A stretch of 63,743 bases of DNA, the filler included, from Licmophora abbreviata (Eukaryota): NCBI GenBank assembly GCA_900291995.1. It is 12 parts of 12 records of this genome, joined end to end, with 100 filler letters (N's around TTAATTAATTAA, not from the genome) between each part and the next. Parts side by side here need not be neighbours in the genome. Positions count along the whole stretch, not along the records: positions 36,141 to 47,236 come from OLMU01006025.1; 11 more parts are not named here. The stretch is one strand, 5' to 3'. Positions 1 to 63,743 of the stretch are shown piece after piece. The position numbers and the translations under genes were made by a program. Numbering within the stretch: the stretch's first letter is position 1; each line of letters begins with the position of its first letter. The notes under the pieces are model-generated. The model had not been told where the DNA came from. It saw nothing but the letters and a program-made list of their open reading frames with translations, and did not search any database.

Positions 1-767
1 TGGATGGCAGGTGGCCCTCAACTCCTGAAAACTTTCGTCCCGATGCGGAAACTCTTGCTGGGAAGTCTCAAAAGCTGGCGTGTCGTTTATTGGATCTTCT
101 CGAGAGTCGAGCATGTCCCAACTTGAAACCTGGCACGCTATCATCTTCACACAAGTGAGTGTCATGTGTAGAGGACAAAGTGACAAACTTTGAGCCGTCA
201 CGTCGCAGCAACTCATTTCTTGTTTGTCTTTCGTTTACGAACTGTCCATCATTCTATTTCTCGATACACGAAAGTCTATGGGCCAAAGATGGGCAATGCA
301 CTCTTCGCATGCTCCATTACACGCCCATGACTGCCGAAACTGCCCAGAGCCTGACGACACCCGACGAGAACGGTCGGATCTCTTGGCGAGCGGGGGCGCA
401 CACGGATTGGGATTGCGTGACCCTGCTCTATCAGCGTGTGGGTCAAGCTGGTCTGGAATGTTGCTCGAATCCACGCGATGCCACGAAAGAGGGAGCCCGT
501 TGGACTCCTATCGATCCCGTCGCGGGAGGCATTGCGGTCAACATTGGAGATATGCTTGCTCGCTGGAGCAATGGTCGACTGTATTCCAATCTGCACCGCG
601 TACGCATGCCGACGCCGGAAGAATGTACTCCGCCATCGTCACGTTACAGTATAGCCTTCTTTGCTCAAGCAGACAAGTCGGCGTGGATCGAAACGGACGG
701 AGTGCACGAGCCCATTACGGCGGGTGACTATATTCTGTCTCGAATCCAGAGCAACTTTTCAAAATAG
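1..767 (+). CDS. 2-oxoglutarate/Fe(II)-dependent oxygenase (IPNS/DIOX-like), 5'-truncated; intron 155..274
   Basis: HxD motif (GAHTDWD), distal His (NLHRV) and RxS (RYS) are present. A GT..AG intron at 155..274 joins ...LSSSH-N-LWAKDGQCTLRMLHY in frame. Confidence 0.88.
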
Positions 768-1025
768 GCTCTCTCTGTATGTAAGGGTAAGGCATTTTCA
801 ACTTCGTAGGGCCATTCGCACTAGTTTTAATATTGAGAGTACTCGTAGTGCGTCTCGCTCTGAACCGTGTCATCCCCCAATGTGGCAATGGAGGCTATGA
901 GATACGCTCTCAATAGTGACCCGATCTCCTGCAAGCGTATACCGGTACCGTTAGACCACCGGGTACAGTAATTAGGTAGGTGGTCATCAGTCGGATCGCA
1001 CAGTCAATCGTCGCATAGGAGTGAG

Positions 1026-1057
1026 TGAGTCGAGTCGAGTCAGACTCACTCGACTCA
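1026..1057. promoter_or_regulatory. GAGTC-module near-palindrome upstream of the kinase; member of a dispersed intergenic motif family
   Basis: tgagtcgagtcgagtc-a-gactcactcgactca. Related modules at 7740, 18163, 36006, 48983, 49410 and 59016. The regulatory role is inferred only. Confidence 0.35.
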
Positions 1058-1320
1058 GTCGAGTTCAGTGAGCGAGTCGAAGGGATCGAAGGAAACTTCA
1101 ACATAGACGCAGACAGCGCGCGTCGACGAAGCCAGCCAGCCAGCACACCACGAATCGAATCAAACGAACACCCCACTTTCGGTACCATAGGTCCGGCGGT
1201 ATCCCACAACGCCAAGAATAAGTCGGAATCCGCCGACGGAGGTGCGCAGCACTGTCGTGACAGAAAACGGATAGCGTAAGCGTGCAATCGTTTACTAGTC
1301 ATTGAGAACAGGACTTCACC

Positions 1321-2475
1321 ATGGCTCAACGCGCCCTTCCAGGAGCTCCGTTCCCGCCGGAGCCTTTCCCTGACCCTGAGTTCGATCCGGCAGTTCGAAA
1401 CCCAGCCGGCTTTCGGATCTTGACCGACGAAAATCCAGCTCAAGAAACAGCTGACAAAACGATTCTTGTGATGCGCAGCGACGATCCTTCTAATCCCACG
1501 CACAAGGCGTATCGGTTACTTCGACCGAACGACCCGGGAAGGATAGTCTACCATCAGGGAGTGGAACGCGGCGTCCTTCATGACTGTCAAGTTTTGAAAC
1601 GCGTGAACGCGACGACCTTCCAAGAGACACCAAGGCTTGTCAAAATCAAGATTTTTTTCCGACGGGTCGTCGACCCGATGCTTCAAGAAGGCCACCCCGA
1701 GAACGCACATAATGAAATCTCCATCCTTCAGAACTACGGCGATGACGAGCATATCGTCGGGTGCATTGAGGCTCTCCGCGATAGACACTACCTATATCTC
1801 GTGATGCCTCTCCTCACAGGCGGAAGCTTGGATGGATGCATCCCGAGGGGCCAAGGATTCATCGCGATAGGCTACGATCCCCGTCAATTGATACTTCGCA
1901 TGGCGTCGAACCTTGCCTTCATTCATCATCTGCACATTGTCTTTCGTGACTTTTCGGTTGAACAGGTCTTGCTACAGAACAGTGAGAACAACTTCACCTG
2001 TGTCTTCACCGATTTCGCCATGGCCCTTCGACAGACCACAATTGAAGGACGGCCGCAGCAGATTGCTACTGATCAACCCCCGGCAGGCAAGTTGCCCTAC
2101 ATGCCTCCGGAAATTGCCTTGCAACTACCATTTGGACCAAGTGCGGACGTGTGGTGTCTAGGTGGTGCGGTTTTCAACTCCGCAACAGGACTACATCTTT
2201 ACGACACACCCGGTGATCAATCCTTTGAATACTTTGTCGTTCAGGGTGGACTCGCCACCGAGAATGACGCATTCAGTCTTCTTGTCGAAGAGACGCTCAT
2301 GGCGATCGAAGGCGGCGAGCAGCATCCGCTCGTCCTTCGAATCCAGGCGTTGCGTCGCTTGAAACCGTCCATTCGTGACTTGCTCGCCAAGATGATGAAA
2401 TTCGATCCCGACGAGCGAATGCGCATAGACGACATTGCTTCGCACCCATGGTTTCAAGAGCCACATCCATTTTAA
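1321..2475 (+). CDS. Ser/Thr protein kinase-like protein with degenerate catalytic motifs; single exon
   Basis: Kinase subdomains are recognisable: VKIK, NEISIL, YLYLVMP, FRDFSVEQ (for HRDxxxxN), DFAM, GKLPYMPPE, ADVWCLG, DPDER...HPWF. Confidence 0.85.
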   Translation: MAQRALPGAPFPPEPFPDPEFDPAVRNPAGFRILTDENPAQETADKTILVMRSDDPSNPTHKAYRLLRPNDPGRIVYHQGVERGVLHDCQVLKRVNATTFQETPRLVKIKIFFRRVVDPMLQEGHPENAHNEISILQNYGDDEHIVGCIEALRDRHYLYLVMPLLTGGSLDGCIPRGQGFIAIGYDPRQLILRMASNLAFIHHLHIVFRDFSVEQVLLQNSENNFTCVFTDFAMALRQTTIEGRPQQIATDQPPAGKLPYMPPEIALQLPFGPSADVWCLGGAVFNSATGLHLYDTPGDQSFEYFVVQGGLATENDAFSLLVEETLMAIEGGEQHPLVLRIQALRRLKPSIRDLLAKMMKFDPDERMRIDDIASHPWFQEPHPF

Positions 2476-2882
2476 TTGTGGGATGGCGGGTGAGTGGACG
2501 ACAAGGCGGGACGCAACGGGTTCCGGCACATGCTCAGTCGTGCGTGGGGCTCAAGGCTCATCCCACGCTGTAACGGGCTGATGCAGCCTCTCTATGTTTG
2601 GAGAGTGAAATGCAGAGGCTTCAAGAGTCAATGAATTTCATTTGCCTCCAAAGGAGTTTAAAAATCAAATAGAGATGTCATGTCAAAAGCTTGTCGGACT
2701 GTCGGTAAAGCCCACTCTAGAGAGTAATATCTATGGAGCGAGGTAAATTGCATTTCGTGATGGTGCAGTAGGATATGGTCTCTCTAGTACTTGTATCTAC
2801 CAGAACATGCATAGCACCTATTAGCCTCGATGAGAGCAAAAGACTTGGTCGCCCTCGTCAGTTCTCTCTCTATACGAATAAG

Positions 2883-5290
2883 TCAATTTCGACCCACGCG
2901 TCGTTTTCGGGTTGTTGGAGTGTCCCGTGGGGCCGCTCGTTTCCGGCCAGCAACTGCAGGGCTGGCATTCTTGCCGATTTTGTTTCGGGGGTTCGATCGT
3001 GCTTTCACCCCGTTAGCCTTTCGAGTCGTGGGGCATCGCGGTTGCTGTTTCGCGTTCGACGCCGACCTAGCACTAGATTGCGTTGTCGACTTGGAATGGC
3101 CGCGGTTGAGCCCATTGTCGCGATTTGGACGACTTTGTTCGGGGTCGGCCTTGGACGATGTTGACGAGGAGTCTTCTTCTGATTCCTCACCCGATTGGTC
3201 GTCCTCATCCTGCTCCGACGAGCTACTTGACGAGCTTTTGCGATTCCTCAAACGAAACTCATCTTGATCGTCCAGGGTTTTTGCCGCTTCGGTCTCTGAC
3301 ATGTCTCCAAACATGGAATCGTTAAGTCTGTGCGAGAAAAGGAGAGAATAAGATGAGGCGTTGCAAAAGGAAGTTCCCCAGATACGAGAAAGGATATGAC
3401 TTACTTCCGATAGTCCACTCGCATCCGTCGGCGCTTTCCCTTCACAATGTTGGATTCGTGTAAGGTCCCAATGTCAGGCCGCGAGGACGAGTCACCACTG
3501 GTGCTCGACGTGCTAACTGCACGCGAAGCAATGCGCCGCCTTGATCGGCGAGGCCGCTGGCCACTGGCTTCAGTGCTACTCTGCTCGTCACTTGAATCCT
3601 CCCCTGATGAAAGAGCGTTCAGCTCGGCACGCCCAATATTCAGCTCGACGCTCGACATATCCTGTAGCGTAGCTTGACTTGACGCGATACTACCATCATC
3701 GTCAGTGCAATCGCGATCGCGAGTCTGGAACTCGTCTAGGTCAAAGTCATCGTCCCCGGGCTCATCTTCCTCCTCATCGTCATCGCTGTCATGCCGCATG
3801 TGTGACGCACGCGACGCGTTGAATCCCAACAGCGACGATAGAAATGTGACAGTCTCTTCGTCCTCCTTACCAGCTTGCCACTTCATTGTCATATCATACT
3901 CGTGTTCTGCTTCCGGAAACACATCGGCAACATTATCCCAAGATACAATCGTATCATCGTCGTGCGCCTGTTTCTCCCAGTCGTCGCCATAAAACTCTGA
4001 CTGGACTGACGCAATGAGCTTGGTCAATGCTGTGCAAATAGGACAGAACCAATCTTCTTCCTCTTCGATCTGTTCGATGGATGGCACTGGAAAAAGACAC
4101 AAGCGATGAAAAGAGCGGAAACAGCCCGCTCCGTCGCACATTAAGAGATCGTTCTCGTCGGTCGCATCGCCCACGAGACAGTTGCAGCACTTCAAGTCGT
4201 CCAACGAAATCAAATCATCATCGTCGTCATCAGGAAGAGCTGCAGCTGCCTTTGTTGAGCGATTCTGTCCTCCCTTTGGCGCAGACGTTTTTCCGTTGCC
4301 GAGCGCCTTTTTGGCGTGGGGGCTCTTCGTCGTCTTCGTCGCACGACGCTGACTCAGCTGCTGGTTAATCACAACCACCTCCGGCGGAGCGTTCTTGCCT
4401 TGTGAATCTGAAGGCTTGGCCGCAGGGTGTGCCGATTCAGTCTCGAGCTGCCCGTGCAGTCGCGGAACGATCCGTCGCTCATGTTGCCGTCCGAAAGGAA
4501 ACCATTCGTTCTCTTCCTCAGGATTCTGTTCCACCCAGTCCTTCAACGTGATCCATTTCTTTTCATCCTGTCCCAATCGATATTGGTCCAATGAGTTCAA
4601 CAGCTGCTTGATTTTGAGTTTGCTGCTTGTCAGCTTTACCAGCGCATGCGACAGCTCTTGTGACTGCAGTGTAAGGTACTGCTGCGCCCGACGCGTCGAG
4701 GTATAAGCTTGCAGTGTCATCTGCGTCAATCGGACATTCGTAAGTTGCTGCGAGAGGGCCCTCTGAAGTCGCGAAAATTCTCGTTTCCACTCATGGGCTT
4801 TCATGCTATGCGTGTCAGCTTCCCACGCTGTCGACTGCGCGGTGATTCTCTGAAGTTTGCCACTCTTCACATTCTTCTCGGCGTCGCCTGGAACGAGACT
4901 GAGACCTGCCGGAGGAAACGGATACACGCCAGCTCGATGCTGCTTCGCGCTGTACTGCTTTGTGAGTTTCTTTTGATTTCGCTTTTTGAAGTATTCAGGC
5001 GACCGGCAAATCAGGCATTGCCAGCCAGAGTTGCGAGGCGGAGCAAGAATCGGAACGAAGTGACATCGTTGGTGATAGGGTCGTTCGCACTCGTGACACC
5101 ACACGAGAGTATTCTGCGCATCGTAGAGTTCTGCTGGAAGCAGGACATCTTGGTTATCGTCGTCGTTGTCGCTTCGAAAGAAAGCCTCTCTATCTGCGTA
5201 GTCCACCGCGCAATGACACACGCAGCACGCCAGGAGCTCCTCGTCCTCTTCTGCGCTGCCACTACGCTCGTCCGGGTCGTTTCCACTCAT
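2883..5290 (-). CDS. Double PHD-finger chromatin protein, PRH/HAT3.1-like; intron 3328..3404
   Basis: Two C4HC3 PHD fingers (CCVC...CHEC...HQRC...WQCLIC and CCNC...MCDGAGCFRSFHRLC...WFCPIC). Splicing creates RVDYRK-LNDSMFG. Start taken at ATG 5290; the ORF is open to 5386. Confidence 0.85.
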
Positions 5291-6150
5291 TCGAGTTGAC
5301 TCTTTGGGCACTTGAGTGTCCTCTGCAGTGATGGAATTGGACGACAATGAACGCAATGGAATGTGAGGACATTGAACATGCATCATTGGAGGTACCGCCT
5401 ACACTCGGGATTCGCCCAGACTCGTGACTCGTTCCAAATTTGGTTGGTCGCGCCGAACTCACCTGGCACAGCGGCATCGGACAAAGCAGCGCTTGATTTT
5501 CTCACGTCGCCGTTTCCCATTCTCTTCGTCACAGCAGTGATGCAACCGACTCAAAGGAAGCACAGGAGGTGTGCAGTGAAAGAGCGAGGACTCGACAAAG
5601 CTTTCTGACGACACCAAGAGGCCCACGCTGGTCGCCGCGACTGGAAACTTTTTGGCGTGAAGCTGGAGGTGGCTGTTGAAGCGTCTGATTTTCACTGGTG
5701 AGTTTGGCTGGCGCATTACGGTTCGTGATACACGTCACCCTACGTCACCAATGTGCCAGAAATCGCGCAGAGTCATCGAACTTCAAGGGTCATCCGCTAT
5801 CATTCACTCCCTACGCCTTCCACAGCTTAATCGTGAAAGTATCAAGGTCATTTACCGCTTCCACTCACTTTTTGGGCGACGACTCAAGGAATTATTGGCG
5901 TTTCAACTTCTCTCTTTTGGCAAGGAAGCCTGGAGTTTGCCGTCGCACAGGAGTGAGCGCCTCGCTGGTTTCGTTGGTGCATGCGCAATCGTCGGTGAGG
6001 CTGACGAGTGAACACGAACGCCGAAGCGTCGCGAACTGCTGAAGATCTGACGTGTGACTGTGTGTGGGGCTGGAACTCCTTCGGTATTCGATACCCCGCC
6101 AATTCTACAATCTTGGCTATATTCAATTTACATCAAGACCATTGTCAGCC

Positions 6151-6600
6151 ATGTCTGTAATGGTATCTAGCTCGCATGGCGACGAACTGAGCTCTTGTTT
6201 GCACACTAACAGTCACTCAGAACACGGTCGACGTCCCAGACTCAAACGAAGCTTTGTGACTCGTAGCGTCCGGCACTTGAGCCTGACTGATCGAGTCGCC
6301 AAGCGCAGCAGTCTGGATCTCTCCTCGTCCCACAACTCTTCTACAAACAGGAAGTTGAAAGGCTTTCCCAAGCCCTGCAGTGAGCGCATTCTGTTGACCG
6401 AAGACATGATCAACAGTGATAGTGATAGTAGCGACGGTGAACAGGAACCGGACAGTGACGACGAATTCGCCTCCTACAACGAGGATGACGGTAAAAAATT
6501 GTCTCCACGCATGGCATTCGCTACATTGAAGACAAGTGAATCGACCTTGGAGAAGTCGAATAAGTCGGAATATGGCACTGCCAAGAGAGTGCAAACGTAA
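6151..6600 (+). CDS. Hypothetical Ser-rich and acidic protein
   Basis: ATG in GCCATG context, about 150 aa, AATAAA just after the stop. No family recognised. Confidence 0.45.
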   Translation: MSVMVSSSHGDELSSCLHTNSHSEHGRRPRLKRSFVTRSVRHLSLTDRVAKRSSLDLSSSHNSSTNRKLKGFPKPCSERILLTEDMINSDSDSSDGEQEPDSDDEFASYNEDDGKKLSPRMAFATLKTSESTLEKSNKSEYGTAKRVQT

Positions 6601-6952
6601 GTAGTGAATAAAGTGAAGGTTGAAGAACACGCCGCGGTGGCAAGGCACACGTCCAGTTTAAGTATTCATCGAACGACAGGAAGAACCGATTGTCGGGTGG
6701 GCCTCATTGTCACTTCATAACTACCAGTAGTCAAGATAAAGCTCGTAACCAAAGTTTCATTTGACTCTGAGGGTGTCCGCCTGTCGATCGCTCTCCTGGT
6801 GTCAATGCTCGTCGAGGACTTCTGTTCGCGTATTGAAACAGCGGATTACTAACACTAAACACGTGTAAAGATCAGCTATATAGTAGTTATATCTCCTCCT
6901 TTCCCTTTCGTCTTCGCTTCGTCACATCCCTGAAAGACTCCCTGCACAATCA

Positions 6953-7390
6953 TTACATCATCTTGGAATACGCCTGGCCACCGTCCTTGTGCATCATGAT
7001 CATACGAAGCCTTGTCTTCGCAATGTCCTCGTCCAGCAATCGACGCTGAGCCTCTAGTACCCTGAGTTCATTCTGAAGCTCGAGGATGTTGTAGTATGCG
7101 TCGCTCTCTTCTGTCACTTTGTTGTGATGGTCTTCCCCCTCGCTCATATCGAAAATACTTTGTTGGCGAAGCTCCAGAGTGAGAAGCGCGTTTGTGTTCT
7201 CCCGGGAATCCATGGGATCGAATGGGTTTGTGTGGTTGGACGGATGCATGCGTTGCAACTCACGCTCAGGTGAATTAGGTACCACATTGCAGTATGAGTC
7301 TCTTGGAACACGCACCTCTTCCTCGGACGAAACGAATCGCACTCGTTTCGCAGGCGGAGGGTACGCGGGAATGGGCAGATCGTAATTCAT
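6953..7390 (-). CDS. Hypothetical protein with KRVRF (RVxF-like) motif and C-terminal coiled coil
   Basis: ORF with heptad-like LELQNELRVLEAQRRLLDEDIAK. No family recognised. Confidence 0.5.
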   Translation of the reverse strand: MNYDLPIPAYPPPAKRVRFVSSEEEVRVPRDSYCNVVPNSPERELQRMHPSNHTNPFDPMDSRENTNALLTLELRQQSIFDMSEGEDHHNKVTEESDAYYNILELQNELRVLEAQRRLLDEDIAKTRLRMIMMHKDGGQAYSKMM

Positions 7391-7780
7391 CGTGAGAGCA
7401 AGGTACAAGCAAGCAAAGGGCAGTGGCTAGTCAACTCCAGTAATGTGAACGAAAGTTGATGAAAAAGTGACGATCTCCTAGATTGTTGGCGAAGTATCGA
7501 ATTCGCTTAGGTACTACACCAGTGGACTAAGAATGCCTGTCGGCATATCTTTCAGGAAAGAGAGAGTCTCGGTCGCTATCGCAGGCAATATCATCCAATC
7601 ACGAGCGCGTGTCAGAGCATGAGTTCGCACTTTCTGTGCTTAAGCCGTCGGTCACTGCATTGGGATGCCTGGTGACTTTTACTTAGGCTCGTTACAAAGA
7701 TTTATTGTTGCAACAAAAGCCTCGAGGTCACTCCATTATGACTCGACTCAACTCACGATGGCTAGCAAAAGCGAAACGCA

Positions 7781-7860
7781 AAACCGTCGACAGTCTAACC
7801 GTCCCTCATCGAAACGCGAGAAACCGTCGACAGTCTGACCGTCCCTTATCGAAACGCGAG
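7781..7860. repeat. 40-bp tandem direct repeat, 2 copies with 2 mismatches
   Basis: aaaccgtcgacagtctaaccgtccctcatcgaaacgcgag followed by aaaccgtcgacagtctgaccgtcccttatcgaaacgcgag. A partial copy (cgaaacgc) precedes them. Confidence 0.9.
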
Positions 7861-7885
7861 GCCGACTTGCAAGGTCGAAAAGCGT

Positions 7886-7985
7886 NNNNNNNNNNNNNNN
7901 NNNNNNNNNNNNNNNNNNNNNNNNNNNNNTTAATTAATTAANNNNNNNNNNNNNNNNNNNNNNNNNNNNNNNNNNNNNNNNNNNN
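7886..7985. other. Artificial assembly linker N44-TTAATTAATTAA-N44. Others at 20633-20732, 28529-28628, 30686-30785, 33015-33114, 34808-34907, 36041-36140, 47237-47336, 57214-57313, 61417-61516 and 62525-62624
   Basis: Eleven identical 100-nt blocks; the 12-mer has stop codons in all six frames. Confidence 0.97.
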
Positions 7986-8886
7986 CGAGTCCGACCAAGT
8001 CAAAAGCAACCATGCCCTTGATCGCCTGGATGGCTTGAAAATGAACATCCGATGGCACAAAGAGTATGCCGATCCTTGCGTCCGGGTATGTCAAGGCAAA
8101 CGCAGTGATACCGGCGTACAGTGCACCCGAGGCACCCATGCCGGCTCCAAATGGGTAATTCAAGACCCGTTTCATTGCGATATCGAGGCATGATGCCCCA
8201 AACAACGAAAAGGTACCAGCGCTAACGTATGCAGCCCAGAATTGCTCACGGCTGCCGCAAAGTTCTACCAGAGGCTCAGCAAAACTCCACAGAACGGACA
8301 TGTTGAACAAGAGGTGGACCGGACCAGTGTGCGCGAAGCAGCTCAGCAATAATGGCAACGCACGGCCTGAGCCAGACCGATGGGCAAAGAGGTGGGAGAG
8401 CGTTGTGCGTGCCACCGGAGATTTGGGCATGGAGGCGACGGCAAAGGCACAAGAGACGCCCACGGTGGCGGCGATAATGGGACCCACACTTCTCATTCGA
8501 CCGTCGTTTGCATAGGCCTCGATCGACTCGGCAATCTCGGTTGAAAGATAACTTCGAAGGGTAGACGGGATACGCCAGTACTGGAAGTCATCCTCACGCC
8601 ATATGAGACCTGTCCTTTCGCTTATTCTCTCCAAGAGAGTCGTTCTGTGGCTCTTTTGGCCCATTCGCTGCTCACACTCCCAAATGCTAACTGCCCCGAA
8701 CGAGCCGAGGCAGACTACTCCAGTGAAAACGGCGGGACGAAGAAGGAGATTGCGGCTGCGTCGGGTACCGATGGATCTTGTTCTGCTTGAAAAATGTCGC
8801 TTCCTGCTGATAGTTCCACGCAAGGCCCGTAGCAACAACCCCGATACTCGGGGTTTGGGGAGGCGAGACATCGAAAGACGCAACAT
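7986..8886 (-). CDS. Rhomboid family intramembrane serine protease (PARL-like, probably mitochondrial), 3'-truncated by a gap
   Basis: HLLFNMSVLWSF (TM2 HxxxN) and catalytic GASG motif. Arg/Ser-rich N-terminal leader. Confidence 0.85.
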
Positions 8887-9262
8887 TCAGAATTTCGAAC
8901 CAACTTGGCTGAGTGTTTCTTGTCTAACTTTTGCTTTCTCGGGATTTCTTCCCCACTATTGAATGTTTGTAGACTGCGTGCTGTGTTGAAACTGGGATAT
9001 ACCACGTTTGCGGATTCGACGAGGGCAAGTTTTAGAAACAACAGGTTGCAACTGTCTCGCCGTCGTCGTCGTCGTCGATGTGTACGAGATACGATCCGGC
9101 GAGGGTTCGAGACAGCGCGCGATAAGCGCTTTTCTCAAAGCGCGCAGATCGCGAGAGTGCATCAGACCGAGCTTTCATTGCTTTTACCAACCGCAAGTAG
9201 CTATCATCGTGTGGGAATGGAGGTAAGTAGCTGTAACAGTACTACATTAGACACATGAAGAT

Positions 9263-10434
9263 TTAATCTCGAACAGGCGCATCTTGATTCCACTGCCCAT
9301 CGTGTCGTATCGTTCCATCCTTGCGAGTCTCAATTCCGTATCCTTGAGCTTTGCCTTCAAACCACTCGCCCTTGTAAGAACGACCCGAGGACCAGACACA
9401 TTCACCCAGTCCATGGTACTTTCCACGTTTCCATTCTCCAGTATAACAGTCGCCAGTGGCAAAGACATAAGTTCCCTCACCTGAAAAATTAGAGAGAACA
9501 GGTGTGTCAGCAAGGTCGATCGGAGAACGTTAACATGGCCAGAACGGAGTCATGTACAACACTGACCTTCTCGGTGTCCATTTCGAAAGAAACCTTTGTA
9601 CATGCTTCCATCGGGCCAGTTGTATTCACCAAGGCCTTCACGCTGATCGTTTGAGAATTCACCCTCATATCGCCGTCCATCGTTCCACTGATACACTCCG
9701 TATCCGTGACGCTGGTCCTTCTCGTATGCACCCTCATACTTGTCGCCGTTGGTGAACACAACGCGTCCCTGTCCATGCCAGTGACCGTCTCGCCAAGTCC
9801 CAGTGTATGTTCTACTATCATCATACACCATGATACCCGATCCATGTGGCTTGCCACGCATTAGAGTTCCCGAGAAAAGACCTTGATCTCCGTACGGGTC
9901 GGCAACTCGTCGATTCGATACTTCCATGACGGCCGGCGGAGCTAAAGCGGGCTGCACTTGCGACTCGTCAGTACTGGAATCCGCCGAAGCCAGCGAGGGG
10001 GCTGCCAACGACATCGAAGCCAGGGAGGGCTCTGGAAGCGACAGGGTTTCGGATGCTTGCGACGGTTGTCGAAAGCTTTCCGAAGACCCAGAGGACAACC
10101 CACTGCTCGCTCCACCAGGACTCTCGTGCTTCTTGGGGCTGGGCAGGTAGGTGATCTCTCTTTGATCAGACGAGGCGTTTCTTGTTGGACTCTGCTCAAT
10201 GTGACTGGTTCGGAGCTCAGCTACTTGCTGTCGGATGGACTGAAAGTTCCCTTCCGAACCCCGCACTAGATTCTGCAGTTGCCGCTCCACGCGTGCTCGC
10301 ATCTCGTCCAATTTCAGTTCCCGCTGTACAATGCTGCTGTCGTCACCATCGATCGGTGCTTGTGCAGAGTCCATGAAGAGACGATTGTTGTGCAGGGACG
10401 AAGAGGAGGAGGATTCGCCGTGGGGTGTACTCAT
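9263..10434 (-). CDS. MORN-repeat protein; intron 9481..9566
   Basis: Repeated YxGxWxxGxxHGxG units continue in frame across the intron (GHREG-EGTYVFATGDCYTGEWKRGKYHG) to TAA at 9263. Confidence 0.88.
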
Positions 10435-10988
10435 CGCGAGAAGGAAAATTCCTTGCTGTTGGGGTGGTGTGTGTATCGTCGTCGACTCTGTCCGTCGAAC
10501 TCGTATCTGTCTTGCTCTGGGGCTCTTTTCTGACAGTCTCTACTCGACAATGAAACCCCTCTCTCGAATGCTCTTCCAAGACACGCTCGTTTGATCTCTT
10601 TCTTTGGCACAGACCCGCGACACGACTTGGGCTTTTTTCATCAATGCTTTCCGCGATTTTTTGTCGTCGCATAAATCCTCTTTGGGCCTGTCATGATATC
10701 ATACACGGTTTAGTGGCTTTTGGATGACTTCCAAACAACACACCCGGATGTACCACTGTTTTGTCATGACAAAAAGAACTAATTTGTTTCCCGCGCGATT
10801 TGAGTTTCAAGTTGGGTCTCGTTCGTTTCGGATCACGACCCTAAACCCGTGACTGTCAACAGACGACAACTACATGCTCGACACTCGATCGCTCGATCTC
10901 CACCTCTAAAATCGCGGTATTGGAGAGATCCGTCTCGGCTCTGCTGACAGGAAGCGACTGAAAAAATTCTTGAAAGACGGCGCCAAAA

Positions 10989-12707
10989 ATGAACTTTCCG
11001 CCAAGACCAAGTGTACTGGACAGCCCAGAACAGCAGGTCTTCTACTCTGCTGTCGACGACGACGACGATGATGATGAAGATGTACTTCCACCCCGACCAA
11101 CAGTGTCTCCAGAGCGAGCATCACCTCCACTCACATCTGATTCGCTCCACGAGACGATTCAAGACCTTCGAAGACTGAGATCACCTCGAAGGCGACGACG
11201 GAAACTACGATTCCAAAATGCCGTCGATAGCATCATGTCATCGGACACGGACGATTCCTCTACCATTGTCAGTCGGTCTTCTTATCGGTCGTCGCACACA
11301 TCGAGAACGCGACTTGAGCTTATTACGTTGGACGATCTGGAATACGATGGCATTTCGGTATCGTCAGCACCTCGGTCCTCCGTGTTCTTGGGTCGGTCGT
11401 GCCACTCATCCCGACCACCAACGACAAGGAGCAAAGTGACGCGGCTCAAGGCGAAACGAGCCAGGATACGGCCGCAAGAGCCGATCAATCGAATGCCTGC
11501 GCAAAAGCCAAGTGAAACGAATGGAAACAGTGAGCTTGAGCAGATGTTGGGTGATGTCTTGATACGTAAACTGAGTCTCTTCGAGTTATCGGACCACTTT
11601 CAAAGAGGCAGCCAGAGAAACTCGACAAGCAGCAGAATGAAGGGCAGGGGCGATTCAAAGGAAAAGCTTTCATGTGATGCACGAGTGGATGTCACGCTCG
11701 AACACTCTAGAATCGACCTGAATCATGAGCACGAAAGTGATAGTTGTGCCTCGCGCGTGCTCGATGAGTACTGCACTCCGACACCCATACATTGCAACAA
11801 ACATGGAGAGCGCACGAGTTCCAAGTGCCCCGAGAACCCCACTCGTAGGTCCCAGACACCGGAGATCCTGGGTGAAAGAGCCAATGTCATGTGCGAGAGT
11901 CCTTTATCGTTCGCTGTTGCTCCCGTCGAGGACGTCGAAGATGTCTCTGTAGCAGTACTTGACAGTGCTTGTGACGGCGTGGCACGGGTAGACCCCACTC
12001 CCATTGTTGTGGCCCAGGGTTCCGAGTCTTTGAAAACTGGAGATGACATATACAGTGAAGTCAGTGACGAAATGATGGAGCAATGCGGTAGCGAGGGAGA
12101 CGACGAGGCACTGCTCTCGAAAGGATTGACTCTTGTTGACACAAGATCACCTAATTCTGTTCCACTCTTGGAAAACGAGGAGTTACTACGGGTGCGGGAT
12201 GCCACTATCCGACAGCTACAGGTAGAAAATGACTTATGCAAGCAGCAGATCCAAGACCTTACAAGGCAACTGGAAAGTCAGCGACCTGGATACGAGGAAC
12301 GGGCGGCCGTCCTAAGGAGTGAGCTACTAGTAGGTCGTGACGACCAACACCTGGAGACGACGCTGGAAGAGGCCATTGGATTGAGTGTGCTAGTAACAGA
12401 AACTCAAGTTTTGGCCGATGAACTGACCCAAAGCCTCCTTGAGTACTACAAAAGTAGCGGGACTTCGACTGTCAGCGACCAGATGGAGTGCCCATCGAAG
12501 CAGGAGCATCGTCTTCTCCACGAATTTCGTTTGTTGGAACTTAACAACATGGTGGCTCGCCAACAAGAGCATGTCATAAAGCTGCGCAAGTGTGGAGATC
12601 CTTTCAGTATTCAAATGGCAGATAAGACAAGCGATGGGCTACAAACAGAGAAGCAAGCATCATCAGGCATGCAGTCCATGATAGCGCCCCTAACTAACGG
12701 TGGCTAG
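10989..12707 (+). CDS. Hypothetical protein, disordered N-terminus and C-terminal coiled coil
   Basis: 572-aa ATG-started ORF with heptads (DATIRQLQVENDLCKQQIQDLTRQLE). Confidence 0.65.
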   Translation: MNFPPRPSVLDSPEQQVFYSAVDDDDDDDEDVLPPRPTVSPERASPPLTSDSLHETIQDLRRLRSPRRRRRKLRFQNAVDSIMSSDTDDSSTIVSRSSYRSSHTSRTRLELITLDDLEYDGISVSSAPRSSVFLGRSCHSSRPPTTRSKVTRLKAKRARIRPQEPINRMPAQKPSETNGNSELEQMLGDVLIRKLSLFELSDHFQRGSQRNSTSSRMKGRGDSKEKLSCDARVDVTLEHSRIDLNHEHESDSCASRVLDEYCTPTPIHCNKHGERTSSKCPENPTRRSQTPEILGERANVMCESPLSFAVAPVEDVEDVSVAVLDSACDGVARVDPTPIVVAQGSESLKTGDDIYSEVSDEMMEQCGSEGDDEALLSKGLTLVDTRSPNSVPLLENEELLRVRDATIRQLQVENDLCKQQIQDLTRQLESQRPGYEERAAVLRSELLVGRDDQHLETTLEEAIGLSVLVTETQVLADELTQSLLEYYKSSGTSTVSDQMECPSKQEHRLLHEFRLLELNNMVARQQEHVIKLRKCGDPFSIQMADKTSDGLQTEKQASSGMQSMIAPLTNGG

Positions 12708-13190
12708 TAGTAGAGAGAAACTCATTATGATACAAAGTGTCTGCGCTATGTATACGTGTCGAATCCATACCAGGTAAGAACATGTTACGGTTCCATGAGA
12801 AAGGAATGTGAGCAAGACCGATAGGTATGCAAGGTATGATAGAACTACCGGTCTAGTTCCGGACCGAATGATGCCGGAAACCGAGCTTCTATCGCTCAGA
12901 ACCCGGACTTTTGTGCCCGCGCGCCTGGCGAGCCCAGAATTCAGAATTCCGACAATTTGGTCGGCGGGGTATGTCGAACAGTTTCAACTTGCAAGTTCCG
13001 GTTATTTCAAAGAAGTACGAGTTTGACGAGTGTCATCGTTTCTTGAGCAAGGAAAGGACGCGATTCTGAAGTTTTGTCCGTCTTACAGGTATCTCGCATA
13101 GGCACAAGGCGTTTCTACTGTAGCGGCATACGTCTACGTGCAGCAGCAACCAGACAGTATCAAGCTACTCCAAGTGAACCATCTATCGTT

Positions 13191-14006
13191 ATGCCGCCTC
13201 TCGGGCAAGAAAAAAGGAAACAAGAAGATGACGAGAGAGCGGTTTTCAGCACCCCTTCGACCGTCGTACAGAGCTACTTCAAAGGCGCCATGGCTTCGAA
13301 AGAGATACTGAAAAGAGTCGCTGCCACCATTGAACCACTCGGCTTGACGGCCGAGAACACATTGTACGGACAGTCAGTCTGTCCCGATGAAATCAATCAT
13401 GCAGAGGGTGATATCACCAACATCTTTGCAGAGTACATGGGCGAAGTCTTTCACCTGGGCGGACTCGCGGGTGTTCCGTTTACCGGAAAGACGGGCTTTG
13501 CCGCCTTTTCGCATCATGTACCTGACAAGAACGGAAACTTGTTCATCCTCATGGCTCCTCACGTCGGATGCTGCAACAACCTCACGCTCGGAAGGTATAG
13601 TCGGATTGGACAAGGGTGCGATGGAGCCGCCTGTGGAGCTGCCGTCGGTGCCCTGGCGCACTGTCGCTCAGGTCAACCACTACCATGTCTAGCCTCTACT
13701 TTTGACGACTACCAAATGACTTTTCTCATGCACCACATCGATGCCGTCAAGGAACAAATCCTTTGTAAACCTACTGGAAATTGTCAGCAAGCTGAACTTG
13801 CCTTTCAGACGCACAAGATCGGCAAGGAGATGCTGGATCAAATTGTCAGTATGAACTTTGGTGGAAGCGACTCGAAATTATTCATTTTGACTGGAATTCA
13901 AATCAACATGCCGGACCCCGATAAAGACTACTTTCTGCCGCTCTCCTTTGACATGCGCACCAAAACTGACCATCAGGACTTGTTCGAGCAGACATTTGTG
14001 GCGTAA
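13191..14006 (+). CDS. LCIB: LCIB/LCIC family protein (theta-class carbonic anhydrase)
   Basis: Family motifs QSVCPDEIN, FHLGGLAGVPFTGKTGFAAFSHHVPD, PHVG, ACGA and GIQINM. Cys/His/Cys Zn ligands are present. Frame open upstream to 13074. Confidence 0.9.
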   Translation: MPPLGQEKRKQEDDERAVFSTPSTVVQSYFKGAMASKEILKRVAATIEPLGLTAENTLYGQSVCPDEINHAEGDITNIFAEYMGEVFHLGGLAGVPFTGKTGFAAFSHHVPDKNGNLFILMAPHVGCCNNLTLGRYSRIGQGCDGAACGAAVGALAHCRSGQPLPCLASTFDDYQMTFLMHHIDAVKEQILCKPTGNCQQAELAFQTHKIGKEMLDQIVSMNFGGSDSKLFILTGIQINMPDPDKDYFLPLSFDMRTKTDHQDLFEQTFVA

Positions 14007-14200
14007 TATGCACCTGGTACCAGTACGAACCTCGCTGACATCACACAATGGACGACACAACCATATCAAGGAGAGAGAAAGTAGAGTAGACATTCACAGT
14101 GTGCGCGATTAACATGTTAAAAGACTTCTGTTTTTCCCTTTCTGCTCGAACGTCAATTCAATCCCCTACCCCCGCAAGAAAATCGCACAAACATGAACAT

Positions 14201-16024
14201 TCATAACACCCGCCCCCGGTATTTCTGTCGACGAATGGCATCCTTCTGATAGAGCTGCTTCTTTTTCCGTACCCCCCGCATGAATTGTTGAATCTCTTGG
14301 ATCAGGTCGTTCGATTCTTGCAACAAGTCAGCCGCTCGTACATGGGACGCTTTCTTTGACTGAAACTCTTGCGTGAGCTGCTGCTGCTGATGTTCGAGTG
14401 TGCTTCTTCGATGGTCTTCACTCAACTCTTGAAGTTGCACACGTCGCGCCATTTGTCGCTCGAGATCTCGCTCGGCGTTCAAGTCAATGTGAGCGCCCCT
14501 CGATTTCGGCGAGGACGTTGGACTGCCACTACTGCTTCCATTGATGGTGTTGTAGGATGAGGCAAACGTTGTATTGCTCGCCGTTGTGGCAACACTGTGA
14601 CCGCTATAGTTGTGGGGAATGGGCGGTGGCGACGTGGATGGTCGTCTGCTTCGGTGCCCAGTGCTCGGTCCGTTGCTCCTGCGTCGAGTTGCAGTACCAC
14701 TGGAAGTCGAAGTAACAGTCGATCGCTCTCTCTCTTGCCCCATGCTTCCCCTTCGACTGGTGCTAGAGCTCCTTGTGGAAGCAGTTCTGCCTTGCATGCC
14801 GGCATGATTGCTTCCGTGATTACTCGCAGTCGTCCTGGTCGACCTTTCTGCCGCCGAATCGGCACTCGATCGCTGAAAGTTGGATGATTTGAGCGGCATA
14901 CTACTCACACTGGCACCTCTCATACTCCCCCGCATGTCCAAATCGTCTACAGAAATCAATTGTCGTAGAGTCAGTCGACGGCGTGTGGGAGTATGAATCA
15001 CCGGCGAGTCTGTGTTTTTCGCGGTGCGACTGCTGCTCACACTCCCTCGTCTTAGTGTCGTATTGTTGCGCTTTTCCGTTTGAATGCTCGTATTGCTGGT
15101 ATTCACAGCTTCACTGCTACTACTACGCGACTCTTGCTCGTCTTCCTCAATACTCGCTCCGCTGCTATTGTACAACATTGCAAGCCTCTTGCTGCTGCTT
15201 GCACGATTCATTCTCCCGTTCGAAGCAGATGCCGGACTCACTCGACCACTGCCACTGCTGACGCTGGAAAGGGACTCTGTCGCAGCTGTGCTGGTGGACG
15301 ACGGACTCTCATGATCGTGGTTGGAATGCAGTGGCGGCGGTGGAATAGAGGGAGAAATGTCGGTAGTAGTGGGAGGAGATGACTGAGGAGGCGTCGACGC
15401 AGTCGTAGATTCCAGAGAAGACATGCTAGGAGACGACGAACGCTCACTGCTCTGTCCTGCACTGTCCCGTCTTGACGACGATTGTCGACTTCGAGATGAC
15501 CCTCCGGACGAATGAAGCGGCGGTCGCGTATTGCTGCTTCGACTGCTGGATACACGACGACTGGCACGACGTTCGGAAGAAAAGAGTGATCGACGCGAGG
15601 CGGGGCTCGGGGGAAGTACCGAAGAAGTGCGAGGAGGCGTAGTCGGAGAAGTAGCAGCACTCTCGCCTTGTGAAACTCGAAAGACACTGTTGGCGCTAGC
15701 TCTCGGTGCGGGAGTCCTATCCGACTGCTGCCGCGACCGTCTGCGATCGTTGTTGCTACCGCTGCCGGTACTGGATCGCGACTTGCGACTGTCGCTGGAA
15801 CACGTGGTGCGACTCGTGGCCGACGAGGCTGGACTGTTCCTTCCGCTTCGACTCGTAGAAGAAGCAGCGGTGGTAGTACGTTCGCCGGGTGCTGCTACTG
15901 TGGTTCTGTGAGAGGAGTTGTCTTCTTGGGAGGATGGAGCGTGGTTGCTTCTTGCTAGTACAGGTACAGGAACACTACTGCTTCTTCCCGGACGATCATT
16001 GCGACGATGACTGGACAATAGCAT
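14201..16024 (-). CDS. Ser/Arg/Thr-rich low-complexity protein with C-terminal coiled coil
   Basis: Long ORF of about 600 aa with a helical C-terminus (ERDLERQMARRVQLQEL...). Confidence 0.6.
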   Translation of the reverse strand: MLLSSHRRNDRPGRSSSVPVPVLARSNHAPSSQEDNSSHRTTVAAPGERTTTAASSTSRSGRNSPASSATSRTTCSSDSRKSRSSTGSGSNNDRRRSRQQSDRTPAPRASANSVFRVSQGESAATSPTTPPRTSSVLPPSPASRRSLFSSERRASRRVSSSRSSNTRPPLHSSGGSSRSRQSSSRRDSAGQSSERSSSPSMSSLESTTASTPPQSSPPTTTDISPSIPPPPLHSNHDHESPSSTSTAATESLSSVSSGSGRVSPASASNGRMNRASSSKRLAMLYNSSGASIEEDEQESRSSSSEAVNTSNTSIQTEKRNNTTLRRGSVSSSRTAKNTDSPVIHTPTRRRLTLRQLISVDDLDMRGSMRGASVSSMPLKSSNFQRSSADSAAERSTRTTASNHGSNHAGMQGRTASTRSSSTSRRGSMGQERERSTVTSTSSGTATRRRSNGPSTGHRSRRPSTSPPPIPHNYSGHSVATTASNTTFASSYNTINGSSSGSPTSSPKSRGAHIDLNAERDLERQMARRVQLQELSEDHRRSTLEHQQQQLTQEFQSKKASHVRAADLLQESNDLIQEIQQFMRGVRKKKQLYQKDAIRRQKYRGRVL

Positions 16025-16450
16025 CCTGGAGTGATAGAGCAAGAGGGACTAGAGAGGGACTGTAGTGATTGCAATGGATAGGTCGATCACGCACGTCTAT
16101 GCTCATGAACCTCGAGAGAAAGGGGTGAAGTCACCCAAATCCACTCACACTCGTGTTGCCTTGCGTGATTGTCACGGTGCGCGCTCCTGAAAAAATGAGA
16201 CACTCTCGTAGAAATGCGTAGTAAATATACCACAATTGAGGTGAGATGCCAAATTTTCAATTACACCTATATATGTATACAGCATGTAATACGTATAATT
16301 GATTGATAGGTCTAAAACGTTGTATATAAGTCATCATGTACGCCAGTGGTATCTGGCTACGTATTGATATTTTGAAATCGCAAGCGGTGCGCCATTGCGC
16401 CATGACGATGAGCGTTTTCGCGCGTGAAACAACCGAGGCAAAGTTGTCCA

Positions 16451-16509
16451 ATGAGCTCGAAGTAAGTTACAATGTGACACCGATGAGCTAGAAGTAAGTT
16501 ACAATGTGA
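16451..16509. repeat. 27-bp direct repeat, 2 copies, period 32, 1 mismatch
   Basis: atgagctcgaagtaagttacaatgtga at 16451 and atgagctagaagtaagttacaatgtga at 16483. Confidence 0.85.
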
Positions 16510-16554
16510 AAGACTGAATGAATTCAATTTCAAGTAGAAAAGGCATGGCCAAAG

Positions 16555-18018
16555 CTAGACAATGTCTTTGCATTCGTAGCAATCCGAATATACAGTGCTA
16601 CCGGTGGCTCTTAGTTCCTGCGTAGCCGGACCCAGATTGATTCCAGTGCTCTCGCCAGGGCAGTCACTCTGTACGGCTTGAGCCCCGTTTCCTAGAAACG
16701 TGTAGCACCTGGTGGTTCCAGCGAAGCTAGATCCGATACACTTGCTGTCTGACTTGCAGAGATCGATGCATTCTGCTTCCGTCAGAGAGCCACTGGGGTA
16801 TATGCAGTAAGTTGGATACGTGCTACTGCCTTCTGCAAAGCAGTCTCCTCGTCCAACACTGACGCATTCCCTGAGACCACCTGACTCACCAGGAAGTGTA
16901 AGCACCGACGACACGGACTGCAGATTCGCAAATGCTGGATGTTTGGTGTCTTGCAACACCTGCACGTACGCCTTTTGACCAGCTTGCGTTGCGAAAGGGA
17001 GGGTTGCAACTTCGGAGGCCGTCAAGCCGGAGGAGGAGTCTTTGTATGAGATCACCTGATAGAAGAGTACCTTCAGCTTGGGCCCTTGCAATTGACGAAG
17101 TCGGCGACGTGCCTCTGGGTCCTGGTCCTGGAACACATATGTGGAGGTCACATTCGTCACACTCACACCAGGGCGGTCTTCGTATGTCTTCGTGAAATAC
17201 TGTGCTGAGGCACGTTCCCAGACCTGAATCGCTTCATCGGTCATGGGCTCTAAACCAAGAAAGGAAAAAGACAAGCCGAAAAGGGTCTCGTTCCTAAGCA
17301 CCGAGGGGGTCTTTTGGGGCTCATCCGGCGAGCGGAGCAGTACCACGACCACGCCGATGATGACAGCGACGAGCACGAGCAAGGCTACACCTGACAAAAG
17401 TAGAATGTTTCTCTTTGTCATGTGACACGTTTCACAGGTATGTTTCTTCGGGACTTTTGATGGAGGCTCTGTCAACTCTTCCTCCCGGTAAACAACGTTG
17501 GCAACTTGCATATCTGGGACCAGCTGTGCCCTCGCTACAGCGTGGGGCACAGACTTGCGAACCACAGGCTCTTGGGGGACCATGGAAACGCTATCGCCGG
17601 TGTAGGTGAAGTCGGTTACCGTGACATCGTCAGTATCTCCGCCACTGGCTCCAGGGATACGTACGGCACCGGGTTTCTCCGATGAAGGGGCCATCGTTGC
17701 CACGGTACCACCCTTGATGACGGCTAGACGATGCACTGCTTCCTGGGCGCGGAGTTCGTCGTCAATATGCCGGCGCTCATTCTTCTTGCCGTCACCCTCG
17801 CAATGAGAACGAGCTGCTGCAGCACTGGGGACGTCTTTGAGCTTGTTCTTTTTAAGAGACTGGAGAGGCTTGTCATCGTCTGTGTCGATTCCCTTGTATT
17901 GCTTGATCGCCCTTGCAATCGACTTGCGTTGGTCTTGCGAATCTTCGAAAGATATTTCTCGTTTCTCTTCTTCTGGATCGCGTCTACGTTCGGAGGAGTC
18001 TCGTCTGCTGAGGTGCAT
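16555..18018 (-). CDS. Type II single-pass membrane protein with RRL motif and Cys-rich (PAN/apple-like) C-terminus
   Basis: Cytosolic PGAVRIPG motif, TM ILLLSGVALLVLVAVIIGVVVVLL, ARRRLRQLQ, and ECIDLCKSDSKCIGSSF...CY. Confidence 0.75.
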   Translation of the reverse strand: MHLSRRDSSERRRDPEEEKREISFEDSQDQRKSIARAIKQYKGIDTDDDKPLQSLKKNKLKDVPSAAAARSHCEGDGKKNERRHIDDELRAQEAVHRLAVIKGGTVATMAPSSEKPGAVRIPGASGGDTDDVTVTDFTYTGDSVSMVPQEPVVRKSVPHAVARAQLVPDMQVANVVYREEELTEPPSKVPKKHTCETCHMTKRNILLLSGVALLVLVAVIIGVVVVLLRSPDEPQKTPSVLRNETLFGLSFSFLGLEPMTDEAIQVWERASAQYFTKTYEDRPGVSVTNVTSTYVFQDQDPEARRRLRQLQGPKLKVLFYQVISYKDSSSGLTASEVATLPFATQAGQKAYVQVLQDTKHPAFANLQSVSSVLTLPGESGGLRECVSVGRGDCFAEGSSTYPTYCIYPSGSLTEAECIDLCKSDSKCIGSSFAGTTRCYTFLGNGAQAVQSDCPGESTGINLGPATQELRATGSTVYSDCYECKDIV

Positions 18019-18426
18019 GATGATTCGGAAACTAGCAGGAGGCAAAGGGAGGGATGCAGGGGGGAACTAGCAGGTTAGGTTGCTCCGTGAAGTGCACATT
18101 GCAAGCGCCAAGTGCTCGGTATAGACTACAGGCAGACTACAGTAAACTCAGCTTCGTTGAGAGTGAGTTGAGTCGAGTCCAAATGGAGAGAATTCAGAAT
18201 TCAGAATACGAGACGTCCACAAGTCGTGGTTCAGTTCAGTTTTCGCGCGCCGTGAGCGCAGAAACGAGACGCGCGAAAAAAATTATACCGCCGGCGGATC
18301 TTGTGGAGTGACGGTCCCGCCAAACTGCACTTCACGAGTCGAAAGGCAGTTTAGAAGTATAAAAAGCTCTTCTATTGTGTTTGGTTTTGGCGAGCAGCAA
18401 TCCATTTGTCCCTTTTGCACAGTACC

Positions 18427-20343
18427 ATGAAGGCTATGATGCGTCTTATTATCTGTTGGGCGCTCCTCATTCTTTGCCTGGGCTCCCGGTTTCGACCAGG
18501 CGCAGCCTCTAGTTCCCCTGATGACGGAACACCATCCTTACGAGGCGAGGAGTATCATCGCCGCTTCAACGAGGCGACTCATGTCTCTGTTACTCGGTCG
18601 TTGCAAGGTGGTGGTGGTGGAGGTGTTGGAACAGGAGGGCGTGTACGGGCCGGGGGGACGCTTGGCGGTGCGGGCGGTGCGCAAGAAAGAGCGTTTTCTC
18701 CGAGGCCAAGGCCTACTCCGGCCCCATCTCCCACACCGGCAGAAGATCGTTGCGAGTTTGAGCTTCAAGTCGGATGCGTCGATCAAGACGACAGCTGCGA
18801 GAACATCCCCGTGGACAGCGTGTGTGAATTCCGTCCAAATGGAATGACCTTTCTCTACAACGGCGGCGACTGCCTGCAAAGTTCGAGCTCTGCATCGGGA
18901 AGTCTCTTTTCGTGTGACGACACGCTCGGGGGACCTCCCACCGACCCCAGTGCATTTGTCTACGTCAGCATCGGCGACGCAGGGTCCGGTGTCGTGTATT
19001 TTGAAGGCTTTGTTCAGACGGGTGAAATCGTGGTGGCCAATCCTGGTGCTTCCGGCGACAGCTTTGCAACCACGTTGGGCATCACGGTCTACGACAACGC
19101 CGCCATGACGAATGCTCTTCAGACCATCCGCTTGAGCTCGACTTGCGAATTCCCCACCTTTCTCAACGACAACTATGGAGCCTTCCAGTTGCGGTCCTGG
19201 GATGATGATCAGGGCCGGAACTACCCTCGTCAGATGCTTGGGCTGACAGTTACCAACACATTCAGTTCTCCCATCATGATAACCTCTCTGGTGAGCGAGA
19301 CGAACTTTTTGCTTGGCAACATCGATGGGACGAGTGTCGCTATGAGCAATGGTTTGATCGATCCTGGAGCTTCAGTAGGATTGAACGTTGGACTGTTCTT
19401 GGACCTGACATCAGAACAGACTTATGTCGTGGATACTACGGCCACAGCTGAGGACAGTACTGGCGCTATTACATGTACTCAGACAGACATGCTTTCCTTT
19501 ACAGCTGGTATGGCACGACCTTCGCAACCGCCGTCGCCGTCCCCTCCACCTCAGTCATGTGAGTTTGTGCTGAGTGTTGATTGTCAGGTGGATCCTGGCG
19601 CGATTCCATGTGAACAGGCGCCACTCGATGTCGCGACTTTTCAGTGCGATAGTGGTCCTAGTACAGAATTGCAGTTTCGATACATTGGTGGCCCTTGTCC
19701 GACGAGCACGAACACCACGATCGCGGGCTTCGAATGCCAAGACTTCCAAGGCGGACCACCAACCACTGAAGATGCCATAGTGACTGTAGTCATTCGCTCT
19801 GCCGTGACTGATCAGCTGTATTTCTCGTCCAGCACAATCCAAGCTGGCACCTTGGTCCGTGCTTTGGATCCAGCGGGACTTGACGCTACTCTCAGAATTA
19901 TTATTGTGTCCAGTACGAACAACGTACTGCAAGAGTTAAGGGTTCCAACTGATTGCGGCGTGACTCCAATTGATGTCAACACAGAGTTTGGTAGCATCCG
20001 GCTGAAGGGGTGGAGAGATTCGACGCTGATTGCTTTCCCTCGCATCGTTATAGGGTCTGAAATTGTGAATACGTTCAATACCAACATTGGCATGACATCG
20101 CTCCTTTCTGAGCTGAACTTTCCACCTTTGTTTGAGGTCAACTTGACACAGACGACCTTGGACGGTGGGGGCGACGATCTACTTCCCGGCGAACGACTGT
20201 TGGTGGCGTTCTCGCAAGAGTTTGACTTGTCTGTTCGACGGGAGAACACTGTGGAAATTTTCGCCACCGCAGCGCCCGTGGATGGAGCAAATGGCATATG
20301 TACGCAGACAGATCTCATCTCCTTTGTTGCTGGTGCGGCTTGA
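18427..20343 (+). CDS. Secreted protein with two tandem Cys-containing domains of about 250 aa and Pro-rich linkers
   Basis: Signal peptide MMRLIICWALLILCLG and RSLQ motif. Each repeat runs CEFxLxVxC...(F/L)xYxGGxC...CTQTDxxSFxAG. Confidence 0.8.
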   Translation: MKAMMRLIICWALLILCLGSRFRPGAASSSPDDGTPSLRGEEYHRRFNEATHVSVTRSLQGGGGGGVGTGGRVRAGGTLGGAGGAQERAFSPRPRPTPAPSPTPAEDRCEFELQVGCVDQDDSCENIPVDSVCEFRPNGMTFLYNGGDCLQSSSSASGSLFSCDDTLGGPPTDPSAFVYVSIGDAGSGVVYFEGFVQTGEIVVANPGASGDSFATTLGITVYDNAAMTNALQTIRLSSTCEFPTFLNDNYGAFQLRSWDDDQGRNYPRQMLGLTVTNTFSSPIMITSLVSETNFLLGNIDGTSVAMSNGLIDPGASVGLNVGLFLDLTSEQTYVVDTTATAEDSTGAITCTQTDMLSFTAGMARPSQPPSPSPPPQSCEFVLSVDCQVDPGAIPCEQAPLDVATFQCDSGPSTELQFRYIGGPCPTSTNTTIAGFECQDFQGGPPTTEDAIVTVVIRSAVTDQLYFSSSTIQAGTLVRALDPAGLDATLRIIIVSSTNNVLQELRVPTDCGVTPIDVNTEFGSIRLKGWRDSTLIAFPRIVIGSEIVNTFNTNIGMTSLLSELNFPPLFEVNLTQTTLDGGGDDLLPGERLLVAFSQEFDLSVRRENTVEIFATAAPVDGANGICTQTDLISFVAGAA

Positions 20344-20732
20344 TTGAAATAGCGGGAGTCATGTGTGCAATGACGTGGACGCAGGCAATCCATGAATGCT
20401 TCGACAGCTTTGACCCTATTGATGTGGCTTGTGTATCTACACAGACAGATTGTTCGCGTGCACGTGTCATTGTAGAGACTGACTGAACCGATAGAATTGC
20501 AGTTTGGCGAGATGGACGAATTGTCATTAGAAACCCCAGCAATCTGTTTGTGACGCCCCAAAGGATGGTTTCAAGATGCAGTGAGAACAACACGAGCTCC
20601 GAGCCCGAGATTTTGTATGGTCTTCTACTACTNNNNNNNNNNNNNNNNNNNNNNNNNNNNNNNNNNNNNNNNNNNNTTAATTAATTAANNNNNNNNNNNN
20701 NNNNNNNNNNNNNNNNNNNNNNNNNNNNNNNN

Positions 20733-21689
20733 CGGAAACAACAATGACGACGACGACGACGACGACCAGCACGATGATCAGGACGAGCGTTACGTTGGGG
20801 GTGTGGACTCACGTGGAGGAGGAAGGTGAGGGGCAAAACTAGCGACAGTGATCGAGCGAGCTGATACTGTTACGAACGGCACGGATCTGGGTGCGACGTC
20901 ACATCGGTCACTTCTTCTCGCGCTTCTTGGAGGACTCGTGCTCGACTGTCATGCTTCCGCCTCTTGTGCCTCACGTTCGTTTGTTTCCGTTCGTCTCGCA
21001 GCGGCCTAGCCGTCGAGCCGAATCCAGGGTCCGGAGGCAGCGCCGACTCGCTCCGCCAAGCGATTCTCGGTCGTGCCACGGAGGCGACAACACGTGCAGA
21101 CGAGGCGGCCTCTGCAGAATCCTCGACCCGCCGCACCATCACCATGTATCGGGATGGCTTTACGGTAGACGACGGAGACTACCGTCGCTTGGACGACCCC
21201 AACAATGCAGAATTCTTGCGCTCGCTCGCTGCCGGACGGACTCCCCGAGAGCTAGTGCAAGATGAAGAGGGCAAACTGAATCCTGATATTGTTGTGAATC
21301 TTCTAGATAAGCGCCACGAAGAGTACCAAGAGACCTTTCGAAGCTTTACGGGTGCCGGGACGACACTCGGTGGGATCGCGTCGACTGCGGATGCTACCAG
21401 TGACGGCGTGTTTGGCCCCCATGCAGAGCCTGTTGCCCCCGATGCAACGACGACGACTACCGATGCAGGCTCCAAGAAAGAGTCGACGTCGATTCAAGTA
21501 CGTTTGTTGAATGGACAGCGCAGGGTCGTACGAATTGCCTTGAGCGCCACTGTTGCGGATCTGGCTGCCATGGTGCCTTCAGATTCGCCATTTCGACTCG
21601 TGTCGGGATTTCCGCCAAAGCCTCTGACGAGCGGAACTATTGAAGAGAACGCATTGAAAGGAGCGCAGGTCGTTATGAAGAAGGTATGA
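20733..21689 (+). CDS. NSFL1C: NSFL1 cofactor p47/Shp1-like SEP+UBX protein (p97/CDC48 adaptor), 5'-truncated; intron 20826..21001
   Basis: YVGGVDSRGGGS-GLAVEP across the intron. SEP domain (ITMYRDGFTVDDG...GRTPREL), SHP box FTGAGTTLG, UBX domain (IQVRLLNG...GFPPKPL). Confidence 0.9.
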
Positions 21690-22029
21690 GTGGGACAGAC
21701 GATAGTATGGGCTTGTGGTGGAGAGAGAGAGAGAGCGCGCGAACGGACGGTACTGAAAAAGAACAACTAGTACTAGCAAGCACGATCCATAGTGACGCGA
21801 GCTTTGCAGGTAACACTCGTAGTATTGTCCCAATAGCATTAACATTGCTTGACTCTTCGAACTTGTTCACGTCATGGACAGGTCGTGATAGGAGGCCAGC
21901 ACTCTACATGCAGCTAGATGCGAAGACCATAGCATCAAACAGAGAATTTTAAGGTTATTCGATCTACTCGTAAGCTAATACCAGTACACACAATCACTAC
22001 CCGACGCGAAGTCTTCAGCTAGCTATCTC

Positions 22030-23373
22030 CTATGGATCTTCATACCACTCCACATCGACTGTATAGATTCGATTGTCCCCAGTCCAGGCATAGTTTGAGG
22101 CGTGATACGCGACATTCAGTTCGGCCGCCAGACGATACACATTCGATTGAAAGGACCCGACAAGAAAGTCTGCTCTCCGCATCGTCTCAATATCGGCCCC
22201 AATAGCACCCATCGATCCGGCACGATACTGTCGGAACCACATGAAATCACTGTCACTCGACCCTCTTCGGACGTCGGGTTGCAAGTGGAACGTCCATTCA
22301 TGAGCGTAAACGTCGCCGACAATGCTGGATGACGGTGTAGTGAGCTTGTCAGCAATGTCGGTATTGTCCGTTGCCACATAGATATGACGCACGTCCTGGT
22401 GGTCGCTCCGAATCATATCGGCGATCTCCATGAATCGGTCAAAACTACGTGTCACTGTCGCGTTTCGACCGAAGTCTCTTGCCAAGTCCGCAACGTTGTC
22501 AGTCATGCGAACATGAAAGGCAATGTAGCGCTTGGCGGGTGGTATTGTAGTGGGACGGCGAAGCTCGATTGCCTGTCGCAAATAGTCGGTGGATCGATCC
22601 CACCAGTAGTGAGCCATTTGTGATCGTACCCAGAATCGACCGTACTGGCGTTCGTAGTGTGGTATCACGTCTGACAATATGTTGCGGATCAAGTGAATCA
22701 ACGGGGGCACTTCAACAACTCGGACTGAGCCATAGTACTCGGTGTCAAAATACTCGCTCCAGGCTGTGGCATTCAAAATTCCAACGCCGAGTGGCTGCGG
22801 AAGGGCAGCAGCAGACGATTGTGTATAGTTGTGAATGGCACTGGAGTCTGATGACCTGGGGACTGAGCAGTTCGAAACTGGGGTCCATAAGCACCTGAGT
22901 AGATTTCCCGCTCCATCAGCGCATTCTTTGGGAGCATATGCCGACACAAAGTCTGGGGACCACACAAACACGCGGTTCGTCGCAACAGCAACCTGTAGAT
23001 ACTTCAAGAAGAACTGAACTTCATTTGCAAATCCATCGAAGATGACGTCTTGCTCTGGTTTGTATAAGATGCGAGCATGATGGCAGTTGGGTGTCGTCTG
23101 AGTCGATTCGATAAACTTTTGAAAGCTTTGTTGAGTCTGCGTCTGTTGCCTAAGCTGGGTTTCCATACAGTCACTCTTCATTGGAGACTGAAGAGGCGGC
23201 GTCATACTCGTAGTCGTCGTGACATCTATCAACCAGAACAGTCGGGCCATTGTCGAAAGAAGACTCCCCAGCAAGAGTCCCGCGGCGAGGGCCAGCCGGA
23301 CGTTCGAAATGTTGCTTCTTCGGCCAGCACCGGCAGGACTACTACAAGATCGGGTAGTCTTTCCATCGAACAT
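22030..23373 (-). CDS. Alpha-1,6-fucosyltransferase-like glycosyltransferase (GT23/FUT8-like), type II Golgi membrane protein
   Basis: N-terminal TM. Motif I FHVRMTD, motif II IYVATD, motif III DIETMRRADFLVGSFQSNVYRLAAEL. Confidence 0.85.
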   Translation of the reverse strand: MFDGKTTRSCSSPAGAGRRSNISNVRLALAAGLLLGSLLSTMARLFWLIDVTTTTSMTPPLQSPMKSDCMETQLRQQTQTQQSFQKFIESTQTTPNCHHARILYKPEQDVIFDGFANEVQFFLKYLQVAVATNRVFVWSPDFVSAYAPKECADGAGNLLRCLWTPVSNCSVPRSSDSSAIHNYTQSSAAALPQPLGVGILNATAWSEYFDTEYYGSVRVVEVPPLIHLIRNILSDVIPHYERQYGRFWVRSQMAHYWWDRSTDYLRQAIELRRPTTIPPAKRYIAFHVRMTDNVADLARDFGRNATVTRSFDRFMEIADMIRSDHQDVRHIYVATDNTDIADKLTTPSSSIVGDVYAHEWTFHLQPDVRRGSSDSDFMWFRQYRAGSMGAIGADIETMRRADFLVGSFQSNVYRLAAELNVAYHASNYAWTGDNRIYTVDVEWYEDP

Positions 23374-23976
23374 GTCAATGGATTATGGATTGCTAAGCAC
23401 CTCGTGTCCCGTGTGCGATGAAGCGATGCAGTGCTGCAGTACTCTTCCGATAAACATCCGGATACTACGAATCTGCTTGTCTAGGAGGCACAACGCTTCA
23501 AATTCTGAACACCGCCATCAGAGAAAAAGAGGGTTCCCGGCGACGAAGTTCATACAAAAGTGAGGAGTGTCGCGCCCGCCACGATAAGGAAATTCACCTC
23601 CGGGTTACACTGGTAAAGCTTGTCAAAAGACTTAATGATATGACGTCAAATACTTCAAAAATAGGTCTAAGACAAGAAAAGAATGTCTTCTTCCGACAGA
23701 TTACAGCATAAATATCGGATGCCATCTTAGATCATCTTTCGAAGTGTGCTTATGCCATTGTGGGATATTTCATTGCGTGAATCACGATTGTCCTCGTATG
23801 TGCTTGTCCATCACGAAAGGAGCTTCTCTGGGGTGACGCTCCTCCACTGGACGAGAAGTTCTGTTCCCTCTACTGGTACGCACGTATCTTCAAGTATACT
23901 TCGCGAAGCTTATGCCGCTCGAATCTTACAAGAGAATTCACTCGAACAGCAAACAACCACTGAATCAATTGATACC

Positions 23977-24879
23977 ATGCCTTGCACTCACGACGACGAA
24001 GACCCCGCGGACACCTCTCTGAGGGCCGTAACACCCCCTCAAGTTTCCAGCACGTTCAGTAGAAGCCCTCTTGAGAATAATTTTTGTCCAATCGACAACA
24101 AGATGCGATCCGGTGAAGGCGAATCTTCCCCCACGGGAGCGGCATCGTATCTTGACGAATACGAGGAAATTGCTCCGTCCTACTTCATACCCGGCATTAC
24201 CGCGAGAGCACGTTGCCTCTCAGATGTAGGCAGCAAGGATGATGATAAGCTCACCGAGGAGAGGACAGCAAGCTCATCTTCTTTCTCCACGATTACAAGT
24301 TTCTCCGCGTCGATGGAAGCTCCTGCTGCCGCCACCAACTTCTCCGACCTGAACTTGTCGATGCGACAATCCTCAAGGGGTGCCCCCGAAGACACATGCA
24401 GTCGGGATTCAGCCTCCATTGGCGATCCAAACATCCTTCAAGGATCAACTACCTTGCTTGAATCACTGCAAGAAGGATTTGAAGAGTCGCTTCAACTGCA
24501 AGATTCGACTGTGTGGCATCATCATGCCAACAACAACGCCGACACCGACGACGATTCAGACCAAATCTTCGCATGGGATGATGACAACCGGTCTGTCAAA
24601 AAAGAGCTACCGCCGCTTGAACTCTGGAAAAAGGAAAACTGGGATGAGCTCAGTTCGTCTCGGGGAAGCGTCGAAAATCGAGATCAGCTACAGCACGTTC
24701 GCAAAATGTTGGAAGCCCGCTATCATTTGGGAGTTCGACGCGGAGCCGAACAAGCCAAGCAAGCACCTCACCAAGTACGTGTGATAAATGAAGAAACGAA
24801 GAAGAAGAAGAAGAAGAAAAGTGGAAACCGAATTTCTGCTCACAGGGCTCGAAAACTTTCTACCCATCTGCCATCGTGA
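23977..24879 (+). CDS. Hypothetical protein, mostly disordered, with poly-Lys C-terminus
   Basis: About 300 aa from an ACCATG start. No family recognised. Confidence 0.55.
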   Translation: MPCTHDDEDPADTSLRAVTPPQVSSTFSRSPLENNFCPIDNKMRSGEGESSPTGAASYLDEYEEIAPSYFIPGITARARCLSDVGSKDDDKLTEERTASSSSFSTITSFSASMEAPAAATNFSDLNLSMRQSSRGAPEDTCSRDSASIGDPNILQGSTTLLESLQEGFEESLQLQDSTVWHHHANNNADTDDDSDQIFAWDDDNRSVKKELPPLELWKKENWDELSSSRGSVENRDQLQHVRKMLEARYHLGVRRGAEQAKQAPHQVRVINEETKKKKKKKSGNRISAHRARKLSTHLPS

Positions 24880-25052
24880 TCGTAACGTGCGCTCCATTTA
24901 TATATTCCATGGGTGGAACATGGCACGACCCTGTTCTACTGTAATGCAAGGACAAGCAATGGGATTGTGTAATAATCAGACTGTATGTAGGAAAACTTCA
25001 CTTTATTCTAGAGGTACTGGACGTAGAGATAAGGCAGAGCTATCATCATACT

Positions 25053-26584
25053 TTAGATTCGAACTTGTGCCGACTGGTCCCAACGATGCTGATCGTTTCG
25101 GCCTTCATCCGCAGCCGGTTGGGCCACATGGTTGGGATGGGCAGGAGCGGCTGACGACTTGTCCTTTCCGGTCGTATGGGTAGGACTTACCGATTCGGAG
25201 CCAGTTTCGCCCGCGTTTCCGCCGCAATTCCAAATGCTATTAAATCCGCGAGACAGACCCATCCCACTCCAGTCAGCACTCCCGCCCATATTGGCACGGG
25301 GCGAAAAGCAATAGCCATCTTGCGCCATAGACTGGAATTCGGCTTCGTAGTTTCGAGACTGATCTGCGGTGTGGTTGACGTGACCATTCGTATTTTGATG
25401 ATGTGCGTATTTGTCATGATGCACTCGTCGAGAACTTGGTCGATCGCGGGGGTGTCCTTTGAGTTTGGGTGGAGCGCTGCTGTGCATAGGCGGGCGTGGT
25501 ACTGATGGTGAAGGTGTGGCAGGAGATACCCGTTTGCGACTTGGACTTGTCAATCCCGATGCGTTGCCACTGTGGTAGGGCGATGCGCCGCGAGTGCGAT
25601 TGAAGGACAGCAACACCTCGTCGGGATACTGCGAGGTTTCGCGAAGCTTATTTGCTCCATCCCGAACGAGATACTTCATTTCATCATATTCACCCATGAT
25701 ATACAATGAGACCAGGTTTGCCGGGTCTTTCGAGTTTGGAGCCTGTAAAAAACAAAGGTAAAGGTGTAAGTAACCCACTCGTACTTCGATTGCCACGCAA
25801 TGATATGTACAAACCCAACTGGGACGACACTCACCAAGCCAGTTTGAATTGACTCTTCCACAAGGTCCTTAGCCTTGTCAATCTTGGCTGCTTGTCGAGA
25901 CTTTTCTCCGCGTTTAACCTTATTGCTACGGTTGCTCCTCGTAGCGCGAGCGTTCTGTGTCAAGATGGTGCCACTCCGGTCCACCGTAATGCCGCGGAAG
26001 ATCTGAGCTGTTCGAATGGCAACCTCAGTTGGATCTGTCATTGTAGACGAATCTTCGCTGCCACTGTATGTCAGAGGAGGAGGTTCCTGCGCATAAGGTC
26101 CAAGTAAGCTTCCTTCTGCGCGCACATTGTTGGAGGAGAGTCCAGCAAACGCAGAATCGAGGTTCAGCTTGTAGCACCGCATACGCTTGGCACTCGAGAG
26201 AGGTCCAGCCGCGGGACCATCTTCCTGCATCGGCTCTGGAGTTGACGTCGGGGCGAAATGCATAGCTGATCCTGTGACTGCATACGCACGAGAGGATCGA
26301 GTAGAGCTGGCCGGATTCGACGAGCCCTGGGGTCCCTGTGCCGGAACATGAACCTGCAACGATCCCTTGTTGTCTCGTCGACTCTGTCGGGCGCTCGACC
26401 GTACATTGGATTTCTCAGACGAGTCCGACATCATAGTAGAGTCTCTATGCTTGTAGCGGTGATAAACGGTCGGCTTGTCGTCCCGTTCTTGTTTATTTCG
26501 CGTCGAGGCCGACATGTTGTGACCTCGACCAAACTCTGTGTTCTGCGATCGGGCCTCTGATGGTAGTGTCGAGCACTGGCCCAT
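25053..26584 (-). CDS. Hypothetical protein with predicted N-myristoylation/palmitoylation start MGQCS; intron 25743..25834
   Basis: Intron gtgagt...cag joins SIQTGL-APNSKDPANLVSL in frame. ATG at 26584 gives MGQCST. Confidence 0.7.
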
Positions 26585-27658
26585 TGCGGCCTGAAGGAAG
26601 TAATCGAATGGTGACGCCGTCTTGCCAGTTGTTGTTGGATCGTCCAAAATCCTACTGTATGACTACAGAAGGATCGGGACAATCGCTACTTCCTTGCCGA
26701 AGGACACCTGCGAGCGCACAACGCCTGTGTGGGCTCTCCAATACACAATTCTATCGTAGCTCAGTTTATGTGCACCGTTTCTCCGGCCATCCACTGCTTG
26801 CTTGCCGTGATGAGTATTGGGGTAGCAATGTAGAAGCGAGTCTATCTTAGATCAGTTTTCGTGGGATCGAACGAGAGCGATGATTTCGACTGGCACCAAG
26901 GGGTAGGTAGAAAGACTCAAGGAGCAACGTCTCGTCTCGGCGATGGAGTCCAGGAGATTGGTATGGGTGAAGTCGACACCCGCGTCCAGAGCAATAGAAC
27001 AGTGCTGAAAAGATGCAATAGCAAGTGTAGACCCGTCAAATCACAGCACTACTCCCTCAACAGAGAGTCGCAATGTGATACTCGCCGTCGTCTCCAACAA
27101 TGTGAGCGAAATTTTGGGTGCCTGTGTGGAGATACGGGATCGCAGTACTTACAACTTCTGCGATACTCATCGCCAAAAGAATTCATACTTAGGGAGGACG
27201 GACTTTTTGCGAGAAGATCGCTGTTTATTGCGAGTATTTGAGCACGTTTATCTATATGTATCTTATTCGGCGACCTCAACGTATCAAACATATCTCGGTA
27301 TTAGACCTTGAGGAATATTCATCAAGACGTCGCCAATCGGATTGGGCCTACTGACATTTTTAGTTAGAGTCAAGTCGGACGCCGTCGCGCACCGCGAAAC
27401 GTGTGATCAATAAAATTGAGCAACGAGCAGAGGCTTGAATGCGAAGAGAGAATGAGATCGCCAGTTGCAGATGATGGAGATCAGCGGCGGCTTCCATGCT
27501 TGTCCACTTCAAACAGCTAGTACGGTCTCGATCATTCTTCCTCTTGTCTCATTTCTAGATTGTGATCTTTTTGCTGCTCCATCTACCATCTACCATCAAG
27601 CATACTGCAATATTGATCACAAACACCTCGTCGCTTCCCAACTCGTCCCATGCTTCCG

Positions 27659-28197
27659 TCAGATGCGAGTGCGCCATCCAAGTTCGTACTTGTTCTTCCA
27701 TCGCACGCGCTGTACTAGTTTCTGCTTTGTCGAGTCGAGTCTGACAGCGCCGTTCTTGTTGTCGTCGTGGATTCCAGCGACGCCAATCGGATCTGTGTCT
27801 CTGTGACTGACTTTGACATCGTGTCCAAGCGCTTCAAAGAGCATCGCCTTCCGACCCATCAGACCTAGAGTAGCAAAGACGCGATCCATGCTACAAAATT
27901 CCGTGCTTTCAAGTAGGACCTGGATCTTTGCCTAGAGAGGTACTTGCGAATCAGGTTCAAATGCAAAGTTTTCCCATTGAACGGTGTAAAAAACTCGCGG
28001 ATCATCCGATCTTCCTGGCTGGACACGAAAGCACGACCGCCGATGCGCTTCACGACCGTATCACGCATCTCTTCTGCCGCCTGATTACGTCAGTCGTCGT
28101 CACGAGTCACGAGAAGAAGGCTGCTCACATAGGAGGAGTCATATCGTCGTCTCTTCAGAACACGGACAGCTTTGAGAAGTAGCTCTCTGATGTGCAT
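27659..28197 (-). CDS. Possible three-exon hypothetical gene; introns 28081..28128 and 27891..27943
   Basis: Two short GT-AG introns, the first with a ctgac branch point, join three ORF pieces in frame to give about 145 aa. No homology recognised. Confidence 0.3.
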
Positions 28198-28378
28198 TGA
28201 TCGGGTGGCGCATCCTATTTCATTAGAAAGAACGGTATCACATGAGATTTGACTGAAGAGCAGCCTCTAGACACTGTTGCTTCTACTAGTATCATATAGA
28301 ATATCCATCAAACTAATCCTGTCACTTAACCACTCTGCATTCACGCGACCCCTTCTCAAACCCACACCCCGTGGCTGC

Positions 28379-28528
28379 CTACTCTCCACTGCGGATCGGC
28401 TCATCCTCGTCCCATTGACCATCATGGCGGATATCTCCATTCGCAAGGGTTTCTCTGCCACTGCCGTGAGCCATACCCTGCTTCCATTCGCCATCGTATG
28501 CACGTCCGTCGGACCACTTACAAACTCC
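28379..28528 (-). CDS. C-terminal fragment of a second MORN-repeat protein; 5' part lost in the gap
   Basis: Reads GVCKWSDGRAYDGEWKQGMAHGSGRETLANGDIRHDGQWDEDEPIRSGE*. Absent from the ORF track. Confidence 0.85.
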   Translation of the reverse strand, partial: GVCKWSDGRAYDGEWKQGMAHGSGRETLANGDIRHDGQWDEDEPIRSGE

Positions 28529-29124
28529 NNNNNNNNNNNNNNNNNNNNNNNNNNNNNNNNNNNNNNNNNNNNTTAATTAATTAANNNNNNNNNNNNNNNN
28601 NNNNNNNNNNNNNNNNNNNNNNNNNNNNGTTCGTATCTTGTGTGATGCTGTTGGGGTGAAGTGCGGAGAGAATGATCACGCTCTTGCGTGTTGTGCTTCG
28701 TCAACCAAGATCGAAATTGATTCCGGGAAAAGTACTCTGTGATAATGTATGGCTAATTTTTATCGTACCAAGATCCTCCCTCATCAAAGTTCAAAGTCTT
28801 GAGTTCGGTATGGAGTATACTAGTCGAGTGAGTCGGAGTTGGAGAGAAACTGAAGGAGTCTGGAATCCAACTGCTCGCGTGTCTGCGGTATCATCTTTCT
28901 TCGAAGCGGTTTCAAAAAGAAAAAGGTAAAGCAGCATGACGGAAGACGCGACACTAGCTCTAGATTTATACAACCATAAGCTCTAAAGCATGAGTAGACT
29001 AAACTCTTTCACACAAAGTACCCGAAACGGGATGCGAGCTTTCCACCTTTCTCATTGCAGAATGTGTATGATATCATTCTGCATGCGCTCGCTCGATTGA
29101 ACCTGCTCGCCAGTGTACCTGTAT

Positions 29125-30456
29125 TTACAGTGTTGCCTCTTGCTTGCTTGTCATACGACTGTACCACTGCAACAGTAGGAAATACAACACTCCCATGGTC
29201 GTTCCAAGCGGTGGACGTCCTGCAAACAAGACTGGGTACTGATGTGAAAGGGCAGTCATGCCATTGTACAAGAGCGTCGTGACAACGATGGACGACAAGA
29301 AGGTCATCAGAAACCGCGTCGACATACTTGCAGCAGCACTGCTCTTCTCCACACAGTAGTCGTTGTTGTTACGACTGCACACTACTGCATCGATCATGCC
29401 CATAGTACTGCGCGTCAAATGACCTGTTGCAGCATTGACAACCACATTGGTACATGCCAGTGCCGATGCATTGATCATGCCAAAGGCTGCAGCAAAGAGA
29501 GGCAGTTGAATGCTTGCATCCACCCTACCAAGAACCACGTCGCCGAGTGCAAACAAGAGGAGTGAGGCTGTCGCCACGTAACGTAATGTCGTTGACGACG
29601 TTGTGGGCGATGATAAAGTCGTACTACTCCGAACAGGAGCAGTCTCAACACTCTTGTTCTTGTTGTTCGTCACAAGATGGTGCATACATCGATAGAATCC
29701 AACTCCACCCGCATAACTCGAAAGCATGGTCGCAAACAAGAGTGCATCTCGCCATTGTCCCTCTGCCAAGGATGTTGCCAATCGAATGCTGTTGCCCGTC
29801 ATCATGTTGCAGTAGTAGCCAAACGTTCGATAGGACAGGACGTCGACAACACCCGAGAGTACCGCCAAGCATGATATGAATGTCTGTTGTTGTTGTTGTT
29901 GTTGTTGTTGTTGACGACGAAGTTTGGACTGCTGTGGATGGTGTAATGAGAAGGTGACGGGCCTCGATAGTACGGATGATGATGGTGACTCTCCTCCTAG
30001 TAGAGGTACTTCCCCATGTGGTCGTCGTCCGGTCAACGCTTGTGTCGCTCCTACAAGAGACGTCGTCGTTGTCATTGTCGCGTTGGACTCTTTACTAGTA
30101 CTAGTAGTACTGGTTGCTGCAAGGGTGGGTTCTTCTTGCGTCAAAAACTTAGTTGGGTTGTCTCTGCGTAGCGTTGTCGTCTGTGAAGAGGACTGTCGAA
30201 TGCTGGGAAGCGCCGATACTTGCTGCTGCTTGTTGTTGCTCACCCACAAGAGCAGGAGTGTGAGTCTTACAAGCAGCACCCGCCGAGTGCAGTTCACTGT
30301 CCTCTGCCGATGCTCGATTCGAACTGACATCTCGTTCGTCATAGGCAAATGGCGAAGTTTGTAAGTTTGGCGGTCTTTTGATGTTCTCTCTCCTCTACTA
30401 GCTAGCAATGACATTTGCAAGCTCCTGGTACCAGCACTGGACTGCAACGCATGCAT
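29125..30456 (-). CDS. DUF1275 (YoaK-like) membrane protein with low-complexity N-terminus; true start may be further downstream
   Basis: LAVLSGVVDVLSY...NMMTGNSIRLA and AAAFGMINA...NAATGHLT motifs, with several TM helices. Confidence 0.75.
   Translation of the reverse strand: MHALQSSAGTRSLQMSLLASRGERTSKDRQTYKLRHLPMTNEMSVRIEHRQRTVNCTRRVLLVRLTLLLLWVSNNKQQQVSALPSIRQSSSQTTTLRRDNPTKFLTQEEPTLAATSTTSTSKESNATMTTTTSLVGATQALTGRRPHGEVPLLGGESPSSSVLSRPVTFSLHHPQQSKLRRQQQQQQQQQQTFISCLAVLSGVVDVLSYRTFGYYCNMMTGNSIRLATSLAEGQWRDALLFATMLSSYAGGVGFYRCMHHLVTNNKNKSVETAPVRSSTTLSSPTTSSTTLRYVATASLLLFALGDVVLGRVDASIQLPLFAAAFGMINASALACTNVVVNAATGHLTRSTMGMIDAVVCSRNNNDYCVEKSSAAASMSTRFLMTFLSSIVVTTLLYNGMTALSHQYPVLFAGRPPLGTTMGVLYFLLLQWYSRMTSKQEATL
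29884..29913. repeat. (CAA)n microsatellite encoding a 10-residue poly-Gln tract
   Basis: ctg(ttg)9 on the + strand, inside the DUF1275 CDS. Confidence 0.9.
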
Positions 30457-30785
30457 CGACTTTGTCTCCACTGTGCAACTTCAAGAATAATGGGAAGGCA
30501 GTAGATGGATGTTCTCGTCGCTCATGGTGCGGTTTGAGAAAATTGACCGACGACGTGGCGTCGTGTGATTTCATCCTTGAATCACGAGTCAGTCACGCTT
30601 CGAGTCGGAAGCAATTTTGAATGTAGTGGAACAAGTAAAGGTTTTGTATCGTACAGTGCCGGATTTCAGCATGAGAAGCAATCATNNNNNNNNNNNNNNN
30701 NNNNNNNNNNNNNNNNNNNNNNNNNNNNNTTAATTAATTAANNNNNNNNNNNNNNNNNNNNNNNNNNNNNNNNNNNNNNNNNNNN

Positions 30786-31271
30786 TACTTGTGTCGTTTC
30801 ATGAGGGGAAGAATCTCGACTCGACGGCTCGCTTTCTTGCACCTCGCGTCGTCGAGGGGTAGAAGGCGGCGTAGAAAGCGGTCCGATACTGGTCCTCCGT
30901 GATGGATGTGTGAACTCCGTTGTGGCTGTTCTAGCTGATAGATGTTCCTCGAGGACTTTGACGCGCTTTCCAAGGTCATCCAACTGGTGGTCCTTGATGG
31001 ACAACTTCTCTTGGAGATCGACAATTATTTTCATATTGTTAGTGTTGTCGTTCTCCTTCGCAGTCTTACGTACGCGCTTGGGAACGTAGACGGACGAGGG
31101 AACCGTAGTGAGGGGTGAGGGTGGCACCATGTGAGCATTTGGCACTCTTCTCATTCTCTTGTCCGGCATGGCGGAGCTGTCTTTCGATATGATGTTCGGC
31201 TTTCGGCAGATTATGAGCCGACGTAAGATGGTGAAAAAGTTGTGAGAGAGTGATTCATTCGGGTCTTTCAT
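30786..31271 (-). CDS. Hypothetical protein with short coiled coil, truncated by a gap
   Basis: IIVDLQEKLSIKDHQLDDLGKRVKVLEEHL heptads. Start uncertain. Confidence 0.45.
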
Positions 31272-31635
31272 TCGTGCTTCGTTACTTATCACAAAACCGC
31301 GCTACTTTTAGTCCCAGGTGCACCTGCAACTGTGTTCGAAAATATCTCGTTTGCTTCACGTCTTGCAGCTGTGATAACCGATGGCAATCTCCCCCCGGAG
31401 CAATGATACCATCTTCCGCTGCAAAGAGATAAGTGTCCTTTGCTTCAGCTAGTCTACCGCTGCTTTGTGCCCCTGTGGGGCGAATGCACACAAAGAGCCG
31501 TTATCGATAGCACGCCAATGTCGACGGCCCGATCTTTAACACCTAGTAAATGTAGACGAGCAGACCTCTATGGAATCTGCTCCTCCAAACACAAGCATGT
31601 CCCGACTAACAACTTATTCTCGGATGGCCTGTCTT

Positions 31636-34488
31636 TTAGGCTACGTCCGTCGCCGTCTCTTCTTTCGTTCCATCCTCATTTCTGTTGTCGTCTTTGGCTC
31701 CCCCGACTTCTTCGTCCTTTTCCGCAACAGCATCGGCTACCACAACCGAATTCTTCGCATCGTCTCCCTTGACAAGATGCGGTCTAGGCCCACGCTCTTC
31801 CAAGCTTGGTTTGAGGTTGGGTTGGCCGTACAATTTGCGATCGACTGATTCTGCGTATGCACCCTCCGAGTCGGCGGGAGAAATCGGCGACAGCTCTCCT
31901 TCTTTCAAGTCTACATCTGCGGCTACTTCCGTGCTCAAGTCTTGGAGCGGACGGATAATGCTGTGCGTCAGTCGCACATGCAACACAATCGTCGCAACCA
32001 ATGGAACGACGCAGAAAATGGCTTGAGAGGCCCCTTCCTACAATGACAAAAAGTAGCGATTCAGTCCGTAAGAAATTTTGTGAGACAAGAAAGCACAGCA
32101 CCACTACATCACGGCTGGTGAAATACACGCATCGCACCTTGATTCCCAAGTATGCACAGACAATAATTTCGGCCGTGTACAAGCAGACCATAATGTAACG
32201 AAAGATCTTCTCCCAGATGACTCCTCCACCTTCGCCAATATTTCCATACACGTGAAGACAGTTGTGTTTCCAAACAACATAGTAAACGCCGAACAGCGCC
32301 GCGGCAAAGGGTTCCAGGAGTGGTACAATCACAATGTACACGAACGATACCAAGACAATAAAGATGATCGGCGGCAAGTAGAATCCCCACAAAAGCTCAC
32401 GCGGTTTCTTTCTCTCAATGAAGCGATCCGTCTTGAACCGAGGCTCGATGAAGCTCTTGAGAATCTGCTGACCAAACTCTGCCAAGTTGCTCAGATAGAA
32501 GTTGCTCATGACCCACGTATTGAGTATCGTCATGTTCAAGAAGAACGTAGAAGCGCCCGGGATGGCTGACGCCAACAGCGTCGCAATGCTCCTAGGGTCC
32601 TTAATCATGGCATCGATTTGATTAAAAGCGCTCCCGCCGACCAGAATCAACCACAGGTTGGCAAACTGGTAAAGCATGTACCACGAGAAGGTGTAAGCGT
32701 CTTTTTCGGGCATGCTCTTTTTGCGAATAACAAACTGTGCTGTCGACATGATCGCGATACAGAGGCAAACCATGAATCCTTGCAAGGCCAATGGTGGCAA
32801 GAGACCTGCCAGAAGTCCGTAGTAAAATGTATCCGGATTCAACTGGGGCAATCCAAAGGCTTCTAGAAGGGAGTTGAGGTTTGCGAGGCCCATGACGAAG
32901 GTCGCTGGGATCGCCCAAAACACAATGCCCAGAGTCCAGACTGCTCCAAAAATAGCAGCCAGACGCTGTTGCGTACCAGCAGAGACGGTCACATTATCCC
33001 ACACGATGGCCTTCNNNNNNNNNNNNNNNNNNNNNNNNNNNNNNNNNNNNNNNNNNNNTTAATTAATTAANNNNNNNNNNNNNNNNNNNNNNNNNNNNNN
33101 NNNNNNNNNNNNNNCGTGGTTTCCAAGTAGTTGGCCTTGCCGCCAATGTTACATTGAATCGCAGCTTGCTTCGCCCTCAGAGAGGTGAATGTCACGAACG
33201 CTGTCGATACCATCTTGTCGGAAATCACTTTTGTCTCATCGTCGTCGCTCGGCTCTTGCACCGGCACTCCGACCGCTGCAGAAGGGTCTTGTGGCTTTAC
33301 AGCCTCCTTTTTCTTAAGATCATCATCATCATTATCGTCATCGCCATCTGTTCCCAACATGATGGTATTCGTCATGTTTTGAAACATGCCAAGTACGTTC
33401 TGAATCCCACTCTTGTCATCGCGACCAACGGCACCACCAGTCGCTTCCGAAAAAAGTTTCGCTCGTTCTCCATCAATCTCCTCATTGAGCTTTGCAATTT
33501 CACGTTCATAGTAGGGAATCGCTTCCGTCTTGTTTCCTCCACAACCACACATGTTACCATCTTGTCGCACCGTCGGCACCGGCTTGTTTGGATACTCCTT
33601 TGTCATTGCAATGGCCTGTTCCAAGCTATGGAGGAATCCCGTCCGCTTGCGGACCAACCCATCGAGTACTACAGTATTCATGCAGACATGCACTTGATGA
33701 ATTGCATTAGGAAAGACGCGATTCAGGTAGTGGTAGAGTGCCTTGTTGGTACGCAGGTGCGGGGGCACATGTTCAATCAAGACCGCGTATCGATACTCCT
33801 GTTCCGTATCGACGTCGCCATGGGCCAAGAACTCGTATCGATAGGGCGCATAGGTCTCCTTCCACTCCAAGTAGAGTTCTCGTAGTACGAATCCGACAAA
33901 GAGCCACCAGACAATGGCCGAAGCCCACAACCTCGGAGATCCCTGCCCCACCTTGGCGAGAGTGATACTATTGAACTCTTCCGTGTCGTTTCCTTCTGCT
34001 TCGCCCGTGGCGTAGACTGGAATTAGAATCAAACAACCGAGGACGGTCCCAAAGAGACTGCATCGAAAGGAGAGTCTCAAGAAACGAAGAAACATAAAGG
34101 CATCCATCCCCACGATGCGGAGCGTCTCGCGGTCACTCAGGGCCATGGCCACTTGGGCCCATCCAAAGCAGCGGTAGTGTGGTTCTTCTGTAGTAGTAGT
34201 ACTACTACTACTTGCATATCCACTCCAGGGTGCCGCAGTCCGATGCGCCAATCCAAATTGGCGCATTTCATACAAGTCGTACTTGTCTTGTTGGTAGTGT
34301 TGACGACGCAAAAAGATAAAGATGAGATGCATGAATCCTCCAAGAAACATGCTGACCAAGAGAGTGACCCAAACGACACTCCAGGGAACAATAATAACGG
34401 CTTCTTCGACGGTCGTCGGGGCCATGGTGGGAAATGATGTGTCTACTGGTTGGTCGAGCCAGCGGTGATGGTGAGATTCATAGTTCAT
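31636..34488 (-). CDS. OSCA/TMEM63/CSC1 (ERD4-like) mechanosensitive cation channel; split by gap 33015-33114; intron 32038..32137
   Basis: GMDAFMFLRFL, ILIPVYATG, AVLIEHVP and TAFVTF lie before the gap. KAIVWDNV, FWAIPATFV and LYGQPNL lie after it. The intron joins YLGIK-EGASQ in frame. Confidence 0.9.
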
Positions 34489-34907
34489 CCTGTTGTTGCT
34501 ATAGTACTGTGATACCCGCAATCCAGTGGACTGGCAGTATCGACTGACTGCAATGATACGATACCGGTAGACCAGTGGTATGCCGTTATGATACTCTGCA
34601 GTTTGACGGAATCAATCAAGAAATCAATCGAAAAATCAATCGACGAATCTCGACAGACTGTTGCAGTGCAGCTCTCTCTCGCTGCAGCAGTAGCTACTGT
34701 ACGAATAGAAGAGTGATTCTATACTTGAATAGCTGTAGGATACTTTCGAGTCAGTCGCAGCGTGTGTTCCTGCTATGTACTCGTATGATAGTACGTATAC
34801 GAGCTCCNNNNNNNNNNNNNNNNNNNNNNNNNNNNNNNNNNNNNNNNNNNNTTAATTAATTAANNNNNNNNNNNNNNNNNNNNNNNNNNNNNNNNNNNNN
34901 NNNNNNN

Positions 34908-35828
34908 TTGTGCATTGATGGAGCTCACCAATTGCGCAACACGATTGCATCGCTCCTCCTGTTCCGAGGGGAACATGGGGAACAGCAGATGACCAACACT
35001 CATCCACACAATCTCGCACTGCACGTCTTCGGGGAGAGCTCTGGCGAATGTGCTGCTCTGAAGTAGCAGTGTCGACACTAGACGCCGAGCTTGATCATGG
35101 GCCGAGTGTAGTGCGTTTCGAACATGATCGTTGCGGTCCCTGTCTTCAGCCGAAAGGACACGTGCAAAGTCGAACGGCATGACGTTTCTCTCAAATGCAT
35201 TCAGCGCGTTGTCTCTGGCCATTGTGGGGAGAGCTTCAAATGGCCTGACGCCGAAGATTCTCGGTTCCTCGATCAGGCGATTCACGACATCGAGAGGACC
35301 CTCAATGGCCGCATGAATGATCGCATCATTTTTCTGGTCACTCGGATCTACTCTCTCATCTTGCAACAAGCGATTCACAACCTCGAGATGGCCAAACCGG
35401 GACGCTAGAATGATCGCTTGATTATTCAGGTCACTCGGATCAACTCTCTCATCTTCCAACAAGCGATTCGCAACCTCGAGATGGCCAAACCGGGACGCAT
35501 GAATGATCGCATTATTATCCTTGTCACTCGGATCCACTCTCTCATCTTGCAACAAGCGATTCACAACCTCGAGATGGCCAAACCAGGACGCCAAAATGAT
35601 CGCCAAATTATTCTGGTCACTCGGATCAACTCTCGCATCTTGCAACAGGACGTCCACGACGTCGGCGTGGCCTTGCTGTGCTGCTTCATGGAGGGCGCGC
35701 TGAAAGCTTACAGCCGGGTCCAATCCCTCATCCTGAATGAGACGAACCACCGCTCCAAGATCACCACTTGCTGCGGCCGAAAACAATTCTCTATTGATCG
35801 CAGCAGCAGAAGACCTTCCGTGATTCAT
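34908..35828 (-). CDS. Ankyrin-repeat protein with 31-aa VDPS-type repeats; single exon; end abuts a gap
   Basis: RVDPSDxxNxAIIxASxFGHLEVVNRLLxDE occurs about 4 times, plus two divergent N-terminal repeats. Confidence 0.88.
35270..35645. repeat. 93-bp coding tandem repeat, about 4 copies
   Basis: tcactcggatc recurs at 35338, 35431, 35524 and 35617, an exact 93-bp period. Boundaries approximate. Confidence 0.9.
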
Positions 35829-36219
35829 CGTTGCGTTGCACCTTGCGCTGATCAAAATGGACGTGGCAGCATCACAACGAGGACAAAGGACAGCAAAGAC
35901 AGGGTGCAATGTGCAATGCTGCTGCCATTCGATCCTCAGTGACGGAGACTGACAGGTACGAATACCGGGTATCATACGGTGATTACGTAGGACCTGCGTG
36001 CCCTAGACTCGACTCATGCGACTTCGTTTTCGCTTGTGCGNNNNNNNNNNNNNNNNNNNNNNNNNNNNNNNNNNNNNNNNNNNNTTAATTAATTAANNNN
36101 NNNNNNNNNNNNNNNNNNNNNNNNNNNNNNNNNNNNNNNNTGTCCTATGCTATTTCTCGATGATTTGCATCGCTGATTTTTTTCTCTGCTTTGTTTTTCA
36201 CTCGCTTGCTCGCAACCAG

Positions 36220-39200
36220 CAACAGTGGACTCCCCCTTCCGCTTCTGGCAGCAACAAAAAGAAAGAAATATCCAAACAGCGTTCGGTTGCAAGGAGAATC
36301 AAGATGCATGCACAGGAAGGTGCTGCTGATGTCGGGCACTTGGTCGTCGAGAGAGACAACAGTGATCCTACTGCCGATTCTTTGCTGTTGAATGACGCGT
36401 CGTCTCTCTCGCGAAACTCGTCGACCAACACGGCCGATTCACCTCGTCAGTATACCCATCACCCGTCCTCGGCGTCGTCCTCGGGAGTCTTGTTAGGAAA
36501 GAGTTCCTCACTCATTTTCCCCACCGGCGTAGAGAATCCCAACAAGTCGGCAAGTAGTGACACGGTCTCCAACATTTCGTCCTCTCAAGATGAAGGTGCG
36601 AGTAGTGCCGAGACGGATCCGCGCATGCGTCGAAAGTTGAACTTGTTGCTTGATCAGTGTGAGACTGTCCGGTTTCCGTTCAAGAAAAAACTTGCGATGG
36701 AGAATATGAACTTATCGTCGCAGGACATACCAATTAAAGATCTCTGTGGCACGTCGCTGGGAAACACATTGCACAAACTAAGTTTGTCTGGAAATCGATT
36801 GACGATCCTCCCTGACATCCTAGTGCAGAGCTTGCCTGTGCTCAAGACCCTCGATCTCAGTCAGTGTGATCTTGTGCAGCTACCGAGCCGATGGAATCTT
36901 CCTCAGCTCAAGCGACTCAACCTTTCGCACAATCGTTTGACGGAATTTCTGGAAGAGGTACGCGTGAGGGAGATAGCATGAACGAGACATGCTCTCGATC
37001 ACTTTGACTAATGTCGGTTCTCCCTTTTCATCTTGCAGGGGGTTCTTGAAGGATTGCAAGAGCTCAATGAGCTCAATATGTACGGCAACAAGGTGGCCGA
37101 AATCATCGTGCCGCACAATACGCGGCTGCTGTCCAAGCTCGAAGTGCTCAATCTGGGGTACAACGATTTGGCGTACTTGCCAGACGAGCTCGACCAAATA
37201 CATTCTCTCAAAACGCTCCGCGTGATGAACAACTTCCTCGAAAAAGTCCCGATGCGAATATGCGACATGGATTCGATGCGAACTCTCGACGTATCTTCCA
37301 ACCCTGTCATTCAGCCCCCAATCGAAACGTGCGAAAGAGGTATCTGTAGCATGAAACGCTACTACCATTGCTTGCGAATGGAAGAGCAGACGAAGCAGAA
37401 GGCACTCGAGGAAGTACAAAAGAAGTTGCTGAAGCAAAAGAAGCGAGAAGAAAAGGGCAAGTCGAGAAAGAAGAAATTCTCTTTCTCAGGTACCAAGACG
37501 CCATCACCGGTGACATCAAGCAGTAAGATGGTCACGACGCCCCCTCCCCTGGCTCAACTTTTTAGCGCCATGCCTCCACAGCCTGTTCCGAAGACTGCGG
37601 CCGCACTCGATCTCTTGGAGACGCCGATAGAAGAGAGACCCTCTGTTCTTACCTCCAAGGTGGCAGAGAGCGGTATCGGAGCTGAAGAGAAGGAGAAGGT
37701 TCGGCGTACTTCATCGATGGACGACGAATTAATCGACGTACGCGAACCAGAGGATGAAGTGACGATCAACGACACGCTGAAGGTTATTTTCGTAGGCATG
37801 GCGCTGGCGGGAAAGACGAGTATGATCAAGCGCCTCATCGAAGGAAAGGATGCCGTCATCCCGAAGCGCGATGAACGGACCGTCGGTGTGGATATCTACG
37901 AGTGGGATCCTGTTACGGAAAACAAACAGATTGAACTAGAGGATCAAGACCTAGCTGAAATCTGCGGAGACGTCCCAGTCAAGTTCAGCGTCTGGGACTT
38001 CGCGGGCCAGCATGTCTATCATGCGACACATGAACTCTTTTTCTCGCCTAGAGCACTCTACGTTCTGGTGTGGGACATGGGCGCTACCAACCGCGAGACA
38101 CAGCGGCGAAAACTCTCGATGATGGAGGGAGAGCAAGGAGCTTTCAAATTGTCCTACGACTCGTCTGACGAAGAGGAGGAAGACGATTTTATGGCCGAAG
38201 AGGAGGCACGACGTGCGGATCGCGCGCTTGAACGAGACATCGACGAAAAAGTACAGTTTTGGGTAGACTGTATACAAAGCAGCGCTCCAGGAGCCGCCAT
38301 TCTTCCGGTGGCGTCGTTTGACGATTATTTTGCTCGTGGCGGCAACGAGGAAGAAGCAAAACGGCGTTGCAGGATTATGAAACATCGCTTACTGAAGCAC
38401 GAAGAAAGGAGGATCGCTGGGATCAAGGAACGCTTAAAGGAATACTACTCCCAGAATCGAGCTAGCGACGAAGTCGCAGTCCGCCTCCGTAAGCTTCTTT
38501 GCCCTTATACTCGGCCAAAGCTTGTACTTGGATCCGACGACAACGATAGCGTTGTGCGAGTGAGCGGTACGAAGTACACAGGATTCACGCGCTTGACTGA
38601 CAAGATTGTGGACATTGCCACTGGCCGCGACAAAGCTGGCTGGAGATACCCAATCTTTAGGGGTCATGTCGGAGCTCGCATTCCGCGGATGCGACTTCAG
38701 GTCCGTGAGACAGTCCGTGACATGCGTGACAAGTTCAAGGTTGTCGAATGGGGATATTTCATTAGCGCTCTTCGAGAACGGGGCCTCGACAACGTGGAGG
38801 ATATCAGTGATGCGCTACATTTTCTGACAAACATAGGTGAGCTATCTTATTTCGGCAATGTCTTCCAGAGTCATGATGGTATGAGTGAAAAGATGGTTGA
38901 CACGTATGATAACCGAAGGGTAAGCGCAATCATGTCATGCAAAACGCAGGGTGGCGAGATCCCGCTACCTCTGATCCGTGATCCCGACGACGACGATGAT
39001 GGAGAGTTCGACGACGACGAGAAATCGGTTCTGTTTATGGATGACATCAGTGTCACAGCCTCCAACACCAATGGCGATGGATCCTTGAGTACCATGGACG
39101 ATCTCATGGCGAATGGACTCTCCCAGTTCGTGTTCTTGAACCCGCGCTGGCTTGTCGCGTCTGTCGCATGCATCCTTCGCCATGATTTGGACAGAGAAAT

Positions 39201-41175
39201 TCGAGATACTCGACGCTCGCTTTCTCGGGGAACCAACCGCCGTGTCGATCGAGGCGACAGCTTCTACGAGGCAAATCTTAACTGCCCGATCATCACTGCT
39301 GAAGATGCCTGCCTCCTTTGGCAGGCCAAGAAATTCACCAAGAAGGCAGCTGAGAGGGCGCTCGAATACTCGAACAACATGACTGTCACCCCATTTGGTT
39401 TCCTCCAACGCGTGCTCATTCGATTCGGCGTCTTCGTCCCTATCGACTTGAGCATCGACAAGGCTCTTCTTGGCGGAAAAGAATACGCGAAATACGCCGA
39501 GAATGGAGACGAGATATCGCCGTCTGACATGGAGCTGACTGTTGTGCATGGTGAAGTTGATAACTCTCCTCAGTTCTTTTTCCTCCCGAGTCTCCTTGGT
39601 CCAGGGGAACCATCCGAGGCCTGGACGTACAAAAACACAGACAGCTGGAAGACAACGCTGTGCCACTCGATCCTGTTCCCCGATGGAGTGCCGCCTGGGC
39701 TGATGGAACGAATCACTGCGGCAGTGTTGAGCAGTGTTTACTCTGCGTCCAGCATATCAAGGGTATCTTCTCCGGATGCCGATGCAATCAGCAAGAATTT
39801 CGAGGGTCATATCAGCGTCAAGGAGATCCTTTGCTGGCGAACTGCATTTTTCATAAAGCTTGGCCTGGAAGTCGGCAGCGAGAGTGGCGATGTGAAGGAA
39901 AGTATTGTTGAAATATTCACACATCTTGCCGACCGTGAGTCACACCTTTGTGTCGGCTCAGACGTGATGGGTACAGGCATGAGACGACTAGTACTGAGCG
40001 CGAAGGGTCAAGTTGGCGACGGAGGCCGCAAGATTTGGAATGGGGGCTATTTGCTCGTCATCAGAGCCATAGGAAGGGTCATGAATGAGTACGGAGGCCT
40101 CGAGTTCGAGAAGCAAGGATTCTGTCCGGAATGCCTCTCAAAGAAGGCGGTGGGCCAAGCTAGTGCATGGGACTGGACCGTGATTCGCGCGGCCGCACAG
40201 AACGGCGACGATACGATGAGATGTCGACATGGACACCGAGTGGACACTCGATTAATCACCGGCCCAGGCGATTCACTCTCTCAGCCAAAGCGCGAGATTG
40301 CGAGCCAGCCGAGGTTTACGGATGGCGAACCAATTATCCCGGTCAATGACCTGCTCCGCGGCGTTGTCATTGTTGGGCTGTGGGATGGGAAAGCCCGCAA
40401 GGTCGTTCGCGTTGGTTCTGGGTTCGTAGTCGACAAGAAACGCGGCTTGATTGTGACGGCGAGTCACACTCTCATGAACATTTGGGGCGACAAAAGCACG
40501 CCGTTCGGCGACAACTACTACGGGCTCCGCGAGGGGAAGGTGGTTATCGGCGTCATTCCGAGAAGTCGAAGCTCCCAGAACGGTGGGGACGAGACGATGG
40601 CAGTCTTTCGATACTTTGCCAAGATTGTAGCGAAGGACCCTAGTATCGACGAGAAAGGGGAATGTCATTCGGACGTGTGTATACTGAGAATTGTTACACG
40701 TATGGAGAGCGATGTGGGCGGTAATGGAGAGGGGTGTGGAAACGAACCTGAACGGTTGCTTCTCAACAATCCAGATGCTATGAAACGAGAAAAGCTGCAA
40801 CAGCTGAAGGTCACGGACAAGTGTGAATTGGACGAGCAAGTTCGTATTCTTGGGTTCAATCAAGGCGGCGAGGGACTTCTGGGTCCCGGGGAGAGCTTGA
40901 ATCGTTACGTCGACTTTGCTCGAGGATACGTGTGCAAGAAGTTTGCAACTGGTGAAGACAGCGGCGGCTACATGCGGCATCGCTTTAAGCCACGCGAGGA
41001 AATTGTTGCCATTTGCCCGACCATTGGGGGGCATAGCGGAGGCCCTTGTGTGAACCAGCAAGGCGAAGTGATTGGAATCCTAAGCCGGGCAGATCCAGCG
41101 GAGAACCACAGATGCTACCTCGTTCCTGCCTATGAGTGGAAGGCACTAGTCAAGCGGGCCAAGAATACGTTCTAG
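36220..41175 (+). CDS. Roco protein: LRR - ROC GTPase - COR - Cys/His knuckle - trypsin-like serine protease; intron 36958..37038; probably 5'-incomplete
   Basis: About 8 LRRs and hinge NPVIQPPIETCERG. P-loop GMALAGKTS (37795), RTVGVDI, WDFAGQHVYHATHELFF. COR motifs FLNPRWL, FFLPSLL, VPPGLMERI, then CPEC...CRHGH. Protease motifs GSGFVV, TASH (His 40465), DVCIL (Asp 40672), GHSGGP (Ser 41035). Acceptor-like cag at 36217-36219; first in-exon ATG at 36304. Confidence 0.93.
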
Positions 41176-41487
41176 CGCTTCGGCAGAACGGCCGAGGCAG
41201 CTTTTTCTGTGAAAGAGCAGGCACCTTAACAGCAATTAGTTTTATATTTTGCTAGTCTAGGAGCTGTACCGGTAGAAAAGACAATATTCACTGGACATCG
41301 GCGCGAAGGGCGCCAACGCTAACAGCACTTCTACTGGAACAGCCGTCTATCGCGCAACGACTGACTTGATTTGATTTGACTTGACTTGACTCGCCATCCT
41401 CTCACCGCCGATAGTCCGCAGTATGCACGTTCGGTGCAAGACGCGCAGCTTGTGATCCCTCTTCAGACTCCACTGTCCCTCTTCCCT

Positions 41488-44312
41488 TCAAAGCTTCAGA
41501 CGATCTAAGCACTGCCATTGTCGAAACGGGCTGACCAATGAGTTTGCTGCACTCGCACCATTCAATGCGACTGCCGGGATGCCGATTCCGGGAAAGATGC
41601 TGTCGCCCGCAAGGACAAGGTTTTCGATCGGCGTGCTTCCATCCCTCAAGTAGTCCTCTGGAGATTCAATTGGAAGAGAGATGACATGGGAATGGTGAGA
41701 TCAGTGATATCGACCGATGACTTTCTCTCGAGACTTTGAATATGATACGAAGCCCGGCAGCTCACCCGTCGCAGCTCCATAAGTCCCTTCGATTCTCCGC
41801 AAGAATCGCTCGTGTGTCAGGGGTGACCCAACTAGCTTGATGACCACACGTTCTTCCAGATCGGGAATAATGCTTTCAACTGCTCGGTAAAGAACCTGCG
41901 CACGTTCTTCCTTCAGTCTCTGATACTCGGGAGAATCTCGTTTCATGCCTTTCCATAGGCTGTACGGTTCGTTTCCAGCCCCGTATGCGTGAACGATTAT
42001 GTACCCTTCCGGTGCCAGCGATCGATCAATTACGCAGGGATTCGAGACGGCAATCATGTTAAGCTCATCGCAGGGACCTTCTGTTAGACCTCTATCCATG
42101 ACAGTGTAGTGTGCCTCCATAGAATTCAAGTCAAGTCCTGTAAGAGAATTGAACCAAAGGTATTAGAGAACACAGCCAATCGCTCGTATTCGATGACACA
42201 TGCCGCGACTGCAAAGCGCTCACCATCCGCCTTGATCGCAAGATGAACGTGAAGGAAAGAGCCCGTCATTTCGGCAGTTTCCGTCTTGGAAAAGAAACTC
42301 TCGAAATTGCTTGTGGAAGGTGGACGTGTCGGAGAATTGTAGCTGCCTTCGTCCGTCACGTTCCATGTCCGTCGCCTGGCGTATCGGATACTCTCAGGGA
42401 GATAGCCGTTCATTGTTCGATACGCCAGCTCATGTTTGATGAGACTTCGAATGGACCATACGGGTACATTGCAAACAACGCCGTCGCGTGCCAGAACCTT
42501 TCTTTCGCCTCTTAATGTCAAGCCCGTTGCTCTCTTTCCGTTCCACGAAAAATCGATCGATTCGACGCGCCGTCGAAGATTTACCTTCGATCCATTGTCG
42601 TTCTGCTCCACAGCTTTGACCAGTGCATCTACGACGGAGCCTAGGCCTCCTTTCGGATAATCTAGTGAAGCCTCGGGGCGATGCATGTCAAACAGAACGT
42701 ACGCCATCGCCGCCGCCGCTGTCCTCGACGCGGGGAGACCACTCAGACTAAAAGCCAGCGCGTCAAGCCATGATCGAAGCCATGGATCAGTTACGGTATA
42801 TAGCGGACCGTCAATGAATGGCGCAAACACTCCGGTATTCAGATCACCTTGCTGCAGTAGCTCCACTAGCGCAGGAAGGTGGCGCAACAGTGGAATGAGA
42901 GCCGAGTTTCCAGGTCGCATGGCCATAGCCGGTATGTCTACAGCTCCACGCCCAAGAGGAGCCGTCTTCTCTCGCAGCTCGGAGAACTCCTGCAATGCTT
43001 TTCCACCACCAAACTCTTTCAACGGCCCCTCCTCAAAGACATCTGGGCCTAGTTTGAACTTCCATCGCTTCTCATCTACCCTACTTGGTCTTTCAATCAT
43101 ACCCCACCCATCATAGGGTATCCATTCCACATCTTGTTGAACAGCATCTAGGATCTGCCGTAGCGGATTGAAGGGAGGCGAGCTGCATCCAAGCAAAATA
43201 GTCGGACCGGAATCGAACGTGAACGTGTCTCCATTGGACGACACCCGATCAAATGCGTGTGCACACCCACCAGCCAAGTAATGTGATTCATACACGCCTA
43301 CTTTCTTCCCATACAAGGTATTGAGGATCGCTCCAGCACAAAGACCACCGATTCCAGCTCCAACAATTGCGACATCCACTTCTTCAGGCTCGTTGAGAGA
43401 GGAATTGTCAAGCTGTGATCCTGAACGATAAGGAGCAATCGACACCTCTCCATCCCCACGGGCGGTATCGTCGTTGCCGGACGAACTACCTGCGTCGAAT
43501 GATTCCGACGATGTATTCTCTGTAGCCGAAGCGACAATACGATTGTACACCGCATTAGTCATCTTATCGGGCTCTGACGATTCATCGTGACTCGGCACGC
43601 CAACCGTCGTCGACTTATCGCTGACGTGATTACCACTAGAGTCGATTGTCGTTTCGATACTATTGACGGCGACTGCTGGCTTTGGCATACGGATTACATG
43701 CCGAGTCCCTTGATGCTGGCACTGCTTCAGATACTCTAGCCGGGACCCAAAGTGCACGATTTGTGATTCTGGAGACGAAAGCTTATCTTCGTCAGCACTC
43801 AATGTCGGCTCGATACACAAGTAGTAGTATTGCTGCGCCAAGGATTCTATTTGAACCATATCGCTCTTGCCATCACTGGTGCCTTGCCCCCAACGCAGAA
43901 TAGCTTGATCCAGCTGCTGCGACAGCCCTCGATCATGCCGGTGGGTCGTGAGTCTATTCGATGAGGTAAGGGGTCTGTCTTTCAAGGCTTCATTCAGTGC
44001 AGCTGCCACGTCGCAGACTAAGCTCTCGATTTCCTCCAAGTGTAGATCGATCTGATCCGCATGTACCGGACGGTACAGTGCCACAGCTCCGTCCAACAAA
44101 CTTCGGAGCTGGTCGATCTCCGTGCGACTCTCGATTTCGTACGCTTGCAGGAAGTCTGTCCCAGAATGCAGAGCGCGAGCAAAGCCTGTCGAGATTGTGG
44201 ATCCCGCTCCTATTCGTCGTGGGCCTACTATGACTGGCCGTGTCACCCATGCAAGACATTGATCCGAAAGTGCAGCGAGCATCGCTAGAGTCACAACAAC
44301 AATCCTTGACAT
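41488..44312 (-). CDS. CRTISO-like FAD-dependent carotenoid isomerase/oxidoreductase, plastid-targeted; introns 42138..42223 and 41658..41765
   Basis: Rossmann motif VAIVGAGIGG, AGGCAH, FDSGP, YPKGG, SPLTHERFL and C-terminal GDSIFPGIGIPAVA, all in frame after splicing. Signal peptide ends in CLA-W. Confidence 0.9.
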
Positions 44313-44800
44313 GCTGATTGTACAGTCCCTTTTCGCACGACGAAAAGAACGAACTGGAGTGTTATTTTGTTCCCTTGGAGTGACGGGCGGCTTGATCTTT
44401 GTTGACGACTCGATCGTTCTCGATATTGATGTCATCGAAATTTCAAATTGACGTTGAATTCGAAGAAATTAAGAATGAAGTGCAACTTCGGGCTCGAAAA
44501 TTGCGTCTTGAAGGGGTCCTTTCGACAGAATTTCGACTGTGCCGGTATACAGCGCTGCCAAATGGATAAGAATGCAAGCAACGAATGTGAGTTGAGATAT
44601 TGCAGTCCATGCTGTGGTTTCGGCTGCGGCAACCCTGCTCTTCGGTTCACATTGCATGACGTACGCGTGGACGGCATCTGTCGCTCGGACAATCTTTCTT
44701 AAAAATCCTGCAGTCAAAGAAAAGTATCATGACATACTCGAAACTTCTGGAAGAAGGGGACCGCCACTACGTCGTGTGAGCTTTCAAACTTCTCAATACC

Positions 44801-46661
44801 ATGACGGAAGAAGACTCGCAGCACGATACTGACGGCGATCAGCCGCCGCCGTCTATTTCCTCGTCGAATTACGAGTCCCCACAGCTTCCTTACGAATACA
44901 CATTGCCTGTAGACTCGAAACAGAATGATCGGGCTTTGCAGATTCAGATTTGCTCGACTGCACGCCCACACATGCGAGCTTTTCACTGTTCATGGGTCTC
45001 CTTCTTTACCGGCTTCTTCTTGTGGTACGTGATCTGATGAACTGATGAACTCACTAACTTGTTCATTCTGGGGCTACCTTCTCTTGTCGGCGTGACTCGT
45101 CTGCACCGTTTCGCGTTTCGAAAGCTCTGCGCGGGTGTCAATGTACCGAATACTAAGTACTCGTACGTTCTTATTTCTAAGAATCCCATTGTCCTCCTCG
45201 CACGCCCCCAGGTTTTCCATCTCCCCACTGCTTGCGGAGGTTCAACGAGATCTGGGTTTGTCACGGAACAATATTTGGGTAACGACGATATGTAGTGATA
45301 TCAGTACCCTCTTTCTACGCTGGATGCTTGGCCCGATCAACGATCAGTATGGAGCCAGAATTCCGATGGGAATCACTTTAATTGTTGCCGCCATTCCAGT
45401 CGGCATGACGGGCCTAGTTGACTCCTACGCTGGTCTCACCATCTTGCGTTTTGCAATTGGTACTGTCGGAACCACCTTTGTCATGTCTCAGTACTGGTAA
45501 GAAGCACACGATTATAGTGCGGCGCGAGTCATGGCCTTGCTCGTGCGCGTATTTCTCGACGACAATACTTACCTTCGCTTTTGCGTCGCACAAACATGAA
45601 AAAGGTCTTCGAGAATGTTCGCCAAGGGAGTCACTGGAACTGCAAATGCGATTGTTGCGGGATGGGGAAATTCTGGAGCTGGAGTCGCCTCGCTCGTCAT
45701 GGGCGCTCTGCTATTTCCCTTGTTTCGAGACAATGTCTATGGCGGCGATAGCGAAAAGGCATGGCGTACCATCTTTGTCATTCCTGCTGTCATTGCGGTG
45801 GTCGTGGGAATCGCAATCATGAAATACAGTGACGATGCTCCTCAGGGATACTATAGCGAAATGAAACGACAAGGAACCATGGACTTGTCAGCTATCCGGG
45901 CCAAGTTCCGATCCCGTACATCTATTCGGAATGCTTGGCTCCTTGCCATCCAGTATGCCGTATGCTTTGGAGTGGAAATTACCATGAACAATGCACTTTC
46001 ATTCTACTTTCAAGACGTGTTTAGTGAGAGCATAGAGTCGGCGGCTGCGCTGACAAGCATTTTCGGGTTGATGAATTTGTTTGCCCGTGCGTGTGGTGGT
46101 ATGCTCAGCGACCGATGGAACTCGACCATGGGAATGAGAGGACGACTTCGAGCGCAAACTTGCTGTTTGATTCTTCAGGGATGCGCAACGATTGGCTTTG
46201 CATATGCCGATGGATCTCTCAGTGCTACCATTCCTACGATGATCATCTTCTCTATCTTTCTGCAGGCTTCTGAAGGCGCCATCTTTGGAATAGTGCCGTA
46301 TGTGAACAGCCCGCTGACTGGTTTGATTGCAGGAATTGTCGGTTCCGGAGGAAACTTGGGAGGGGTCATATTTTCCATTTGTTTCACTCAATTTTCCTAT
46401 CAAACTGTCTATATCATCATGGGAGTTTCAGCTATTGTCGCGTCGTCCCTGAGCGCGTTCATCCGCATTCCTGGGCACGCTGGACTGCTATGGGGGACGG
46501 ACATTGTGTCGCAAGAGCCGGTAGGTAAAACGAGCCGTATTGTATTCTTGCGCAAAGTCTTATTCACTCACTGTGGGTGTTTGTTGCTGTGCCTCGGGTA
46601 GACGAGTGGCCATCCAGGACCAACGACCAGGCAGTCCGATGAAGAGGCCGGAAATGAGTAG
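44801..46661 (+). CDS. NRT2: High-affinity nitrate transporter (NRT2/NNP family, MFS); introns 45025..45211, 45497..45604 and 46521..46601
   Basis: PHMRAFHCSW, GTANAIVAGWGNSGAG nitrate signature, FGVEITMNN, FARACGGMLSD. The conserved TM2 and TM8 arginines are present. Three GT-AG introns restore the frame. Confidence 0.93.
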
Positions 46662-46921
46662 ACTAGCTAGAGTGGGGTGAAGCGACAACCAAATTCTAAG
46701 ACGATTCGACACGTTGAAGGTTTCTCTACACTGAATAATAGACTGGATGAATGTCGACTACTCGTACACTCTTTGATCGCCCTGACACCGAGGTCGAAAC
46801 GTTGTTGAGACTGGGCGCATAGGTCTAGCTAGCTTTCGGGCAGTCTAGTTCATGCTAAAAGACTTCTATTTTCGATATGATACTACAAGTACAAAAACGC
46901 ATGGTCTCGAGTGATTCAAAT

Positions 46922-47447
46922 CTAAGGGAGTCTCGTGAGTGTCCATCCACATTCTTCTTCCAGTTCCTCTGCGGTAATCACATCGAACACAGCACTACCT
47001 GGAGCAGGGTTAGGCTGCTTGTTGCGGGGCGCTTCCTCTTCTTCGTGATTGAGAGCTTGGTTGTAGACATCCAATCGACGCTGTAGTTTGACATCAGCAT
47101 TTCTGAGGTCGGCCCGCACCTTCTTGTGCGCCTGCTGAACATGTGAGACAAGGCTCTACAGTTCCAGCTTCGTCTTTGCGCTAGCCATCTGAAGGTTTTC
47201 GATGGTCCCCATGGCGTCAGCGAGCTGCTTTTCCAANNNNNNNNNNNNNNNNNNNNNNNNNNNNNNNNNNNNNNNNNNNNTTAATTAATTAANNNNNNNN
47301 NNNNNNNNNNNNNNNNNNNNNNNNNNNNNNNNNNNNGCTTGGCTTCTTGGCGTCGACGTCGTCTTCCGTAGTCGTAGTCGTAGTGGCAATGCGATTCGCC
47401 GCGGCGGGGTGGTTCTCTGCTGCGTTCTGGTTGAAGAAGGACGACAT
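46922..47447 (-). pseudogene. Coiled-coil ORF split by gap 47237-47336, with an in-frame TAG at 47156-47158 (pseudogene or sequencing error)
   Basis: LEKQLADAMGTIENLQMASAKTKLEL*SLVSHVQQAHKKVRADLRNADVKLQRRL reads as one helix across the stop. MSSFFNQN... on the far side of the gap may be the N-terminus. Confidence 0.4.
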
Positions 47448-47578
47448 GGAGTCGGGAGTTCTGTCAAGAAGAGAGCAAGATGAGGGAGGATCCGTGAGTG
47501 CAAGGGGTGAGGCGGGGATGGAAGGCAGCATGGAAGCACGTCGCACCCGATACAGTCGTTCGGTCGTCGGCATTGAAG

Positions 47579-47619
47579 ATTCTCGCCGCATTCTCGCCGC
47601 ATTCTCGCCGCATTCTCGC
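47579..47619. repeat. 11-bp tandem repeat (attctcgccgc), about 3.7 copies
   Basis: Read directly from the sequence. Confidence 0.9.
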
Positions 47620-48001
47620 TCGATCTTCGAAGCACCGCTTCCCACGACGACGTCATACCTTTATCAAGCGCTAGGAAAGCTTCAAGATGCAAGCTGCGAC
47701 TGAATGATCGTTTCTTCTCACGATCGACGACACCGCGGGCACTGTGACGACTTTTTGAACGGAAACTTTGAACATCGAAACGCCGTCGCGATCAAATTTT
47801 TTACTCCGGGTTTCTATACTTGAGTCAAAGGAGTCGAACACAGATGCGTACGTGTTTCGCCCTTCACCAATCTCAAAAATCATGCGGTGTGATGACTTCA
47901 CTCAAGATCTGAATGAGTTGGTGGTGTCGTTGCGTAACACTCTCCCAGCTCGTTCATTGCCCACAGCTTACCAATTGTCTTCACGTCGCCGTTCAGATAC
48001 C

Positions 48002-48749
48002 ATGAAGACTTCGCTTCTTGTGATTGCGGCTCTGCTGGGCTCAACGTCGAGCTTCTCGGTCCCCGGAAAAGCTTTTCTGAAATGTGAGTGAAAAGTCAGT
48101 TTCGTCAGTTTTGGTCTGTCGCAGTCCATGTGGACCATCGTGCGCAACTCTTCGCGTCGTTGGATTCACGTCGACCTCACAAGCATGTCACCGAATCTCC
48201 TTAGCATCGACGCCTCTCTCGGCAGCGAAAGAGACGTCTCGTGCCGACTTTTTGCTTCAGTTTGGAGCCGCCATCTCCGCTGCTACACTCGTGCCAGGCG
48301 CCGCGAACGCTGCCAAGTACGGCGGCTTCGGAGCTGGCTCCCCCGAAGTCCTGAGCCCAGCTGAGGCCATTATCGACAAAGATATCTTAGGATCGTCGTC
48401 TGTGCAGAACGCTCTCCAGGGAGTCAAGGCTTATGCGGCGGGAGTCAAGAACATGCAGGAGGCCCTAGAAGCGAATGCGCAGACGGACATTGGGCCTTAC
48501 ATTCGAAAGAACTTTGACTTCGTTAACTTGCGTCGTGATTTGAATGTTCTGAACTCGGCCTTTGACGAAGACACGCAACGTGGCACCGATAGGATCATTC
48601 GCATCATCATGCAGGACATCACGGAGCTGGAGACTGCCAACAAGCAAAAGGACGGCATCGAGAGGTCAGAGCGTCGACTTGATATTATGAAGGGAAAGCT
48701 AGCGAAGCTCAGCTCCGCCTTTGAGGACTACCTTGCTTTTGCCAATTGA
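48002..48749 (+). CDS. Nuclear-encoded thylakoid-lumen-type helical protein of unknown function; intron probably 48084..48204
   Basis: Signal peptide with TSS-F (ASAF-like) cleavage site, transit peptide, Tat-like SRADFL, hydrophobic stretch and ANA-A lumenal cleavage site. Confidence 0.75.
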
Positions 48750-49971
48750 TAGCTACGAGTTCAGGGCGCGTGGAATGACTGACAGAGGTGGGGCTATGTG
48801 TGATGGTACAAGCGAGCTACGGACGGACGGACATCATCACGAAAATAGGGTGCTAATATGGTTTCTAACGTGATAGTAAGCTTCGTCGACTGGCATTTGC
48901 CACTTGGTTCCCTTTGTTAGTACACGCACGCGCTTCTCGGTGCTTCCTAGTGCGGAACGCACGGTATAGCTCGAGGCCCCATAGTGAGTCGAGTCGAGTC
49001 GCGCATTCACAATGGATGATTCACAGGCGACTTCGAGTGGAAGAGTGCTTCACTCATGGATCGCAAGTCGTTCAGGAGACAACACAGAATGCGGCAGCGT
49101 GTCACGTTGCCATGGGCACTTCAGCCAAGCCTGAAAGGCTTGTCATCTCGCTAGAAGATCCCAGTGGCCCTCCTCTCTCTCGCGTGATCGTAGCGAAGGC
49201 TCGCACGGTTGGTCGCATATTGCTTCTGGTTGCTTTCCGAATGCGCGCGACGGCGTTCGGCGAATGATCAACAGGAATGGTATCCCCCGTGAAGAAGGAC
49301 GGTCTGAGCTTTATATATCCGAATTCCACACAATCACCTCCAGCAAAATGTATATTAGGTTCTTTATGAAACATGGCATATCCTGCGTTGTGTAATTCTG
49401 CAAACTCATGACTCGACTCACTCGAGTCACTCGACTAGCATGAGCGCGGACTAGGAGCTGCGAAGACCGACGTACGAGTAAGTAGTCTAGGGTCTAGCAC
49501 ACATATCATACACTGAAACCTACTTACTACTTACCTTGTTTTCCAGTCTAGTGAAATTCGTTGGATGTGATATCATACAAGGTGTAGCTTGGGTTTCGAC
49601 TTACTCGATCACACCACGCAAGGAAAAAGGAATGCTGGATCTCTATTTTTACAACAGCATCTCCTGTCTCTTGGAGAGATTCGAAAATCGAAGTTTTGCG
49701 TAGAAAGTGTACTACGAGGTACGCAAACAAGATGCTGTCACCTCTTGTTGGAACTGGATGGTGGTCGTCATGTTCGATGCCAGCTCGAGTAAGTCTTCCA
49801 GTATTGGAATCAATCATCAGCACAGCTTCATTATCTGTCGTCTCCACTGGCAAGCTGTTTCCTTACTGCAGTTTATTGCAGTCACACGGTAGTATTCGTG
49901 AGAGTCCTTTTCCTGTTCTGAAAGCATACTGAGAAGAAGTCAAAACTTGAGCTCAAAATTGAATTTGGAAC

Positions 49972-52911
49972 ATGTCGGCAACACCCCCTCCTTCTTCCGC
50001 TGGCAACGACGGCCTTTCTTCACGCTCCTCGGTCGTGGGCACCATTTCTGGTAGTCGCTCCGACAGTGGACGAATCACCAGTGTCCAGGCGAAGGGAACT
50101 TTCGACGCCCCCGGAGAACAGCAGCAACATCAGCACGAGATCTTGGTAGCTCCCTCCAGCACCCGCCGCAGTCGCAACTACTCCGAAGAAGACGAGGAGA
50201 TTCGTCGGGCCAAGGCCATGGCAGTCGCTATCAGTCAGAATCCCAGTGTCAGTAATCCAGACGATGTGCGAGCGCTCGTTCAAGACAAAGCCAAAAAGGG
50301 CTTGCTAATTCCTGGTCGACTCGCACAGGCCTTGCAGGGAACTGCTACCGATATTTCGACACCGACGGCCACAACTTCCGAGCAGCAGCAACAAACCAAG
50401 AAACGGACCCCCCTCGTGAAGTCGTTCCATGAAACCTTTCGATCTTCCCAAAGGAAAAGAGCCGACAGTAAGGAAACCAGTCCGAGTTCACCCAAATCAC
50501 CGAATGAAAAGGGTGGCAAGGTCACGTCGCCGCTGCGGAACTTGTTGAGCAGCAGTGCTCCTCGTGCAACTACCACAGGGTCCCAACTACCGCCTCATCA
50601 CCAACAGCGACGAGTGACCATGCCGGTTCTGTCTCCAACGGGATCTGTTGACGAAACCGACACTGCGGGTAATACGGGTGGGCGACGCAGTCGCAAGAGT
50701 ACTGCGGATGACCCGGAACGACGAAGTCCTTCGAGCAATGGTGCAGGGGCCGACACTACCGACGTGCTCGCCACTCCTGTAGAGGAATCAATCCGCCTCT
50801 CGGCGATTGTTTGGAAGCGACGATCGGGGCTGGGGAAGCTGTCTGCCACGAAAGCATGGGAACGTCGTCGCATCATTCTTCAGGGACCCAAAGTTATCTA
50901 CTTTTCTCATGATGGAGAAGATGTAGACGAAACGTTGGTGGACGAAGTAACGGATTCACCGACGTCGAACTCTAAAGAGAAAAAGACCTCCTGGTTTGAG
51001 CAGGCTGCCGAACGAGCACGTGGAAATTTCCCTCTCAGCTTGGGTACGACTGTCGATCCATCCATGCCACGCGGAATCCTTGATATGGTCAAGGAAAGCG
51101 CGACCGTCGCGGCAGCCTTGGGACATTCAGGGGCCCCGACGCCGTTTGCGCTTAGTATAAAGGTCAAGGGCGACACTTACTGGAAGTTCTGTTTCACTAC
51201 GCACCGAGAACAGATGGAGTGGTTGGCGGCGTTGACCGATGTTGTCGTCGCGTCGAGCGTTGACTCATACAACACGCAACTCTTGGCGGCAGCGGATCCC
51301 TCCAACCACAACCATGATGGTGTCTTTCATGGAAGTGCGATTCATGCAATGCCTCCTCCACCAGAAAATCCTACAGACGAGCATGAAGGGGGGCATCGAC
51401 TGTGGATGGTTCAAGACTACAATCTTAGCTCTCCGCAAGCGCAAGGAACGACAGCGTCGAACAACGGCTTCGACATCGACGAGAAGGACACGAGTGTTTT
51501 TCCCGAGAATTCGGTGGCGATGGCTGCAGCCCTAGCTGCAGAGGATACTGGATCTATTGCAGATCGCCTTTCTTCAGCAATCATTCCAATCGAGCAGGAC
51601 AACGTTGTTGGAGAAGTATGGACGATACGCGAGAAGGATGTCTATGCCATGGTCGCCATTGTAAATGTCGCGCTGGTGTACTCGCATGCGTCTTCAACAT
51701 CTGCGGAAGGGTTCTGGTACGTTGTCACCTTTGCTAACCTTGGACTCTGGTTCTGTTTGACGAACGAAGAAGAGAAGCTGAAAAAAGAAAAGAAAGAAAA
51801 TTTAAAAGTTGTAGTGTCACCTTCAGAGAAAGAACAAGCCGAAGAAGATGTTGTTGCCGCCCCTGAGGCAGAAAGCCATCATCGGTCTTTCCGAATCAAT
51901 CGTGGTCGCCGCGGCTCGAAGAAGAAATCTACTATCAAGTCTAAGGCAGTGCCGGCGAAGGACCCCGCTGTGCGGGGCTACAAACCGGTGGCTGGTACGA
52001 CGACTCTACCCATCGTGAATACAACCGATCTCGCTGTGAACGACAAGAACGAAGTATTCGCCGGTTGGCGAAAGACTCCCGCCAGCGAGTTCTCAGTCCG
52101 ATCGCATGGTTACTTGACCACGAAGAAGAAGATCGCGTCCCCCGGAGAGCTCTACGAGTGCTCCTATGTTGACATTTTCGAGTCTCCCAGTCGCTACCCC
52201 GACATGGCGCCGCGTGTGCAGCTCCCCACGGTCGAGTTTGACGACGACGACGGTGCCAAAACATGGCGAGCGCCTGATATATTTGTAGTCAGCATTTCAC
52301 TTCCAACGGACCCACCCAAGCTTCGAGGGCCCAGCAACGACGGAGGCGGATACACTATCACCATGTACATGACGATGCGAAAGGAGACTCGCGACATTCT
52401 TCGTCGCGTGACGGCCGATAACTATGACCCCTCTACTGAGAAAGTGGAGGATATGCAAAAGAGCAAGGTCAACGCGGTCAAGCTCTTTGAAGAGTGGTGC
52501 CGAAGGGCTCCCAACGACGCCGCATTTCAAGGACGGTTCAAACTGATTGTGACTTGCCAGAACCTCAAGGAGATTGGGATTCCGAATTGGATTGGCAAGT
52601 ACAATGGGAAACCTGTGCTCATAAAGCGCGCCGGAACGACGGGATTCCTCCACACTCACCCAGAGTTGTCGGTAGTCGAATTTGACATTTCGTTTCACGC
52701 GTTCCCGTACCTTGCAAAGCAGGCGATTTGTTACTTGAAAGAAAACTTCTTCCAGAAGGTTCTTGCGACTTTTGGTTTTGTAATTGAAGGACGATCTGAT
52801 GACGAGCTTCCGGAATGCGTTATCGGTTCGATGCAATTGTGCTACCCCGATCCAGCCATTGCTATCCAGGCGGCGGACTTCTTTGACGGAACGAGCAAGC
52901 GGTCATTCTGA
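49972..52911 (+). CDS. PH domain + membrane hairpin + EDR2 C-terminal (DUF1336) domain protein
   Basis: PH: VWKRRSGLGK...WERRRIIL...EQMEWLAAL. EDR2_C: FSVRSHGYLTTKKK, RFKLI, YNGKPVLI, FVIEGRSDDELPE. Confidence 0.85.
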   Translation: MSATPPPSSAGNDGLSSRSSVVGTISGSRSDSGRITSVQAKGTFDAPGEQQQHQHEILVAPSSTRRSRNYSEEDEEIRRAKAMAVAISQNPSVSNPDDVRALVQDKAKKGLLIPGRLAQALQGTATDISTPTATTSEQQQQTKKRTPLVKSFHETFRSSQRKRADSKETSPSSPKSPNEKGGKVTSPLRNLLSSSAPRATTTGSQLPPHHQQRRVTMPVLSPTGSVDETDTAGNTGGRRSRKSTADDPERRSPSSNGAGADTTDVLATPVEESIRLSAIVWKRRSGLGKLSATKAWERRRIILQGPKVIYFSHDGEDVDETLVDEVTDSPTSNSKEKKTSWFEQAAERARGNFPLSLGTTVDPSMPRGILDMVKESATVAAALGHSGAPTPFALSIKVKGDTYWKFCFTTHREQMEWLAALTDVVVASSVDSYNTQLLAAADPSNHNHDGVFHGSAIHAMPPPPENPTDEHEGGHRLWMVQDYNLSSPQAQGTTASNNGFDIDEKDTSVFPENSVAMAAALAAEDTGSIADRLSSAIIPIEQDNVVGEVWTIREKDVYAMVAIVNVALVYSHASSTSAEGFWYVVTFANLGLWFCLTNEEEKLKKEKKENLKVVVSPSEKEQAEEDVVAAPEAESHHRSFRINRGRRGSKKKSTIKSKAVPAKDPAVRGYKPVAGTTTLPIVNTTDLAVNDKNEVFAGWRKTPASEFSVRSHGYLTTKKKIASPGELYECSYVDIFESPSRYPDMAPRVQLPTVEFDDDDGAKTWRAPDIFVVSISLPTDPPKLRGPSNDGGGYTITMYMTMRKETRDILRRVTADNYDPSTEKVEDMQKSKVNAVKLFEEWCRRAPNDAAFQGRFKLIVTCQNLKEIGIPNWIGKYNGKPVLIKRAGTTGFLHTHPELSVVEFDISFHAFPYLAKQAICYLKENFFQKVLATFGFVIEGRSDDELPECVIGSMQLCYPDPAIAIQAADFFDGTSKRSF

Positions 52912-53074
52912 GTGCCGCACCAGGGACTAACGCAATATCGTCTATCACTTTAGAGTTGGAATTGTTTTATTGTGTAGCTTTTGTCGTCGCAGTTGCACAC
53001 GCCGCTTGAAGAGCCTAGCGTGTGTCGTCGCGCTCCTGAGCTAGTACCACAGCAACCTCGCATTGTAGCAGCGA

Positions 53075-63743: not shown

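Follow-up and report, generated by a model that had tools for sequence, protein, structure and literature searches.

A diatom Roco protein with a C-terminal HtrA-like serine protease domain in Licmophora abbreviata

We analyzed a window of 63,743 nt of Licmophora abbreviata DNA, made of 12 contigs separated by spacers (N44-TTAATTAATTAA-N44), and identified in it a single gene of two exons whose product comprises at least 1,596 amino acids (Table 1). The whole gene lies within one contig (36141-47236) and is free of spacers. The initial annotation had read this region as one frame of about 1,600 amino acids or more, starting at 36220. A single gene of that size does lie here, but an intron interrupts its frame and brings two stop codons into it (TGA, 36979; TAA, 37009), and no boundary was found at 36220, the first plausible ATG being at 36304. 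In homologues, the end of exon 1 and the start of exon 2 abut (e.g., P0034 at 415/416 and P0022 at 381/382), and exon 1 is aligned from about residue 21 to residue 218. No stop closes the frame before the contig edge at 36141, so that the start codon is provisional and the protein may lack part of its N-terminus, possibly with a targeting signal. No hydrophobic leader follows Met 36304, and no 19-residue window exceeds a Kyte-Doolittle mean of 1.43; the protein, with its N-terminus provisional, is probably soluble and cytosolic. A single run of guessed kind (X1; share 0.09) yielded 15 contigs, with matches of at least 99% at 36588-36735, 39324-39520 and 39505-39661; the contigs of this single run contain no joint, and none spans the intron or positions 40300-40400. 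An ankyrin-repeat ORF considered as a divergent neighbour was ruled out, as it sits on a different contig.

Table 1 Features of the protease-bearing Roco gene, in coordinates of the window.
Feature	Position	Strand	Description and basis
Exon 1	36304..36957	+	218 aa; low-complexity Ser-rich N-terminus, then LRR1-4 from 36691
LRR array	36691..37338	+	8 repeats across the intron; direct reading, Pfam, conservation
Intron	36958..37038	+	81 nt, GT..AG (GTACGC...TTGCAG), phase 0
Exon 2	37039..41175	+	1,378 aa; TAG stop 41173-41175; homologues cover 99-100%
Linker, LRR array to Roc	37339..37758	+	Lys/Ser/Pro-rich; median identity 0.17
Roc GTPase	37759..38448	+	Pfam Roc E 7.6e-15, motif invariance, structure match
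COR-A and COR-B	38449..40281	+	Sub-threshold Pfam COR-A in two pieces; structural alignment
CCCH zinc-knuckle-like site (CPEC...CRHGH)	40123..40236	+	C-terminal end of the COR-B-aligned region
Tether, zinc-knuckle-like site to protease	40264..40338	+	Disordered; median identity 0.24; pLDDT < 50
HtrA/DegS-like chymotrypsin-fold serine protease	40339..41172	+	Pfam Trypsin_2 E 1.5e-13, triad, Foldseek, VIA

The LRRs, Roco hinge, Roc, COR, knuckle and protease all lie where the initial annotation had placed them, with Pfam, AF2 models and structure searches in agreement. By direct reading, the LRR array runs from residue 130 of exon 1 to residue 100 of exon 2, and Pfam detected LRR_4 (37.2 bits) and LRR_8 (35 bits) in exon 1, both over cutoff. 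The array is closed by a conserved cap or hinge, NPVIQPPxETCERG, whose NPVIQPP motif lies at exon 2 residue 88. Exposed LRR positions showed a mean top-residue frequency of 0.75, compared with 0.77 for the protease domain. Because the exposed positions are conserved to the same degree as the protease, the partner of the LRRs is probably a conserved one rather than a variable pathogen ligand.

The Roc domain matched Pfam PF08477 (55.6 bits; cutoff 27), and its G1-G3 motifs are intact: the P-loop GMALAGKTS (GxxxxGKT; 37795-37821, with Lys at 37813), the switch-I Thr (37879) and WDFAGQ (37993-38010), which includes DxxGQ (37996-38010). In an alignment of 121 rows, which are related sequences, many of them metagenomic, and not independent observations, the P-loop Lys was kept in 99/100 rows, the switch-I Thr in 100/100, and the Asp, Gly and Gln of DxxGQ each in 100 of the 100-101 occupied rows. 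The canonical guanine-specificity G4 motif is NKxD; the equivalent strand here (38314-38325) ends in [ST]-F-x-D, with the Asp present in 112/112 rows and neither Asn nor Lys. The Roc domain also carries a conserved acidic helical insert. COR-A was detected by Pfam at 30.8 bits, under its curated cutoff of 35.3, and is divided by a disordered acidic insert (38869-39114, pLDDT < 50); for the middle of COR and the zinc-site region, Pfam returned nothing meaningful at E ≤ 5. We utilized AF2 to model the 1,149 residues from Roc to the C-terminus (pLDDT 76, pTM 0.66). The Roc-COR part of this model aligned with LRRK2/LRRK1 and Methanosarcina barkeri Roco2 at Z 23-26 in VIA-align; residues 10-852 aligned with LRRK2 1326-1870 (Z 23-25.5), and the match to M. 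barkeri Roco2 RocCOR (4wnr) reached Z 25.9 with an rmsd of 3.4 over 321/323 residues. Foldseek agreed with VIA-align on both the Roc-COR and the protease matches. With a Roc G domain and COR immediately C-terminal to it, the protein belongs to the Roco (ROC-COR) family.

At the end of COR-B, each of the four CCCH ligands (Cys 40123, Cys 40132, Cys 40222 and His 40234) was kept in 119/119 occupied alignment rows, and the site, a putative zinc binder, was predicted with a pLDDT of 82-89 (AF2). A tether of 25 residues then leads to the protease domain, which matched Trypsin_2 (PF13365; 52.1 bits, cutoff 27.6). The catalytic triad consists of His 40465-40467, Asp 40672-40674 and Ser 41035-41037, the Ser being exactly where it had first been annotated. 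All three residues were present in 118/118 rows, and the residue preceding the catalytic Ser was His in 116/118. An AF2 model of the C-terminal 359 amino acids (pLDDT 85, pTM 0.74) matched DegS, DegQ and DegP with a Foldseek E of about 1e-11 and with a VIA Z of 22-23 (rmsd 2.3-3.0, about 190 residues), and phmmer against the PDB gave marginal sequence similarity (E 0.01). The domain thus has the H-D-S chymotrypsin fold of the HtrA family (DegS, DegP, DegQ, HtrA1/2 and plant Deg1; MEROPS S1C), with the same H/D/S order and G-x-S-G-G loop, but differs from it in lacking a PDZ domain and, as far as the provisional N-terminus shows, a signal or transit peptide, at an identity of 14-22%. Pfam found no PDZ family at E ≤ 0.01, and the protein ends 45 residues past the catalytic Ser. 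A sequence search of the ESM Atlas with the C-terminal module returned generic Trypsin_2 clusters only. The NCBIfam matches all fell far under cutoffs and consisted of a generic LRR likeness to Xop effectors and of short stretches around the HtrA active site.

The nearest fold being that of HtrA/DegS/DegP quality-control proteases, the protease may be constitutive or self-acting and independent of nucleotide, either as an HtrA-style quality-control protease-chaperone or through autoprocessing at the tether, disordered and poorly conserved as it is, to release a fragment, in which case Roc-COR would do no more than provide a scaffold or determine localisation. We consider this doubtful. The GTP-binding motifs are invariant among homologues, which argues that nucleotide binding matters, and the PDZ domain, the substrate-sensing module of HtrA proteases, is absent. 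Moreover, in long homologues in which both regions are detectable by Pfam (30/54), the protease never occurred apart from Roc-COR.

We then analyzed the conservation of the protein. Both PF08477 and PF13365 were present in 96 of the 120 homologues listed, from many sources; these fusions include the MMETSP transcripts P0026, P0036, P0073 and P0090, all marked complete, and a Leptocylindrus homologue. The whole fusion is conserved from centric to pennate diatoms, in transcripts of relatives as well. Identity across diatoms was 46-74% over approximately 100% of the 1,378 amino acids of exon 2. Median identity to homologues was 0.70 for the LRRs, 0.77 for Roc, 0.71 for COR-A and 0.73 for the protease, compared with 0.17-0.32 for the linkers; every folded domain is under strong purifying selection, the exposed LRR face included. 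Each named species was listed once among the orthologues, and more distant paralogues were found as P0140 with P0019 in the same Bacillariaceae MAG and as P0262 beside P0105 in P. multiseries. In diatoms the gene has the appearance of a strongly conserved orthologue kept at low copy number. In a representative search the C-terminal module was the last part of proteins 1,100-2,100 amino acids long, and in 8 of the 54 long representatives a WWE domain and a U-box stood in place of the LRRs. The named relatives were diatoms only; taxon names, sought for 30 remote representatives, were those of Leptocylindrus, Chaetoceros, Odontella, Pseudo-nitzschia and a Bacillariaceae MAG. For occurrence outside diatoms, the accessible part of PMC11378527 is the sole source.

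These data also bear on whether adjoining Roco and protease genes could have been joined in a single frame by read-through or misassembly. The window concatenates contigs of a fragmented assembly, and positions 40300-40400 had been flagged as a possible seam. However, the gene sits inside a single contig, the exon 2 frame is open over all of its 1,378 codons, and the same fusion recurs in the homologues and transcriptome ORFs described above, with the module at the C-terminus of long proteins. An artefact is therefore extremely improbable and effectively refuted.

We compared the protein with the closest known systems. According to the available portion of PMC11378527 (2024), which deals with brown-alga ROCOs, brown algae and further SAR organisms possess ROCOs that end in a peptidase domain (IPR009003), diatom or oomycete species have at most four ROCOs each, and brown-algal ROCOs with the peptidase show no exon shuffling. 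Like the brown-algal "group 3" and other SAR ROCOs in that account, the diatom protein carries a PA-clan peptidase domain at the C-terminus, behind LRR-ROC-COR, and in this architecture it matches the peptidase-bearing SAR ROCOs. Compared by published description, as far as that text is accessible, the two also share low copy number, absence of LRR exon shuffling and a stramenopile/SAR distribution. The same portion of the paper analyses neither fold, motifs, zinc site nor function and cites no peptidase example from a diatom. Homologues are deposited in databases as "Miro domain containing protein", "Serine protease" and "GTPase SAR1 family protein/S1-C subfamily serine protease". The novelty implied by the initial annotation was therefore overstated, since these names and PMC11378527, in its accessible part, already record the architecture. 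It knew of no characterised protein with this architecture, and we likewise found no such protein, nor any functional study, in the literature; a 2019 Roco review does not mention a protease or peptidase. The architecture is not new, and the protein is a further member of an uncharacterised kind.

LRRK2 and LRRK1 resemble the diatom protein in their LRR-Roc-COR-A-COR-B core, with about 480-500 residues aligned, and in carrying a catalytic output directly after COR-B. In LRRK this output is a kinase with WD40, whereas in the diatom protein it is an HtrA-like serine protease. The diatom protein further differs in having no visible ARM or ANK region, in the CCCH site at the end of COR-B, and in the acidic COR-A insert and helical acidic Roc insert, and identity is only 19-22%. 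The prokaryotic Rocos of the archaeon M. barkeri (Roco2, 4wnr) and of Chlorobium tepidum (6hlu/3dpu) share the Roc-COR tandem, and the latter also has N-terminal LRRs, but unlike the diatom protein they carry no enzymatic output behind COR.

On the basis of domain order and co-conservation, we suggest, with a slight preference, that the protein is a cytosolic Roco whose HtrA-like protease output is gated by Roc-COR in a conserved pathway. The eight LRRs would recognise a partner or substrate within the cell that is itself conserved, and the nucleotide state and monomer/dimer cycle of Roc-COR, a cycle known from other Rocos, would control access to, or activation of, the protease held on the flexible tether behind COR-B and its CCCH site. 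The protein could then act, under GTP control, as a protease for signalling or processing in a conserved pathway such as stress, proteostasis or cell-fate control. Gating of the protease by the G domain had been proposed in the initial annotation; the invariant GTP motifs and triad, together with a protease that stands right behind COR-B, in the place of the LRRK1/2 kinase, are compatible with such coupling and led us to suggest it from sequence. Work on Rocos has centred on LRRK2, in which the control of the kinase by Roc-COR is still under debate. A Roco that naturally ends in a protease would let the same switch be read out independently and with a simple assay. Diatoms are major marine primary producers, and because the gene is conserved across them, its pathway is probably important for diatom cell biology.

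The initial annotation had instead placed the protein in an NLR/inflammasome-like pathogen-sensing role. As an innate-immune sensor-executioner, it would detect a viral or bacterial ligand through its LRRs, oligomerise through Roc-COR and run a defence or cell-death programme through its protease, by analogy with NLR/inflammasome or bacterial STAND-protease systems. One chain does unite repeats for sensing, an NTPase as switch and a protease as effector, and the WWE and U-box replacements in relatives suggest that the input module is exchangeable. STAND/NLR-protease immune systems include animal inflammasomes, bacterial Avs and gasdermin-associated proteases. The likeness to them is in functional logic only: their NTPase is a NACHT/NB-ARC STAND ATPase, whereas Pfam detected only a Roc/Ras-type small GTPase here and the fold match was to the Roco G domain, with no NACHT/NB-ARC P-loop ATPase core. 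The diatom protein also lacks their diversification and partner gene context, and homology is limited to the generic protease fold. Roco/AP-GTPase-COR modules are found in prokaryotic conflict systems according to the accessible text of PMC7159879, and expanded brown-algal LRR-ROCO genes are proposed as immune receptors in the available parts of PMC3341825 and PMC11378527. However, the peptidase-bearing brown-algal ROCOs are, in the latter account, exactly those without exon shuffling or expansion. PADLOC gave marginal matches only (LeoA at 22 bits and RT-Protease at 18-19 bits). The single listing of each named species and the 46-74% full-length identity also speak against this role, and the conservation of exposed LRR positions, like that of the catalytic domain, is unlike diversifying receptors. 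Since conserved receptors for conserved microbial patterns exist, LRR conservation merely lowers the probability of an immune role, which we consider unlikely overall. The striking architecture is real, yet it is neither a unique discovery nor likely to be that of a diversifying immune receptor.

Returning to a Roc-COR-gated protease, a broader and more speculative version is that Roc-COR, the putative zinc site and the HtrA-like protease make up a "GTP-switched protease" chassis that is conserved in ochrophytes and accepts different inputs, namely LRRs here and WWE with a U-box in relatives. In diatoms the protein might then be an executioner under regulation, acting in cell fate or stress, for instance by controlling programmed cell death when a bloom ends or an infection has occurred. 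We assign this version a low probability. If so, this would be the first Roco in which the G domain directly gates proteolysis, and a tractable read-out of how Roc-COR controls its output.

We located the Roco gene entirely within one contig (window positions 36141-47236). Read as an ORF, the plus-strand frame was open from the first base of this contig up to 36957, was broken by in-frame TGA (36979) and TAA (37009) stops, and reopened at 37012 to run to the TAG at 41173-41175. The initial annotation had described an LRR-Roco protein ending in a trypsin-like protease, all in one frame; the fusion was confirmed, whereas the frame, which contains an 81-nt intron, the start position and the treatment of the contig edge needed correction. 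The splice model is supported because homologues align contiguously over the exon join, the two residues that flank the splice junction matching neighbouring residues in the homologous proteins P0034 (415/416), P0022 (381/382), P0005 (336/337) and P0013 (435/436). With the Met at 36304, the product comprises 218 + 1,378 = 1,596 aa. The contig edge lies just 163 nt 5' of this Met, with the frame open as far as the edge, and full-length homologues have an extra 150-450 unconserved N-terminal residues; the true start codon is therefore uncertain.

The window is discontinuous: its 12 contigs are joined by eleven 100-nt spacers of the form N44-TTAATTAATTAA-N44, which carry stops in all six frames. 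Gene order across a spacer has no meaning, and a gene that reaches the edge of its contig may be cut short. The ankyrin-repeat ORF was ruled out as a neighbour of the Roco gene, since it lies on a different contig.

Features of the Roco gene, its surroundings and the joined contigs
Feature	Position	Strand	Remarks
Intron of the Roco gene	36958-37038	+	81 nt, GTACGC...TTGCAG; phase 0; splicing it out removes the TGA/TAA stops
Conserved acidic insert in Roc domain	38044-38238		exon-2 residues 336-400; continues into a long helix ending at about residue 415
Ankyrin-repeat protein ORF	34908-36002	-	Ank_2 87.5 bits; separate preceding contig
Flavin amine-oxidoreductase / NAD-binding gene (carotenoid isomerase or desaturase-like)	41704-44468	-	probably intron-containing; same contig, downstream of Roco gene
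MFS transporter fragment	45600-46598	+	same contig, downstream of Roco gene
Spacers, first six of eleven	7886-7985, 20633-20732, 28529-28628, 30686-30785, 33015-33114, 34808-34907
Spacers, remaining five of eleven	36041-36140, 47237-47336, 57214-57313, 61417-61516, 62525-62624

Pfam detected LRR_4/LRR_8 above cutoff in exon 1, Roc (55.6 bits vs. a cutoff of 27) and Trypsin_2 (52.1 bits vs. 27.6), with COR-A at 30.8 bits, under its cutoff of 35.3. By direct reading, the LRR array consists of eight repeats terminating in NPVIQPPIETCERG. We utilized AF2 to model the last 359 aa (pLDDT 85, pTM 0.74) and the 1,149 aa from Roc to the end, encoded by 37726-41172 (pLDDT 76, pTM 0.66). Foldseek and VIA-align matched residues 10-852 of the longer model to LRRK2 1326-1870, which we take to be Roc plus COR-A/B (Z 23-25.5), as well as to LRRK1 and to M. 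barkeri Roco2 RocCOR (Z 25.9, rmsd 3.4, 321/323 residues). Residues 861-1149 matched DegS, DegQ, DegP, HtrA1 and Deg1 (Z about 22-23, rmsd 2.3-3.0, ~190 residues). The CPEC...CRHGH element, which closes the COR-B-aligned range on its C-terminal side, was predicted to form a small alpha/beta unit (pLDDT 82-89), connected to the protease by a disordered tether of ~25 residues. A disordered acidic insert divides COR-A. The acidic insert in Roc has a median identity of 0.68, nearly equal to that of the G-domain core, and is therefore no low-complexity accident.

We analyzed the conservation of the fusion using exon 2 as query, which gave 149 matches, 120 of them listed and used for domain counts. 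Roc and Trypsin_2 occurred together in 96/120; Trypsin_2 occurred without Roc in 21, all short, partial-looking and covering at most 76% of the query, and Roc without Trypsin_2 in three. Among the matches listed, homologues were 46-74% identical over about 100% of the query, and all named sources were diatoms, both pennate (Nitzschia, a Bacillariaceae MAG, Cylindrotheca, Mayamaea, Epithemia and Pseudo-nitzschia) and centric (Thalassiosira and Skeletonema). Several fusion homologues were transcriptome ORFs marked complete, providing single-mRNA evidence for the fusion in relatives. None of the exon 2 matches was identical to the window protein, indicating that the Licmophora abbreviata protein is absent from the searched collection. 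In a 121-row homologue alignment, counting occupied rows, the P-loop Lys at 37813 was kept in 99/100, the switch-I Thr in 100/100, the Asp, Gly and Gln of DxxGQ each in 100 of 100-101, and the Asp of the G4-like [ST]FxD in 112/112. Each of the four CCCH ligands of the putative zinc site was kept in 119/119, and each of the triad His, Asp and Ser, the Ser lying at 41035, in 118/118. Judged from sequence, the LRR-Roco-protease architecture is genuine, predicted to be catalytically intact, and ancient within diatoms.

The window protein belongs to the Roco family. Pfam found no PDZ, kinase, death, NACHT or NB-ARC domain in it. The HtrA family in the strict sense bears PDZ, and the window protein, having none, falls outside it. 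It is also neither an NLR nor a STAND protein, both NACHT and NB-ARC being missing from the Pfam results. No transmembrane-like segment was seen in it (maximum 19-residue Kyte-Doolittle mean, 1.43). Most likely, it would be a cytosolic protease, with the partner of its LRRs and the nucleotide cycle of Roc-COR controlling how active it is or which substrates it can reach.

An immune sensor-executioner, as the initial annotation had proposed, is possible but disfavoured by the conservation pattern. Median identity to homologues was similar in the folded domains, at 0.70 for the LRRs, 0.77 for Roc, 0.71 for COR-A and 0.73 for the protease, vs. 0.17-0.32 for the linkers. At the 20 exposed x sites of LxxLxLxxN in the four LRRs of exon 2, mean top-residue frequency was 0.75, compared with 0.90 for the LRR scaffold, 0.77 for the protease and 0.34 for the linker. 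Together with low copy number, this conservation pattern argues for a conserved partner and against a diversifying pathogen receptor, a signature that is qualitative because the aligned rows are related and non-independent.

The Roco-protease architecture is already known as a kind, and is functionally uncharacterised. The sections of a 2024 study consulted (Front Plant Sci, PMC11378527) report three brown-algal 'group 3' ROCOs with an additional C-terminal peptidase domain (IPR009003), the absence from these three of the exon shuffling that marks the expanded groups, peptidase-bearing ROCOs in further SAR organisms, and at most four ROCOs per species in diatoms and in oomycetes. One atypical Ectocarpus ROCO is placed nearer diatom ROCOs in the relevant part of PMC3341825. 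Bacterial AP-GTPase-COR modules occur in conflict systems, and the portion of that article consulted describes no Roc-COR-protease fusion (PMC7159879). A 2019 Roco review nowhere mentions protease, peptidase, diatom or algae (PMC6337361), and our full-text literature search found no functional study of the LRR-Roc-COR-protease architecture.

A HMMER search of 1.84 billion representatives with the zinc-site-plus-protease module identified only 308 proteins at E≤1e-3, of which 167 reached E≤1e-30, with the module usually C-terminal in proteins of 1,100-2,100 aa. Most ordinary bacterial HtrA or Trypsin_2 proteins fell short of the E≤1e-3 threshold, and the Roco-linked protease is therefore a distinct, closed lineage. 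Pfam, run on all 54 module representatives of at least 800 aa, found Trypsin_2 in every one, Roc and/or COR-A in 30, LRR in two, N-terminal WWE and/or U-box in eight, and Trypsin_2 alone in the rest at the thresholds applied. In a quick IQ-TREE analysis of 62 rows, restricted to the last 400 residues, the window protein clustered with Nitzschia, Bacillariaceae and Cylindrotheca, being 78% identical to N. inconspicua. An LRR-type clade of 30 rows takes in Thalassiosirales (SH-aLRT 98). A second paralogue group (27 rows, support 80) holds the second copies P0140 (Bacillariaceae MAG, beside P0019) and P0262 (P. multiseries, beside P0105); it is more divergent and shares the C-terminal module and the same diatoms with the LRR-type orthologue, and Pfam found no N-terminal domain in it at E≤1e-5. 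The more remote P0234 (1,289 aa), named 'S1-C subfamily serine protease' by JGI, carries Trypsin_2 twice and lacks detectable Roc or COR; its branch in the tree is very long (4.55).

In eight relatives from metagenomes (P0150, P0162, P0166, P0173, P0174, P0198, P0220 and P0239), one or two N-terminal WWE copies and a U-box replace the LRRs on the Roc-COR-zinc site-protease chassis. These proteins formed a clade of their own (SH-aLRT 100), joined by a long stem to the inside of the LRR-type clade, a placement that is unsafe, and a dedicated search for such forms returned three close relatives only. They would combine a GTPase-protease with an ADP-ribose reader and an E3 ligase, both putative.
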